Positions 1-64,000 of a stretch of 64,000 nt of DNA are shown piece by piece. Where the stretch lies: contig JBGPQV010000002.1 of NCBI GenBank assembly GCA_041489255.1, positions 64,001-128,000 on the forward strand, in the 5' to 3' direction. The translations under genes and the position numbers were made by a program. The notes below the pieces were generated by a model that was not told where the DNA came from, searched no databases, and saw nothing but the letters and a program-made list of their open reading frames with translations. How positions within the stretch are numbered: position 1 is the first letter of the stretch; each line of letters starts with the position of its first letter. This stretch comes from Thermoplasmata archaeon. Lineage in GTDB: Archaea; Thermoplasmatota; Thermoplasmata; RBG-16-68-12; JAFNFQ01.

Positions 1-55
1 CGGCGGCAAGGGCAAGGTCAAGTACCTGCTCGCGCCGAGGATAGAGAGCGACTGA
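1..55 (+). CDS. pcn: PCNA / DNA polymerase sliding clamp, 3' end only (truncated by window edge)
   Basis: Frame from base 2 reads GGKGKVKYLLAPRIESD*, the characteristic LAPRIE C-terminus of archaeal PCNA. Confidence 0.8.
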   Translation, partial: GGKGKVKYLLAPRIESD

Positions 56-58
56 TCT

Positions 59-730
59 CTACCTGGACCCCATCACTAGGATGTATGCCTGATCAGCGGA
101 AGCCTTGATCGAGTCCGTCGCGTTCTCGATCCCGACCAAGAGGTCGTTCAGGACCACGACGGCCTTGGCGTCCACGACCTCCTTGAGCATCATCTTCTTG
201 ACGCCGAAGTAGAGGTCGTCGACGATATGCTCGTACCTGTCCGCCTCTGCCCGCGCCCTCATCGCTTCTTCCCTATTCTTTCCCAGAGCATCGATGGTAA
301 CCTTCAAGAACCTGCAGCAGTCCACCGAGTTCTTCGTCATCTCCTTCAGGGCGCCCCAGAGGACTTCAGGGACCTCCTCGCCCGTCTCCACGATGAGCTC
401 GAGGTTCCTCGCCGCAACCTTGTACCAGTCCGCGATGTCGTCTATGCGCCTGACCAAGCGCATCAGGTCCTCCCTCTCCTTCGGATCCATGTCGCCCCGC
501 GACAGCTCCTCGAAAATCGAGACCTCGATGTTGTCCGCCGCCTTCTCGTCGAACTCCACCCGCTTGAGCGCCTCCGGAATCTCGTCCTTGCGGCCGCTGA
601 GCATGAAGCCCAGCGCCCTGTCGAGGTCCACCGCCGTGTCCAGCACCTTCCCGACGTGCTGCCTCGCCTTCACGATGACGCTCGATTCCTTCCTTCTCTC
701 CAGCCAGTCCAGCAATGGTCGCTCACTCAA
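59..730 (-). CDS. DUF47 / PhoU-like phosphate transport regulator family protein
   Basis: All-helical 223 aa with E..AD....I...L and ..D.IAD motifs repeated twice; start overlaps the stop of the upstream ABC ATPase. Confidence 0.8.
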   Translation of the reverse strand: MSERPLLDWLERRKESSVIVKARQHVGKVLDTAVDLDRALGFMLSGRKDEIPEALKRVEFDEKAADNIEVSIFEELSRGDMDPKEREDLMRLVRRIDDIADWYKVAARNLELIVETGEEVPEVLWGALKEMTKNSVDCCRFLKVTIDALGKNREEAMRARAEADRYEHIVDDLYFGVKKMMLKEVVDAKAVVVLNDLLVGIENATDSIKASADQAYILVMGSR

Positions 731-1820
731 GTTTCAATGCCTCCTGCAGTCCTGCGTAAGGTCGCGGGTAGACTCTGACATGCTCCAGGTCGAACAGGAC
801 AATCACATCCTCTCCTGTATTAAATCTTGCTTCATCAGCCATAGCGTCCACGATCATCGCGTCGCCGGTCCTCACCGCTACCTCGTACCTCACGTATGCC
901 CCGGCGAAGTGAACATCCTGCACCTTGCCGGTCAGCATCGGGGCCGCAGCCACCTTCGCGAGTGTGAGGTGCTCGGGACGGATCGAGACGACGACCGCCT
1001 GCCCCCGCCTGAGGCCGTCGCCCCGCACCCTGAGAAACTGCTCGTTCCTCAGCTCGATCACTGCCCAGGAGTCTATCGTCCTGTCGACGACGCCCTCGAG
1101 GAAGTTGCTCTCGCCCAGGAAGTTCGCTGTGAAGAGCTGCTTGGGGTTGTGGTACAGCTCAGATGGCGGGCCGTCCTCCACGACCTTCCCTTTCCTCATG
1201 ATCACTATCCTGTCCGCAACGGACATGGCCTCCTCCTGGTCGTGGGTCACGTGGATGGCGGTCAGACCAAGGTTCTTCACCAGCTTCCTCAGCGTGTAGC
1301 GCAGTTCCATGCGGACCCTCGCATCGAGCGCGGACAAAGGCTCGTCGAGGATGAGGAGCCCCGCCCTGGTTGCGAGAGCCCTGGCGAGCCCGACCTTCTG
1401 CTGCGCGCCGCCGCTGAGCTCGGAGGGGAATTTGTCGGATTCGTTAAGCATCTCGACAAGTTCGAGGGTCTCGTGACTTATCTTCTTCTGTTGCGTCTCG
1501 TCGAGTCCTTTCACTCTGGGCGAATATGCAGCGTTGTCCCATACGGTCAGGTGGGGGAAGAGGACTATGTTCTGAAAAACGTAACCGACGCGACGTTCCT
1601 CCGGAGGAATCCCGTTGACGCGCCTTCCGTCTATATAGACATCGCCCTCGGTCGGTTCCCAGATGCCGCTCACCATCTTCGCGAGGGTGGTCTTGCCGCA
1701 GCCGCTCGGCCCTAGTATGGCCAGGTACTCGCCGTCCTTGATCGTAAGGCTGACATCCTCTGCGGCGGTGACCTTGCCGAACCTCATCGAGACCTTGCGC
1801 AGCTCGACGGTGGGCATCAT
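723..1820 (-). CDS. ABC transporter ATP-binding subunit (PotA/CysA/FbpC-like, C-terminal TOBE)
   Basis: Walker A GPSGCGKT, signature LSGGAQQ, Walker B ILDEP, H-loop VTHDQEEA. Confidence 0.93.
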   Translation of the reverse strand: MMPTVELRKVSMRFGKVTAAEDVSLTIKDGEYLAILGPSGCGKTTLAKMVSGIWEPTEGDVYIDGRRVNGIPPEERRVGYVFQNIVLFPHLTVWDNAAYSPRVKGLDETQQKKISHETLELVEMLNESDKFPSELSGGAQQKVGLARALATRAGLLILDEPLSALDARVRMELRYTLRKLVKNLGLTAIHVTHDQEEAMSVADRIVIMRKGKVVEDGPPSELYHNPKQLFTANFLGESNFLEGVVDRTIDSWAVIELRNEQFLRVRGDGLRRGQAVVVSIRPEHLTLAKVAAAPMLTGKVQDVHFAGAYVRYEVAVRTGDAMIVDAMADEARFNTGEDVIVLFDLEHVRVYPRPYAGLQEALKLE

Positions 1821-2920
1821 TCCACCTCCAGTTCCTTGGCGAGACCACCTGGCGGTATCGGGAAGACCATGAAATTGCGCGGCTCAACCGCCAATCGGAC
1901 CTTGCTCCCTTCCTTGATTTGTTCCCCCTCTTCCGCCCTGAGCCGCACCTTGACGGGCAGCGTGGTCTCTGCGCTCGTCATCTCGAGCCCTATGAACTTG
2001 CCGAGGAAAAGCCGCCGGGTAACCTCTGCCTCGAATGTGTTGACCGCGTCCTCCCCATCTTTGAGCACCCTCACGTTCTCCGACTTCACCGCCAAGCACG
2101 CGTCCTGGCCCGGGTGCAGCTTGGAAGGCCTCGCCTCCCAATGTCGGGTCTTCGAGTGCAGCAAGGTTCTCTCCGGTGTCACTTCGTCAACCTCGCCAAG
2201 GAAGAAATCAGCCTCACCCAGAAACTGCGCCACGAATGGTCCAGAAGGATCATCATAGACTTGGCGGGAGAGCCCGAGTTGTTCGATCTTGCCGTGGCGG
2301 AGAATCGCAACGCGGTCAGCGACGAGCAGCGCCTCTTCTTGGTCATGGGTCACGTGCAGCGCCGTGATGCCCAAGTCCTTGCACAGCTTCCTTATGCTGA
2401 GACGCAGCGCTATCCTGAGACGAGCGTCCAATGCCCTCAGAGGCTCGTCGAGGAGAAGCACGTTAGTGCCGGCAGCGAGCGCCCTGGCGAGCGCGGTCCT
2501 TTGCTGCATCCCGCCACTCAGTTCCCTCGGAAACGCATCGCGCCTGTCGAGGAGGTTGACGAGCAGGAGCATCTCCCGGGCGAGCCTGTCAGTGTCAGTG
2601 GGCGGCAAGCCCTTCACTTCCGGGCTAAACCTGACGTTTTCCCACATGGAAAGGTGAGGGAACAACGAATAGGTTTGGGACATGTAGGTCAGTCCTCTCT
2701 CTTCCGGCGGCAGTTTCGTCACGTCCCTTCCTCCGATCAGGACATCGCCTTCGTCCGGCTGCGTCAGGCCAGCGATCATCCGCAGCAGGGTTGTTTTCCC
2801 GGCACCGGTGGGGCCGAGTATCGCCATGTATTCGCCGTTCTTGATTTCGAGGTCGATATGGTCTATCGCAATCCGCCCGTCGAAACGCTTCGCGATGCCG
2901 CGCAAGAGGATGTCAGGCAT
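1817..2920 (-). CDS. ABC transporter ATP-binding subunit (second paralog)
   Basis: GPTGAGKT, LSGGMQQR, LLDEP, VTHDQEEA. Confidence 0.93.
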   Translation of the reverse strand: MPDILLRGIAKRFDGRIAIDHIDLEIKNGEYMAILGPTGAGKTTLLRMIAGLTQPDEGDVLIGGRDVTKLPPEERGLTYMSQTYSLFPHLSMWENVRFSPEVKGLPPTDTDRLAREMLLLVNLLDRRDAFPRELSGGMQQRTALARALAAGTNVLLLDEPLRALDARLRIALRLSIRKLCKDLGITALHVTHDQEEALLVADRVAILRHGKIEQLGLSRQVYDDPSGPFVAQFLGEADFFLGEVDEVTPERTLLHSKTRHWEARPSKLHPGQDACLAVKSENVRVLKDGEDAVNTFEAEVTRRLFLGKFIGLEMTSAETTLPVKVRLRAEEGEQIKEGSKVRLAVEPRNFMVFPIPPGGLAKELEVE

Positions 2921-4646
2921 TCTTCCGCCTCCTGTGCGTGACGAACCTCATCAAGAGAATCGCCACGAAGGTGACGATGCTCAGCACGGCTATCAGCAGT
3001 CCTGCGGTGTACAGGTCCTTAGGTTGGTTCGTCGAGGGATCCTGCTTTGTGTAGTTCACAATCAGCACCGGAGCTGTCTGGACATTGCCGGAAACGGAAA
3101 TTGTAGCACCGGTCTCGCCTATGCTGCGCGTGAAGGCCATGATCGCTCCCGCCAGAATCGAGGGCTTGATTAGAGGGAAGACTATCTTCCTGAAAGCTTG
3201 GAACGGCCTCGCACCCAAGGACCTCGCGGTGTCCTCGTAGCCGCGGTCCAGCCCCTCCATCCCGCCGACGACGTTCCTCACGACGAACGGGAATGTGAAC
3301 GCGACATGAGCGAGGGTGACGAGGAGTATGTCGAAACCGCGAATCCCCATGTTTCTGTAGAAGAATCCGAGAGAGAGTCCGAGGGCGGCGCTGGGAACTA
3401 TGTAGGGGATATTGACCAGTATGTCGAGGACGCCGCCAAGCCGTTTGACTTTGCCCCTCGTTATGAGGACCGCCATCGGAATCCCCAGCAGCAGGTCGAC
3501 GGCAGTCGCCGCCGCGGCGATGCCGAACGAGAGCAATAGCCCATTCGTGAACGTCCCCCAATCCACTCCTTGGGTCGGCGAGGATGTTGCCATGTAGGCG
3601 GCGATGAAGAATGAGGGTACGAGCACCATTATCGCGAGGAAGAAGAAAGTCGCTCCGTCCCTTATTCGAGGAGCTGCGCCTTTGCTGAGCCTTGCTTCCG
3701 TGCTCGGCCAGACCTTCTTCCATGGTATGTGGAACTTGAGTGTGAGCACCTTAACGAGGATCAAGAGGAGCAGCGAGAAGAGGATCATGAGAACGCTCAC
3801 GAATGTCAGGGCCGGCAGCAGAGCGGATCCACCAGCATCGTATGAGCCCTTCCAGACGCCGATGAGCGCTGTACCATTGAGGCCGGAATTCTCGTTCAGA
3901 ACCCCACCGGAAATCAGTGTGAGCGCCGCCATCACCCCGCCGGTCTCGGAGAGGGCCTTCGCCAGACACAGGACGGCACCGGTGGCCAGCCCGGAGCGGA
4001 ACATCGGCAGGGTTATGGTCCGTGCTGCGGTGAGCTTGCTCGCCCCGCTTATCCGCGCGGCTGTCTCATACTCCAGGTCAATCTCGTCCAGTATTGCGGC
4101 GAGTGACCGGACCATGTAGGGGAAGGTCGTCGTGAGATGAAGGAGGACAAGTATCCAGAATGGCGAGCTTGTCCCTCCGAACAGAGACCACGCCCCCACG
4201 GGCCTGTTGACAAGGTTCGGGATCACGCCCCAGAAAAGGACGACTGAGATGCCGAGTCCCGCGGTGGGGACAGCGAGCGGTGAATCGATTATCGTGTTGA
4301 GAAGCGCCTTCCCTCTGAACTTCCGCCGCACGATGAACCAAGCGAGGGGCAGTCCGAATATCAGGTCCAGGAAGGTCACGAAGAAGGCAACGCCGAACGA
4401 GAGACCGATCGCGTTCCAGATTATATCCATCTTGGCGGGGTCGGTGAGGACCACCGTCTGTATGTCGTTCCAGCCCGTGAAAAGGTAGGAGAGGACGAAG
4501 AGGGTCGGGAGCAGCACCAGGAAAATGAAGAAGCCCACTACCAGCCCGTAACCTGTGCCTCTCACTCCTCTTCTTGAGAAAACGTCGAGAAGAGACCGCC
4601 GCCAGTCCGTCCCCCCTAGCCCCATCCGGGCTTTGGCCTCGTTCAC
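2913..4646 (-). CDS. ABC transporter permease with two fused BPD_transp_1 domains (CysT/W, FbpB-like)
   Basis: About 12 TM segments and two EAA-like loops (ETAARISGA; DTARSLGA). Confidence 0.88.
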   Translation of the reverse strand: MNEAKARMGLGGTDWRRSLLDVFSRRGVRGTGYGLVVGFFIFLVLLPTLFVLSYLFTGWNDIQTVVLTDPAKMDIIWNAIGLSFGVAFFVTFLDLIFGLPLAWFIVRRKFRGKALLNTIIDSPLAVPTAGLGISVVLFWGVIPNLVNRPVGAWSLFGGTSSPFWILVLLHLTTTFPYMVRSLAAILDEIDLEYETAARISGASKLTAARTITLPMFRSGLATGAVLCLAKALSETGGVMAALTLISGGVLNENSGLNGTALIGVWKGSYDAGGSALLPALTFVSVLMILFSLLLLILVKVLTLKFHIPWKKVWPSTEARLSKGAAPRIRDGATFFFLAIMVLVPSFFIAAYMATSSPTQGVDWGTFTNGLLLSFGIAAAATAVDLLLGIPMAVLITRGKVKRLGGVLDILVNIPYIVPSAALGLSLGFFYRNMGIRGFDILLVTLAHVAFTFPFVVRNVVGGMEGLDRGYEDTARSLGARPFQAFRKIVFPLIKPSILAGAIMAFTRSIGETGATISVSGNVQTAPVLIVNYTKQDPSTNQPKDLYTAGLLIAVLSIVTFVAILLMRFVTHRRRKNA

Positions 4647-4712
4647 TCGGGTGCTAGTAGAGATTGGCCGTTCATATGCATTTCCAACGCAATCTATGTA
4701 GACTACGGAGGC

Positions 4713-6053
4713 CTATTCGCCCACGTCCAACCCGCCGGCCTTCATCTGCTTCATGAGATGCCTGCGCATCTTCCTGTCGCTGGCGAACCCCTTCACCGCC
4801 TTTCGCGCCATGTTGTACTGCTTGAGGAGCTCCTTGACCTGGCGCGGAGACGTGCCGCTCCCCCGCGCGATGCGCATGACGTGAGAGGACTTGATTTCGC
4901 GCGGGTTGTCCATCTCAGCGTCCGTCATGCTATCCATGATGATCCTGAAGACGCGCAGCCTCTCCTGAGTCGCGTCGAGCTCCTCGTCTGACATCTTCCC
5001 GGGCATCCCGGGGAGCATGCTGAATATCTTCCTCAGCGAGCCCATCTTCGTGAGCATCTCCATCTGGTCGTACATCTCCCTCAGAGTGAACTTGCCCGAG
5101 AGGATCTTCTTGGCGGTCTCCTCCGCCTTCTCCTGGTCCATGGCCTCCTGCGCCTTCTCCAAGAGGGACTGCAGGTCGCCCATGCCGAGCATGCGGGAGA
5201 TGAACCTTGGCGGGTCGAACTTCTCGAAATCGTCTATCTTCTCTCCGACTCCGACGAAGACTATTGGAGCTAGAGTCTCCGCCACGGCGCTGAGCGCCCC
5301 GCCGCCCTTCGCGGAGCCATCGAGTTTGGTGAGGACGACCGACGTGACCCCGACGGCTTCGTGGAACGCCTTCGCCTGGGGCCCCGCCTGCTGTCCTGTG
5401 GTGGCGTCCATGACGAGGATGATCTCTTCGGGCTTGATGATGCCTGCCAGGTCCTTGATCTCCTCGATAAGTTCCGTCTCGAGCGAGTGACGGCCTGATG
5501 AGTCGAAGATGACCACATCGATGCTCTCGAACTGCTTCACGCCCTGTTTCGCGACCTTCCTCGCATCCTTCTCCTGCGGGTCGCCGAGGACCGGCACGCT
5601 GATGCTGTCGCCGAGCTGCCTCAACTGGTCATAGGCCGCGGGGCGGTGAGTGTCGCAGGCGACGAGGGCGACCGACAGACCGCGTTTCTGGAAGAACCTG
5701 GCGAGCTTGGCGATCGTCGTCGTCTTGCCCTGGCCATAGAGACCTACGAACAGGATTCGCTGGCGGGCGAGCGGAAAATCCTTTGGCTTTCCAAGAACCT
5801 TGACGAGTTCCTCGTAAATTATGCGGATGACGTGTTCCCTCGGGCTCATCCCTGCAGGCGGCTTCTCCTCCAGCGCTCGCCTCTGCACCCCCTTGGTGAT
5901 CTTCAGGGTGAGGTTCACGTTGACGTCTGCCTGCAAAAGCGCCCTCTGGATGTCCCTGACCACCTCCTTGATGAGGCTCTCGTCGATGTGCGAGGCGCCC
6001 GCTATGCGTCTTAGGACGTTGCGCAGGGAGCTGCCCAGAGATTCCAGGACCAC
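4713..6053 (-). CDS. srp54: Signal recognition particle protein SRP54
   Basis: LLQADVN, GLYGQGKTTT, DSSGRH, TKLDGSAKGGGALS, Met-rich M domain with RIARGSG. Likely GTG start at 6053 (ORF track starts at 6083). Confidence 0.96.
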   Translation of the reverse strand: MVLESLGSSLRNVLRRIAGASHIDESLIKEVVRDIQRALLQADVNVNLTLKITKGVQRRALEEKPPAGMSPREHVIRIIYEELVKVLGKPKDFPLARQRILFVGLYGQGKTTTIAKLARFFQKRGLSVALVACDTHRPAAYDQLRQLGDSISVPVLGDPQEKDARKVAKQGVKQFESIDVVIFDSSGRHSLETELIEEIKDLAGIIKPEEIILVMDATTGQQAGPQAKAFHEAVGVTSVVLTKLDGSAKGGGALSAVAETLAPIVFVGVGEKIDDFEKFDPPRFISRMLGMGDLQSLLEKAQEAMDQEKAEETAKKILSGKFTLREMYDQMEMLTKMGSLRKIFSMLPGMPGKMSDEELDATQERLRVFRIIMDSMTDAEMDNPREIKSSHVMRIARGSGTSPRQVKELLKQYNMARKAVKGFASDRKMRRHLMKQMKAGGLDVGE

Positions 6054-6205
6054 GCGAATGCCAACGACCGCATCATATTTCAAGGTGCGGAATGAACTCC
6101 CTGAGGGAGGTGCCCGCGAGGCAAATTGTCAAGTAGGCGGTGGACTCTGAGATGCCGGAAGCTGGCCGCGAGGCGGCTGGGTCCGGAGATGAAGCAGGTG
6201 GAGAC

Positions 6206-6931
6206 ATGGCAAACCGTGGCGGGAAGACGGATCACTCGCGATCATTACACCTGATCGTCATACTGGCGGTCTTCCTGTTTCTCGCCGTAGGCATCGCGCC
6301 TCCGGCCGCCGCCACCGAGGCGTCCATTGCGCCCGGCGGAATCCATGTCGAGAAGAAAGACGCCACGTCCGGCAGCACCCTGAGATGGGAATGGCATGCC
6401 TCATCCGACGTCGTCTTCTCGATTAGCCGCTCTTTGGACGCCGCAACTATTCTCTATTCATCGGAAGGGACCGCCAACTCCTCCACGCTTTCCATATCGG
6501 CAGACGACACATACCTGCTGCTGTGGGAAAACCAAGGAAACGACACGGTGATTCTCGACTTCACGATACAGGTCGACGCTGGGTCAGGCCCGGTATTGAT
6601 CCTGATATTGGTCGTGGTCGTCATCATCGGCACGTTGGCACTCATCTTCTTCCTCGTCACGAAGAGAGATAGGGCCAGGCGCGCCAAGGGCCCGGAGCCG
6701 CCAAAGACCACCGCCGTTCAGCCAGAGGGCGGTTGGCCACACGGCCAGCCGGCAAGCCCTGCTGTTTCGCCCTGCCAGAAGCGGCCCTCTACCTATCCGA
6801 TACCCCTTATCAGCCCCATCTTTGCAGGCGGCACATACTCGTCCGGCGGGAGCGTCAACTGCCCTCATTGCGGTGCAATGATTCCAGCGAATTCCAAGTT
6901 CTGCGTTTATTGCTTCGGCATGATGCCGTGA
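6206..6931 (+). CDS. Type I membrane protein: signal peptide, GOLD-like beta domain, TM helix, cytoplasmic zinc ribbon
   Basis: Hydrophobic N-terminus, beta-rich ectodomain (LRWEW...YLLLWEN), TM LILILVVVVIIGTLALIFFLV, C-terminal CPHC...CVYC. Start uncertain. Confidence 0.6.
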   Translation: MANRGGKTDHSRSLHLIVILAVFLFLAVGIAPPAAATEASIAPGGIHVEKKDATSGSTLRWEWHASSDVVFSISRSLDAATILYSSEGTANSSTLSISADDTYLLLWENQGNDTVILDFTIQVDAGSGPVLILILVVVVIIGTLALIFFLVTKRDRARRAKGPEPPKTTAVQPEGGWPHGQPASPAVSPCQKRPSTYPIPLISPIFAGGTYSSGGSVNCPHCGAMIPANSKFCVYCFGMMP

Positions 6932-7099
6932 TCTTGATCGCGTCGGTAACAGGGAGAGATGTGGCTCTCGAAAGATGGAGGGCAATAAAAAGAGGGAGGG
7001 CTAGGTTTGTCAGAAGGGATGGGATGCACTCTAACGTACTAGCCCGATATTCCCCCAGAAACAATTTATTCCAGACTATATAAGTCTTTTGTCAAGGTT

Positions 7100-8161
7100 G
7101 GCTTCGTCCAATAATTAACAACCTCCTTGGTTGATGCCGTTCCTGATGCGGAACCTGATGAGGAGACGGATGTTGTACGCTATCACCTTCAGCGCTGTCT
7201 CCCGCCTCTGGTTCCACCACTTCCTGCTCCTCAGGTAAGCGCCAAGCTTCCTCTTGAATGAAGAGTTGACAGCCTCTCCGTTTGACCTCTTGTGGTACCT
7301 CTTGTCGAATGACTCGGGGCGCTTCTTCTTGTGGAGGACCATCCGGCGCCATCCGGGATGACCTTTCGACAGCGTGGTGGCGTTTTCCTTGGGCATGAAG
7401 AAGGGCGTTCCTCCCCTGTCCTCCACGTACTGGGCGTTGTCCCTGGAGGCGTACGCCTTGTCTCCGCACACGTCTCCAAGCTCGCCCTCGATCCTCTCAA
7501 GCATGGGGATCAGCTGAGGGGAGTCTCCCCTCAGGGCGGATGTCAGCTCCCAGGAGTAGATTGGCTTGTCAGGCTGCCTGCACTCGCTCGCCAGGTGCAG
7601 CTTCCTGAACTCCTTCTTCCTGACCTTCTTGTGGAGGCGGAAGAGGTAGTACTCGCTTCTCCTCCTCTCCTCGACGCCTGAGCTGTCTGTTGCTACGTGT
7701 TTCTTTGGCGGTCGACCCCTTTTTTGAACTGGGAGGTGACCTTGTCGTTCAACTCCCTCAGCCAGGACTCGCTGATCCTCTGATGGGCCCTGTGTACGTT
7801 CGACTTCTTCGGGGCCCTCTTCAGGTCGAGATGACTGAGGAGTTCAGGCCTTGCATTCAGGTGGGAGGCCGTGTCCCTGTACTCAAGGCCTAGGTAGTTC
7901 ATGAGTATCAGGACGACAGCTGCCGCCCTCCAATGGAACTCCTCTGGTCTGCCTCTTCCTCTCTTCTTTGGACGACCCCTATTTTCCCGCCTCGTCCACC
8001 CGGGCGGCTTCTTGGCCTTCCACACGATGTCTATGGCGATCCCGATGAAGAGGTTCTCCTCATCACTGGACGCCCTCTCGTAGACCTGCCTGTTCGTAAG
8101 AACCAATTCCCATCCCGACTCCCCTATGGAGGTGCATCAAATCAAATTATTGGACGAAGCC
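7100..8161 (-). mobile_element. IS5-family insertion sequence (IS903-like ends), 1062 bp, apparently intact
   Basis: Perfect 17-bp TIRs GGCTTCGTCCAATAATT (7100-7116) and AATTATTGGACGAAGCC (8145-8161); 9-bp target duplication GTCAAGGTT at 7091-7099 and 8162-8170. Confidence 0.95.
7115..8106 (-). CDS. IS5-family DDE transposase split into orfA/orfB, joined by a probable -1 frameshift (about 330 aa)
   Basis: orfA 8106-7693 ends KKGVDRQRNT*. The -1 frame after C-AAA-AAA-G (7726-7719) gives HVATDSSG...KLH...GDKAY...YHKRSNGEAVNSSFK, the IS5 DDE motifs. Confidence 0.88.
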
Positions 8162-8373
8162 GTCAAGGTTCTACGCTACAATCTTGAGAGATTCGGGGAC
8201 ATCGCGGACGAGAACAATGAGCCAGGCGACTGGTTTTTCAGGGTCTGTCGATGGCGCTCACCACAGATGTCAGGGAGGCCCTCTTTAGTCCGGCGATTCT
8301 CTCTTTCCTGCTTGGTCTCGACCGGCAGGGCTCCGCCTGCAAGTGTCGATGCTCCAACGCCCTAGCTCATCGC

Positions 8374-9558
8374 TCAGATGATGCCGACCTGCTTGCCGCC
8401 ATTCACGAACGCGTCGAGCGCCTTGTCCAGGTCCTCGCGCTTCAAGCCGGCGTTCACCATGGTCCTGATCCGGGCCTTGTCCCTCGCGACCATGGGGAAC
8501 ACGATCGGGAGCGCGAACACGCCCGCCTCCCATAGCTTCTCGCTGAGGGCCTTCGCCTTGTGGCTCTCGCCGCACATCACGGGGGTGATCGGCGTGACGC
8601 TGTTGCCGATGTCGAAGCCCGCCGATCTCAGCTGCTTCTTCCAGTACTTCGTGTTGCTCCACAGCTTCTTCACGTGGCGGGGCTCCGTCTCGAGGACATC
8701 TATCGCTGCGATGCACGCCGCCGTGGTGGCTGGCGGATGCGAGCCGCTCAGCAGCCATGATCTGCTCTTGTTGAGTGCGAAGCTCCTCAGGTCGTTGCTT
8801 CCGGAGACATAGCCGCCAACGACGCCGAACGCCTTGGAGAAAGTGCCCATCTCGACTGTGATCTTGCCCTCGATGTGGAAGTGGCTGCCGCAGCCGCGTC
8901 CGCCCTCACCGAGCACGCCTTCGCCGTGCGCATCATCGATGTAGGTCATCGCACCGACCTCGTTGGTCAGCTTCACAATTTGATCGGCTGGGGCGACATC
9001 GCCATCCATGCTGAAAACGCCATCGCTTATGACGAGGATGCGGCGGTACTTCTTGTCCGCCTCCTTGAGGACCCGCTCCAGGTCGGCCATGTCACAGTGC
9101 TTGTAGATGCCCCTCTCGGCCTTTGTCAGCCTGACGCCATCAATGATGCTGCCGTGGTTGAGCTCGTCGGAGATTATGATGTCGCCCTCTCCCGCCAGCT
9201 GTGGGATAAGGCCCTGATTCGCGGCGAAGCCGCTCATGTAGTACAGCGCTGCCTCGGTCTTCTTGAACTTCGCGATGCGCTTCTCGAGCTCGATGTGCAG
9301 GTCCATGTTCCCCGCAATCGGCCTCACCGAGCCGCTTCCGGCGCCGTGCGTCTTGACCGCTTCCTTCGCCGCCCTCTTGATCTTGGGGTGGTTGCTGAGA
9401 TTCAGGTAGTTGTTCGAGCACAGCATGATGACCTCTTTGCCGTCCACAATCGAGTGTGGCGCCGACGGCCCCTGCAGCGTCCTCAACTTCCAGTCAAATC
9501 CCTTCTGCACCAAATCGTCGTATTCAACCTTCAGGAATCCTGTTGCGTCTCTCTGCAT
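8374..9558 (-). CDS. kbl: Glycine C-acetyltransferase (2-amino-3-ketobutyrate CoA ligase), BioF/Kbl family
   Basis: CSNNYL, DELNHGSIIDG, DGVFSMDG, DDAHG, GTFSKAFG; lies directly downstream of tdh. Confidence 0.9.
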   Translation of the reverse strand: MQRDATGFLKVEYDDLVQKGFDWKLRTLQGPSAPHSIVDGKEVIMLCSNNYLNLSNHPKIKRAAKEAVKTHGAGSGSVRPIAGNMDLHIELEKRIAKFKKTEAALYYMSGFAANQGLIPQLAGEGDIIISDELNHGSIIDGVRLTKAERGIYKHCDMADLERVLKEADKKYRRILVISDGVFSMDGDVAPADQIVKLTNEVGAMTYIDDAHGEGVLGEGGRGCGSHFHIEGKITVEMGTFSKAFGVVGGYVSGSNDLRSFALNKSRSWLLSGSHPPATTAACIAAIDVLETEPRHVKKLWSNTKYWKKQLRSAGFDIGNSVTPITPVMCGESHKAKALSEKLWEAGVFALPIVFPMVARDKARIRTMVNAGLKREDLDKALDAFVNGGKQVGII

Positions 9559-9570
9559 TCTCTCTCCTCC

Positions 9571-10614
9571 TCATTCCATCGGGAACGCGACCTTGCCGCA
9601 GTTCCCAGACCTCATGACTTCCATCGCCTCGACGTAGTCGTCGAGCTTGAAGCTGTGCGTTAGAATCGGCTTGAGGTTGAGCCCGCTCTTGAGCAGGCCG
9701 CCCATGCGCTGCCACGTCTGGAACATGCGCCGTCCATGGATGCCGAACACCCTCAGACCCTTGGTCACCAATTCGTTGATGTCGAAGGTCAGAGGACCCG
9801 GGTAGATGCCCAGGATGTGCACGCCGCCGGACGGCATCGTGGCCTTGAACGCCTGGATCAGCGCGTCGTGGTTGCCGCTGAACTCGAGGCTCTCCTGCAC
9901 TCCCTCGCCGCCCGTGTCGTCAAGAATTAGCTCAACCGGGTCCTCCCCGGACTTCAAGACCATATCCGCCCCAAGCTTGCGCGCGAGATCCATCCTGTAC
10001 TGGTTCTTCCTGCCGACGGCGTAGACCTTTGAGGCGCCTATGTGCTTGCATATCGCCACCGCCATCAAGCCAATCGGACCGAGGCCGAAAACCGCTACCT
10101 TTTTTCCGACGACATCGCCGCTGTCAACTGTGTAGACAGCGTTGCCCAGCGGGTCTTGGATCGTCGCGTACTCAAGGGGCAGATCCGCATCATTCTTGAG
10201 CACATTCTTTGCGGGAATCGTCATGTACTCGGCGAACGCGCCCGGTCGGTCGATTCCAAGGATGCTGACTGTCCTGCAGACGTGAGCGTTGCCGCTCCTG
10301 CACTGATAGCAGTATCCGCAGGCTATGTGGCCTTCTGCGGAGACATAGTCGCCCTTCTTGAACTCGGTCACGGTGGAGCCGACTGCTTCGACCTCGCCTG
10401 CGAACTCGTGACCTTGAATCAAGGGCGTCTTGATCCTCTTCTGCGACCACGCGTCCCAGTCATATATGTGGACGTCGGTGCCGCAGATCGACGATATTCG
10501 CGTCCTCATCAGAATCTCGTCAGGAAGGGGCTTCGGGATCGGCACCTTCTTGACGACCGTGCTCTTCGGCGCAGACTTCTCTTTGACGGCTGCCTTCATC
10601 ATCTTATCGGCCAT
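9571..10614 (-). CDS. tdh: L-threonine 3-dehydrogenase
   Basis: ICGTDVHIYDWD, GHEFAG, CGYCYQC...C Zn site, GLGPIG, SGNCGKV. ATG at 10614 with SD GAGGAGG. Confidence 0.92.
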   Translation of the reverse strand: MADKMMKAAVKEKSAPKSTVVKKVPIPKPLPDEILMRTRISSICGTDVHIYDWDAWSQKRIKTPLIQGHEFAGEVEAVGSTVTEFKKGDYVSAEGHIACGYCYQCRSGNAHVCRTVSILGIDRPGAFAEYMTIPAKNVLKNDADLPLEYATIQDPLGNAVYTVDSGDVVGKKVAVFGLGPIGLMAVAICKHIGASKVYAVGRKNQYRMDLARKLGADMVLKSGEDPVELILDDTGGEGVQESLEFSGNHDALIQAFKATMPSGGVHILGIYPGPLTFDINELVTKGLRVFGIHGRRMFQTWQRMGGLLKSGLNLKPILTHSFKLDDYVEAMEVMRSGNCGKVAFPME

Positions 10615-10660
10615 GCCAGTCCTCCTCGGAGTGGTGAAAGGAGGGAAACTCAAGTTCTAC

Positions 10661-11794
10661 TTAAACCTGTAGGGGATGCATCCTCATCGTTCTATAGCCG
10701 ACTATTACCCGTAGATACTCTTTCTTGGCGAACTCCGAGTCGAGCTTCGCATCGCCCGTGTCCACGCGGAGGGTCGGCGTCACCTGAAGCTTCGATGGCG
10801 TCGCGAATACAATGATGTTGGAAATCCCGATCCTTCGCACCACCTTCGGGCTCAGCTGCAGGTTGCCCCGCCCCAGGATGAAGCCCTGAGCACCGATCGG
10901 GCTCACGGCGAGATAGGCGGGTTCATGCTTGTCGAGAAGCCCGAGCAGGCTCCGCTCGTCGAGATCCTTTCCTACCTGCTTGCCATCGACGACCGCGTCT
11001 ATTCCCAAGAGCGTCTTGTCGATCTTGAGGCTCTTGCTGATTCTGGAAATCGTCGAACCTGGGCCCAGAATGAAAAGCGCCTTAGGCTCCTTCTCGATCA
11101 GTTCAGAGAGGTACTCCCCCATCTCGTCTTTGATCGCCTCATCAGCAACTTCCGCGACCATCATCTTGCCCGCCTGAACGAGGTTCGGCTCCTGCAATGT
11201 CGTGGCGGTGCCGAAGAGGCGGACGACCCATTTGCCTTTCCGATACTTCTCCTCGTCGAGGTCGAGAATCTCCGCTTCTCCCGGTCCGATGCGACCGTTG
11301 ATGAAACCCTGGAGCAGGAAAGCGACATTCTCCGGCCGCGTGCAGAAGACACCGGAGTGCATCTTCACTCCTGCCGGGATGCCTACCACAGGGACGTTCT
11401 TACCGACCACCTTCACGATGTCTCTTGCGGTTCCGTCCCCGCCGCAGAAGAGAATCACATCCACTCCCCTCTCTGCAAATGCCTTCGCGGCGGCCTCCGT
11501 GTCTTTCGCCGATGTGTGCTTTGGCGGGCGGTGAACAATCTCGATGCCGCTCTGAGTAACTCCCGCTCGGAGCAACTCCGATTCCCCCATGACTCCCGAG
11601 CATGTGAGGAATTGCACATCCTTCACCGAGCTGCCGAGCTGCGAGACGAGCTTGGTCAGAGCTTCCTTCGCGCGGTCAGGAGAAACCGACTTGGCTCCCC
11701 GACGCCGCGCTTCCTCCTCGACGTTGTCTGAACCCTTCAGCCCGACTCTCCCGCCAATCCCGGCTATCGGGTTCACCAGGAAACCTATGCGCAT
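10661..11794 (-). CDS. ATP-NAD kinase family protein (COG3199-like)
   Basis: MRIGFLVNPIAGIGG, GGDGTARD, PAGVKMHSGVF, GRGNLQ, VDTGD. Confidence 0.85.
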   Translation of the reverse strand: MRIGFLVNPIAGIGGRVGLKGSDNVEEEARRRGAKSVSPDRAKEALTKLVSQLGSSVKDVQFLTCSGVMGESELLRAGVTQSGIEIVHRPPKHTSAKDTEAAAKAFAERGVDVILFCGGDGTARDIVKVVGKNVPVVGIPAGVKMHSGVFCTRPENVAFLLQGFINGRIGPGEAEILDLDEEKYRKGKWVVRLFGTATTLQEPNLVQAGKMMVAEVADEAIKDEMGEYLSELIEKEPKALFILGPGSTISRISKSLKIDKTLLGIDAVVDGKQVGKDLDERSLLGLLDKHEPAYLAVSPIGAQGFILGRGNLQLSPKVVRRIGISNIIVFATPSKLQVTPTLRVDTGDAKLDSEFAKKEYLRVIVGYRTMRMHPLQV

Positions 11795-11851
11795 CAAGCC
11801 GACTATGTGTGAGCGGTATTTCAAAATGCCCATCGAGGGGCGATGTGATCG

Positions 11852-13285
11852 TCAATGCTCGATGCCCGCCAGCTTCCTCGCTAGCTCCTTCTTGCTCTCG
11901 AGCTCGGAAAGTTGTCTGATCGTCATCTGAGCGGCCGCGGGAGAACCGCCGCCGTGCAGGCATAATGCCCCGAGCCGCCCGGGCCCGGCCACCATGCTCT
12001 CAACGAGCTTTGCCACACGGAGCTTCTTTTCTGCAGTCACTCCGTGAGTCCCCCGGTAGTACTTCTCAACGAGCGGACCGATCTTCGGACTCTTCAGGTC
12101 GAGCTCTGAAGGCATCGCGGAGATCATCCCGCCACCGATATCCTCGGCGAGCCTCTGCACCTCATATGGAAGGCGGGTGACGCTGGTCTTCGTGACGTTC
12201 GCGAGAAGCTGATCGGGGAACCATGCGCCCGATGGAGATGCCTTTCCCTCGTACGCTGCGCCGATTGCCTGCGCATATAATGCCTCAGAGAGATAGGTCA
12301 TCTCGGTCAGCCGGTCCTGCATCTGCCTCGACAAACCGTTATATTCCGCGAGGAGTGCGGCGGCTCCGGTGAGCACATCACCGCATCCCGCCAAGCATCC
12401 GCCGAGCACCATGCGGTGCAGCAGGACGAACCTCGAGACGACCTCTGCGGCGTAGTCGTTCTCGCCGCACATGAAGACGCGCTCCTTTGGGACGAACACA
12501 TCGTTGAAGATGACGAGCGCCTCTGAGGATCCGAAGCGGACATTGCCCTTGTCGAAGCTGTCCTTGAGCTTCGCCTCCCCGCCAGGCTGGGCGTTGACCA
12601 CCTGGACCACGCCCTCCGAGTTGAGCGGCACCGCAAAGGCGACAGCGTGGTCTCTCTCGTCCTCGGAGAAACCGGTTCCCGGCTGCACGATGATCTCGTG
12701 TGAGCCCACAGCACCGCCGATCATCGACTTGGCACCGCGGACGACGATTCCCTTCCTGTCCTCCTCGACTACGCGCAGGTAGACGTCCTTGTCGGGCTGC
12801 TGCCTCGGTTTCAGCGCGCGGTTCCCTTTCGGGTCTGTCAGCGCGCCCGCGCACGCGAGGTCCTTGCCCTGCACCATCGAAGCGTACTTCGCCAGTCTCT
12901 TATGATAGTCAGTCCCGAGACGGGAGTCCATCTCAAAGGTGGTGTGCCAGAGGGCGTTCAACGCATCCCAGCCGCAGCACCTGCTTCCAGTACACACCCC
13001 GGTCTTCTGGCAGACGAGGCGGGCAACCCGCACGCGGTTGACCAGATCCTCGCGCGATCGGTGTATCGAGCAATAGACGTTGAACCTCCCGCTACCCTCA
13101 CCCCTCGTGAGCATCTCCGCGTTCCTCTGGTCTCTGGAGAGATCGTAGATCTGGCCGATGCCCTCGAGCGCGAGGCGGGTGAAACCGTTCTTCGTCACAT
13201 CGGGGATGCGCTTGCCGAGCATGTACGCCTCGGTCTTCATCTTCCCAATGCTCTCGATGTATTGCTCCTTTGACTTCAGCGTCAT
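11852..13285 (-). CDS. 4-hydroxybutyryl-CoA dehydratase / 4-hydroxyphenylacetate 3-hydroxylase family protein
   Basis: CTGSRCCGWD, TDPKGNR, VVRGAK, FNDVFVPKERVFM, HR...GC, HGGGSP. Confidence 0.82.
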   Translation of the reverse strand: MTLKSKEQYIESIGKMKTEAYMLGKRIPDVTKNGFTRLALEGIGQIYDLSRDQRNAEMLTRGEGSGRFNVYCSIHRSREDLVNRVRVARLVCQKTGVCTGSRCCGWDALNALWHTTFEMDSRLGTDYHKRLAKYASMVQGKDLACAGALTDPKGNRALKPRQQPDKDVYLRVVEEDRKGIVVRGAKSMIGGAVGSHEIIVQPGTGFSEDERDHAVAFAVPLNSEGVVQVVNAQPGGEAKLKDSFDKGNVRFGSSEALVIFNDVFVPKERVFMCGENDYAAEVVSRFVLLHRMVLGGCLAGCGDVLTGAAALLAEYNGLSRQMQDRLTEMTYLSEALYAQAIGAAYEGKASPSGAWFPDQLLANVTKTSVTRLPYEVQRLAEDIGGGMISAMPSELDLKSPKIGPLVEKYYRGTHGVTAEKKLRVAKLVESMVAGPGRLGALCLHGGGSPAAAQMTIRQLSELESKKELARKLAGIEH

Positions 13286-13294
13286 GCCTGCACC

Positions 13295-14431
13295 TCAGAG
13301 TAGGTCGTTCGAGATGACCAGCCGCTGTATTTCCGACGTCCCCTCATAAATCTCTGTTATTTTCGCGTCCCTATAGTACCGCTCAAGAGGCAGATCGGTC
13401 ATGTATCCATAGCCGCCGTGGATCTGCAGCGCCTTGCGAGCTGCTTCCACCGCGGTCGACGCCGCGAACAGTTTCGCCATCGCAGCCTCCTTCGTGTGCC
13501 GCTTTCCGATGTCCGTGATCCGCGCGGCCTTATGGGTCAGAAGTCTGGCGGCTTCGATGTCTGTGGCCATGTCCGCGATCATCCATCTGAGGGCTTGCTG
13601 GTCCGCGATCGGCCTGCCGAACTGCACCCTGGTCTTCGAGTACTGTATCGCAGCGTCGAGCGATGCCTGGGCGATGCCGCAAGCCTGGGCGGCGATGCTG
13701 ATACGACCGCAATCGAGCGCCTCCATCGCAATCTTGAACCCGTCCCCTGCCCGGCCGAGCATGCTCTCGGCAGGAACGCGCACGTCGTCGAAGATGACCT
13801 CGGACGCGAGCGAGGACCTGATGCCCATCTTGTCGAAGATCTTGCCAATCTTCACACCAGGCATGTCCCGCTCGACCACGAAGCACGATATCCCCCGGTG
13901 AGCCATCGACCTATCAGTCATGGCGAAAACGAGATACGTGCTCGCGAGCGGCGCGTTCATGATGAAGTATTTGCGGCCCTTGATGATGTAGTGGTCTCCC
14001 TTCAACGTCGCCTTGGATTCCATGGAGGCAACGTCGCTTCCCGCCACGGGCTCGGTTAGACAGAAGGAACCGAACTGTTTGCCCTGGGCCAGAGGCCTGA
14101 GGTAATGCATCTTCTGCTGTTCGTTCCCGAACCAGAGGAGAGGCTGGCTCACGAGCGAGGTATGCACCGCCAGGGTCACGCCAAAAGCCGCGGAGCCTTT
14201 CGATATCTCCTCGACCGCGAGCACATAGCTGACGACGTCGTGCCCGCCGCCGCCGTGCTTGCGGGGAATCGGGATGCCTGTGAGGCCTGCCTTGGCAAGC
14301 TCCCGCCACGCGTCCATGGGGAACTTGTTCGTCTTGTCCCACTTGTCCGCCTCGGACAGGACGTGCTCCTCGACGAACCTCCTCGCTTTCCTCTTGACCT
14401 GCTCCTGGTTCTTGCTTGGCGAGAAATCCAT
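13295..14431 (-). CDS. Acyl-CoA dehydrogenase (butyryl-CoA dehydrogenase-like)
   Basis: FCLTEPVAGSD, GRISIAAQ, RVQFGRPI, QIHGGYGY, YRDAKITEIYEGTSEIQR. Start MDFSPS at 14431. Confidence 0.93.
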   Translation of the reverse strand: MDFSPSKNQEQVKRKARRFVEEHVLSEADKWDKTNKFPMDAWRELAKAGLTGIPIPRKHGGGGHDVVSYVLAVEEISKGSAAFGVTLAVHTSLVSQPLLWFGNEQQKMHYLRPLAQGKQFGSFCLTEPVAGSDVASMESKATLKGDHYIIKGRKYFIMNAPLASTYLVFAMTDRSMAHRGISCFVVERDMPGVKIGKIFDKMGIRSSLASEVIFDDVRVPAESMLGRAGDGFKIAMEALDCGRISIAAQACGIAQASLDAAIQYSKTRVQFGRPIADQQALRWMIADMATDIEAARLLTHKAARITDIGKRHTKEAAMAKLFAASTAVEAARKALQIHGGYGYMTDLPLERYYRDAKITEIYEGTSEIQRLVISNDLL

Positions 14432-14598
14432 TGTGATCGCCTGTCTCTCTCCGGACCGACCGGTAAGAACGTTGGCGGTGTATAGTCGTTGTGGGCGAGG
14501 CCATGTGTCCGGGTCGAATTCCACTCAGTAAGCCACTCTGTGCTACCCGCGGTGATAATCATGGCCGATAGGCACGACAAGTCCCTTGATGCTAGCTG

Positions 14599-14904
14599 AT
14601 GCGAATACTATCTGATACGTTACTCAGAAAACAAGGCGAGCTTGATGAGGACTGCAGGAGGATACTCCTCCTCGCCATGAAGTCCCCCAAGACGCCGCCG
14701 CAGATCAGCAAATTGACCGACATCCCGATAACGAGATGCTGGGAGAAGGTCCGCTACCTGGAATCACTCGGCTTGATCAGGCCCGTCCTCGCGTTCGTGA
14801 ACAACAAGGGAAAGGCAGTAAGGTACTACGAGACCTCCATCCACGCGGAACGCCTCGAGGAGAGGGGATTGGAGAATCTCGTGACCTCTCCCTACATGTT
14901 CTGA
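14599..14904 (+). CDS. Winged helix-turn-helix transcriptional regulator
   Basis: RRILL...PKTPPQIS...IPITRCW..V..LESLGLI pattern; divergent from the acyl-CoA genes. Confidence 0.7.
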   Translation: MRILSDTLLRKQGELDEDCRRILLLAMKSPKTPPQISKLTDIPITRCWEKVRYLESLGLIRPVLAFVNNKGKAVRYYETSIHAERLEERGLENLVTSPYMF

Positions 14905-15032
14905 ACCGCCCCGCGAACGCGCCTAGATCGGTTTGTCAAGCCCCTCGACCCACCGTCCCAAGTTATAAATAGGCTGACAAGCATGCTCAAATTGTCCGAC
15001 AAAGGTCGGACGTACGCATAAAGGGATGGGAC

Positions 15033-15932
15033 ATGGGCCTACGCCGAAAGTCCGGCAGGGCTCCTCGGGACCAAGCGACGAAAAGCTTGGTCAACCAAGG
15101 AGTCTACAGGATAGATGTCCAAGACCATGAGCTTGGCTTCTTTCACCGTCACAAAGCGGCTTTCTCTTTCTGGTCTGGCGTTCGATACATCCTGATCCTT
15201 TCAGTGCTGCTGTGGTGGCTCCCGACCGTCGGCCAGATGATCGCGGGTTACGTTGGCGGGAGGAGGACCGGTGCTCCATGGAAAGGCGTCATCGCGGCGG
15301 TCATCCCCATGGCGGTGATCTTCGGTGCGGCGTACGCGGTCGAGCATGGCTACATCGGGCTTGGGGCTGACTTCTTCGGTGCACTGCCTGCCTCGATCGT
15401 GCAGTCCGTCTCAAGCAGGGTCCCAGCACTCACTCCATATGTCGACTTCGTGGTGCAGTACATCGCCTCGTTCGTCATCGCGATGCGCACGACATTGTCC
15501 ATGGGCTCGAACGGGTACATGGTTACAATCGTGTTCGCGTACATCGGCGGCGTCATGGCCGAGCAGGCTCGGCACGAGGTCGCGGCGTCAGGGGGACGCT
15601 CGGGCGCCAGTGTCTCAATCACTCAACCGATATTCCATCACGCTCAGGAGGATGGCGAGATGATCAGATCCAGACGAAAAGAACCAGTGGAATTGGCGAC
15701 GATGAAGAAGATACCAGCATCGAATGTGGCTGCGGCACACGCTGCACCGGTTGCCAAGGCAGACGAAGAGCTGAGCAAGGAGAAGGTCTCAACCAGCTCC
15801 AAGGATGCCGAGAAGAAGCACACGAAGAGGCAGGTCGAACCAGCGAAGACCAGGAGCGAGCAGCAGGAAGTCAGGTTGCAGCACTACGTTGACCAGGCGC
15901 TGAGCAGGTACCAGGAAAAGCACCATCACTGA
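15033..15932 (+). CDS. Conserved archaeal membrane protein
   Basis: TM segments with LWWLPTVGQMIAGYVGGRR motif; charged C-terminal tail. Confidence 0.6.
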   Translation: MGLRRKSGRAPRDQATKSLVNQGVYRIDVQDHELGFFHRHKAAFSFWSGVRYILILSVLLWWLPTVGQMIAGYVGGRRTGAPWKGVIAAVIPMAVIFGAAYAVEHGYIGLGADFFGALPASIVQSVSSRVPALTPYVDFVVQYIASFVIAMRTTLSMGSNGYMVTIVFAYIGGVMAEQARHEVAASGGRSGASVSITQPIFHHAQEDGEMIRSRRKEPVELATMKKIPASNVAAAHAAPVAKADEELSKEKVSTSSKDAEKKHTKRQVEPAKTRSEQQEVRLQHYVDQALSRYQEKHHH

Positions 15933-16034
15933 GTGGAGGCTCGACGAGCGGAGTCGGCAGTGCCCCCGCTCCAAATAAGGTGCCGCCATGTGCCTACCGA
16001 ATGTTTTTCTAGACGGCCTTGGCATTCCACGGGC

Positions 16035-17036
16035 GTGAACAAGCCCGCGGTTTCCCTCCCTGGCTACCATTCAATCCTCCGTGGGCGGCGACTTCCGGGA
16101 TTCCTGCGCTGCGCAGAGACCGGACTGCGAATCGACCTCTCCGCAGACGAACCGACGCTATGGCGGTGTCATCGCGAGGGGATGAAGAGGCTCGATGCCG
16201 GACTGCGCGGCGACGGCCCTGTGTCGTTGCTGCAGTTGAAGGCCGAGCTCGCGCGGAGACTTCTGAAGCCGTGCAGGCTCTGCGAAAGGCGGTGCAAGGT
16301 GGATAGACTGGCGGGGAAGACCGGCTACTGCGGTGTCGACAAGCCGAGGATATCGAATCGCTTCGTGCACATGGGCGAGGAGCCCGACCTGATCCCCTCA
16401 TACACGATATTCTTCTCGGGCTGCACTTTCGAGTGCCTCTTCTGCCAGAACTGGGACATTAGTCAGCGCGAGACGGGGACGACTCTTCAGGCGGGCGCCG
16501 TGGCACGAGACATCGACGAGCACTTCGGCGATGTGAAGAACATCAACTGGGTGGGCGGCGAACCGACGCCAAACCTGCCGTTCATCCTCGATGTTTTGAC
16601 GATGGCCAAGGAGCCGACCCCGCAGATATGGAACAGCAACATGTACATGACTGAAGAGGCCATGGCTCTTCTTCACGGAGTCGCCGATGTCTACCTGGCC
16701 GATTTCAAATGGGGGCCGGGCGATTGCTCGAAGAAATATTCCAGAATCCACTATTACTGGGAAATCGTGACACGCAATCATGTGCTCGCGAACGAGCACG
16801 CGGAGATCGTGCTGCGCCATCTGGTCATGCCGGGCCACGTAGACTGCTGCTCCCGCCCCGTCCTGGAATGGATCGCCGGCAACCTCGATACGAGCAAGGT
16901 GATCGTGAATGTCATGGACCAGTACCGTCCTGAATACAAAGCGCCAGGAATCCCTGGCATCGATCAGAGGATATCGGAATCGGAGTTTCTTGAAGCTTAC
17001 AAGCTCGCGAGGAATCTCGGGCTTGAGGTCACTTGA
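16035..17036 (+). CDS. Radical SAM protein, PflX family
   Basis: CRLCERRC, HMGEEP, CTFECLFCQNWDISQ (CxxxCxxC), GGEPTP, RHLVMPGH, NVMDQYRP. Start uncertain (15933-16035). Confidence 0.88.
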   Translation: MNKPAVSLPGYHSILRGRRLPGFLRCAETGLRIDLSADEPTLWRCHREGMKRLDAGLRGDGPVSLLQLKAELARRLLKPCRLCERRCKVDRLAGKTGYCGVDKPRISNRFVHMGEEPDLIPSYTIFFSGCTFECLFCQNWDISQRETGTTLQAGAVARDIDEHFGDVKNINWVGGEPTPNLPFILDVLTMAKEPTPQIWNSNMYMTEEAMALLHGVADVYLADFKWGPGDCSKKYSRIHYYWEIVTRNHVLANEHAEIVLRHLVMPGHVDCCSRPVLEWIAGNLDTSKVIVNVMDQYRPEYKAPGIPGIDQRISESEFLEAYKLARNLGLEVT

Positions 17037-17589
17037 CGGTCGCTTTCTTGCCGGAGGTCTTCTCAAAGAGAGCCTTGGACAGAGCCTGGAATGCCTCCTC
17101 GACGTTCTCGCCTTTCTTGGCGGAGGTGAAGAAATACGGGGCGTCGAACGCCTCCGTCGCCTGTTTGACCTCCTCCTCGCCGAATGCCGCCTTGTTCTTC
17201 AGGTCCATCTTGTTTATGGCGAACACCACGGGTATCTCGCCGACAGTCCTGAAAACCGACTCCACCCATCCATCCAGGTCCCCGAGAGTCTCCTCGCGCG
17301 TCACATCGCAGACGGCCAGTATCCCCTGGGCCCCGTGAAAGTATGCCTCGCGGAGCAGCTCCCTGAACCCTTTCGAGCCCATTATGTCCCAAATGGTCAT
17401 GTCCATGGACACTGGAGATTCGCCCTCCATGGACATCTCGAACTCTTTCTTGGAGACCTTCGCACCGAGGGTCGTGATATACCTGTCATCGAACTCATCC
17501 AGAACGTATCTGCGGATCAGCGATGTCTTGCCGACCGCATGCTCTCCAACCAAGCATATCTTCGACTTCATCAGTTGCGTTTCGGTCAA
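17029..17589 (-). CDS. Rab/Ras-like small GTPase
   Basis: G1 GEHAVGKTS, G2 YITTLG, G3 WDIMG, G4 NKMD, G5 SAK; 186 aa; no C-terminal Cys prenylation motif. Confidence 0.9.
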   Translation of the reverse strand: MTETQLMKSKICLVGEHAVGKTSLIRRYVLDEFDDRYITTLGAKVSKKEFEMSMEGESPVSMDMTIWDIMGSKGFRELLREAYFHGAQGILAVCDVTREETLGDLDGWVESVFRTVGEIPVVFAINKMDLKNKAAFGEEEVKQATEAFDAPYFFTSAKKGENVEEAFQALSKALFEKTSGKKATVK

Positions 17590-17798
17590 TTCGTCGGCCT
17601 CCGTGCTTCAAGCGAGACAAGGGCGGTCATTTCGGTTTCATTCATGCCGCGTCCACTCCCTGCATCGGATTCGGTACTCGAATGACCTCCGAGTACTTAG
17701 CAATTTTGCAGTGGTTCTCTTCCGTGAATCGCGACGCGGCCAATCACCGACCGGACTGGTCGGCCAATCGTTATATAACGCCCCTCGAATGCAACCGC

Positions 17799-18725
17799 GT
17801 GGATGGCTTCGCGGCTTTCCGCGTCCTCACCGGTCTGGCTTTCCTCGGCTTCGCCTCATGCCGAGACTTGAAAACGCGCCGCGTTCCCGATGAGGTCTGG
17901 ATCGTGATGGGCGTCTTGGCCCTGGTTTTGCTCGAGGTCGAACTCGTCCAAGGGGGAGCCTCCTGGGAACATCAGCTACTCCTTGTCCCGACTGCGATTA
18001 TCTTCTTCGGCGTCTTCTTCGGGGAGGAGATGTGGACCGAGGAAGGATTCAGATTGAGACCCATCAGACTCATCGTCTACGCAGTTGCAGGCCTGCTCTT
18101 GGCGTTCCTCGCGTATCATTTCTGGAGCACGAGCGGCAGCGATTCCAATGCGTTCTGGGGCCACCTGAGCATGCCCATAATGCTCGTCCTCGCTCACGTG
18201 TTTTACCAGTTCGGGTTGCTTCGCGGCGGGGCGGATGCAAAGGCGTTCATGTCGATTGCCATCCTCGTGCCAATCTATCCGAGCATTGGACCCGGACTAC
18301 CGCTCGTTAGTCTCTCCCCGACCATCCAGCATGCCGTCGATCTGATGTTTCCTTTCGCGCTCGTCGCCCTCCTTGACGCTGCGCTCCTGCTTGTGTTCCT
18401 ACCGCTGTTCTTCCTGGTATTCAATGCATTACGTGGAGACGCCAAGGGAATCCAAGCACTTTTCGGCTACCGAGTCGGCATCGACAAAGTGCCCAAGTTC
18501 GTCTGGCTGATGGACAGGGTGGAGAACGGCAAGCATCTCAGGATCCTTCTGCCTCGGAAGAGGGAGGACCGGAATGAACAGATCGCGAGGCTACGAGAGA
18601 AAGGCTTCGACCGCGTGTGGGTGACGCCGCAGATTCCATTCCTCGTGCCCATGACCTTCGGGTTTGCCGCGGCCTTCCTTGTGGGCAACTTCAGCTTAGG
18701 CCTGACGCTGCTGTTCGGGCGGTGA
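17799..18725 (+). CDS. A24 family prepilin/prearchaellin peptidase (FlaK/PibD-like)
   Basis: ASCRDLKTRRV, GGADAKA, C-terminal VWVTPQIPFLVP. GTG at 17799 lies about 25 nt after TTATATAA (17771-17778). Confidence 0.88.
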   Translation: MDGFAAFRVLTGLAFLGFASCRDLKTRRVPDEVWIVMGVLALVLLEVELVQGGASWEHQLLLVPTAIIFFGVFFGEEMWTEEGFRLRPIRLIVYAVAGLLLAFLAYHFWSTSGSDSNAFWGHLSMPIMLVLAHVFYQFGLLRGGADAKAFMSIAILVPIYPSIGPGLPLVSLSPTIQHAVDLMFPFALVALLDAALLLVFLPLFFLVFNALRGDAKGIQALFGYRVGIDKVPKFVWLMDRVENGKHLRILLPRKREDRNEQIARLREKGFDRVWVTPQIPFLVPMTFGFAAAFLVGNFSLGLTLLFGR

Positions 18726-18740
18726 ATGAGCGGGATTCCG

Positions 18741-18760
18741 GAAAAAGAAGCCTTTTATAG
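18741..18760 (+). promoter_or_regulatory. BRE/TATA promoter of the 5S rRNA gene
   Basis: Purine-rich GAAAAAGAAG followed by CCTTTTATAG, ending about 27 nt upstream of the 5S 5' end. Confidence 0.7.
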
Positions 18761-18786
18761 GGCCGATGTTCTACTTCCCGACAGCA

Positions 18787-18975
18787 GTGGTACGACGGTC
18801 AAAGCGGCGGTGATACACCCGGTCTCTTTCCGAACCCGGAAGTTAAGCCCGTCCACGTTCTCCGCTGTACTGTGGTGCGCGAGCACACGGGAAGCCTATC
18901 CCCGTAAGGGGCCTCCGGCAAGCGACCTAGGTACGCTAGCCGCCTACCCTTGTGGTAGGTGACGAAACGTACCGC
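18787..18975 (+). rRNA. rrf: 5S rRNA, atypical (about 189 nt, expanded 3' domain)
   Basis: 18787-18895 matches the archaeal 5S consensus (ACACCCGGTCTC..TCCGAACCCGGAAGTTAAGCCC...GTACTG...GCGAG...CGGGAA). The 5' GTGGTACG pairs with CGTACCGC at 18968-18975, with 72 non-canonical nt between 18895 and 18968. Confidence 0.85.
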
Positions 18976-18976
18976 T

Positions 18977-21900
18977 TTAACGGCCGTTTGTCGGTGGAAC
19001 GCTGTCGGCCACTGCCTCGCGCTTCTTTCTCTTTCTGCTGAGGAACCTCTGGCCCGCGAAGATGAACATGGGTATCGCGATCGGGATGATCACGTCCTGG
19101 AATTCAGGGATGATCACGGTTGCCGACGCCTTGCTCTCCGACAATTTATACCCACTCTGCGAGGTGTAGTTCAGGAACACCCAGTTCACCAGTATCGAGT
19201 TCTGTGCAGGGTTCTTGATCTGCACCGTGATCGTGAAGCTGTGCGCGCCCGGACCCACGTTCGCGAAAATCCAACGGTACGTCTGGCCGCTCCACGAAGA
19301 AGGAGCGACGCTCGCTCCGAGATACGTCACGTCGGTCGGCAGCGTGTCGTTGATCCACACCCTCAGGGCGTTGGCGCTGCCCGTGTTGTTGAAGTAGATT
19401 GTGTAGGTGACGATCGCACCAGGGACCGTCACAGATGGCGATGCAGTTTTCTCAACCTTGATTGTCGGCCTCCGGCACGTGAAGTTCGCCCACGAAACGC
19501 TGCGCTCCATCCATCTGCCAAGCTGATCCGTGTAGTTGCCGAAGACCGTGTTCACTTGGAGGGTGCTATCCTGGGCATTTCCGTTCACCTGAGCGATAAT
19601 CGTGAACGACCTTGGAGCTCCAGCAGGAACATTGGCGAATCTCCATCTGTAGGTGTTCCCGCTCCAGGAAAATGGAGGGACGCTGCTGGAGTAGAAGGTG
19701 ACTCCGGCAGGGAGTGTGTCGTTGATCCACACCGCTCTCGACACTGCATCGCCCGTGTTGTTGTAATAGACGGTGTATTGGACGTAGTCGCCCGGACCAG
19801 CGATCAGCACATTCAGCGTTTTCACGACCCTGATGATTGGGCGATATCTGTCGTTGGGCCCACCTCTGGTCGGAATGCTGGACACATACCAATCTGAATT
19901 CGCATCCGTGTCGACTGGTTTGCCGTCGCTCGCCGCTTTGAATCGGGCCCAAGTCTGCGTCGTGCTGATCGAGGGATATGTAGTCGCATCGACAATCGTG
20001 TTGGCTGAATCCCTGAGGATAATGTTGCCGTTGGAACCCGGGAGGTCGCCTGAGGGAATATTGACCGAGAGATACTCGGCGCCGCTCAACCACGATCCGA
20101 TAATCTCCGTCGTGAATGTGTAGATTGTGATGTACTTGTTCCCTTTGATGATCTGCAGTCTCCACCCACTGAGAGCGACCGGAGAGGATGTGGGGTTCGC
20201 GAGTTCCACCCACGCGGCTCCTTTTTGAGGATATATCTCGTTGATGACAACGTTGTCGCCAGCAGGGGATCGCACGCCGTATCTCCCTCCCCTCGTGAGG
20301 AGAGGTGAGACTGAGTCGGTGTCGCGCAACCAGTCGGTCATGTAGACGATGACCCTGAAACCTGGCACGAGGCCGAACACGGTGGCATTCGCCGCCATCT
20401 CCAACCTGCCAGAGTCGATGGCAGCCGCGACATTTCCCATCCATTCGAACGGCACATTCGCGTTCGGGCGGTACCTGAAAAGGCTCGCATTGTTGAGCTG
20501 CCCCTGGCGCCCATTCGCCACGAGCGCATAGTCGACACCATAGACCTGGCCTTCGATCTCCGTATAGAGACCTGTCGCAGTGCTGTTGTCCGCGTCGACG
20601 TACGCAAATGCCGTGTCCATGCCGGTGGGGACGTTGTAGGAGAAAGGCCCCACGTATCGCGACACAATCCTCCCTGCGTAGGGAGCTGGGAAATAGCTAG
20701 GGATCGTCGCGTTGAGCCAGAAGTCCGAGCCTGCGGGATAATCGAGAACGCCGTCCGCATCAACATCGCCATTCGATTGACTGTCAGGGGTTCCGTCGTT
20801 GTTGAAGTCATCCGGAAGAGAATCTATTGAGTCGGGCACCGTGTCCCCATCTGCATCCGTGAATTGCGCTGGAATCGGCCTTTCTCTGAGATTGGGTAGG
20901 TCCTCACCACCAAGCATCCGACCCTGAACCTTCATGTAGAAAGCGAAATCGGCAGTGACATTCAGCCCGACCTCCGCGATGTCGACGTTCGTGTTGATCG
21001 ATTCCAGGCCTCCGGAGGAGCGCACATCCCATAGTCCGTCCCTTTGAACCTTCGCCGCGTCCCAATCCCCAAACACCCCATCGATGGTCACCTTGGGCGC
21101 TTGGCGGTAGTAGGTCCCCGAGATAATCGAGTCCTTGAGATCCACGAGTGAATTTGTGGATATGGCAGAAACCTTGAGCGTCAGCGAGCTCGCATCCGGG
21201 GCAGCTGAGAGGTGCGCAACCACGAAGAGCGAGACGCTCTCCCCCTCTCTAATCGTCAGGTCGACTCCGAGACTGCCGATTCCAGAGATGAACGAGGATG
21301 TGTTGAGCAGCGTGTCAGCAGGCTCGTACGTCCCATCGTTGTCGTCAAGATGAAGGCTCAGCACCACGGACTGGTCGGGCATCGAACCCTGCTTGGTGAC
21401 GTTGACGGCATGGATTGTGCTCGAACCTGCCTCGGCCCGCAGGCGCACATAGAGGAAAGCTTGATCGTCAACCGTCATGATGTCGCTCACGAGAGTCCTC
21501 TGGGTCACTGCGAGCGTGGAATATGCCACACATGCGACGTCATCCGCGATGTCGATCACTCCGGTCGTGTTCGCGGTTAGAACGATGATGTGGGCCTCGC
21601 TTGGTTCGGCCAACGGCATCATGAACTCGAGCATGCTTCCTGAAGTCGCTGCCGCGATCGCATTTCTGTGCGAGAACGCAGAGAGATTGTTCTGACCCCC
21701 GCCAAGCCCCGAAGTCCATTCCGAGACTCTCGAACCCGCCATCTTTCCATCATAGCCGCTGATCAGAACGTCCATATCGGCACCTATGCCGCCTATCGAA
21801 TATCCTGTGGACGGTCGCCCGTCCGCGTCCACCATGATTATGATATAATCAATGAGGTCCGGTGCGGCGGGAGCACTCGGTGTGTCGAACATGACTCCGT

Positions 21901-23674
21901 CGACCTCGACATATACGGCGAGCTGCCCATCTTGCGAGGAGACCTTTGTTGATACGATATCCAGGTCAGAGCGGTAGGAGACATTGGCTCCCCTTGTGTC
22001 CCCGACCGCGTCGTCATGCGTCGGGATTCCTGCCCAGTCTGAGAAGCTGCCATCGACTCTCAGGATCGTCGTCTGAGGCCCGCTTGGGATGAGAGTTGCT
22101 ATCAACGGCGCGAGGAGGAGAATCGCGATTACGGCAGCGACTACGCCTGCGGACCTGAACCAGCCTCGTTCCGCACGGTAGATCGGCTGGAACCTTCCGC
22201 GCCTTCCGTTGGTGAAGCCGTTCCCATTCACTAGGCCGTTCACATGACCTATGCCGTTGACGAGGCCGTACACTCTCCCCAAGCCGTTGACCAGGCCGTT
22301 GGTCCTCCCGATGCCGTTCACAAGACCGTTCGTCCTTCCGAGACCGTTGACCAAGCCGTTCGTCCGGCCAATGCCGTTAACCAAGCCATTGGTTCGGCCT
22401 AGCCCGTTGACAAGGCCGTTGGTTCTCCCGATCCCGTTGACCAGCCCGTTGACGCGCCCTTCCCTCGGCGTCCCTTTTGCGCGGGGAACGCCGACCGTCC
22501 TCAGACCTTCGAGAGCTTTCCGCTCGCCCTCCATCTTCATGCGGCGGACGTCTTTGGCGCGCGCCCTCGATGTGTCAGCCTCCTCGTTCCTGCCAAGCCT
22601 CTGCAAGAGCTCCGCCCTCGTCTCCCACGCGACATCGAGCCTCGAATCCGATCGAAGGAGGCGCTCGTAGTAGCTGAGCGCTTTCTGGATTGCCGATATC
22701 TCCGTGGCAGGTTTCTCCGGCGGCGCCATCGCCGACCATCGTGGCGGTATCAAGGACGAGTCGGCCAGGGTCTCGGCCAGGTTCAGGACCTGCAGTCTGT
22801 ACTCCTCATCCCTGGCGGGATTGATCTTCGCTGCCCTCTCGAGGCATTGCACCGCCTCCTTGGGCCGCCCGAGCTCACGGAGAACGTGCGACTTCAGTAC
22901 CCAAGCCCTTTCGAGCTTCGGGTCAACTTCCAGCAGTTCTTCGTAGTGTCTCAACTCCTCGCCGAGCTGGTCCGCTCTTGTCGGAGTCTTCTCGGCGACC
23001 CTCTGCCAGCGGGCGAGGAAGTCTTGGGAAACGCCTTTGCTTTCCTTGATCTCTGGGGCCGGGATTTCCCCAAGAACGGTTTCCTCGGCGGATGAATAAC
23101 CGCATATGCCGCACCTCTCTGCCCCGGGAGCGAGGAAGGCGCCACAATGGGGGCAGACCTTGACCTCCTCCTTCTCAACCTGTGTGACGACTTCCCTGGG
23201 GAGCTCCTCCTCCACCGCCTCAGCCTCTTCGATCACCTGATGGCATGTGGAACAACTCTCGGCATCCTTGGACAGGAATGCGCCGCAATTGGAGCAGATA
23301 TAGAGCGCCGGCTGCTCGGAGACTCCCTTGGCGGGCTCCGCCGCTGGAGCAGGCGCCCCGTCTTCCTCCTCTTCGAACTCCGTGCCGCATTGAGGACAGA
23401 TCTCCGAGTCTGCACTGGCGAATGCGCCGCAGACAGGGCAAATGAACAGCTCCGCCTTATTGGAATACCATCGGTCGCCTATGGAGATCGACTCGGAGGC
23501 CTTCGCCCTCACCGCGGTTGCCTCCTCCAGGGAGAGCACGCATGATTCCGCGATCGCCTCCGGAGTGGCATCCGCAAGGTCATCGATCCGCGGGTACCTT
23601 GCGCGGACTCTCGCCGCCTTCTCGCGGTCGAGGTCGCAGGTCGTCAGTAGCCACTCTTCGTACAGCTCATCCAT
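18977..23674 (-). CDS. 1565-aa multidomain membrane protein: HhH-like, three zinc ribbons, TPRs, Asn-Gly repeats, TM, large ectodomain with lamin-tail-like and DUF11-like domains, PEF-CTERM-like tail
   Basis: CPVC/CPQC, CSNC/CSTC, CPHC/CGIC; TPR-like AWVLKSHVLRELGR; (GRTNGLVNG[IL])n; TM VVAAVIAILLLAPLIA; VVINEIYP...WVELANP; two YT.YYNNTG...INDTLP repeats; IPEF + TM + RKRKKR. Confidence 0.85.
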   Translation of the reverse strand: MDELYEEWLLTTCDLDREKAARVRARYPRIDDLADATPEAIAESCVLSLEEATAVRAKASESISIGDRWYSNKAELFICPVCGAFASADSEICPQCGTEFEEEEDGAPAPAAEPAKGVSEQPALYICSNCGAFLSKDAESCSTCHQVIEEAEAVEEELPREVVTQVEKEEVKVCPHCGAFLAPGAERCGICGYSSAEETVLGEIPAPEIKESKGVSQDFLARWQRVAEKTPTRADQLGEELRHYEELLEVDPKLERAWVLKSHVLRELGRPKEAVQCLERAAKINPARDEEYRLQVLNLAETLADSSLIPPRWSAMAPPEKPATEISAIQKALSYYERLLRSDSRLDVAWETRAELLQRLGRNEEADTSRARAKDVRRMKMEGERKALEGLRTVGVPRAKGTPREGRVNGLVNGIGRTNGLVNGLGRTNGLVNGIGRTNGLVNGLGRTNGLVNGIGRTNGLVNGLGRVYGLVNGIGHVNGLVNGNGFTNGRRGRFQPIYRAERGWFRSAGVVAAVIAILLLAPLIATLIPSGPQTTILRVDGSFSDWAGIPTHDDAVGDTRGANVSYRSDLDIVSTKVSSQDGQLAVYVEVDGVMFDTPSAPAAPDLIDYIIIMVDADGRPSTGYSIGGIGADMDVLISGYDGKMAGSRVSEWTSGLGGGQNNLSAFSHRNAIAAATSGSMLEFMMPLAEPSEAHIIVLTANTTGVIDIADDVACVAYSTLAVTQRTLVSDIMTVDDQAFLYVRLRAEAGSSTIHAVNVTKQGSMPDQSVVLSLHLDDNDGTYEPADTLLNTSSFISGIGSLGVDLTIREGESVSLFVVAHLSAAPDASSLTLKVSAISTNSLVDLKDSIISGTYYRQAPKVTIDGVFGDWDAAKVQRDGLWDVRSSGGLESINTNVDIAEVGLNVTADFAFYMKVQGRMLGGEDLPNLRERPIPAQFTDADGDTVPDSIDSLPDDFNNDGTPDSQSNGDVDADGVLDYPAGSDFWLNATIPSYFPAPYAGRIVSRYVGPFSYNVPTGMDTAFAYVDADNSTATGLYTEIEGQVYGVDYALVANGRQGQLNNASLFRYRPNANVPFEWMGNVAAAIDSGRLEMAANATVFGLVPGFRVIVYMTDWLRDTDSVSPLLTRGGRYGVRSPAGDNVVINEIYPQKGAAWVELANPTSSPVALSGWRLQIIKGNKYITIYTFTTEIIGSWLSGAEYLSVNIPSGDLPGSNGNIILRDSANTIVDATTYPSISTTQTWARFKAASDGKPVDTDANSDWYVSSIPTRGGPNDRYRPIIRVVKTLNVLIAGPGDYVQYTVYYNNTGDAVSRAVWINDTLPAGVTFYSSSVPPFSWSGNTYRWRFANVPAGAPRSFTIIAQVNGNAQDSTLQVNTVFGNYTDQLGRWMERSVSWANFTCRRPTIKVEKTASPSVTVPGAIVTYTIYFNNTGSANALRVWINDTLPTDVTYLGASVAPSSWSGQTYRWIFANVGPGAHSFTITVQIKNPAQNSILVNWVFLNYTSQSGYKLSESKASATVIIPEFQDVIIPIAIPMFIFAGQRFLSRKRKKREAVADSVPPTNGR
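22206..22459 (-). repeat. Intragenic 30-bp tandem repeat, about 8 copies, encoding GRTNGLVNG(I/L)
   Basis: Recurrent gccgtt/gacc units at 30-bp period; synonymous codons differ between copies. Confidence 0.92.
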
Positions 23675-23709
23675 CTGAGGATACGATTATCGCCGGTATT
23701 CAAGCCATG

Positions 23710-23743
23710 TGTGGAAGCGCATAGGGCAAATGTGGAAGCGCAT
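23710..23743. promoter_or_regulatory. Tandem operator-like direct repeat TGTGGAAGCGCAT x2
   Basis: Identical 13-mers at 23710-23722 and 23731-23743 (21-bp period). Each lies in a near-palindrome, RTGTG-N4-CGCAT, just upstream of the 1565-aa gene. Confidence 0.6.
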
Positions 23744-23768
23744 TTTACCTTGCTAGAACATTATATTG

Positions 23769-24461
23769 TCAATTTACAAGGGTACCGTAGGGATCCAGGG
23801 GGATTGACAACACCCCTTTTCCCCTCCCTTTCCCAATCCTGAGCTGGAGCTCCGTTTCCGTCCGTCTGAGGACCTGCGGCGACTGCCTTTCGTCCTCGAG
23901 GCGCGTCAAAATCCGCTCGACATATGCCCTCGCCCTCAGATGCTGCTTTTCCTGCTTGTCCTTGAGCACATTGGTCGGATACAATCTCGTGAACCTTCCA
24001 TCTATCGCGACCGTGACGAGACCGAGCTTCTCTAGTTCTGACGCGACCTTGCTGGCGGTCTGCCTGCTCGCGTTCATCGCCCCAGACAACTCGACCTTGG
24101 AGATGCCTGGCGACTCTACGATACTCCTCAGGGCATCACGCCTTTTCGAGGTACGAAGGGTGATGAAAAGATCCGCATCCGCCGGGTCAACGAAGTCCTT
24201 GGGGTAGTAGACCTTTTCGTCATGGCGGTGAACCACATATCCTCCGGAGACGAGACTCCGCAGATGCCAGACGACCGAGCTGGACGACATCTTTAGGTCG
24301 CTCGCAATCTTGCCGCCTGTCGTGAAGGGTCTTAGACTGAGATATTCCAGAATCCGGCGCCTGTGAGCGTTGAGGAGCGGTGACGTGGCGGGAGCGGGAG
24401 ACTCCGCTTTCTCTTTCCCGTCAAGGGCGTCTTGCAGCGCCTTGCCAATCCCTTTGAGCAT
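23769..24461 (-). CDS. Transcriptional regulator with two winged-HTH domains
   Basis: RRRILEYL...P....KIA..L.MSSSSV.WHL..L and second HTH PGISKVELS...SRQTAS. Confidence 0.8.
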   Translation of the reverse strand: MLKGIGKALQDALDGKEKAESPAPATSPLLNAHRRRILEYLSLRPFTTGGKIASDLKMSSSSVVWHLRSLVSGGYVVHRHDEKVYYPKDFVDPADADLFITLRTSKRRDALRSIVESPGISKVELSGAMNASRQTASKVASELEKLGLVTVAIDGRFTRLYPTNVLKDKQEKQHLRARAYVERILTRLEDERQSPQVLRRTETELQLRIGKGRGKGVLSIPLDPYGTLVN

Positions 24462-24462
24462 C

Positions 24463-25332
24463 CTATCCCTCTGAGTACTCCGCCAGAATGCTTTCTATAA
24501 GGTGCTCAGCCTTCAGCGTCTTGAAATCCTCGTCGCTGAGACCCTCGAGAGCCTTTTGCACGCTCTCTTGGATCCCCTTGGGGAGAGGTTTCTTCTGCTG
24601 CAGCACATCTCTAATCTGCGACGGTATCTTCGTCGTCAACTCGCGCTTGTAGGCGTTCGAGTCGACTATCAGCCCGAGGCCTTTCATGATCTTGTAAGGA
24701 TGCGAGAGTTCGCTGTGCTTCGTCGAACGGGCCTTGATGATCTTCAGCAATCGTATCACACTTCCCTCTGCCGCCTTGTACTTGAGGTGTATGACACAAT
24801 CCGCGAGGTACATCGGTATGATGGTCTCAGGGCCGGTCAGCTCGCCCGGGCCGTGCTCCTCGAGCGTGCACAGGACTGTTCCGACCCTGCGGGTCTCCTT
24901 CAACATGAAACCTATGAGGTCCCTCTGCTCATACTGGTCCTTGGTCGACCAGAGCACAGGAGTGAGAGGGTCGACGGCAATCCTCGTGTTGGCGCCTTTC
25001 CAGTCCGCCACGAATGCGGGAAGCTCCTTGCGGATGAAGTTGCTGAACTCCCGCCCGGACGCGTCGATGAACACGAGCAGCCCGTCCTCGAGATAGTCCA
25101 GGATGTCCGACCAGCCCATCTCGATGGCCTCGCGGATTATCTGCTCCTTGTTCTCGTCGAGGGAGACGAAGATGCCCTCCTGCCCTTCCTGGAGCCCGCG
25201 CCTGATGAACTGAGTCGCGCAGGTGGTCTTTCCGGCCCCGGACGAACCGATGACGACCGTCGTGCTGTTCTCGTTGAAGCCGCCGTCCAAGAGAGGATTG
25301 AGGCCGAAAATCCCACTCTTAATCTTGCGCAC
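24463..25332 (-). CDS. KaiC-like / RAD55-family ATPase (single domain)
   Basis: IKSGIFGLNPLLDGG, Walker A GSSGAGKTT, YLADCVIHL, KIIKARSTKH. Confidence 0.88.
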   Translation of the reverse strand: MRKIKSGIFGLNPLLDGGFNENSTTVVIGSSGAGKTTCATQFIRRGLQEGQEGIFVSLDENKEQIIREAIEMGWSDILDYLEDGLLVFIDASGREFSNFIRKELPAFVADWKGANTRIAVDPLTPVLWSTKDQYEQRDLIGFMLKETRRVGTVLCTLEEHGPGELTGPETIIPMYLADCVIHLKYKAAEGSVIRLLKIIKARSTKHSELSHPYKIMKGLGLIVDSNAYKRELTTKIPSQIRDVLQQKKPLPKGIQESVQKALEGLSDEDFKTLKAEHLIESILAEYSEG

Positions 25333-25463
25333 GGCTGAATTATCCGGCCCTCGCTATATATCACTTTTCCCGCGGGAATCTCGTTCGCGACCAAGTCGAG
25401 TCGCGGCAAGATCCAGCAGAAGTTGGATGGAATGTGGCGGGGAAGAGAGGAAATCGCTCGCCA

Positions 25464-25808
25464 TCAGCTCTTGGACGCCGCTCCACGTCTGACGTATTCC
25501 CGGAGGCGCTCGATATCCTTCTCGCCGAGACCAACTCCGAGGATGCCGTCCAACTTGAAAACGGGCCGACCCGATTCGAAGACCGCCAACGTCGGGACGA
25601 CGTCGATGGAGTAGATGTCCCACAGGGAATCGTCCATGTCATCGAGGAGCACCGCAGTGATCGACCATGGGAATTCATCCTGGTGTCGCTCCATTATCGG
25701 CCTGAACGCGCGGCAGAAAGGGCACCAGCTCGCGTCGAACATTACTATCACCGGATCCCTTGCGCGAAGAACCTCCATCTCGAATCTGTCTGGCGTGATC
25801 GTCCTCAT
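25464..25808 (-). CDS. Thioredoxin
   Basis: FDASWCPFC active site, IDVVPTL. Confidence 0.85.
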   Translation of the reverse strand: MRTITPDRFEMEVLRARDPVIVMFDASWCPFCRAFRPIMERHQDEFPWSITAVLLDDMDDSLWDIYSIDVVPTLAVFESGRPVFKLDGILGVGLGEKDIERLREYVRRGAASKS

Positions 25809-25926
25809 CGTCGTCGAATGCGGTCATCACGCAACATGGTCATTAACCTGCTTCGACGCAGTATCACGCAAGGCTTTAGTGCATGTCGCGCATTCCCCGC
25901 CGCTCCTCAATTTTAGAAGGGATGGT

Positions 25927-28900
25927 ATGGCCAACTGGGTTTGCAGCAGCGACATCGAGGCGTACTTCGCCAGTCTCCAGAAGGAGGCGGACCGCTGCTA
26001 CGAAGTCGGAAGGCTCGCGAGGGCGAAGGGGTTCGACCCGGAGCTGGACATAGAGACGCCTCAGACGAAGGACCTCGCGTCCCGCGTGGAGAGGCTCCTC
26101 AAGGATTATGGCGTCGATGACGTCGCCGACATCATCCGGGAGCACAGCAAGAAGCATGACAGGGAGACGGTATCCATCATGGTCGCCAAGGATGTCGCGA
26201 GGCGCGGCAACGGCTCCAAGGAGAAGGCCGTCGAGAGGGCCGTCCGCGTCGGGCTGGCGATACTCACGGAAGGCATCCTTGTCGCCCCGCTCGAGGGTCT
26301 CGCCGATGTCAAGATCAAGAAGAACAGGGACGGGACATCATATGTCGACCTCCTCTACGCAGGTCCGATACGCTCCGCGGGAGGCACTGCCCAAGCGCTT
26401 AGCGTCCTCATAGCGGACGTCGTAAGAAGAGAACTGGGCATAGGAAGATATCAGCCGACGCAACAGGAGGTGGACCGCCTCAAGGAAGAGATACCGCTCT
26501 ACAAGCAGGTTCAGCACCTCCAGTACAATCCGACGGCAGAGGAGATCGAGCTCATGGCGAGCAACTGCCCCGTGAGTATCAACGGCGAAGCGACGGAGGA
26601 GATGGAGATCTCCGGGCACAGGGATCTGCCGCGCGTGGAGACGAACCGCCTGCGCGGCGGGATGTGTCTCGTCATCTCCGACGGCTTGTGCCTCAAGGCT
26701 CCGAAGATCCAGAAGCATGTGAAACGGCTGAAGATAGACGGCTGGGAGTTCATCGACAATTACATCAAGGGGAAGACCGAGGAGACTTCGGACCGCCAGG
26801 ACGAGGATATCGTCGTGGAGGCCAGCGACAAGTTCATTCAGAATATTCTGGCGGGGAGACCGGTGCTCTGTCACCCGAGCCGCGCCGGCGGCTTCAGGCT
26901 GAGGTACGGAAGGACGAGAGCGACCGGATTGGCGGCTGTCGCAATCCATCCCGCCGCAATGGCGGTGCTCGACAACTTCATCGCCGTCGGGACTCAGATA
27001 AAGACGGAGCGACCCGGGAAAGCCGCTGCCGCGACGCCCTGCGACACCATCGAGCCGCCAATCGTCCTGCTCAAGGACGAGAGTCTCGTGACGCTCAGCT
27101 CGCTTGACGAGGTGGAGGAGGCGCGGGAATCCATCAAGACCATCGTCGACCTCGGCGAGATACTCATACCCTTCGGCGAGTTCCTGGAGAATAACCACGT
27201 CCTCATGCCAGGTGCGTTCGGACTCGATTGGTATCACGAGGAGATGGTGCATGCCGCGGTCAAGCCGCCCGATGACTTGGGCGAACTGCCATTCCAGGAT
27301 GCCTTGAACTTGAGCAGGAAGCACAAATTTCCGCTGCATCCGCGGTACAACCTGTTCTGGCATGACCTGACCGCGAACGAGATTCTTTCGTTGCGCGACT
27401 TCGTCGAGAAGAATGGTCATGTTGATGGCGAGGTGCTCAGGCTTCCGAACGACCAGAGATTCAAAGACATGCTCTGCGTGCTCGGCGCACTCCATCGACT
27501 GAATGACGGGAATATCGTCATTGACACCTACGGGCCTCCGCTCGTCCTCTGCCTCGGGCTCGAGGATCGCGGCGGGAAGCTCGAGAGGGTGCGAGACTCG
27601 CAGGCGAATGATAGCCTCGCCCTGGTCTCCGCGTTGGCGGGAATCGAGGTGAGGGCCAGAGGCCCCACGAGGATCGGCGCACGCATGGGCAGACCGGAGA
27701 AGGCGGCGCCGCGCAAGATGAAACCCGCCCCGCACGCCCTCTTCCCGATCGGCAGGGAGGGAGGGCAGCAGAGGCTCTTGAGGGAGGCCTTGGCAAACGA
27801 TGTCGTCGAGCTGGAGGTCGGGCTGAGGATCTGCAGGACGTGCGGCAAGAGGTGGTTCCTCCCGAAGTGCCCGTGCGGCGGCCACACTGTGCTCAGGGAC
27901 GCGAGATCCCCTCAGAAGATACCGCTCAGGGAGGTCTACGAAGAGGCCGCTGCGAGGACGGGGCTGAGAGGGAAGAACATGGACGTGAAATGCGTCCAGG
28001 GCATGATCTCAAAGACCAAGACTCCGGAACCGCTCGAGAAAGGTCTCCTTCGCGCCAAACACGAGGTCTTCGTGTTCAAGGACGGCACAACCAGGTTCGA
28101 CATGACGAACCTGCCCCTCACTCACTTCAGGCTCTCGGACGCCGACATGACGCCAGAGGCGGCGAAGAAGCTGGGATACGAGAGGGACATCCAGGGCCAG
28201 CCAATCGTGGACGAGGGACAGCTCGTCGAACTGCGCGTCCACGACATAATCGTCTCTCGCGACTGCGGGGAGTATCTCGTGCGAGTCTCCCATTTCATCG
28301 ACGATCTGCTCGAGAAGCTCTACGGTCTCCCTACGTTCTATGACGCCGCTGGGCCGGAGGACCTCGTGGGGCAGATGGCAGTCGGCCTCGCGCCGCACAC
28401 GTCTGGAGGCGTCCTCGCACGGATCATAGGCTTCACTCCCGCCAAGGCCTGCCTGGCGCATCCCTATTTCCACGCCGCGAAGCGGAGGAACTGCGACGGC
28501 GACGAGGACTCCGTGATCCTCCTGCTCGACTGCCTGATCAATTTCAGCAGGGCGTTCCTTCCTGAGAAAAGGGGGGGTTTGATGGACGCGCCTCTGGTCC
28601 TCTCGACTCACATCGACCCGAACGAGATTGACAAGGAAGCTCACAACATCGACTTGAGGTCGCGATACCCGTTGGAATTCTTCCAGGCCACGATGAAGCA
28701 CGCGGAGCCGAGGAAACTCGAGACAATGATGGACATCGCGGGCAAGAGGATCGGCAGCGTGCTGCAATACGAAGGCTTCAGCTTCACTCATGACGTCACG
28801 AGCATCGCCGATGCCCCTCTCACCTCTGCCTATGGCGAGGGCGGCATGGTGGAGAAACTCGAGGCGCAACTCAACCTCGCGTCGAAGATCAGGGCGGTGG

Positions 28901-29262
28901 ATGTGCCCGATGTCGTCACGAGGATCGTCGTCCACCACTTCCTCCCTGACCTGATAGGCAACCTCAAGGCTTTCTCCAGCCAGCAGGTTCGGTGCACCAA
29001 GTGCAACGCGAAGTTTAGGAGGATGCCGCTTAAGGGGCAATGTACCGTCCTCACAAACAAGGGACACGAGTGCGGCGGGAATCTCATGCTCACCGTGCAC
29101 AAGAGCTCCGTCAAGAAATATCTCGAGGTCTCGAAGCGCATCGCGGAGCAGTATGGCGTCTCGAATTACCTGCGGCAGCGCCTCGACTTGGCCGAGGAGG
29201 CTATCGCCTCGCTGTTCACCAACGAGAAGGTCAAGGGCCTCAAGATCGACGATTTCCTGTGA
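25927..29262 (+). CDS. polC: DNA polymerase D large subunit DP2
   Basis: AGPIRSAGGTAQA, GGFRLRYGR, GARMGRPEKA, FKDGTTRFD, HAAKRRNCDGDED, C-terminal Zn finger; no intein visible. Start MANWV at 25927. Confidence 0.97.
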   Translation: MANWVCSSDIEAYFASLQKEADRCYEVGRLARAKGFDPELDIETPQTKDLASRVERLLKDYGVDDVADIIREHSKKHDRETVSIMVAKDVARRGNGSKEKAVERAVRVGLAILTEGILVAPLEGLADVKIKKNRDGTSYVDLLYAGPIRSAGGTAQALSVLIADVVRRELGIGRYQPTQQEVDRLKEEIPLYKQVQHLQYNPTAEEIELMASNCPVSINGEATEEMEISGHRDLPRVETNRLRGGMCLVISDGLCLKAPKIQKHVKRLKIDGWEFIDNYIKGKTEETSDRQDEDIVVEASDKFIQNILAGRPVLCHPSRAGGFRLRYGRTRATGLAAVAIHPAAMAVLDNFIAVGTQIKTERPGKAAAATPCDTIEPPIVLLKDESLVTLSSLDEVEEARESIKTIVDLGEILIPFGEFLENNHVLMPGAFGLDWYHEEMVHAAVKPPDDLGELPFQDALNLSRKHKFPLHPRYNLFWHDLTANEILSLRDFVEKNGHVDGEVLRLPNDQRFKDMLCVLGALHRLNDGNIVIDTYGPPLVLCLGLEDRGGKLERVRDSQANDSLALVSALAGIEVRARGPTRIGARMGRPEKAAPRKMKPAPHALFPIGREGGQQRLLREALANDVVELEVGLRICRTCGKRWFLPKCPCGGHTVLRDARSPQKIPLREVYEEAAARTGLRGKNMDVKCVQGMISKTKTPEPLEKGLLRAKHEVFVFKDGTTRFDMTNLPLTHFRLSDADMTPEAAKKLGYERDIQGQPIVDEGQLVELRVHDIIVSRDCGEYLVRVSHFIDDLLEKLYGLPTFYDAAGPEDLVGQMAVGLAPHTSGGVLARIIGFTPAKACLAHPYFHAAKRRNCDGDEDSVILLLDCLINFSRAFLPEKRGGLMDAPLVLSTHIDPNEIDKEAHNIDLRSRYPLEFFQATMKHAEPRKLETMMDIAGKRIGSVLQYEGFSFTHDVTSIADAPLTSAYGEGGMVEKLEAQLNLASKIRAVDVPDVVTRIVVHHFLPDLIGNLKAFSSQQVRCTKCNAKFRRMPLKGQCTVLTNKGHECGGNLMLTVHKSSVKKYLEVSKRIAEQYGVSNYLRQRLDLAEEAIASLFTNEKVKGLKIDDFL

Positions 29263-29360
29263 TGGCACGAGGGTGGAAAGGGCTCCGGGTAGAGGCCGTG
29301 GCAATGTGACGTGCTACCACATGTCCCGAAGGGTTATTGTCCATCGCCTCGATTCATGGA

Positions 29361-30503
29361 ATGATGTTCGCGTCTAGAGCCGGCCACGTCGAGGTATCTG
29401 GCATACGGAAGATGTTCGAGTCCGCACCGCCGGGCGCAATAAACCTCGGGCTGGGAGAGCCGGACCTGCAGCCCCCGCCGAAGGTCATCGAGGCGCTCAA
29501 GAAGGCCATCGACAGCGGCATGAACAAATACGGGCCGACGGGGGGGATACCTGAACTTCGACAGGCGGTCGCGGAGCGACTGGCCAGGTTCGCCGACGTC
29601 AAGCCTGACACAGTGCTGATAACCACAGGCGCGACAGAGGCGCTGTGCGTGACGATGCAGACCCTCATAGACAACGGGGATGAGGTCCTCATACCGGATC
29701 CCGGTTTCGTCCTCTTCGGACCGCAGGTCAGGCTCGCTGGCGGGGTCCCTGTCACCTACTCGCTTGCCGAAGATAACGGATTCATTCCAGGAATCGATGA
29801 GTTGAGGTCGCTCGTGACGCACAGGACCAAGGCGATCATCGTCAACAGCCCGGCGAACCCGACAGGTGCCGTGTTCGACAGGAAGACCGTCCAGGCCATC
29901 GCCGACTTCGCGAAGGAGGAGGGCCTCATAGTCATCAGCGACGAGGTGTACGACGCGATCGTGTACGAGGGCGCACACGAGTCGTTCCTTGGCAAGTACG
30001 AGAACACGGTTTACGTGAATTCGTTTTCCAAGGTTTTCGCGATGACCGGGTGGAGGCTCGGGTACTTGACCGCCCCGCCGGAGATGATCAAGCAGATGGC
30101 CAAGATCCACTATTACATGGTCGCGTGCCCGCCAACGCCGACGCAGTACGCGGTCCTCGCGGGCCTGAGGGAGCCGGAGGACTACGTGCCGAAGATGGTC
30201 AAGGAGTTCGGCATCAGGCGGGAGATCATGGTCAAGGAACTCGGCAAGATGCCGGGCTTCCACTGCCTCAAGCCGAAGGGCGCGTTCTACGCCTTCCCCA
30301 CATACGACTATGACATGGCCTCTGAGGAGATGGCCATGAGCATTCTCAAAGGAGGCGTGATCTGTACGCCAGGCAGGGCGTTCGGCGAGCAGGGGGAGAG
30401 GCACATACGTTTCTCCTATGCGAACTCGCAGGACAACATCAAGAAGGCGATGGAGCGGATAAGGCAGCACCTGGAGAAGGAGTTTGGGGGAAAGGTAAAG
30501 TAA
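29361..30503 (+). CDS. PLP-dependent aminotransferase, class I/II
   Basis: GEPD, NSPANPTG, SDEVY, SFSKVFAMTGWRLGY, GAFYAF. Confidence 0.92.
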   Translation: MMFASRAGHVEVSGIRKMFESAPPGAINLGLGEPDLQPPPKVIEALKKAIDSGMNKYGPTGGIPELRQAVAERLARFADVKPDTVLITTGATEALCVTMQTLIDNGDEVLIPDPGFVLFGPQVRLAGGVPVTYSLAEDNGFIPGIDELRSLVTHRTKAIIVNSPANPTGAVFDRKTVQAIADFAKEEGLIVISDEVYDAIVYEGAHESFLGKYENTVYVNSFSKVFAMTGWRLGYLTAPPEMIKQMAKIHYYMVACPPTPTQYAVLAGLREPEDYVPKMVKEFGIRREIMVKELGKMPGFHCLKPKGAFYAFPTYDYDMASEEMAMSILKGGVICTPGRAFGEQGERHIRFSYANSQDNIKKAMERIRQHLEKEFGGKVK

Positions 30504-30525
30504 AGCGACCTTCTTCTACCGCACG

Positions 30526-32208
30526 ATGCGGAGGTCGACCGCCGCTGCACTGATTGCGATACTACTCATTGCAGTGTTCACCAGACTGATGCCCCTGACC
30601 AATTTCGTGTACTGGGGCTCTGACATAGGCGAGTATCACTCATTGACGGACCGGCTCATAGGCACGGGTCACCTCGGAACTGATTATTCTGGGTGGGGCA
30701 AGACCTATCCATACTTCCCAGGGTTCTACTTTGTTGTCGGTGGCGGGAGCATGATGGGCGTAGACAGCAACGCCGCCCTCAACCTGATACCGACGATTCT
30801 CAATGCGGTGGCGGTACTGTTAGTCTTCCTCGTGGCGGTAAGACTGTTCCGCGACGACCGCATTGGCCTGATGGCGGCGGGGGTTCTCGCCGTGGCCTTC
30901 CCTTACATCTACACGAACTCGCACCCGATTCCGTCTGCGATCGGCACGGTCCTGTTTCTCGCGTCGATGGCGCTGCTAGTCGGGTCGCAAAGTGAGATGA
31001 AGAAGCTCGCGGCGCTCCTGCCGCTCGCCGCCGCGATCGTCGTCACGCACCACCTGTCGACTTACTTCCTGATCATCGCCGTCCTCACGGCCCTCGTCCT
31101 GAGGAGCCTCCTCGCCAGCAACTTCAGATGGAGGAGCGTAGCGATCGAGGCGGTGTTCCTGGTTGCCTTGCTCGCCCTCGCACTTCCATTCTGGTTAGTC
31201 TACGCAACGCCGTTCCGGGAGAACCTCCTCGGTGACCTCGGGACGGTACCCTGGTGGGGGCCTTTCGCTGCTCTCGGCATCGCAGCCCTCGGCTGGCTGG
31301 TTGTTGTCCGCCTGAGGAGGAAATCGGAGTGGAGGTTCTCGCCGAGATATCCGACACTCCGGAGGAACGCGGTTATGTTCGTCCTTGCGATCGCGTTCGC
31401 GTTCGCGCTGATGAGCTTGTTCACCGTGGTCAATGTCCTCGGCACAACCATCAAGATCAACCTTCAGGATGTCCTCTACATCAGCCCGTTCCTCCTGCTG
31501 ATGGCGTTGGCCGCTCCAGGAAGGCGGCCACTGGACTTTGCGCGGGATGGGCACAAGCCGACCGCCTGGCTTGCGGCATTCACACTCTCGCTGTTCGCCG
31601 GGTCAATCGTTGGCGAGCAGGTACTCATCCCATACCGCCACGTCGACTTCATGATGATTCCCGTGGCAATCATGGTAGGGTCGGGAATCGTCCTGCTCCA
31701 CGACCTCGCTTTCGCTGGGAGGAAAGGCGGTGCCGTTGTCGTGGTGATTGCGGTTGTTCTCATCACGAGCAACATGGCGGTTGCATATCCTCCGCAGGAT
31801 ATCATGGCGGGCTACAACGAGGGCACGGACTCGAAATCGCTCGTCGCGATGAATTGGCTCCCTGGCCATGTCGATGGTCTTCTTGCGACCGACCACAAGG
31901 CCTCAATGCTCTCCTTCGGATATGGCGGGACGAACGCCACATGGGACACCGCGAGAGAAACCATCTTTGCCACGAGCTTCACCAACGCCAAGTCCGAGAT
32001 GCTCGGCGTGAACTCGCCATCGGGACCCAAGAGGGTGGACTTCGTGCTCATGAACGTGGATGTGAGGACCGGAGCGCAGATGTTCCCCTGGGAACCCGCC
32101 ATTGGCCTCAGCGAGCAGGCCCAAGCGAAGTTCAACGGGCTGCCTTACCAGAGGTTCTATGACGACGGATACACACAGATATACTGGGTGAACTGGGGCT
32201 ACGCCTAG
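30526..32208 (+). CDS. Polytopic membrane protein, possible GT-C-type glycosyltransferase
   Basis: More than 12 TMs; WGSDIGEYH in first loop, YPYFPGF, THHLS; adjacent to a GT4 gene. Confidence 0.55.
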   Translation: MRRSTAAALIAILLIAVFTRLMPLTNFVYWGSDIGEYHSLTDRLIGTGHLGTDYSGWGKTYPYFPGFYFVVGGGSMMGVDSNAALNLIPTILNAVAVLLVFLVAVRLFRDDRIGLMAAGVLAVAFPYIYTNSHPIPSAIGTVLFLASMALLVGSQSEMKKLAALLPLAAAIVVTHHLSTYFLIIAVLTALVLRSLLASNFRWRSVAIEAVFLVALLALALPFWLVYATPFRENLLGDLGTVPWWGPFAALGIAALGWLVVVRLRRKSEWRFSPRYPTLRRNAVMFVLAIAFAFALMSLFTVVNVLGTTIKINLQDVLYISPFLLLMALAAPGRRPLDFARDGHKPTAWLAAFTLSLFAGSIVGEQVLIPYRHVDFMMIPVAIMVGSGIVLLHDLAFAGRKGGAVVVVIAVVLITSNMAVAYPPQDIMAGYNEGTDSKSLVAMNWLPGHVDGLLATDHKASMLSFGYGGTNATWDTARETIFATSFTNAKSEMLGVNSPSGPKRVDFVLMNVDVRTGAQMFPWEPAIGLSEQAQAKFNGLPYQRFYDDGYTQIYWVNWGYA

Positions 32209-32281
32209 ATATCGGTCTCTCTGCGAATAGTCTTAAGAATATCAGCGGTTGTCTGTTCTGGCATAAAGGAGCAGTGCCTGC

Positions 32282-33376
32282 CTGCGCATCGCGATATTCC
32301 ATGACTTCCTGAGGAGCCTCGGTGGCGGGGAGAACGTCTCCCTTTCCCTGGCCAAGGCCTTTGGCGGCGATCTGATCACGACAGACTTCGACGGCGAAGT
32401 GCTAAGGCTGGCGGATGCGGGGAATGTCAAGGTGATTGACCTGGGTCGATTGGCCAGCACGCCGGTCCTTCGCCAGATACAGGCCTCCCTCCGCTTTGCC
32501 GGCGCGGACTTCGACGATTACGACTTCTACTTCTTCTCGGGGAACTGGAGCAGATGCGCCGGCAAGTCTCACAGGCCGAACATCTTCTACTGCCATACGC
32601 CGGTCCGAGCGTTCTACGATCTCAAGACGCGATATCTCAGCGAACTCCCGCCACCGCATAGGCTGCTGGCGAGGGCCTGGATCGCGGTACACAGCAGGTG
32701 GGACCGTGAAACGATCGGCCACATGGATCAGATCGTGGCGAACAGCGAGAACGTGAAGGGCAGGATCAAGAGGTACTATGGGCGGGAATCGACCGTGGTC
32801 AATCCGCCGGTCGCCACAGCGAAATTCCGATTCGACGAGGTCGGCGACTACTGGCTGTCGGTGAACCGCATTCGTCCCGAGAAAAGGATAGACCTGCAGA
32901 TCGAGATCTTCAGGCGGCTGCCCGCAGAGAAGCTGCTGATTGTCGGGGATATCGCGCGAGAGGTGACAGCGCGCGCGGTCGTGTCGCAACTGAAAATCCC
33001 GCCAAATGTGCAATTGACCGGTGCCGTCCATCAGAAGAGGCTGGCCGACCTGTACGCGAAGTGCAAAGGCTTCATCACGACCGCGGTCGACGAGGATTTC
33101 GGCATGACCCCGGTGGAGGCGATGGCTTCGGGGAAGGCTGTTCTCGCGACTGACGAGGGCGGGTACCGCGAGACCGTTATTGATGGGTCTACGGGATGGC
33201 TACTCCCCATCGACGCCGACGCTTTCGCGAGCAAGATCAAGTCTCTCGATGAGGGAAGACTCAAAGCGATGAAGGACAAGTGCATCGCGCGAGCGCGGGA
33301 ATTCGATGAGGGGAGATTCATCGAGCGAATGAAAGAACTGATGATGTCGTCAATAGATAAGGAGAAATCCCGCTAG
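32282..33376 (+). CDS. Glycosyltransferase family 4
   Basis: RIAIFHD...GGGE N-terminus in frame upstream of the 32399 track start; YCHTP, ANS, EKRIDL, EDFGMTPVEAMASGK. Probable CTG start at 32282. Confidence 0.88.
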   Translation: MRIAIFHDFLRSLGGGENVSLSLAKAFGGDLITTDFDGEVLRLADAGNVKVIDLGRLASTPVLRQIQASLRFAGADFDDYDFYFFSGNWSRCAGKSHRPNIFYCHTPVRAFYDLKTRYLSELPPPHRLLARAWIAVHSRWDRETIGHMDQIVANSENVKGRIKRYYGRESTVVNPPVATAKFRFDEVGDYWLSVNRIRPEKRIDLQIEIFRRLPAEKLLIVGDIAREVTARAVVSQLKIPPNVQLTGAVHQKRLADLYAKCKGFITTAVDEDFGMTPVEAMASGKAVLATDEGGYRETVIDGSTGWLLPIDADAFASKIKSLDEGRLKAMKDKCIARAREFDEGRFIERMKELMMSSIDKEKSR

Positions 33377-33759
33377 GCGTCATCGGATGGCGGGAAGCAT
33401 ATCTTACACTGCGAGTCGAGGCGGGAATACCGGTGATGGAATGCGCAGAACCTCTCGGTCCTGGTGATGTCCCTGCACAGTGCCTCTATCGCGGCTATCT
33501 GCTCCGGCCTCGGAAGGCCTTTGCTGATCTTGGCGGCGAGATCCTTCACGCCGTCCTCAATCTCGGGGAACATGCCGAGCAGCTCCTCGTCGACCGCCCT
33601 GCTGCGCGTGTTGTAATGGCTTATTGCTGCCTGCGTGATTCCCAGATGCCCCGCCACCTCGACCTGCTTCATGTGGTAGTCTCTCAGGAGGATCTGGGCG
33701 AGCCGCGCTCTAATCGCTGGGAGGAGCTTCGCCGCGACGAGTTCCGAAGGCTGCATCAT
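33373..33759 (-). CDS. HTH transcriptional regulator with Cys/His metal site (COG2522-like)
   Basis: LPAIRA.LA..L, MKQVEVAGHLGITQAAISHY, C...C..H...C..C. Confidence 0.75.
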   Translation of the reverse strand: MMQPSELVAAKLLPAIRARLAQILLRDYHMKQVEVAGHLGITQAAISHYNTRSRAVDEELLGMFPEIEDGVKDLAAKISKGLPRPEQIAAIEALCRDITRTERFCAFHHRYSRLDSQCKICFPPSDDA

Positions 33760-33828
33760 GGGTTCTTATTCCCTTGTGCAATCAAGTCTGGTCTCGCTAT
33801 TTAACCGTGACGCCTTCGTGAGCCTCCA

Positions 33829-34323
33829 TCAATTCGCAAGGTCAGCGAAAGCAAGCAGGCGCGCCGAACCATCTATGAGGACTGCATCGACTCCGATTTC
33901 AAACCGTTGGCATGAAAGCAAGTCCAGGGACAGATGATCTGCGTCCAATCCTTGGGCAACTTCAGAATCAATTGCCATATCGTGATGCTGCCAAAAATGG
34001 AGTTCGCCTGTCCAATGTGCGACCATTGTCCTGCCTTCTTGAGCGATTATTACCGAATCACGTCTTAGATGGATTTCATATGGAGAACCGCCAACTTCTT
34101 TCGGGATTATCAGGGCAGCATCGCCATCGCACGCCACCACGAACTTGGTCTCTCCAGTCAAATCGAGAACGGCGTCTATGAAGCCTGCAATGCCGCGCGC
34201 GACATTTCCAATCTCTATCCTCCTGATGCTTTCCCTTTGACACGCGAAAAAGGCGGTCACCGACGACAGCAGCAGCATTGCACCCAGCGCAACTGCCATC
34301 TTCGACGAGAGCCATTCAAGCAT
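33829..34323 (-). CDS. Pilin-like hypothetical protein
   Basis: N-terminal hydrophobic helix followed by an amphipathic helix and beta-rich domain; co-oriented with a second pilin-like gene. Confidence 0.45.
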   Translation of the reverse strand: MLEWLSSKMAVALGAMLLLSSVTAFFACQRESIRRIEIGNVARGIAGFIDAVLDLTGETKFVVACDGDAALIIPKEVGGSPYEIHLRRDSVIIAQEGRTMVAHWTGELHFWQHHDMAIDSEVAQGLDADHLSLDLLSCQRFEIGVDAVLIDGSARLLAFADLAN

Positions 34324-34326
34324 CGG

Positions 34327-34824
34327 TTATCCCACCCATACGACCACATCGATGCCGCTGACGCATTCGACATGCATCGAGTAACTGCCTTCGAAAAGCG
34401 TCAGGCCCCCGCCATCGGTTGAGCTGATGAGCACGGATGGGTTACGCACGGTCACGAGCTGCTCATCACCGCCGGAGAGTTTGTAGCGTATGAATCGGGA
34501 ATACGCATGGCCCGCCGAGTCTCCAAAGACAACGTACTCGATGCGGGTGAAAGTCCCGCCTTCGAACACAACATGTATTTCCTCCCCGCCAGAGCCAGCC
34601 TGCAGATACCTCTGTGCCGCCGTGAGCACACGCGCTATCTCCGCCCGAACTCGCTGATCTGTCTGGACATAGTCAACTGACGACCAGCCACTCATGACCG
34701 CCGGAACGACGAGCGCGATGGAAATTAAGGCAATCAGCAGCCTATACGGCATGCCCAGGAGCGCATTTCCATCGCGACGAATCGAATGTGAAAGACCTCT
34801 CGCATCGATGACAGCCATCGCCAT
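34327..34824 (-). CDS. Pilin-like protein with class III-like signal peptide
   Basis: RRDGNA|LLGMPYRLLIALISIALVVP: charged leader, A at the putative cleavage site, then a hydrophobic helix. Confidence 0.5.
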   Translation of the reverse strand: MAMAVIDARGLSHSIRRDGNALLGMPYRLLIALISIALVVPAVMSGWSSVDYVQTDQRVRAEIARVLTAAQRYLQAGSGGEEIHVVFEGGTFTRIEYVVFGDSAGHAYSRFIRYKLSGGDEQLVTVRNPSVLISSTDGGGLTLFEGSYSMHVECVSGIDVVVWVG

Positions 34825-34955
34825 TCAGTTGTCCTCTGAAACCAAGGTGCTTGCGGGTGGAAACAGCAGGCAGAGGTGATACGCGGCATCTCGTCGAAGA
34901 TGGAAGACCGATAGTTTATTGTGCGTCGAGAAACAGATGCCCTCTCGGGAAAACC

Positions 34956-35156
34956 ATGATACCGACACCCAGACCGGGAAACATCCCTGAGTCGCCGGAA
35001 AAAACTGGCCCTCCGGGCAGAGGGACCGACCCGACGCCGCTCCTCTTCCAGTCCCTCGAGGACATCGAGGAGTTGAAGAAGGCGGTCAAGGCCCTGAATG
35101 AGAAGAACAAGGAACTCGAGAGGCGTCTGCAGGCGCTCGAGGAGCAGAGGATCTGA
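34956..35156 (+). CDS. Small Pro-rich/coiled-coil hypothetical protein
   Basis: Host-like codon usage; C-terminal heptads LEDIEELKKAVKALNEKNKELERRLQALE. Confidence 0.45.
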   Translation: MIPTPRPGNIPESPEKTGPPGRGTDPTPLLFQSLEDIEELKKAVKALNEKNKELERRLQALEEQRI

Positions 35157-35215
35157 CCGTCGATATCTGCGATGCCAAAAGCATTATCTCGCGGAGGGGT
35201 CATCAAGGGAAGGAT

Positions 35216-35749
35216 ATGGGCGAAGGGATGAACGCAGACGACCGACTCTCTCAGGAAATTGCGACAATGAAGCCAGCCCCCAAGACGCGTCGGGTTAGGA
35301 CCCTGTTGATGTTCCTATTCGCGGTCACGCTAGTTTCGATTCTTGTCGTGGCGGTGGCGTGGCACTACGCTATCTTGAACCTTGAGTCGCAAGAAAGACG
35401 CTGCGACGGGGGCTATATGTATCAGCCGCTGGCTTTTACTCTCATGCGGTCAAATGGGAATTGGACGGTGACGAGCACGTGCACTAACAAAGCCATCCAT
35501 CTGAGCGAGGTGACCATCACCATATTCGACTTGAATGGAGCGATTGCGAACTCGATGCATTCGGTGCTCCTCACGAATCTCACCCAAGCGAACTGGGCGA
35601 CATACTATGTGTTGTACGTGAAGGTGGGCAGTGAGGACTATGTGCGTCAGTCTGCGCAGTTAGTCATCGATGCGACACAGTACCACAGCAGATATCGGTT
35701 CCATTTGGCTACCTACGGCGGTATTCTCTACTCCTTTGTTCTCGACTGA
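35216..35749 (+). CDS. Membrane-anchored hypothetical protein (pilin-like ectodomain possible)
   Basis: Basic stretch followed by one TM helix and a beta-rich domain; lower GC than flanks. Confidence 0.5.
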   Translation: MGEGMNADDRLSQEIATMKPAPKTRRVRTLLMFLFAVTLVSILVVAVAWHYAILNLESQERRCDGGYMYQPLAFTLMRSNGNWTVTSTCTNKAIHLSEVTITIFDLNGAIANSMHSVLLTNLTQANWATYYVLYVKVGSEDYVRQSAQLVIDATQYHSRYRFHLATYGGILYSFVLD

Positions 35750-35848
35750 CAAAAGATTCCAATCAATGGGAGAATCGTGGATCTCTGCAGAGGCCGAGTT
35801 CGCTGAGTCAACATGTTTAAGGACTTCGCGAGCTTTGACTCGGGCCGC

Positions 35849-37138
35849 ATGCATCACGAGGAAATCCTCAGGGAATTGTATGCTCTGGAACGCTTCGGGA
35901 TGAAGCTCGGGCTCGCAAACATCACGGAGCTGCTTCATAGGATCGGAGGCCCGCACCTCAGATTCCCCGCCGCACATGTGACTGGAAGCAACGGGAAGGG
36001 CTCGGTCTGCGCTTTCATCGAATCTATTCTGAGGGAAGCCGGCTACAATGTCGGACTCTACACATCGCCGCACTTGATTCGTTTCAATGAGAGAATCAGG
36101 GTCGGCGGGCGGGAAATCCCGGATGAAGATGTCGCAAGACTCTACGAGTTCGTCAAACCGCATGCCGCCATAATGGCTGCGGAATCGAAGGCGAAGCAGC
36201 CGACCTTCTTCGAGATAACCACCGCCATGGCCTTCCAATACTTCGCGGAGAAGGAAGTGAAGCTCGCGGTTGTCGAGGTTGGGATGGGCGGCGGCATGGA
36301 CGCGACGAACGTGGTGCGCCCGGAGACCTGCGTGATCACTCGCGTGAGCCTTGAGCATACTGAACACCTGGGCAGGACGATCAGGAGGATTGCCAAGGAG
36401 AAATCGGGAATATTGAAACCGGGCGTGCCTGTCGTGACGTTGAACCAAGAGGCCCTCGCAACCATTGAGGAGAGAGCGAAGGAGCTCGGATGCCCTCTTA
36501 CCGTTGTTGGCCGCGAAGCGACCTACAGGCGCATTGGCGGGACTCTGGCGGGACAGACAATCGAGTACTCCGGGTCTTCGACGATCCAGGTCTCCACCGT
36601 GATGGCGGGAGCGCACCAGGTGGAGAATGTTGCACTCGCCTTGGCGGCGACAAGCGCCCTTGAGTCACGCGGGTGGAATGTAGGAGATGATGCGAAGCGC
36701 GTGGGCATCGCGAGGATGAGGTGGCCCGCGAGGTTCCAGCTGGTGCGCAGGACTCCACCGGTGCTGATCGATGGCGCTCACAACCCCGGTGGCGCGCAGT
36801 GCCTGCACGATTCGCTTACGGAATGCCTGCCGGGGAGACGCGTCGTGCTCGTGATGGGCATGCTGGCCGACAAAGACCTGACGTCATATGCAAACACGCT
36901 CGCGCCGCTGACTGCGCACTCTATTTCAACGAGACCGAAAAGCGAGCGCGCGTATCCTCCGGAAGAAGTGACTCTCACATTCAAGAAGCTGGGCATATCG
37001 TCTGAGGTGATCGAGGATGTCCCAGCCGCGATTCGGAGGGGTTTGGATCTGGCATCAAGAGATCGGCCCCTGCTCATCACCGGCTCGCTCTATCTTGCGG
37101 GAGAAGCCCTGCAGCATTTCCAGGAAGGAACCGTTTGA
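35849..37138 (+). CDS. folC: Folylpolyglutamate synthase/dihydrofolate synthase
   Basis: HVTGSNGKGS, YTSPHL, EVGMGG.MDATN, IAKEKSGI, WPARF, DGAHNP, GSLYLAG. Confidence 0.93.
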   Translation: MHHEEILRELYALERFGMKLGLANITELLHRIGGPHLRFPAAHVTGSNGKGSVCAFIESILREAGYNVGLYTSPHLIRFNERIRVGGREIPDEDVARLYEFVKPHAAIMAAESKAKQPTFFEITTAMAFQYFAEKEVKLAVVEVGMGGGMDATNVVRPETCVITRVSLEHTEHLGRTIRRIAKEKSGILKPGVPVVTLNQEALATIEERAKELGCPLTVVGREATYRRIGGTLAGQTIEYSGSSTIQVSTVMAGAHQVENVALALAATSALESRGWNVGDDAKRVGIARMRWPARFQLVRRTPPVLIDGAHNPGGAQCLHDSLTECLPGRRVVLVMGMLADKDLTSYANTLAPLTAHSISTRPKSERAYPPEEVTLTFKKLGISSEVIEDVPAAIRRGLDLASRDRPLLITGSLYLAGEALQHFQEGTV

Positions 37139-37800
37139 ACAGGAAGCAGCTCGATTCCTTGATGGAGGACCTTCGCCGCCGGTATCTCCACTACAGGCAG
37201 CATCAGACGGACACCGCCCTAGGCAAAATCACCGCGGAGACCGAGGACCCGTTCAAGGTGCTCATATCCACGATCCTCTCGCAGAGGACAAGGGATGAGA
37301 TGACGGACAAGGCCTCACATCAGCTTTTCGCGAAGTACCCTGATGCGAAGTCGATTACAGGAGCACCCCTTCCCGAGATCATTCGACTCATAAAGCCCGT
37401 GGGATTCTACAGGCAGAAGGCGGTCAGCGTCAGGGAAGTGAGTCGAATAATCCTCAGAGAATATGGCGGGAGAGTCCCGCCAGTCTTCGACGAGCTCCTC
37501 AAGTTGCCTCAGGTGGGGCCGAAGACCGCCAACTGCGTCCTCGTCTACGGGTTCGGCATTCCGCGGATACCCGTCGACACTCACGTCCATAGGATCACCA
37601 ATCGCCTGGGGCTCGTGAAGACGAAAACGCCGGACGAGACCGAAGCGGCTCTCATGAGAGTCGTGCCGATGGATTATTGGATCGACCTCAACGGCCTCCT
37701 TGTCCGCTTCGGGCAGAGCATATGCAGACCAATAGGGCCGAGGTGCAGCGAATGCAACTTCAGACGGTTCTGCTCGTACTACAAGACCGTCGTGAAATGA
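37135..37800 (+). CDS. nth: Endonuclease III
   Basis: ILSQRTRD, HhH LPQVGPKTA, VDTHVHR, C-x6-C-x2-C-x5-C [4Fe-4S] motif. Confidence 0.93.
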   Translation: MNRKQLDSLMEDLRRRYLHYRQHQTDTALGKITAETEDPFKVLISTILSQRTRDEMTDKASHQLFAKYPDAKSITGAPLPEIIRLIKPVGFYRQKAVSVREVSRIILREYGGRVPPVFDELLKLPQVGPKTANCVLVYGFGIPRIPVDTHVHRITNRLGLVKTKTPDETEAALMRVVPMDYWIDLNGLLVRFGQSICRPIGPRCSECNFRRFCSYYKTVVK

Positions 37801-37815
37801 GACTCAGGCACTTGC

Positions 37816-40320
37816 CTATTGCTGATCCGGCGCGGACTCCTCGCCCACCGCCTTCTCTTCTTCCTTCTCGCTTACGATCTTCACGACTGCGGTGACGCGG
37901 TCCTTCTCCTTCAACCGCATGATACGGACGCCTTTCGCAGACCGCCCAGTCTTGCGGATCCCCTTGACCGGTATCCTGATGACCATGCCGCCGACGGTCG
38001 TGACGAGCAGCTCCTCTTCGGGGGAGACCTCGACGATGCTGACGACCTTGCTCTTCGCCAGCGTAATCTTTGTTGTCATGACGCCCTGACTGCCTCTTTT
38101 GGTCTTCCTGTATTCGGCGATGAGCGTCCTCTTGCCGAGCCCGTTCTCGAGCATCGTCAGGAGCTCTTTCGCGGGGTCTGTGGCCAAAGTCATCCCGACG
38201 ACCGCGTCGCCGCTCCTGAGCTTCATCCCCCGGACGCCGGCAGCGGTCCGCCCCATGGTCCGCACCTGACCCACGTCGAACCTGTTCGCGTATCCGCCAT
38301 TGGAAGCGAGGATGACTTCCTCGTTGCCTTCTGACAGGCGCGCGGCTATTAACTCGTCCCCGGGGAGTAGCTTGATCGCCTTGATTCCGCGGATCATCGG
38401 CCTCTTGAAAGCGCTCAGCCTCGTCCTCTTGATCTTCCCTTTCTTCGTCACGAAGAATATCGTGCGCTTCTCGTCAAACTCCTTGACTGGGATCATGGCC
38501 TGTATCCGCTCGTCCTTGTCGAGCCTGGGGAGGAGGTTGATTATCGGCCTGCCCTTCGCATGAGTCCCGCCGCTCGGTATCCTCCACGTCTTGAGCCAAT
38601 AGCACTTGCCCTTGCTGGAAAGGAAGAGGATGAAGTCGTGCGTCGAGGCGACGAAGAGGTTGACGACGTAGTCCTCCTCCTTCGTCTCCATGCCGATGCG
38701 GCCCTTCCCTCCGCGCCTCTGCTGGCGGTAGGTGTCAACGGTGAGGCGCTTGATGTAGCCCGTGTTGGTGATTGTGACGATGACCTCTTCCTCTGGGATG
38801 AGGTCCTCGATGTCCATCTCCTCGGCGTCGATCTGGATCTCCGACCGGCGCTCGTCCCCGTACTTGTCCTTGAGTTCGAAAAGCTCCTGCTTGATGATGT
38901 TGCGAATCTTCTCGCGGGAGGCGACGATCGAATGGAGCTCCTCGATCTTCTTCTTGAGAGCGCTCTGTTCGTCGCGAAGCGACTTGACCTCCAAGCCCGT
39001 CAGTTTCTGCAAGCGCAGTTCGAGTATCGCCTTCGACTGCTCCTCGCTCAGCAAGAACCGGTTCATCAGACCAGACCTTGCCTCGTCGGCGTCCCTCGAG
39101 CGTCTGATCAGCCGGACCACCTCGTCCAGGTGATCCACCGCGGTGATGAGCCCCTCGACTATGTGCTCTCTCTGCTGGGCCTTCGTGAGGTCGAACTGCG
39201 TCCTTCGCCTCACGACCTGCTCTCTGTAATCGACGTACGACTGGAGAGTCTCACGCAGAGTCAGGACCTTCGGCTCGCCGTTCACGAGGGCGAGGTTGAT
39301 GACTCCGAAGGTCGCCTCCATCTGCGTCCTCGCGTAGAGCTGGTTCAGCACGACATCCTCTATCGCGTCCTTCCTGAGTTCGAGGACGACTCGCATGCCT
39401 GACCTGTCGCTCTCGTCCCTGAGGTCCGTGACGCCATCGAGCTTCTTCTCCTTCGCGAGGAGGGCGATGCTCTCCACGAGCGCCGCCTTGTTGACCATGT
39501 AAGGAATCTCCGTTATGACGATGCGGGCCCTGTCCCGTCCTGCCTCCTCGAAGTGCGCCTTCGCCCTGAGGCAGATGAGGCCACGTCCGAAACGGTACGC
39601 CTCGTTCACGCCCTGGATGCCGTAGATGATGCCGCCTGTCGGGAAGTCGGGTCCCTTGATCGGCCCCGTCTCGGGATTGAACAGGTCTTCTATCTGAGCC
39701 TCCGGGTTTTCGATGAGGGCGACGAGGGCGTCGACGACCTCGGCAAGGTTATGCGGAGGGATGTTTGTGGCCATTCCAACCGCGATTCCGCTCGAGCCAT
39801 TCACAAGCAGATTGGGGAACTTGGCGGGGAGGATCGTCGGCTCCTTGAGTGTCCCGTCGAAGTTGTCCACCCAGTCGACGGTGTCTTTCTCGATGTCTTG
39901 GAGCAATTCCTCCGAGGTGCGCGACAAGCGGCACTCGGTGTACCTCATCGCGGCGGGAGGGTCGCCGTCAACGCTCCCGAAGTTGCCCTGACCATCGACG
40001 AGGAGGCTGCGCATCGAGAAGTCCTGGGCCAGGCGGACGAGTGCATCGTACACCGCCATGTCCCCGTGCGGGTGATATTTTCCGATTATTTCTCCAACCA
40101 CCCTCGCACACTTCTTATGCTGCGTCCCCGCGCCCATGCTTAGGTCATTCATGGCGTAGAGGATCCTCCGCTGCACGGGCTTCAATCCGTCCCTCAAGTC
40201 CGGCAGCGCCCTCCCGACGATCACGCTCATCGCGTAGTCGATGTAGGAGCGCTTCATCTCCTCCTCGATCGGCTGCGCGACGACTCGCTTGTGCGTTGCC
40301 TGCTCCGTCCCGTCCGGCAA
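37816..40320 (-). CDS. gyrA: DNA gyrase subunit A
   Basis: [25 protein letters not shown], GyrA-box QRRGGKG, C-terminal pinwheel repeats. Confidence 0.97.
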
Positions 40321-40330
40321 GTTCAGACCT

Positions 40331-42229
<1,899 letters not shown>

Positions 42230-42310
42230 CTAGTTCGTGGCCTCTTTAATTGCAATCTGAGAGTCTTGCGGACCCATCCCGTCTATCATTTTCCATAAGA
42301 CCCCTTAGAA

Positions 42311-42324
42311 TATAAAGGTTTTCG
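42311..42324 (-). promoter_or_regulatory. BRE/TATA promoter upstream of gyrB
   Basis: Minus strand CGAAAACCTTTATA matches the archaeal BRE-TATA consensus. Confidence 0.6.
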
Positions 42325-42460
42325 ACCGTTCGTATATGGAGAAAAAGATGCATCGGAGGAGGGGCAAAAAGGGGGGGTGGTTATTTATATACTCAGGAGC
42401 CTCACGGAACGCCTGTTTTCAAGACCGATAACGTCCCGTGTCAGAGTCCCGTGGCATGTC

Positions 42461-43873
42461 TCATTTCAATTTCCAACGGACGCCCTCTTTCGCGTCCTCA
42501 AGCGTCACGCCGATCTCCTTCAGCTTGTCCCGAATGAGGTCAGAGACGGCGAAGTCCTTGCGCTTCCGCGCCTCCTCTCTGATCTGCACGAGGATGTCGA
42601 GAAGAGCGTCAGTCGGGACGAGCCCTTGCCTTCTGACCTTCTGGAACAGGCCGAGCACGTCGCCGAAGATGTCAATTTGCCCGAGGCAGCGCTGAGCGGC
42701 GGTCTTGCTCACACCATCCTCGAGGCTCCTGTTGATCTGGGAGGCGATGGTGAAGATGACTGCGATCGCCTCGCGGGTGTTGAAGTCGTCGTCCATCGCC
42801 TCCTCGAACTTCGTTTTCGCGGCGATGACCGCCGTGTCGAGCACGGCGTCAGCGGTCATCGGGCCGTCGGACCCTCTCTTCGCTGACTGACTCAGCAACT
42901 GGTAAGTGTCGATGAGCCTCTGATAGCTCCTCTTCGCCTCCTCCATCCCCTCGAGGCTGAAGTCGATCGGGCTGCGGTAGTGCGCGTTCAGCAAGAAGAA
43001 CCGCAGGACCTCGCCGTCGAAAAGCTTCAGCGCATCAGGCACTGCCCAGAAGTTGCCGAGCGACTTGTGCATCTCCTCCCCGCCGACCATGAGCATGCCG
43101 CCGTGCATCCAGTAACGGACGAACGGCTTGACTCCGGTGAGCGCCTCGGCCTGGGCGATCTCCGCCTCGTGGTGGGGGAACATGAGCTCGGTCGCGCCGC
43201 CATGTATGTCGTACTGCGGCCCGAAGATGCTCACCGTGATTGCGGTGTCCTCGATGTGCCAGCCCGGTCTGCCCTTGCCCCAGGGAGAGTCCCAAGCGGG
43301 CTCGCCGGGTTTCTGACTCTTCCAAAGTGCGAAGTCGGCGGGGCTGCGCTTTCTCTTGTCGACCTCGACACGTGCACCAGGCCTCAGTTCTTCCACGATC
43401 ATGCCCGAGAGCTTGCCCCAGCCGTCGAACTTGGTCACGTCGTAGAAGACGTCGCCGTCGACTGCATACGCGATGCCCTTCTTGATTAGGCCCTCTATCT
43501 GCCCGATGATCTCAGGGATGTAATCCGTCGCCCATGCGAAATGGTTCACCGCCGTGACATTGAGGGCTTCCATCACCGCCATGTATTCGACGATAAACTC
43601 CGCGACAAGGTCCCGCCAGTCCCGGCCAGAGTCGATCATCCTGGCGATGAGACGATCCTCGACATCGGTGACATTCTGTACGTAGAAGACTCGGTAGCCT
43701 TTGTGCCTCAGGTAGCGCGCGACCATGTCGAAGGTGACGTAAGTCTTCGCGTGGCCCATGTGCACGTGGTCGTACGGCGTGATGCCGCAGACGAACATGT
43801 TCACCCGACGGCCGTGGATCGTGACGAATTCTTCTTTCTGGCGGGTCAGGGTGTTGTATATCTTCAGGGGCAT
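42461..43873 (-). CDS. cysS: Cysteine--tRNA ligase
   Basis: [48 protein letters not shown]; KMSKS position reads EMHKS. Confidence 0.95.
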
Positions 43874-44236
43874 TCTGGCGGTCGAATGATTGCGGGCTGT
43901 ATAAAACTTCGTGGACTCCGCGACAATGGTCGCAACGATGCAGCGGGCATTTTATGGTGGCGGGAGAAGCCTCACTCCGAAGGACATGTAAGGCGATTCG
44001 CCTGAGGTCTGAGCGACGAGTCGTGTGCCTCTTGGTCAATTCGCGAAGGTCTGATGCGGACGATGAAAAGCTATTTACCCCAGGAAGTGCTCATATGATG
44101 AGGTCGGAGTCAGGGATGTGATTGCCGTTACGCTTCGAACGCAAAGGGGGCAAAGGACCCTGCTGACAGTCGGTGGGTCCTTGGCGGGGTCTGGAGCTGG
44201 CCCTGCCCGGGTTTCTCCGGGCTTGTGGTCCTTACT

Positions 44237-44280
44237 AACTCAACACCAACTCAACATCAACTCCACACCAAGTCCACCGG
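44237..44280. repeat. Four tandem imperfect 11-bp repeats
   Basis: AACTCAACACC / AACTCAACATC / AACTCCACACC / AAGTCCACCGG. Confidence 0.75.
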
Positions 44281-44395
44281 TCATAAGGAAATACCACGCT
44301 CATGACCCGCTCCAACAAAGCACTGTGCCTGAAAGCACCCGCACGATTCACTCCACGGATGCCGCCCACACCAGGTTCAAGGAGATGACTCGAGC

Positions 44396-44971
44396 ATGAG
44401 GATCAACAACATCTTCGGCACGAAGTTCAAGGGCGCTATCGGCAAGGACATGATAGCGTCCTCGTGGAAAGGGAAAGAATACGTGAAGGCCTACACGCAT
44501 CCCAGCAACCCCCGGACGGAGGCCCAGCAGGAGCACAGGGGCATCTTCGCGAGGGCGGTGGAGACCTGGCACGAGCTCAAGCTGTGCCAGAGGGAATTCT
44601 ACAACAGGGTGGCGGTGGAGATGACCGGCTACAACCTCTTCATCAGCAGGTACATCGAGGCGGTCAAGAACGAGCGGGAGCCGGAGGTCCCCTCGATCGT
44701 GTCGTGGAAGCCCGAGGACGCGGGGCAGGCCCAAGGTTGCACATCGTTGGTCCTTCTCGGGCAGAGGCTGGTCTTCAGCCTGAGGTTGGGCGATGGCGCA
44801 GGGGAGATCGCGCTCACGCGCTCGGACGCGCCGTACGAGTTCGCGTTCAGGAGAGGCGGCGGCGAGGACAAGGTGCGTCTGTCCGCGGACGCCCTGATCC
44901 CCGGCGGATCGGTCACTCTGAGAAGCGATCAGGTGGGGATCGGGCTGGTCCTGTCTGTCAATTCGCCATGA
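44396..44971 (+). CDS. Hypothetical protein, DUF6266-like N-terminal domain
   Basis: G.IG......WKG..YVK....P.NPRT.AQ...R..F...W..L...R..Y......TGYNLF pattern; SD-like AGGAG upstream. Confidence 0.6.
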   Translation: MRINNIFGTKFKGAIGKDMIASSWKGKEYVKAYTHPSNPRTEAQQEHRGIFARAVETWHELKLCQREFYNRVAVEMTGYNLFISRYIEAVKNEREPEVPSIVSWKPEDAGQAQGCTSLVLLGQRLVFSLRLGDGAGEIALTRSDAPYEFAFRRGGGEDKVRLSADALIPGGSVTLRSDQVGIGLVLSVNSP

Positions 44972-45179
44972 ATGCGGTCGGTGGACAGGTCGTCATGGAA
45001 GCCGGACGCACTGGGAGTGTGGCAGAGTCGATGTTCAGCGCACCTGAGGTATCGGCGGAGCATGAGCACGAACATCAATAGAACCAAGACCCCCGCGCGA
45101 ACAAGCAGACGCACAAGTGAGTGCACCAAAGTCATTATAGTCGGGGAAGAGCGTCACCATCATCGGGAGGAAGAAGCAG

Positions 45180-48152
45180 ATGAGAGGGCTTTCTCGGGCA
45201 TGCCCGCGCAGGAATCGTCTCGCCGCCCTTCTCGTGCTGTTCCTCCTCTCGACAACCTTCTCGTCCTTCTTCTACGCCCAGTTTCCCGCCAGCGCATCTG
45301 ACGACAAACCTTCTCCTTCGAGCTGGAGCGTGACCGTCGTCGACCCAAAGGGCTTCTGGACACCGTCCATCGCGATTGACAAGGCCGGGCGGCCCCACAT
45401 CGTGTACCTTGCGGAGCCGAACGAGCTCAGGTACGCGAGCTGGATAGGCTCTTCCTGGCAGTTCGAGAAGGTGGACACATGGTCGATCATGGGCAACAAG
45501 GCGTCCCTGGCACTCGACTCGAACGACACCCCGCACATCGCTTATTACGACTGGGATGAGAGGGACCTCAAATACGCCTACAAGAATGGCACCATATGGA
45601 CTATCGAGGTTGTCGATGAATACGGCGATGTGGGACGGATGCCCAGCCTCGCCATCGACTCACACAACATTCCCCACATCTCCTACTACAACATGACCAA
45701 TCTGCCAATCAACGACGATTGCTCGCTTAAGTACGCCGTCAGGGATGGGAATCCATGGCGCGCAGAGACAGTCGTGGACAGCGATTTCTACGATTATGAC
45801 GAATCGGATACTTCGCTGAAACTCAACGCCACCGACGAACCCCGTATCGCCTACGCAGCCTATCAGATACTCTACTACGCGTCTTGGACTGGGTCGATAT
45901 GGCGAATTGAATCGGCTCCGAAGGATCCTGGGGATACAGGGAACTTCCCCTCTCTGGCTCTCGACTCGCGCGGTGACCCGCACATCGCCTACTTGAGAGA
46001 GTGGGACGTGGACCGATTGGACTACGCGACAAAGGGACTGTTGGGCTGGGTCACGCAGACCATAGATGCGGGGAGGGGTTACAGCCACGCAATAGCCCTC
46101 GACTCGCGGGACAGGCCTCACATAGCGTACACAACAGGCACGGTTGGCCCTGTTCCCCCCTATTACCTCTATTACGCTGAAATGAACGGTCCTTGGGTGT
46201 TGACCACCGTGGACGCCAGTGACGGCGTTGCCGGACCATTGTCCATCGCCATCGACGGCTGCGACGGGGTGCACATCGCCTACACCCGCAACTACTCCGG
46301 AGGCAACGAGCTCAAGTACGCCTACCTTCCGGGCCAGGACCTGACCCCGCCGAAGAGCACGGCGTCCTCACCCGGCCCCTACTGGCATAACGGGCCCGCG
46401 AGCGTCTCGGCCATCGCAAACGACTCCTGCTCCGGCGTCTCGAACGTCACCCTGTGGTACCGCCAGAGCGGCGACAACTCGACGTGGGGGCAGTGGACGC
46501 AGTACTCGACGCTGTCTTCCCAGCACTGGACGTGGTCTTTCACGTTCCCCGCGGGGGATGGGCACTACCAGTTCCACACGACCTCGTCTGACAACGCCGG
46601 GAACGAGGAGCCACCGCCGCTCTCCGCCGACGCCATCGCGGGCTACGACTCGACACCTCCCGTCTCCTCGGCCACGCCGATGCGCCCGTACTGGCAAGCC
46701 ACGCCCTCCGCCGTCGTCGACGCGACCGCCACGGACAGCCTGAGCGGGGTGGCAGAGGTCACCCTCCTCTACTCCCATGCTCCCCTCGACAACTCGACGT
46801 GGAGCCCTTGGATTTCGCTTGGGATGAAGACATCACAGCCGTGGTCCTGGCCGTTCCCCTTCCCGGACGGCGAGGGAAACTACAAGTTCCACACTATCGC
46901 ACGGGACGTGGCTGGCAACGTGGAAGGCGCCAAGACTACGGCGGAGGCGATTGCGGGCTATAGGTCGCCGCCCGATTACGTTCCTGATAGTCCTCTACCA
47001 TCATCCCAAGCGGTCGTTGGTCTCACCTTGTCCCTCAACCTATCCCTGAGCGTAAGGAACCTCGGAGGGGAGACGAACGAGACGGCCACCCTCGCCTTCT
47101 ACAACGACTCGACTCCCTCGTCACCGTTCCTCACCATCCAGGTGCCGCCAGTCCCGCCCGGGACTGCCTCTGGTCCCTTCTCCGCAGCATGGACATCCCC
47201 CGCCACGCCCTGCTCCTGCCGCGTCGTGGCGGACGTGGACTACGGGAACGACGTGGATGAGTCGAACGAGACGAACAATGTCTGCGCTTGGACGATAGAC
47301 GTGGTCAGTGGGCCTGTCACCTCCATCGTCGTAGGCGATCCACGCCACACCTCTCCCGCCTCGGTGACTTATGTGAAATCGTCCACGCCAATCGACTTCT
47401 CGTACACCGACCAGAGCGGTTTCGGGATCAGGAATACCACATACACGGTCGATGGCGGGACTCCTGTCAACTACACCGCCATTGGCACGTTATTCCTGGC
47501 GGGGGAAGGCATGCATACGATCGAGTGGCGGTCGCTCGACTGGGCGGGGAACCTCGAGGAGGTCAGCTCGAAGATGCTGACGGTGGATAACACTCCACCC
47601 GCCACGACAATCACCCAGAGCGAAGTGCAGGCCACGATTGAGACGTTCTTCACCCTCACCGCCGCGGACTCCGGCTGCGGTGTGAACGTCACGATGTACA
47701 GGATAGACGGCGGGAGCTGGATGGTCTACACCGGTGGATTCACCCTCGCCGAGGGGGAGCACACAATATACTACTACTCGATCGACAACCTGGGCAACGT
47801 CGAGCAGGAGAGGTCGCTGGTAGTCAAGCCGCCGGTCGAGATTGCGGTGAACTACAAGCCGGTCGTGGCGCTGGTGTTCGCAATCATCTTGCTCGTGGCG
47901 GGAGTGTGGTCATCGAAGAGGGGGCCGTGGAAGGGCGGAAAGGATCGGATGGCGGTGGTGAAGGCGCTCGCGATCACCTCGTTGCCCTTCGTTCTCCTCG
48001 AGGCCGCCACTGGCGTGGCGTCCCAAGTGACGGGATACCTCTCGGTACCGCCAGTCGTCGGAATCGGCTCGGGCGCCGACCTAGTCATCCTAATGGCGGG
48101 CTTGGCGGCGATTGTTCTCAGAGCGCACAAGAAGATTCCGATGCCGGAGTGA
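45180..48152 (+). CDS. Large surface protein: beta-propeller, Ig-like and CARDB-like domains, three C-terminal TM helices
   Basis: Signal peptide; repeats SLALDS...PHIAY...L.YA; D.TPP linkers; ESNETNN; NYKP anchor region. Confidence 0.85.
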   Translation: MRGLSRACPRRNRLAALLVLFLLSTTFSSFFYAQFPASASDDKPSPSSWSVTVVDPKGFWTPSIAIDKAGRPHIVYLAEPNELRYASWIGSSWQFEKVDTWSIMGNKASLALDSNDTPHIAYYDWDERDLKYAYKNGTIWTIEVVDEYGDVGRMPSLAIDSHNIPHISYYNMTNLPINDDCSLKYAVRDGNPWRAETVVDSDFYDYDESDTSLKLNATDEPRIAYAAYQILYYASWTGSIWRIESAPKDPGDTGNFPSLALDSRGDPHIAYLREWDVDRLDYATKGLLGWVTQTIDAGRGYSHAIALDSRDRPHIAYTTGTVGPVPPYYLYYAEMNGPWVLTTVDASDGVAGPLSIAIDGCDGVHIAYTRNYSGGNELKYAYLPGQDLTPPKSTASSPGPYWHNGPASVSAIANDSCSGVSNVTLWYRQSGDNSTWGQWTQYSTLSSQHWTWSFTFPAGDGHYQFHTTSSDNAGNEEPPPLSADAIAGYDSTPPVSSATPMRPYWQATPSAVVDATATDSLSGVAEVTLLYSHAPLDNSTWSPWISLGMKTSQPWSWPFPFPDGEGNYKFHTIARDVAGNVEGAKTTAEAIAGYRSPPDYVPDSPLPSSQAVVGLTLSLNLSLSVRNLGGETNETATLAFYNDSTPSSPFLTIQVPPVPPGTASGPFSAAWTSPATPCSCRVVADVDYGNDVDESNETNNVCAWTIDVVSGPVTSIVVGDPRHTSPASVTYVKSSTPIDFSYTDQSGFGIRNTTYTVDGGTPVNYTAIGTLFLAGEGMHTIEWRSLDWAGNLEEVSSKMLTVDNTPPATTITQSEVQATIETFFTLTAADSGCGVNVTMYRIDGGSWMVYTGGFTLAEGEHTIYYYSIDNLGNVEQERSLVVKPPVEIAVNYKPVVALVFAIILLVAGVWSSKRGPWKGGKDRMAVVKALAITSLPFVLLEAATGVASQVTGYLSVPPVVGIGSGADLVILMAGLAAIVLRAHKKIPMPE

Positions 48153-48158
48153 TCCTCC

Positions 48159-48353
48159 TCAGCATTCAGAATAGCCGCACGTATGACACTTGACGCAGCC
48201 CTCCTCGTACACGAGGGCGTTGCCGCACTCAGGGCATTCAGGGTTCAGCCCCTTCTTTACGATGACCTCGTAGTCCTCGCGGTGCTCCTTGTCCATCTCG
48301 TCGTCGGCGTGAATCGTCCCGTGCTCCTCGAAGGACTCGACCGACGGCTCGTA
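48159..48353 (-). pseudogene. Zinc-ribbon remnant resembling the C-terminus of class II ribonucleotide reductase (or a tiny standalone Zn-finger gene)
   Basis: CPECGNALVYEEGCVKCHTCGYSEC*; host-like codon usage stops near 48350, where the sequence turns AT-richer. Confidence 0.5.
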
Positions 48354-48548
48354 TCTTGTTTGTGAATCTTGAGCGATGCGCTTATCTGGTGCAATCATGA
48401 GGCTTTCTTCTGGTGGAACTCGTCGCATGAGCTGCCGTACGGAATGTATGTACGATGGTTTCTTGCCCGCAGACGCTATCAAGGTTGATAGCCAGAAGTG
48501 TGAGGGCGCGGAGGATGTGTGAAGGCTCTCGCATCTGGAGGTGAACGA

Positions 48549-48938
48549 ATGAAGGGAAATCACAAAGGCGTGCGTGCGATGGTTGGTGTGCTAGGAGCCG
48601 TGGCAATTGTTCTCCTATTTGCCACGGGATTGGCGTTGGCGGGAAGCTTCACCGACGTATGGGTGAACTACGTCAGGGTAGGTGACAACAGCCCATGTCG
48701 CTTATACAATGGCGTTTACGTAAACGGAGTCTATACCCCGGACAATGCGTATGACGCGGTGATACGCTGGAAGTTGGATAGTGGCAGCTGGCACACTACC
48801 AGCATGTGGCAAGGAGGGAATGGTGCAATCGCCTTCGATTTCACAATGAACGAGACACCGACGGGGAGCAGCACACTGTATCTATGGGGTGACGAGACCT
48901 ACGGCAGCGACGGATATTGGAGCTGCTACCAAGTCTAA
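48549..48938 (+). CDS. Small secreted hypothetical protein
   Basis: Strong SD GGAGGTGA, signal peptide ending GLALA, two Cys, lower GC. Confidence 0.7.
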   Translation: MKGNHKGVRAMVGVLGAVAIVLLFATGLALAGSFTDVWVNYVRVGDNSPCRLYNGVYVNGVYTPDNAYDAVIRWKLDSGSWHTTSMWQGGNGAIAFDFTMNETPTGSSTLYLWGDETYGSDGYWSCYQV

Positions 48939-49200
48939 TAGTGTGGAGTGCCGGCAATCTTTCAACCATTCCGACTCGGAAATTGGCCATGCTGAATATC
49001 GCGAAGAAGCAAGACTAATGTCTTATCATGACGTTTAGGAATCGACGGATGTGAGCCAAGTGAGTCAATGTCCTCCAAAGAGTGCGCCCAACACCGGTGC
49101 GGCCAACTCGTCAGGCACCCGATCTAATTATCACTCGGAGAGTTTACGGTTTCATTACGGAAAAAGCTCATCTAAATCGAGGCATCGGATTGATGACAAG

Positions 49201-52200
49201 ATGAGGGTGTCTTTGAGTCATCTGGTTGGCAAACGCAATCTGACATCATCAGGCATACACCAATCGGTGCGCCAACTTTACGCGTTTTCGTGCACCGCGC
49301 TCATCATCTTCGGAAGCATCTTGCTTGCGATGCCCATGGGAAAAGCAACCATATCATGGGCCACGGAAGTAATCGATCCGAGAGACACGAACTATCGGAG
49401 TGAGAATTCGTTCGTCTTGGATTCTTTGGGCAGACCTCACACGGTATACCATAGCAGCTCAGCGCTGATCTATGCCGTTAAAGACGGAGGCTCGTGGCAC
49501 TACTCGACAGTAGAGAGCAGCATTCCGGTGAACTCCTCAACGCAGAATGACCTGGCCTTGGACAGCTCTGGCACACCGTACGTTGCATACCGCAATTACA
49601 CCCACATCTGGCTCGCCAAGTCCGATGGAACGTATTGGTACAAGAGCGATGTCTACGACGGGCAACAGATCGGACGGGACGTCACCATCGCTCTGAACCG
49701 GAGCGGGTATCCCAGGATTGCCCATATTGAGGGCGATTCCAGCAATGTAACGCTCTACCTGTCTTCCTTGGTCGGAAACTTATGGGCAGCCGACCCGATT
49801 GAGAGCGGGTATGAAGCCGTCGCCGGCCCAATCGCCATCGATCGAAATGACAGAGTCCATGTAAGCTATTGGATGAATGGTGCGATGAAGCATGCCTATT
49901 ACGACGGCACCGGATGGAACATAACCACAATCTTCTACGCGCCCTCTTCCACCATGGCGCCTGGGGGGTTGGCTTTGGATGCACTGGGGTTTCCACAAGT
50001 TACATTCACGCAGCGCATTGGGCCGACGGCACGTATACTGTACGCCGGGTGGAATGGAACGTCGTGGTCCCTCGAGACCGTTGACTGCTGCGTGGTCGAC
50101 CACAGCTCTCTCGCCCTTGACCTGAGAAACGAGCCTCATATCAGCTACTGGAACCATAGCATGCTGGAGGAAAGCCTGATATACGCGTACAAGAACGGGA
50201 CCTCATGGGCAAAGGAGAGTGTGGAGCCCTGTTGGGGGTACACGGCCATAGGCGTCGACGCGATGATGCGCGTTCACATCGTCTACCTAGAAGTCGACGG
50301 GCATCACGTGAGATACGCTCTTCGAATCCCCGACAATCCTCTGCCTGTGTCCCGCGTCCGTCCGGTGAACCCGCATTGGTGGAACAGTGTACCGCTGTAC
50401 CTGCAGGTGGACGCCACCGATCTGAACGGTTCCGTAGACCGGGTCGACCTCTACTATCGGTTTGACGCCGGAGCGGGCTGGGGACCGTGGTCCCAATACG
50501 TGTTCAGCCGGTCTCCTCCGTGGATATTCCCGTTCGGCTGGCCCGACGGGGAAGGCAGGTACGAGTTCTACAGCCTCGCATTCGATGGACTGGAATGGGA
50601 GCTCAAGATCGAGGCTTCGGAGGCGTCCGCGGGCTACGACATCACCCCGCCAGTCTCTACAGCCCTTCCGATATCGCCCTACTGGCACTCCACCTCGCCG
50701 ATGAGCGTGGACGCCACCGCCACAGACAACCTCAGCGGGGTGGCTAACGTCACCCTCTTCTATTCCTATGCTCCTCTTGACAACTCGTCGTGGAGCGCGT
50801 GGACAGAGTTCAATACGAGGTACTCGCCGCCGTGGTCATGGTCTTTCCTCTTCCCAAACGGCAAAGGGAACTACAAGTTCCACACGATAGCAACTGATGT
50901 GGCAGGAAACAAGGAAGGCGCGAAGACGATCGCGGAGGCGGTTGCGGGGTACAACGGCACGCCTCCCATTGCGATGCCCGATTACGCGCCGATTAATGAA
51001 CAGCCCATCCCACCGGTCAGGATCGGCCTCTCTTCTCCAATCTCGCTGTCCCTGGTGGTCCACAACGGCGGCAACGCCACCGCCGAGACAGACACCACGC
51101 TCGCTTTCCACAACTCGACCACTCCCGCCACGCCATTCAAGACTTTCACCATCAATCCAATCGCCCCGGGCGGGAACTCCTCCAAGTTCACCGCCACTTG
51201 GACATCTCCCACCACGTCGGACACCTACCTCGTGTCCGCGAACGTCGAATATTGGAACAATGTGACGGAGTGGAACGAAACCAACAACGTGTTCACGTGG
51301 ACGATTGACGTCGTCACCGGTCCTATCACCTCCCTCGTCATCGGCTCTCCCAACTACACTTCCTCCGTCATGGCTACCTTCGTCAAGCCAACAACATCCC
51401 TCGATTTCAGCGTCCTCGACCAGAGCGGTCTCGGGATAAGGAACACCACATACAGAATCGATGGCGGGAGTCCTGTCAACTACACCGCCACCGGGACATT
51501 CAGCCTGTCCTCGGAAGGGGAGCATTATCTCGAATGGTTCTCCGAGGACTATGCGGGGAACGTCGAGAACGCCAGTTCCCTCATCATCAGAGTTGATGGC
51601 ACGGCGCCGACCACGACGCCATTAATCGGTGATCCGAAGTACCTCAACGGTAATGTTTTCGTGAACTCCTCCACCTCGATCTCCCTGCCCGCCATTGATG
51701 GCGGTCTCCTGCCGGTCGGCCTCAGCTACACGGGATACAGTGTCGACGGCGGCACGTGGAAGATCTACTCGTCCCCCTTCAACCTGACAACGGAGGGACT
51801 CCACACAATCGACTTCTTCTCCTCGGATAGACTATTGAACCTGGAGGCACAGAAGTCGATTATTGTCATCGTGGACAACACGCCGCCGGACACTTCGCTG
51901 CAGGTGAATGGACCAAAGTTCCAGTCCGCTGATCTGTATGTCGGTAATGGTATTGGTTTCAATCTCACGGCGATCGATGGCGGCATGAATCCCGTCGGTC
52001 TCGGAATGATCGAGTACAGAATTGATGGCGGTCTGTGGAACGTCTGCTCCTCAGATTTCACGCTGGCCAGCGCCACAGACGGTCCTCACGCAATCGATTA
52101 TCGATCCAAGGATCTCCTGGGGAATGTCGAGTCGGTCAAGAGCCTCCAAATCATCCTCGACAACAGCCCTCCCGCCACGACGATCCACCAGAGCGAGGAG

Positions 52201-52755
52201 CAGGCGACTACCGCCACAGTCTTCACCCTCACCGCCACCGATTCCGGATGCGGGGTGAACGTCACCAGATACAGGATAGACGGCGGGAGCTGGATCACGT
52301 ACTCGGGCGGCTTCACTCTACCTGAAGGTGAACACAACATCTCCTACTACTCGAACGACATGCTGAACAACACGGAAGCGGAGAGGTGGTTGCTGGTGAC
52401 CGTGGAGGGGACGACGACACCGCCGGTCGAGGTGACTGTGAACTACAAGCCGGTAGTGGCGGTGATGTTCGCGATCATCCTCCTCGTGGCGGGAGTCTGG
52501 TCCTCGAGGAGGAGGCCGTGGAAGGGCGGGAAGGAGAGGATTGCGGTGGTGAAGGCTTTCATGATCACATCGATGTCGTTCGTAATTGCGGAGGCAGCAA
52601 CCGGCATGGTGTCTTTCCTAACGGGGCAGCTGTCGGTACCGCCGCTGGTTGGAGTGGGCACTGCTGTTGACCTGACGATTCTCTTGGCTGGAGTAGTCAC
52701 CGCAATTCTCCGCACAGTGAGGACAAAACCATCGGGAGAGGGGAGAAGCGAGTAG
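49201..52755 (+). CDS. Large surface protein, paralog of 45180-48152 with extra Ig-like repeats
   Basis: Same propeller repeats, D.TPP Ig domains, EWNETNN, and a near-identical NYKP 3-TM tail. Start uncertain (49051-49330). Confidence 0.85.
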   Translation: MRVSLSHLVGKRNLTSSGIHQSVRQLYAFSCTALIIFGSILLAMPMGKATISWATEVIDPRDTNYRSENSFVLDSLGRPHTVYHSSSALIYAVKDGGSWHYSTVESSIPVNSSTQNDLALDSSGTPYVAYRNYTHIWLAKSDGTYWYKSDVYDGQQIGRDVTIALNRSGYPRIAHIEGDSSNVTLYLSSLVGNLWAADPIESGYEAVAGPIAIDRNDRVHVSYWMNGAMKHAYYDGTGWNITTIFYAPSSTMAPGGLALDALGFPQVTFTQRIGPTARILYAGWNGTSWSLETVDCCVVDHSSLALDLRNEPHISYWNHSMLEESLIYAYKNGTSWAKESVEPCWGYTAIGVDAMMRVHIVYLEVDGHHVRYALRIPDNPLPVSRVRPVNPHWWNSVPLYLQVDATDLNGSVDRVDLYYRFDAGAGWGPWSQYVFSRSPPWIFPFGWPDGEGRYEFYSLAFDGLEWELKIEASEASAGYDITPPVSTALPISPYWHSTSPMSVDATATDNLSGVANVTLFYSYAPLDNSSWSAWTEFNTRYSPPWSWSFLFPNGKGNYKFHTIATDVAGNKEGAKTIAEAVAGYNGTPPIAMPDYAPINEQPIPPVRIGLSSPISLSLVVHNGGNATAETDTTLAFHNSTTPATPFKTFTINPIAPGGNSSKFTATWTSPTTSDTYLVSANVEYWNNVTEWNETNNVFTWTIDVVTGPITSLVIGSPNYTSSVMATFVKPTTSLDFSVLDQSGLGIRNTTYRIDGGSPVNYTATGTFSLSSEGEHYLEWFSEDYAGNVENASSLIIRVDGTAPTTTPLIGDPKYLNGNVFVNSSTSISLPAIDGGLLPVGLSYTGYSVDGGTWKIYSSPFNLTTEGLHTIDFFSSDRLLNLEAQKSIIVIVDNTPPDTSLQVNGPKFQSADLYVGNGIGFNLTAIDGGMNPVGLGMIEYRIDGGLWNVCSSDFTLASATDGPHAIDYRSKDLLGNVESVKSLQIILDNSPPATTIHQSEEQATTATVFTLTATDSGCGVNVTRYRIDGGSWITYSGGFTLPEGEHNISYYSNDMLNNTEAERWLLVTVEGTTTPPVEVTVNYKPVVAVMFAIILLVAGVWSSRRRPWKGGKERIAVVKAFMITSMSFVIAEAATGMVSFLTGQLSVPPLVGVGTAVDLTILLAGVVTAILRTVRTKPSGEGRSE

Positions 52756-52869
52756 GTCGAAGAAGCCATGACAGGCGTGAGCCCGTCGGATAACATTCTG
52801 ATCGAAAGTCGAAATCCACAGCGTGCGATTGAGCTTGCGGAATCCGATTTATCACAGTTCGGAGAAGCA

Positions 52870-52942
52870 TGCCCGGGGAGGGAGTTGAACCCCCAGGAAA
52901 CGGATCTGCAGTCCGTCACATTGGCCGCTCTGTCACCCGGGC
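52870..52942 (-). tRNA. tRNA-Cys(GCA), no intron, CCA not encoded, discriminator A73
   Basis: GCCCGGG/CCCGGGC acceptor stem, ACGGA-CTGCAGA-TCCGT anticodon arm, GGGGG-TTCAACT-CCCTC T arm; upstream AAAAAAGGTTAA promoter-like sequence (52971-52982). Confidence 0.93.
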
Positions 52943-53003
52943 AGCGCGCGAACGATTGGCGGTACGATAGTTAACCTTTTTTATCTCAGGACGACCTCGT
53001 CCG

Positions 53004-54119
53004 TCAGAACAGGCTCTCCTTTGCGAAAAACATGTCCAGCGCCTTGATCGCCCCCTTCTTGTTGCCGTCGGCACCGACACCTGCCAGAGCCTCCGGGCCG
53101 CTCCATGACTCGAAGCTCGCCAGCGCGTCCCTCATCTGCCTCCTTAGGAATTCGTTCTCCTTCCCCTTCAGAACGAGCGCGATGAACGCGTAGTTGCCCT
53201 TCTCGATGAGTATGCGCGTGTCCCCGTGGTCTATCGCCCTGAGAGAATCGCTCGAAGAAGCGGGGAAGGATGTCTTCACGTAGCTCTGGATCACCGCCAA
53301 CGTCTTCGACAGCTTCTCGAAGTCGAAGCTCTTCGCGGAGAACAGCGACTTCGAGCCGATCAGAGTCCCGTCCTCCCGCATAAGGTTCACCGCCATGACC
53401 TCGTAGCGTCGACCTTCATAGCTCTTCAGCGCCTTCAGCCATCGATCCCACGTTTCAGGGAATGTCAGCGGCATCATCGCGCTCACAGGCAATATGAGCG
53501 CTATCGAGAATATGGGGAACGGCGAGGCATGTTCATTCCCGACGACTATGTCGGCCGCGAAGGCCATGCCGACGTAGATCGCGAACGAGAGCGTCAGCCA
53601 TAATGTCTTTCGGGCGAGTGACTTGTCGTTCAGACCGATTCTCTTCGAGGCCGCGTAGGTGTGCACGCAGCCCGCCATGAAGTAGAAGAGGGCGTACGCA
53701 TCGTAGATCGCAAGAGACTCCGGCTGTGAGACGAACCCCCAGCCCCAGGGGGTCCTCACCACATCGCTCATGCCCGGAATCCACGTGACCACGAGAACGA
53801 TGACGCTCATCGGCAAGAGCACCAGCCACCTTCTGTTCGGACTGCGGCGGAACGAGATTGTGAAGCAGACAAGGAACAGAACTGCCAGATTCAACTCACT
53901 CAGTCCAAGTCTGGCGGCGAACAGAACCAGGACCGGATCATCCGAGTTGTAGCAGAGGAAGTCATCGAGAGCGAAAAGGCCCAGACAGACGATGGAGAGC
54001 TCGAAGAAAATCTCAGTCCAAGTGTTGACGCGGCGCTTGAGCAGCAGGAAGACAAGCATCGAGAACAGCAGTCCTGCCGTGATGATCGGCATTCCCCTGA
54101 GGATGCCCTCTATGTTCAT
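53004..54119 (-). CDS. 7TM (HisKA_7TM-like) sensor fused to a C-terminal longin/roadblock-like domain
   Basis: About 7 TM helices with TPWGW loop; C-terminal V.LMREDGTLI...LAVIQSYVKTSF...IDHGDTRILIEKG...ALVLKG; no kinase motifs. Confidence 0.6.
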   Translation of the reverse strand: MNIEGILRGMPIITAGLLFSMLVFLLLKRRVNTWTEIFFELSIVCLGLFALDDFLCYNSDDPVLVLFAARLGLSELNLAVLFLVCFTISFRRSPNRRWLVLLPMSVIVLVVTWIPGMSDVVRTPWGWGFVSQPESLAIYDAYALFYFMAGCVHTYAASKRIGLNDKSLARKTLWLTLSFAIYVGMAFAADIVVGNEHASPFPIFSIALILPVSAMMPLTFPETWDRWLKALKSYEGRRYEVMAVNLMREDGTLIGSKSLFSAKSFDFEKLSKTLAVIQSYVKTSFPASSSDSLRAIDHGDTRILIEKGNYAFIALVLKGKENEFLRRQMRDALASFESWSGPEALAGVGADGNKKGAIKALDMFFAKESLF

Positions 54120-54280
54120 CGAATTCCCGCCTTGGATTATCGGCTGCCGACGAGCACCGAACCATGTGCCCTGATTAGGAGATAGTCATTTCGCCGTGGT
54201 TATCATTCTGCGAGTGGAACGACTCAGGGGGAATACGGAGAAGGGGCAACGTATATGCCGCCGTCCTCGAATCCCCTGTC

Positions 54281-55576
54281 ATGGCCTCGATCAAGACGAT
54301 CAACGATACTGTTCACGGCACGATTCGCCTGGAGGGAATCGTCTTGGACCTCCTTGAGACGTTGGAGATTCAGAGGTTGAACAGCATCAGGCAGCTAGGC
54401 CTCACATACCTGGTGTTCCCCGGGGCGAACCACTCGAGGATCGAGCACGTCATAGGCGTCTCGCACGTGGCGGGGCAGATCGCCGACGCTATCGACCTTC
54501 CCGGGGCGGAGAAGGACCTGGTCATGGCGGCGGGGCTCCTGCACGACGTCGGCCACGGGCCTTTCTCCCACACGCTCGAGCACGTGCTCAGCCACGAGAG
54601 CAGCCTGGACCACATGAAGCTGACTCAGCGGATAATCAAAGGGGACGAGGACAACGTCGTTCCTCAGGAGAGAGAGGAATTCCCAGATGTGCCGAGGATC
54701 TCTGAAGTGCTGAAGGCGCACGGACTGAAGCCCGCCGAGGTCGCCTCCCTCGTCGAGGGTGAGCCGGTCATGCACGGGCTCAGGGGGCTCGGCGAGCCTG
54801 CGAGGTCGCATCGGAAGCGATACCTCGCGCAGATAATCCACAGTACGGTCGACGCGGACCAGGTGGACTACCTGATGAGGGACGCGCACTACACGGGAGT
54901 CGCGCACGGGGCTTTCGACTTCAGGCGGCTGCTGCAGACGATGATGCTCAAGGACGGCAGGATGGTCATAGACAAGAAAGGGCTCCCCGCGCTGGAGGGG
55001 ATGCTGGTCGCGAGGGCGCTGATGTACTCCTCGGTCTACTTCCATAAGACTGTCAGGATCGCGGAACAGATGATTGCACGGGCGGTCGAGCGATCGGAGA
55101 AGCCCGTCAGGGAAGTGCAGAAGATGGTGGATGCCGAGCTGATCAACTGGCTCGTCGACCAAGGCGGGCTGCAGAGGGAGTTCGCCCTCCGCATCAAGTA
55201 CAGGAAGCTGTTCAAGCGCGCGTGGCACAGGGGACGGGACGACCTGTCGAAGGAGCAGTGCGACACGCTCCTCGAGCTGGCGGAGAGGGGGAAGAGGCGC
55301 AAGGCGGAGGACGCAATATGCCGCAGGGCGGGAATAGAGGAGGGCAGGGTCCTGATCGACGTGCCCGCGCCGGAGCTGCTGCTGAGCGAGCCGAGGATCG
55401 CGGCGGTGGACATCGACGTCGTGGACGAAGACAGGCTCGTGCCCTTCAGGAAGTCGAGCCCGCTGAGCAGGGCGCTTCAGCTTAGAGAGGTTTCGGACTG
55501 GGTGGTGATGGTCGCCGCGGATCCGAAATGGCTGGGAGAGGTCAGGGCTGCGGTGGACCGAGTGCTGTTCGCATGA
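54281..55576 (+). CDS. HD-domain phosphohydrolase (COG1078, SAMHD1-like dNTPase family)
   Basis: QRL..IRQLG..YLVFPGANHSRIEH, LLHDVGHGPFSH, DADQVDYLMRD, VYFHKT. Confidence 0.9.
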   Translation: MASIKTINDTVHGTIRLEGIVLDLLETLEIQRLNSIRQLGLTYLVFPGANHSRIEHVIGVSHVAGQIADAIDLPGAEKDLVMAAGLLHDVGHGPFSHTLEHVLSHESSLDHMKLTQRIIKGDEDNVVPQEREEFPDVPRISEVLKAHGLKPAEVASLVEGEPVMHGLRGLGEPARSHRKRYLAQIIHSTVDADQVDYLMRDAHYTGVAHGAFDFRRLLQTMMLKDGRMVIDKKGLPALEGMLVARALMYSSVYFHKTVRIAEQMIARAVERSEKPVREVQKMVDAELINWLVDQGGLQREFALRIKYRKLFKRAWHRGRDDLSKEQCDTLLELAERGKRRKAEDAICRRAGIEEGRVLIDVPAPELLLSEPRIAAVDIDVVDEDRLVPFRKSSPLSRALQLREVSDWVVMVAADPKWLGEVRAAVDRVLFA

Positions 55577-55682
55577 AGGCGGCGGGGCTGATGCGACAGG
55601 TTTCTCCCTCACCTTTTATATATCAGACTAACGATACATCCGTAATCTGGGATGGGTATACCCAGCCGCGCAGGGTGAACGC

Positions 55683-56777
55683 ATGAAATCGATTATCGAA
55701 GACACGCTTTCTAGAGATGCTTCTGTCGTGCAGCCGGAGGACTCGAGGGTCGATCACGAGCTGGAGGACCTCCTCGCGAAGATGAGGACGAACATCAAGA
55801 TCATCGGGGTCGGCGGTGGCGGGAGCAACACCATCGCGCGAATCACCGAGGAGGGGATAGTCGGCGCGGAGCTCATAGCCGCGAACACCGACGCACAGCA
55901 CCTCTTCGCGATCAGGGTCCCGAGGAAGATACTCCTGGGCCGCAGGACGACTAAGGGCCTGGGTGCGGGCGCCCTTCCCCAGATAGGCGAGGAGGCTGCG
56001 AGAGAGGCGGAGGACGAACTCAAGGCGGCACTCCAGGGGGCCGACATGGTCTTCGTGACGTGCGGCCTCGGCGGGGGGACCGGCACGGGCAGCAGCGGCT
56101 ACATCTCGAAGATGGCGCGAGACCTGGGGGCGCTGACGATTGGCGTGGTAACGATGCCCTTCAAGGGAGAAGGCAGGCTCCGCATGGAGAGCGCTGAGTG
56201 GGGGCTGGAGCGCCTCAGGAACTCCGCGGACACCGTCATCACGATCCCGAACGACAGACTTCTCGATTTGGTGCCGCGCATGCCCCTCAATGCTGCATTC
56301 AGGTTCGCGGACGAGGTGCTGATGAGGTCGATCAAGGGCCTCACCGAGGTCATCACGAAGCCCGGCCTTGTCAACCTCGACTTCAACGACATCAAGACGA
56401 TCATGAAGGGAGCCGGAGTGGCGATGATAGGCCTGGGAGAGAGCGAGGCGATGGGGGAGGAGAGGGCGATAGAGGCGATCGACGAGGCGATCAACTCGCC
56501 CCTGCTCGATGTGGACATCAGCCAGGCAAACGGAGTCCTGGTGAACGTGATCGGCGGGAACGACATGACCGTGACGGAGGCCGAGCGCGTCGCCGAGGTG
56601 GTCCAGACGAAGGTCAGCCCGAACGCCAGGATAATCTGGGGCGCGACCGTCGATCCGACGCTGGAGCACAAGCTGCGCGTGATGCTGGTCGCCACGGGGG
56701 TCAAGAGCAAGCAGATCACGGGCCGCAGGGACATCCCGCCGACCTCGCAAAGGATGGGCATGGACGTCGTGAGATAG
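55683..56777 (+). CDS. ftsZ: Cell division protein FtsZ (copy 1)
   Basis: [38 protein letters not shown]. Confidence 0.96.
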   Translation: MKSIIEDTLSRDASVVQPEDSRVDHELEDLLAKMRTNIKIIGVGGGGSNTIARITEEGIVGAELIAANTDAQHLFAIRVPRKILLGRRTTKGLGAGALPQIGEEAAREAEDELKAALQGADMVFVTCGLGGGTGTGSSGYISKMARDLGALTIGVVTMPFKGEGRLRMESAEWGLERLRNSADTVITIPNDRLLDLVPRMPLNAAFRFADEVLMRSIKGLTEVITKPGLVNLDFNDIKTIMKGAGVAMIGLGESEAMGEERAIEAIDEAINSPLLDVDISQANGVLVNVIGGNDMTVTEAERVAEVVQTKVSPNARIIWGATVDPTLEHKLRVMLVATGVKSKQITGRRDIPPTSQRMGMDVVR

Positions 56778-56840
56778 GAGTCTGGCCGTTCTGGGGCAGC
56801 CTCATCAGGCCAGCGCAGCCACTCAGGGCAGCAACCATTC

Positions 56841-56855
56841 CGAAAAGCTTTATAG
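56841..56855 (+). promoter_or_regulatory. BRE/TATA promoter of the second ftsZ
   Basis: CGAAAAGCTTTATAG consensus between the two ftsZ genes. Confidence 0.65.
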
Positions 56856-56921
56856 AGACCCTTGGTTACGTCCACCTAAACCTGACCAGGGTTTGCCCGT
56901 GATTCAGATGGAGGCATCTCC

Positions 56922-58028
56922 ATGCAATCTATTATCAAAGAATCGTTAATCAGGGCCGAGGACAAACCGCATGCTCTCTCGGAGCCGCTCCAGATCGGAG
57001 GATTCGCGGCGGACGACGCCGAGCTGGAGAAGATACTCGCCAGTCTCAGGACGAACATCAAGATCGTCGGGGTCGGTGGCGGCGGGACGAACACAATCGA
57101 CCGCCTCGTGGAGGCGGGGATCGTCGGTGCCGAGCTGTATGCCTGCAACACGGACGCGCAGCACCTCCTCACGGTCCGCTCCCCCCATAAGATCCTCTTC
57201 GGGAGAAGGGTGACGCGGGGACTCGGGGCCGGCGCGCTGCCGCAGGTCGGCGAGGAGGCGGCGAGGGAATCTGACGAGGAGCTCAAGAAGGCGCTTCAGG
57301 GTGCTGACATGGTCTTTGTCACATGCGGGCTGGGCGGCGGGACGGGCACGGGCGGCGCTCCTGTCGTGGCGCAGATCGCGCACGAGCTGGGCGCCCTGAC
57401 CATAGCGATTTGCACGCTCCCGTTCAAGGCGGAGGGGATCATCCGCGCGGAGAACGCCGAGTACGGGCTGGAGAAGCTGCGCAACTTCGCGGACACAGTC
57501 ATCACCATACCAAACGACAAGCTGCTGGAGCTCGTGCCGAGGCTGGCGCTCAACGCTGCATTCAAGGTGGCGGACGAGGTCCTCATGAGGGCGATCAAAG
57601 GCATCACCGAGGTCATCACGAAGCCCGGCCTGGTCAACCTGGACTTCAACGACATAAGGACGATCATGAAGGGCGGGGGAGTCGCGATGATAGGCCTCGG
57701 CGAGGGCGAGGACGACAGGCGGGCCGAGGACGCGATAGAGGCCGCGATCAACTCCCCGCTGATCGACGTGGACATTAGCATCGCAAACGGCGCGCTGGTC
57801 AATGTGACCGGCGGCAACGACATGACTGTGACGGAGGCCGAGAAGTGCGCCGAGATAGTCCAGAGCAGAATCAGCCCCAACGCGAGGATCATCTGGGGAG
57901 CCGCGGTGGACCCTGCGCTGCAGCACAGGATGAGAGCGCTCGTCATCCTCACTGGTGTCAAGAGCAAGCAGATCTACGGCAGGGGCGAGAGGCCGCCTCA
58001 GGCCCCCGGGCTCGAGGTCGTGCGGTGA
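56922..58028 (+). CDS. ftsZ: Cell division protein FtsZ (copy 2)
   Basis: [30 protein letters not shown]; directly upstream of secE-spt5. Confidence 0.96.
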
Positions 58029-58038
58029 GGAAATCGAG

Positions 58039-58278
58039 ATGAGCGGAATATTGGACAAGGGCTGGGAGACTCAGAGGCGCTTCGAGGAGAGGGCGAAGAG
58101 GGTCGGGAAGGGCAAGTACGGGCGCGTCCTGAAGATGGCGCGCAAGCCCACGACCGAGGAGTACGCCAAGGTCGTGACCGTGACTGGGCTCGGCCTGATA
58201 CTCATAGGAGCGCTCGGTTTCTTCATCTATCTCATGATGACCGCGTTCCCCAACTGGATCGGCGGCCTGTTCAAGTGA
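58039..58278 (+). CDS. secE: Protein translocase subunit SecE/Sec61-gamma
   Basis: YGRVLKMARKPTTEEY + TM GLILIGALGFFIY; conserved ftsZ-secE-spt5 context. Confidence 0.9.
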   Translation: MSGILDKGWETQRRFEERAKRVGKGKYGRVLKMARKPTTEEYAKVVTVTGLGLILIGALGFFIYLMMTAFPNWIGGLFK

Positions 58279-58293
58279 GAGGAGTTCGGATCC

Positions 58294-59385
58294 ATGGGAC
58301 TATTTGACGACTTCGCAAAGAAGCCACAAGTGCCGCCTCCCGCGGAGAAGCCGCCGGAGAGGCCGGCTGTCGTCGCCCGCGTGTCCATCGATATGAAGGA
58401 AGAGAAGATGGACATGACGGCGGGGGTGGGGAGGGAGTTCCCCGTCGTCGTCATGAACTCGGGCACCGAGGACGACACCGTCAGGATCAAAGTGGACATG
58501 ATCTACAGCTACGAGACTCCGGACCCGCCCGAGTGGACCGTGAAGCTCGGGGGCGTGGAGGAGAAGGTCCGGGAGATAGGCACCTACGTCAGGCACCACC
58601 AGGAGGTCAAGACCCGAAAGGAGTTCGTGGACAGGCAGGTCAAGGAGCTCACGGACAAGGGTCAGCCGGTGCCGGAGGACTTGGCGAAGGAGCGCGACTC
58701 CCTCGCGGAGAAGTTCAGGGAGGCCGAGGAGGGCCTGTCGAGGTCGTTCATCCTGGTCAGCGGCGGGAGGAGGGAGCTGACTCTCTCGGTGACCTGCCCC
58801 AAGGGCGCCAGGTACGGGGACAGCCTCAACGTCGTGGTCAACGCGATATCGAAGAGCGACCCCGCGGCGAGGGACCACAAGAGCAGCGTGTTCATGGCGC
58901 GGCAGAGCGTGCTGGCCGTGAAGACGTCGATAGGGCACGAGAGGGCGGTGGCGGACTCGCTGTATTCCAAGGCGAAGGCCAGGGATATAGGCGTGTTCAG
59001 CATACTCGCTCCTGCGAACCTGAGGGGCTACCTCTTCATCGAGAGCATGAACCCCGACAGGCTGGAAGAGGCGGTCAGGGGGATCAGGCGCGCGCACGGC
59101 GTCGTCGGGCGGGGGAAGGGCGAGACGAAGGGCGACGAAGGGATCATCGCCATCAAGGACATGGACATCTACCTCGCGCCGAAGCCTATCGTGAGCGGCA
59201 TCATGGAGGGGGATATCGTCGAGCTGATCTCCGGGCCGTTCAAGGGCGAGAAGGCGAGGGTGCTGAGGATAGACGAGGCGAAGGAGGAGATCACCGTCGA
59301 GCTGTTCGAGGCGATGGTGCCGATACCTGTGACCGTCAGGGGGGACGCGGTCAGGGTGCTGCAGAAGGAGCAGGAGCAGAAGTAG
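58294..59385 (+). CDS. spt5: Transcription elongation factor Spt5 (NusG) with about 200-aa N-terminal extension
   Basis: NGN domain (AVKTSIGHE...LRGYLFIE) and KOW (GDIVELISGPFKGEKARV) in the C-terminal ~160 aa. Confidence 0.92.
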   Translation: MGLFDDFAKKPQVPPPAEKPPERPAVVARVSIDMKEEKMDMTAGVGREFPVVVMNSGTEDDTVRIKVDMIYSYETPDPPEWTVKLGGVEEKVREIGTYVRHHQEVKTRKEFVDRQVKELTDKGQPVPEDLAKERDSLAEKFREAEEGLSRSFILVSGGRRELTLSVTCPKGARYGDSLNVVVNAISKSDPAARDHKSSVFMARQSVLAVKTSIGHERAVADSLYSKAKARDIGVFSILAPANLRGYLFIESMNPDRLEEAVRGIRRAHGVVGRGKGETKGDEGIIAIKDMDIYLAPKPIVSGIMEGDIVELISGPFKGEKARVLRIDEAKEEITVELFEAMVPIPVTVRGDAVRVLQKEQEQK

Positions 59386-59450
59386 GCTGTCAAGATCGCG
59401 ACCCCTGAGTGGGGAACTTTCATACACCTCCCCCAGAGAAGTTGATTTTC

Positions 59451-59807
59451 GCTTCATTTTTGTAGCAACTGATGACAGGTGACGAAGACGAGAAATCGAC
59501 AATCGTCGCGATGCCCAGGATCATCGTGTCCTACAATGTCGTGAGTAACAGGCGCGGCGAGAGCAGTCTGGTCTATCAGTACGTGTTTGGCCGGAAGGTC
59601 ACGAAGAAGGTCTCCGCCGGAAAGAGGGTTTATCGCTACCCCGGTCTGGTGGAAAGGCCCGACGTCGAAGCCCTCGGACAGTCGGTGCTGATGATGAAGG
59701 AGAAGGATGCCGAGGATTTCCACTCGTTCCTCTGGGGCCTGCGGGTCCCGCACACGATGACGAAGGTCTGGGTCGAGCCTTGAGTTGCTTCAAAATTGTA
59801 GCAACTC
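59451..59807. repeat. Pair of related 20-bp repeats flanking a small ORF; the downstream copy is a near-palindrome
   Basis: GCTTCATTTTTGTAGCAACT (59451-59470) vs GCTTCAAAATTGTAGCAACT (59787-59806), 17/20 identical; inverted repeat GAGTTGCT...AGCAACTC at 59782-59807. Confidence 0.8.
59472..59783 (+). CDS. Small Cas2/VapD-like (ferredoxin-fold) hypothetical protein
   Basis: IIVSYNV first strand and LGQSVL motif in about 90-100 aa; host-like codon usage. Confidence 0.5.
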   Translation: MTGDEDEKSTIVAMPRIIVSYNVVSNRRGESSLVYQYVFGRKVTKKVSAGKRVYRYPGLVERPDVEALGQSVLMMKEKDAEDFHSFLWGLRVPHTMTKVWVEP

Positions 59808-59921
59808 GAAATCGGCATGGCTGAGGTCGACGCATCAGGTTCCCCCGCTCGATGGCTTCCAGGCCCAAGTGCAAAGACTTATCAAGCCCAGCCACATCCG
59901 CATATCTCCAAGGTTGAGACA

Positions 59922-60407
59922 ATGCCAGAACGCCTAGAGGTTCTAGTCGACGCCGGCAAAGCGACTCCAGGCGCGCCGCTCGGCCCCGCGCTCGGCCCGC
60001 TCGGCCTGAACATCCTGCAGGTGTGCAAGGACATCAACGAGAAGACGAAGGACTTCGAGGGGATGAAGGTCCCCATCATCCTGCTCATCGACACGAAGAC
60101 CAAGGAGTACACCATCGAGGTAGGCACGCCACCCGTGTCCGCGCTGATACTCAAAGAGGCGGGCGCGGAGAAGGGCTCCGGCGAGGCGGGCAAGACCATG
60201 GTGGGCACCATCTCGATGAAGTCAGTGATCAGCGTCGCCGAGATGAAGAAGGACTCGCTCCAGGGCAAGGACCTCAAGAGACGCGTCATGGAGGTCATCG
60301 GGACGTGCGTCTCCATGGGCGTCAAGGTCGAGGGCAAGAACCCCAAGGAAATCAACAAGGAGATCAAGGACGGGAAGTGGGACGCCCAGCTGGAGAAGGC
60401 GCAGTAG
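59922..60407 (+). CDS. rpl11: 50S ribosomal protein L11
   Basis: GKATPGAPLGPALGPLG, INEKTKDF.GMKVP, GTCVSMGV. ATG at 59922. Confidence 0.96.
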   Translation: MPERLEVLVDAGKATPGAPLGPALGPLGLNILQVCKDINEKTKDFEGMKVPIILLIDTKTKEYTIEVGTPPVSALILKEAGAEKGSGEAGKTMVGTISMKSVISVAEMKKDSLQGKDLKRRVMEVIGTCVSMGVKVEGKNPKEINKEIKDGKWDAQLEKAQ

Positions 60408-60526
60408 GCAGAGCGAATTCGCCAACCCCGGCTAAATATTCTTAAATAGACAGAAGGCGCATTCGAGCACAATTCCCGCAGGGAGGGGAAATCACGAGAG
60501 TCGCTTCTGGCCTCAGAGCTCTGCTT

Positions 60527-63500
60527 GTGTCCGGCGTCTTGCTCGCTTCGTTAATCGGCTTCGCCAAGAATGTCTCGAGCATGGACGTGCCGCCAGAGGT
60601 CGTCTCCGTCTCGCCGGGAGTCGACGCGACGAACGTCTCTGTCCTCGCGAACATCTCCGTCGTCTTCAACAAGCCGATGAACACGACGAGCGAGAAATGG
60701 AACATCACCCCATTCGTTCCTCTCAATTCCTCTTGGTGGGACACCTCGACGCTGAACCTTACGCACACGGTCCCGATGACGCCCGCGACCAGTTATGTGA
60801 TCTGGGTCACGGCGAACAACACGGCGGGCACCCCGCTGAGGCGCTACTACCACAAGTACACGTGGCGGTTCACGACAGACTGCGGGGGCACCTGCGTCGT
60901 TCAGACCTCGCCCGCCGACGGCGACAGGAACGTGGATCTCACCGCCGCAATCGTCGTCAAGCTGAGTCTCCCGGCGGACACGGCCGCCATCTCGTTCTCG
61001 ATCGTGCCGGTCGTTCCGGGCCTGACCTACACATGGGCGCCAGGGAACACCATGGTGACGCTGAACCACCCCATGCCTCTGGAGCGCTGCACGGCGTACA
61101 CGGTGACCGTCGGCGGAGTCGTTCCAGGTTCGGTCCCGAACCCGTGGACATTCACTACCGCCTGCCCCGGCGCCACCTTCATCGACGTCGCGGCGAGCAA
61201 GGGCTTCAACGGGATCGACGGCAGCTTCTATGCCTGGGGGGATTACAACCGCGACGGGAACGAGGACATTCTGATCGACGGCAAGAGGCTGCTCAGGAAC
61301 AACGGCCCGCCGAACTACGACTTCACCGAGGTGACCAGTCAAGCGGCCATCGGAGGAACAACGATCAACAACGGCGTCTGGGGCGACTACAACAACGACG
61401 GCTGGCTCGACTTCTACGCCCCCGGCGGTGGTTGGAGCACCAACGCAAACACGAAAGCTCCCTGGGACATACTCTGGATGAACAACGGCGACGGGACCTT
61501 CACCAACGTCACCGCCGCGGCGGGGACCGTCAAGGACATCTATCCCTCCGTTGCAGCGGGCTGGGGAGACTACGACAGAGACGGCTTCATAGACCTTTAT
61601 GTGGCGAACTACGAGAACGCCGGGATGACCTCAGGGTATCCCGACAGGCTCTGGCACAATGATGGCGATGGCACCTTCACGGACGTGACGAGTTCCGCCC
61701 GCATCCTCGACTCGGGACCGGTGAAGCCTGGGCGCGGAGTCGCCTGGGGCGACTACAACAACGACGGCTGGCTCGACGCCTACATCGGCAACTATCGCAT
61801 CACCGCCAACTACCTGTGGAAGAACCGGGGGAACGGTCAGTTCGTCGATGTCGCGGAGGACCTCAACGCGACCGGCTGGTATCAGACCGACAATCTCTGT
61901 TACGATTACACATTGCACGCAACATACGGGCGGCAGTATGCGCACACGATCGGGTCCGCCTGGGCCGACTTCGACAACGACGGAGACATCGACAATTTCA
62001 ACGCTAATCTGGCGCACAAGTCCGTCGGGAACACATCTATTCCCGGTCTCCCTTACGACATGCGCGGCTACATCACTGACGATTCACGTCTATTCAGAAA
62101 CGATGGCCCGCCGAACTACAACTTCACCGACGTCAGGGAGGCCGCAGGGATCAAGTTGAAACCCGTTGGCGGCACTACCGCTGACCTCGTCGACAGTCCG
62201 CTGGCGCCCTGTATCCACAATGCGTACAAAGGGGACGAACTGTTCAGCAACGTGATGTGGGCCGACTACGACCTCGATGGATGGCAGGACCTTTGGATAC
62301 CGCAAGTCTACAACATCAGCTACGCGTATTCGTTCCTCTATCACAACAATGGCGACGGTACGTTCTCCGATGTCACCACAGCCGCAAACGTCCGTGTTTG
62401 GGTCGACGGCTATGCCGGCGCTTGGGCAGACTACAACAACGACGGATTCCCGGATCTCGTCACGAGGGGGATCTACCCTGAATACAAGTCTCCCTACGCG
62501 CGCGCAATCCGGCTCTTCGAGAACCAGGGGAACACGAACTCGTGGCTGCAGGTGAAGCTGAATGGCTGCACCAGCAACGCCGCCGCAATCGGAGCCCGCG
62601 TCCTCGCCACGGCCAACGGCATGACCCAGATGAGGAACGTCGAGGCTGGCTCGGGCAGTCATTCCCAGATGAACTCCCTGGTGCAGGAGTTCGGGTTCGG
62701 CGACTATCACGGGACGGCAGACCTCCTGATCCGCTGGCCCAATAATAACACGCAGGCAGTGAATGCCGTGACCCTCAACCAGCTGCTGCGCGTGAACGAG
62801 CCAGGTTGCAACGTCCCCGCCAAGGTTCCCTATGTGTCCGCGGCGATCCCCGCCGGGCTCGGGGCAGATGTGGTCCTGAACTGGGAGAAGGCGATGGGCG
62901 ACGATCCCTGGGCAATGAACGTCACCGAGTATGCAATCTACTTCGGTCTCTCGTACGACCCCAGCGCAGTCTCATACAGCTTCCTGGGCAAGGTGCCTGC
63001 GGGGACGACGATCTTCACTCACCTCGGCGGTGGTGTCGGCGATCCTAGAACGTATTATTACTCGATACAGACGAACGGCACAGGCGGAACGATCCGCAGC
63101 GTCGCACAGGCGGTGAAGTTCGCCAAGCAACTCTCGCCCGGCGAGCAGCTTCTCTCGATACCGGTGCCGATCTCGAACTACTCTCTGGAGAGCGTCCTCA
63201 GGGGAGTCTCGTTCACCCACGTCCGAATCTACGACGGAGCCCTGCAAGATCCGTGGTTGTCCTACGCCCGAGGCCGCCAGTTCAACGACTGCGACACTTT
63301 CTCAACGTACCAAGCATTCTGGATCGATGTTGCGGGTGGACCCCTCCCGGTCTACTTCACGGTGGCGGGTCCGGTTCTGCCCGCAGCCACCATCCATCTG
63401 AGCGCCGGCTGGAACCTTGTCGGATACGCGTCGACCCTGTCCAGGGACGTCGCGAGCGCGGTTGCGGGACTCGGCGGCAACTTCAGGGCGATGGAGGGCT

Positions 63501-63625
63501 ACGACTCCTTCGCGGCGCCGTACTTCCTCAAACGGATGGGACCGACCGATCCAATGATCGGAGGCGAGGGCTACTGGATCTATGTAGGTTCAGTCGCTGA
63601 CTGGACGCTTTCGTTCGCACCGTGA
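60527..63625 (+). CDS. Secreted FG-GAP/VCBS-repeat protein with ASPIC/UnbV (CRTAC1-like) and Ig-like (Big_5) domains
   Basis: Repeated WGDYNNDG.LD and N.GDGTF.DVT motifs, N..AIGARV, FGFG...IRWP; C-terminal GWNLVGY / GEGYWI domain. Confidence 0.88.
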   Translation: MSGVLLASLIGFAKNVSSMDVPPEVVSVSPGVDATNVSVLANISVVFNKPMNTTSEKWNITPFVPLNSSWWDTSTLNLTHTVPMTPATSYVIWVTANNTAGTPLRRYYHKYTWRFTTDCGGTCVVQTSPADGDRNVDLTAAIVVKLSLPADTAAISFSIVPVVPGLTYTWAPGNTMVTLNHPMPLERCTAYTVTVGGVVPGSVPNPWTFTTACPGATFIDVAASKGFNGIDGSFYAWGDYNRDGNEDILIDGKRLLRNNGPPNYDFTEVTSQAAIGGTTINNGVWGDYNNDGWLDFYAPGGGWSTNANTKAPWDILWMNNGDGTFTNVTAAAGTVKDIYPSVAAGWGDYDRDGFIDLYVANYENAGMTSGYPDRLWHNDGDGTFTDVTSSARILDSGPVKPGRGVAWGDYNNDGWLDAYIGNYRITANYLWKNRGNGQFVDVAEDLNATGWYQTDNLCYDYTLHATYGRQYAHTIGSAWADFDNDGDIDNFNANLAHKSVGNTSIPGLPYDMRGYITDDSRLFRNDGPPNYNFTDVREAAGIKLKPVGGTTADLVDSPLAPCIHNAYKGDELFSNVMWADYDLDGWQDLWIPQVYNISYAYSFLYHNNGDGTFSDVTTAANVRVWVDGYAGAWADYNNDGFPDLVTRGIYPEYKSPYARAIRLFENQGNTNSWLQVKLNGCTSNAAAIGARVLATANGMTQMRNVEAGSGSHSQMNSLVQEFGFGDYHGTADLLIRWPNNNTQAVNAVTLNQLLRVNEPGCNVPAKVPYVSAAIPAGLGADVVLNWEKAMGDDPWAMNVTEYAIYFGLSYDPSAVSYSFLGKVPAGTTIFTHLGGGVGDPRTYYYSIQTNGTGGTIRSVAQAVKFAKQLSPGEQLLSIPVPISNYSLESVLRGVSFTHVRIYDGALQDPWLSYARGRQFNDCDTFSTYQAFWIDVAGGPLPVYFTVAGPVLPAATIHLSAGWNLVGYASTLSRDVASAVAGLGGNFRAMEGYDSFAAPYFLKRMGPTDPMIGGEGYWIYVGSVADWTLSFAP

Positions 63626-63812
63626 CCGATCCAGATTGAGCGAGAAAAGGGCAACTGTTCGATGCTCGTGCCAAATCCGATATATCTGCACGCCGGATTG
63701 CTTAATCAAGAAGGTTTGAGGAGGGGACGAGGTCCCACTGGCCTATCAAGCGCTGGCGATGGGCGGGGGAGTATCGCCATCCTCACTCCTTCCTAATTTC
63801 GGGTTGAGGAAC

Positions 63813-64000
63813 ATGAGGAGCTTGACGAGAGGATCGCTGGCCGTGCTGGTCGCGTTGGTGATGACCATCCAGGTGGGCGTCAGATCAATGCCGTCAGTCA
63901 CCGCGAATGGGAACGAGGGCCACATCTGGCTCGATTGCGATCCAGGAGCTAGGGCGCGCGGCGGCGGCTGGCAGGCCGGCGGAGTTGTATGCTTGCCCGG
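63813..64000 (+). CDS. Secreted protein, 5' end only (truncated by window edge)
   Basis: SD-like GAGGA, ATG, signal-peptide-like MRSLTRGSLAVLVALVMTIQV; open to the end of the window. Confidence 0.5.
   Translation, partial: MRSLTRGSLAVLVALVMTIQVGVRSMPSVTANGNEGHIWLDCDPGARARGGGWQAGGVVCLP

Follow-up and report, generated by a model that had tools for sequence, protein, structure and literature searches.

Large expansions of ribosomal RNA are rare in archaea. Asgard archaea reportedly carry eukaryote-like expansion segments in their 23S rRNA, ES9 and ES39, which resemble the segment described here in being lineage-wide, structured additions at the ribosome surface, although the molecule concerned is 23S rRNA there and 5S rRNA here. 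A large insertion in an archaeal 5S rRNA was reportedly first described by Luehrsen et al. in 1981 for what is now the Halococcus type, and is said to have stood as an isolated curiosity since then. According to Stepanov and Fox 2021 (PMC7812874), this insert lies in helix V, directly 3' of loop E, between core positions 104.1 and 105 (a numbering adopted here as published), and that paper, together with Tirumalai et al. 2020 (PMC7530397), describes it as kept in ribosomes, where it forms a four-way junction at this site. According to PMC7812874, the archaeal 5S expansions in print are those of four haloarchaeal genera only, the Halobacteriales Halococcus, Halalkalicoccus, Halomarina and Halodesulfurarchaeum. 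They are regarded there as a local peculiarity that may be an adaptation to salt and was spread by transfer. The other prokaryotic 5S expansions named in PMC7812874, from Thermoanaerobacterium and relatives, Peptococcaceae, Halanaerobiales and Pseudoalteromonas, share with the present case an independently folding helical module on an intact 5S core, but by their description they occupy other sites (e.g., a helix III bulge) and belong to other structural types, and they often coexist with normal 5S copies, whereas the genome studied here has one 5S gene.

The window, that is, the whole 64,000-nucleotide stretch of DNA that was analysed (contig JBGPQV010000002.1 of assembly GCA_041489255.1, from a Thermoplasmata archaeon), contains a 5S rRNA gene for which a preliminary description had named Halococcus morrhuae as the point of comparison, and this choice proves apt. 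As in the Halococcus type, the 5S rRNA is roughly doubled in length, is the sole 5S type in the cell, has a four-way junction and keeps its core intact. The Halococcus-type insert measures ~108-110 nt as against 100 nt in the window, whose distal arm is the shorter of the two and has an unrelated sequence. Whereas the Halococcus type occurs in four genera of Halobacteriales and its insert is known from ribosomes, the window type is known from sequence and RNA contigs, and its hosts are Thermoplasmatota, in whole families and several classes. The best explanation, to which a probability of roughly 80% can be given, is that the locus is the only 5S rRNA gene of the genome, functional and under its own promoter, and that a 100-nt segment, most likely of the Halococcus family, is kept in its stable RNA of ~217-220 nt.

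Extent, promoter and copy number of the gene

All features described below lie on the forward strand. The Rfam 5S model RF00001 matches positions 18791-18910 with 64 bits against a cut-off of 38 (cmscan), and in this alignment the helix I pairs are flagged as non-standard and the 3' part is forced onto insert sequence. From the cmscan alignment and the pair counts of helices 1-6, the 5' part of the canonical core extends from 18791 to 18895 and comprises the helix I 5' strand, helices II and III, loop E and helix IV, with the helix V 5' strand at 18856-18861 (CGTTCT) and 18864-18865 (GC); GGGAAGC (18889-18895) is the end of the canonical core before the insert. Downstream of the insert, GGAACG (18996-19001) forms the 3' strand of helix V and pairs with CGUUCU of 18856-18861 in 96.8% of cells, and one pair of proximal helix V shows U-A to C-G changes among 36 sequences of the window's order; the strand is thus present, and not replaced by the insert as the preliminary description had supposed. 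It is followed at 19002-19010 by the helix I 3' strand CUGUCGGCC (DNA CTGTCGGCC), and helix I is 95.8% paired in the same 36 sequences, with compensatory changes at 4 of 12 pairs (at columns 10/261, for example, U-A stands in 30 sequences and C-G in 6). Pairing of helix I can run on outward via ACUGC, to 18784 on one side and 19015 on the other (18784-18789 with 19010-19015), possibly as a precursor stem. With the downstream strands at 18996-19010, helices I and V are closed on both strands, as is proper to a 5S rRNA, and the Rfam match and these closed helices uphold the view that this is a real 5S rRNA gene. The expanded gene accordingly spans 18791-19010 (~220 nt), from the start of the RF00001 match to the downstream strands that close both helices with covariation. 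An end at 18975, as first proposed, would have CGTACC (18968-18973) closing helix I, but that hexamer pairs with an internal GGTACG, and the gene ends at ~19010.

Upstream of the gene, sequence reading gives a putative promoter at 18741-18760, with a purine-rich, BRE-like stretch followed by the TATA-like TTTTATAG (18753-18760). The TATA-like block stands equally far upstream in 38 aligned relatives, which agrees with the promoter already noted in the preliminary description. A scan with a bacterial sigma-70 model found no promoter match, as expected of a bacterial model in an archaeal host. Downstream, the T-rich tract CTTCTTTCTCTTTCT (19024-19038) is likely to be an archaeal terminator signal, to judge from its sequence alone, and a scan for bacterial-type terminators found none at the locus. 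The 5S gene of the window stands alone with its own promoter. A search of the whole genome for a second 5S copy, as the preliminary description had advised, returned the 18791 locus as the sole RF00001 match in the 2.74-Mb, 96.5%-complete genome, and 39 of 41 genomes of the order have one 5S match each.

Fold and conservation of the insert

The expansion segment occupies 18896-18995, inside the 3' strand of helix V just past loop E, and was present in all 39 order sequences examined, with lengths of 95-115 nt. In insert-free families, whose 5S genes are of normal length (120 nt) and have the same flanking strands, the 3' strand of helix V follows loop E directly (e.g., GGGAAcCGCGGAAAGCUGUCAGCC), and this preservation of the flanking strands indicates a clean insertion. 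A large structured expansion beginning directly past GGGAAGC had been rightly recognized in the preliminary description, but it is 100 nt long and not 72 nt (18896-18967), and it folds differently.

The first element of the insert is hairpin A, CCCC-GUAA-GGGG (18900-18911). It is followed by the 5' strand of stem S, CCGGCAAGCGACC (18915-18927), whose partner is GGCCGUUUGUCGG at 18982-18994, with 12 of 13 pairs formed in the window by hand count. An internal loop of 2 nt against 8 nt then separates stem S from helix K. On the short side of this loop stands a conserved UA (18928-18929), whose A has a conservation of at least 90% among 89 distinct Thermoplasmatota sequences and occurs in the haloarchaeal type as well. 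The long side is a conserved 8-nt strand, GCUUUAAC (18974-18981), kept across the order; its G and its penultimate A reach at least 90% conservation throughout the phylum and recur in the haloarchaeal type, where the strand reads GUUACAAC. Helix K pairs GGUACG (18930-18935) with CGUACC (18968-18973), and beyond it conserved CUA (18936-18938) and GAAA (18964-18967) flank hairpin B (18939-18963, loop CUUGU), the distal arm, whose length differs among families. At the level of secondary structure, the predicted junction is a four-way one, in which the proximal part of helix V meets its distal part (leading to loop E and helix IV), hairpin A and stem S. Compared by eye with the K-turn consensus, the internal loops do not fit it.

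Support for this fold comes from two alignments. Among 36 distinct full-length sequences of the order, 93.6% of cells are paired as against 28-46% in slid controls, 28 of 70 pairs are compensatory, and the covariation score was reached by none of 500 shuffles. In the phylum alignment of 84 distinct sequences, which was fitted to the model, 86.7% of cells are paired as against 31-45% in slid controls, and 29 of the 35 insert pairs show compensatory changes. Hairpin A, which had been picked out in the preliminary description, is 97.2% paired with 3 of 5 pairs compensatory in the order, and 97.8% paired with 5 of 5 in the phylum. For the 14 model pairs of stem S, the order gives 80.3% paired and 9 of 14 compensatory, and the phylum alignment, where the stem is counted as helices 2 and 3, gives 12 of 14. 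Helix K is 100% paired in the order and 95.8% paired in the phylum (4 of 6 compensatory), and hairpin B is 88.3% (3 of 5) and 80-93% paired (8 of 10), respectively. Selection clearly preserves the fold of the insert and not its sequence.

An alignment of orthologs, which the preliminary description had itself recommended, thus supports a fold for the insert, though only in part the one drawn there. The CCTACC/GGTAGG hairpin is real but belongs to the longer hairpin B. The proposed CGGC/AGCG...CGCT/GCCG stem is 72% paired in the order and only 55.6% paired in 92 distinct sequences, and the alternative GCCTA/TAGGT pairing is found in 83.7% of cells, yet 414 of 500 column shuffles match that value, so that its complementarity does not exceed what column composition alone provides.

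Distribution and relation to the Halococcus-type insert

A covariance model of the insert and the 3' end of the gene (R1), built solely from the window's order, matches 59 of 151 genomes of the window's class and is nearly all-or-none by family: it matches 15 of 15, 9 of 10 and 14 of 17 genomes in families f10, f14 and f21, and none of 16, 15 and 12 in f12, f17 (whose tally possibly includes genome G129) and f24. Across the phylum, other classes included, there are matches in 15 of 151 genomes (9 of 9 in family f42). A pattern scan of public genomes gave 119 loci, of which R1 matches 90 of the first 100, and among the 80 of 119 for which titles were listed, the matching loci are titled Thermoplasmata or Thermoplasmatota. 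The same architecture is found in more than 100 independent assemblies, and the hosts are mostly non-halophilic, represented by MAGs from soil, peat, sediment and groundwater. Many families of Thermoplasmatota have inherited the segment, and whole families and several classes have it as their sole 5S form. On an aEF-2 tree of 80 of the ~300 sampled genomes (1-3 per family, without G129, which is flagged as unpublished, and without families f5 and f6, which had no usable match in the sample), the state of the insert needs 11 changes as compared to 22 in shuffles, none of 500 of which needs so few, where the state "no insert" includes genomes without an assembled 5S gene (3 of 5 checked). This single-gene tree even splits the window's own order, and with that and its 11 changes it cannot separate one old gain followed by losses from several transfers.

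Four 231-nt 5S genes of Halobacteriales, labelled Halococcus-type here by that length and the insertion site only, carry an insert at the same point, past GGGAAAAC, which falls at the same model positions as the site behind GGGAAGC in the window. With R1 these genes reach 37.8-45.2 bits (E 1e-9 to 8e-8), which falls among the scores that true Thermoplasmatota members obtain (36.8-136.8 bits). A flank-free model (R3) gives them 22.4-25.2 bits, exactly on the insert, as compared to 16.9 bits for its best off-target match, with E-values that are modest (0.0014-0.007) and with 7 of 14 true Thermoplasmatota controls missed. The haloarchaeal inserts form 24-26 of the 35 model pairs, including 6 of 6 in helix K and 10-11 of 14 in stem S, and folded without constraint they adopt the same architecture. 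Of the positions with at least 90% conservation, the five unpaired ones all have the same base in the haloarchaeal type; of the 12 columns conserved to that degree, only 5-6 match. Helix K is nearly identical, GGAACG/CGUUCC in haloarchaea and GGUACG/CGUACC in the window, and the haloarchaeal 8-nt strand is also found in one member of the window's order. The haloarchaeal inserts were missed by an insert-only model (R2) from a plain MAFFT alignment in which 6 pairs were kept, and by an nhmmer profile of the structure-guided alignment; a further alignment, A5, was not structure-consistent and was left out of model building. A whole-genome count with R1 in Halobacteriales, which scored 22 candidates per genome and missed the four known positives, is uninformative.

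On these comparisons, the Thermoplasmatota insert most likely belongs to the same insert family as the 108-nt Halococcus-type insert, a relationship that sequence-only profiles do not show. The claim of a new archaeal expansion segment consequently holds in one respect, since no report of the insert in Thermoplasmatota was found in the searchable literature, and fails in another, since it is apparently of the same kind as that of Halococcus.

It is also conceivable, although unlikely, that the two inserts arose independently at the same permissive site, where the ribosome would tolerate a rod-like, GC-rich arm. The failure of sequence-only searches and the different distal arms would be explained in this way, a covariance model favours any RNA whose helix lengths match, and 5S expansions have arisen repeatedly, with 17 insertion sites and 15 structural types given in PMC7812874. 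Independent origin must nevertheless account for an identical insertion point, for the same order and lengths of elements (hairpin, 13-14-bp stem, 2/8-nt loop, 6-bp helix, internal loop, arm), for a near-identical helix K and an 8-nt strand, GUUACAAC, that recurs in one order member, and for the sharing of all five conserved unpaired bases by inserts on which a flank-free model matches exactly.

Fate of the insert and its significance

Metatranscriptome contigs from four studies carry the insert, covering 18793-18983, 18831-19009, 18793-19006 and 18910-19001; the first, from an unrelated study, has 0 differences over 191 nt, and contig X7 alone nearly covers the entire RNA. Contigs of this kind give no RNA ends, abundance or strand, and precursors could be the source of those that bear the insert. 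None extends past 18793 or 19009, so that they stop near the predicted ends of the RNA, and in one of them adapter sequence abuts 18793. Those that cross the 3' insert junction have fewer than 31 letters on its far side. Joints that skip the insert are not listed among the RNA contigs of the four studies, although contigs can miss rare forms. Retention of the insert in a stable RNA of about 217-220 nt, which forms part of the best explanation, is what these contigs suggest.

Quite improbable by comparison is that the insert is an intervening sequence, either spliced out in the manner of archaeal rRNA introns or excised to leave a fragmented 5S rRNA, with its conserved fold serving processing. 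The extended helix I (18784-18789 with 19010-19015) and the long stem S do resemble processing stems, and the contigs may derive from precursors. Yet in the contigs of the four studies the insert is continuous with the core and no form that skips it is listed, which also lends no support to the processed RNA envisaged in the preliminary description, and they break off where the full 217-nt RNA ends and not at the insert borders, where inspection by eye found no evident bulge-helix-bulge. Moreover, the Halococcus-type insert stays in ribosomes according to PMC7530397, and the invariant loop nucleotides lie far from the borders and would be unneeded by a mere spacer. An intron in the 3' strand of helix I, joining CCGT (18902-18905) to CGTACC, was considered separately and rejected; relatives do not have CCGT there.

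Still harder to sustain is the RNA first proposed for this locus, of 189 nt with its 3' end at 18975, whose helix V 3' strand gives way to 72 nt and whose CGTACC switches partners. The span 18787-18978 has a folding energy of -80.7 kcal/mol (z = -2.64), and within the order 91% of cells allow the 5' GGTAYG to pair with CGTRCC, but no compensatory change accompanies this pairing, and at one of its pairs 17 of 36 sequences are unpaired. Other families have different 5' ends (e.g., GAGCAAC...) while helix K still pairs, the downstream strands of helices I and V covary, and RNA contigs continue to 19006-19009. The second GGTACG (18930-18935) on which the switch was built does exist, but covariation shows it to be the partner of CGTACC within the insert. 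That the gene is a decaying pseudogene or an assembly artefact is scarcely credible, the lowish Rfam score of 64 bits being outweighed by its status as the only 5S copy, an architecture shared by more than 100 independent assemblies, strong compensatory change, and an RNA contig from an unrelated study that is identical over 191 nt.

In the preferred reading, a single functional 5S gene with a retained segment, that segment would branch off the 3' strand of helix V directly past loop E, turning helix V into a four-way junction while leaving the canonical 5S core untouched. Stem S would bear the asymmetric 2/8-nt loop, the 6-bp helix K, the CUA/GAAA internal loop and the variable hairpin B, and by analogy with the Halococcus morrhuae ribosome the whole would project from the central protuberance into solvent. 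As a best guess, it could act as a platform on which a protein or adjacent 23S rRNA docks, which would be built around the few invariant unpaired adenines and the guanine of the two internal loops.

Standard 5S annotation cuts such genes at ~120 nt (the Rfam model ends at 18910 here), and they are consequently mis-annotated in MAGs. As the sole 5S form in whole groups of mostly non-halophilic Thermoplasmatota, maintained by compensatory change, the segment argues against a purely salt-related role. A shared insert family would imply transfer of the expanded 5S gene, or of its insert, between two phyla, and Thermoplasmatota are plausible as either source or sink of the Halococcus insert. It is somewhat favoured, at little better than even odds, that the Halococcus insertion is an offshoot of an old, selectively maintained Thermoplasmatota segment that crossed between phyla, and that the conserved loop nucleotides mark a putative partner-binding site. 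More than 100 diverse sequences are now usable for structure inference, for which the Halococcus group gave almost none. If this account is true, the origin and function of the largest known prokaryotic 5S expansion would become testable by comparison across hundreds of genomes.

Extent of the 5S rRNA gene and fold of its insertion

In the window, Rfam detects a single 5S rRNA (18791-18910), scoring 64 bits where the cut-off is 38, and this match is the sole one in the 2.74-Mb genome, which is 96.5% complete. The final 15 nt of the alignment are forced, with helix I pairs flagged as non-standard; canonical 5S sequence passes through loop E and halts at GGGAAGC (18889-18895), in agreement with the preliminary description's observation that the helix V 3' strand does not follow here. 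Among 41 genomes of the order searched for 5S (7 families, 10 genera), 39 possess a match, the two without one being 78% and 89% complete. Downstream flanks were compared for 39 loci (38 genomes, one with two copies), and in every locus GGGAAG is followed by about 95-115 nt of related sequence and then by a conserved GGAACG-CYGTCRGCC block, reached in 37 loci (L012 and L036 end earlier, at contig ends). In the window, GGAACG (18996-19001) pairs with CGUUCU (18856-18861) to form proximal helix V, while CUGUCGGCC (19002-19010) makes helix I with the 5' end of the gene; one pair of this helix occurs as U-A (30 sequences) or C-G (6 sequences), and its outer pairs alternate between GGGAAGGG/CCCUUCCC, GCAGUGG/CCACUGC and CAGCGG/CCGCU. 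Five genomes of families lacking the insert carry ordinary 120-122-nt 5S genes, where loop E joins the same helix V and helix I strands directly (for example ...GGGAAcCGCGGAAAGCUGUCAGCC). Because the downstream block provides the missing strands and insert-free relatives possess the direct join, the 5S gene is placed at about 18791-19010, with 100 nt cleanly inserted at 18896-18995. The gene end at 18975 and the 72-nt expansion first proposed, together with its fold, must be corrected, since the 3' strands of helices V and I lie downstream, at 18996-19010. One member of the order (L038, G006:C87) has a 9-nt deletion in the loop C/helix III region of the 5S core and an Rfam score of only 45 bits, its insert being nonetheless intact.

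The structure of the insert was written by hand from the order alignment and counted on 36 distinct full-length sequences. Standard pairs occupy 93.6% of cells, as compared to 28-46% for partners shifted 1-3 columns along; both sides change in 28 of 70 pairs, and the covariation score was reached by none of 500 shuffles. A CUAU linker (18896-18899) leads into hairpin A, CCCC-GUAA-GGGG (18900-18911), followed by stem S (18915-18927 with 18982-18994), 12 of whose 13 pairs form in the window. The loop between stem S and helix K consists of UA (18928-18929) on its short side and GCUUUAAC (18974-18981) on its long side; helix K itself, GGUACG/CGUACC (18930-18935 with 18968-18973), is capped by an internal loop, CUA/GAAA (18936-18938 and 18964-18967), and by hairpin B (18939-18963). 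With distal helix V formed by GC (18864-18865) and GC (18894-18895), the secondary structure contains a four-way junction of proximal helix V, distal helix V, hairpin A and stem S. R1, a covariance model of the insert plus 3' end, aligned 90 further sequences from public genomes; in the 84 distinct R1-aligned sequences 86.7% of cells pair, versus 31-45% for shifted partners, with compensatory change at 29 of 35 pairs; these counts are favoured because the alignment was fitted to the model.

None of the alternative pairings suggested earlier was upheld in pair counts. GCCUA (18894-18898, just 3' of loop E) and UAGGU (18928-18932, at the start of helix K) are complementary in 83.7% of cells in 92 sequences, for which composition suffices (414 of 500 shuffles), and A-U, G-U and G-C types occur at the last pair only; the match could reflect a tertiary contact or an intermediate in folding. 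In sequences of the order, GGUAYG at the 5S 5' end (18789-18794) resembles the 5' strand of helix K (18930-18935), and CGURCC is able to pair with either copy. Pairing with the 5' copy occupies 91% of cells in the order and shows zero compensatory change, and families outside it lack this resemblance.

The gene lies 65 nt downstream of an archaeal A24 prepilin-peptidase-like ORF of 400 aa (17523-18725, plus strand; PF06847, peptidase A24 C-terminal domain, 49.6 bits). On the opposite strand, a 1565-aa ORF with zinc-ribbon, TPR, LTD and DUF11 domains (18977-23674, minus strand) overlaps the 3' part of the 5S with its stop codon (18977-18979) and last ~11 codons. Its terminus, ...IPEFQDVIIPIAIPMFIFAGQRFLSRKRKKRE..., resembles a PEF-type C-terminal sorting signal, and the coding region directly 3' of the 5S is kept in several families. 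A T-rich tract (19024-19038) follows the 5S gene, and a tRNA-Cys (GCA) was found by Rfam and ARAGORN at 52869-52943 on the minus strand.

Presence of the insertion in RNA

An index search returned 22 public runs, of which 20 contain part of the queried stretch, 15 of them recorded as RNA, from 11 studies. Four metatranscriptomes of four studies were compared with the locus, all as assembled contigs rather than raw reads: a soil run (X1) with a 192-nt contig over 18793-18983 and no differences, a peat run (X3) with 179 nt over 18831-19009 and 5 differences, a river run (X7) with 214 nt over 18793-19006 and 6 differences, and a sediment run (X9) with 92 nt over 18910-19001 in two pieces, with 0 and 4 differences. 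No joint skipping the insert is listed in the contigs of these runs, nor does any contig piece in the four cross the ends of the compared stretch. These two absences, zero depth at 18760-18789 and 19010-19040 in all four runs, and adapter sequence adjoining 18793 in X3 together form the pattern expected of a discrete ~217-nt RNA, which contaminating DNA does not fit. Contigs are no proof of RNA ends or abundance, precursors being a possible source, and the pieces over the 3' insert border extend only 6-14 letters past it. As judged from assembled RNA contigs for its expression, the window feature is a real, expressed, expanded 5S rRNA.

Distribution and relation to the Halococcus insert

Matches to R1 were found in 59 of 151 sampled genomes of the class and are near all-or-none by family. 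Carriers include f2 (4/4), f3 (3/4), f4 (4/4), f6 (1/1) and f7 (4/4) of the window's own order, and f10 (15/15), f13 (1/1), f14 (9/10), f21 (14/17), f22 (1/1) and f28 (2/2) elsewhere in the class; among searched genomes there was no match in f12 (0/16), f17 (0/15), f24 (0/12), f15 (0/8), f16 (0/7) and 14 smaller families. A phylum-wide sample gave matches in 15 of 151 genomes, among them genomes of f42 (9/9), f40 (1/2), f62 and f63 of other classes, with none in f45 (0/16), f52 (0/15), f34 (0/9), f36 (0/9) or f31 (0/8). All 18 class-level and 8 phylum-level loci inspected by eye are genuine expansions. A pattern scan of public genomes, one per species, yielded at least 119 loci, and R1 matches 90 of the first 100; the ten misses (nine Halobacteria-titled records and one other) are all normal-length 5S genes that owe their pattern match to chance downstream likeness to the pattern's tail. 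Among the first 80 loci, R1-matched titles comprise Thermoplasmata or Thermoplasmatota archaeon, 'Methanobacteriota archaeon', uncultured Methanomassiliicoccales, Ca. Sysuiplasma, Ca. Saliniplasma, Ca. Haladaptatiplasma and UBA10834, and no isolate was noticed among these 80 titles.

Two features of carriers in other classes deserve mention. Contig G287:C128, at loci L198 (8280-8630) and L199 (5745-6095), holds one intact expanded 5S and, ~2.5 kb downstream, a second copy reduced to the 3' half, which starts at GAGCCCAUGGGAG and includes the insert and the 3' end. Unrelated AT-rich sequence lies before this partial copy, which has the appearance of a truncated pseudo-copy. In f42 and f63 (L194, L195, L199, L200, L201), a conserved ...TCGTTAAACAGGTTGC... 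stretch upstream of the expanded 5S suggests linkage to another rRNA gene, the window's gene being stand-alone.

Archaeal expanded 5S rRNAs have been described only in Halococcus, Halalkalicoccus, Halomarina and Halodesulfurarchaeum, according to the available text of Stepanov and Fox (PMC7812874), which places all haloarchaeal expansion segments in one structural type and, for the Halococcus-Halalkalicoccus cluster, a 108-nt insert between core positions 104.1 and 105, adjoining loop E. The databases searched there were nt, RefSeq, Rfam and 5SrRNAdb, and 'metagenom' is absent from that text. Cryo-EM has shown the Halococcus insert to be present in the ribosome as a flexible element in a four-way junction that leaves the core undisturbed (Tirumalai et al., PMC7530397, in the portions available).

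For comparison, a Haladaptatus locus led to its genome and thence to 151 genomes of its order, from which four low-scoring 5S genes were taken. All four are 231 nt long, with the insert after GGGAAAAC, and share the window's element order: a hairpin, CCUC-GCAA-GAGG, a 13-bp stem, a 2-nt/8-nt loop (CA/GUUACAAC), a 6-bp helix (GGAACG/CGUUCC), an internal loop and a distal arm longer than in the window. An unconstrained fold of the haloarchaeal insert alone reproduces this order. R1 scores the four genes at 37.8-45.2 bits (E 1e-9 to 8e-8), inside the 36.8-136.8 bits of true Thermoplasmatota members; normal Thermoplasmata 5S genes reach at most 19.8 bits, and nine normal haloarchaeal 5S loci gave nothing at E up to 1. 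Because R1 includes 7+18 nt of 5S core, a flank-free, full-structure model, R3, was built from 14 order sequences. R3 detects all four haloarchaeal inserts, with scores of 22.4-25.2 bits (E 0.0014-0.007 in 131 kb) and matches that coincide exactly with the insert; its best off-target reaches 16.9 bits, and it finds only 7 of 14 distant Thermoplasmatota controls. Haloarchaeal rows form 24-26 of 35 model pairs, versus 23-33 (median 30) in Thermoplasmatota rows, and are identical at all five unpaired positions conserved at 90% or more; they match only 5-6 of 12 conserved columns, and both R2, a weakly structured insert-only model, and a sequence-only nhmmer profile leave these inserts undetected. 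Thus, with a probability of about 0.75, the Thermoplasmatota and Halococcus-type inserts are of common origin, and the window insert most likely belongs to the Halococcus-type expansion family, in an unexpected phylum.

In the Halobacteriales sample, 5S matches were found in 118 genomes, and for about 31 of these the best E is 1e-16 to 1e-13, not ~1e-20. The 231-nt form was present in 4/4 genes taken from this low-scoring class, and the figure of four genera may understate how common the Halococcus-type insert is among sampled species.

Evolution and possible role

On an aEF-2 tree of 80 genomes the trait is clustered (11 changes versus 22 in shuffles, none of 500 as low), with 'no insert' genomes including ones without an assembled 5S (3 of 5 checked), and the tree splits the window's own order. 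The pattern represents either one old gain with losses or several transfers. Within f40, two genera differ: G193 has an expanded 5S, and G183 gave no insert match, its two 5S genes having normal scores (98.5 and 92.1 bits). This difference could stem from recent loss, gain or replacement, or from contamination. The insert's broad occurrence in Thermoplasmatota, consistent within families, compared with four genera in Halobacteria, suggests transfer from Thermoplasmatota to haloarchaea.

The aEF-2 data also yielded observations of their own. Matches beginning at profile position 20-32 within open frames of ~930-1270 aa (for example in G047, G059, G079, G097, G105, G113, G120, G127, G020 and G255) suggest that one family and a few further genomes carry an intein, or some other insertion, close to the N-terminus. 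Five rows (f17 twice, f36, f53 and f58) stand apart from all the rest of the tree on a very long branch (4.65 + 5.35 changes per column), their profile scores nonetheless being high, and may be divergent or paralogous EF-2.

The genome has a single 5S gene with an intact core, and the insert is found in RNA, has helices maintained by compensatory change and possesses a few invariant unpaired bases, located in two internal loops. By analogy with the Halococcus structure, the insert arm would extend from helix V into the solvent at the central protuberance, close to helix 38 of the 23S rRNA. The conserved loops might conceivably dock a protein or rRNA element. Carriers occur both in RNA of soil, peat, river and sediment origin and among halophile-named MAGs, which makes a salt-specific role unlikely. 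Openly searchable full texts returned no account of an expanded 5S from Thermoplasmata or Thermoplasmatota, and reviews naming both the class and the Halococcus insert are, in their available portions, silent on one. The distribution of the insert in Thermoplasmatota far exceeds anything published.
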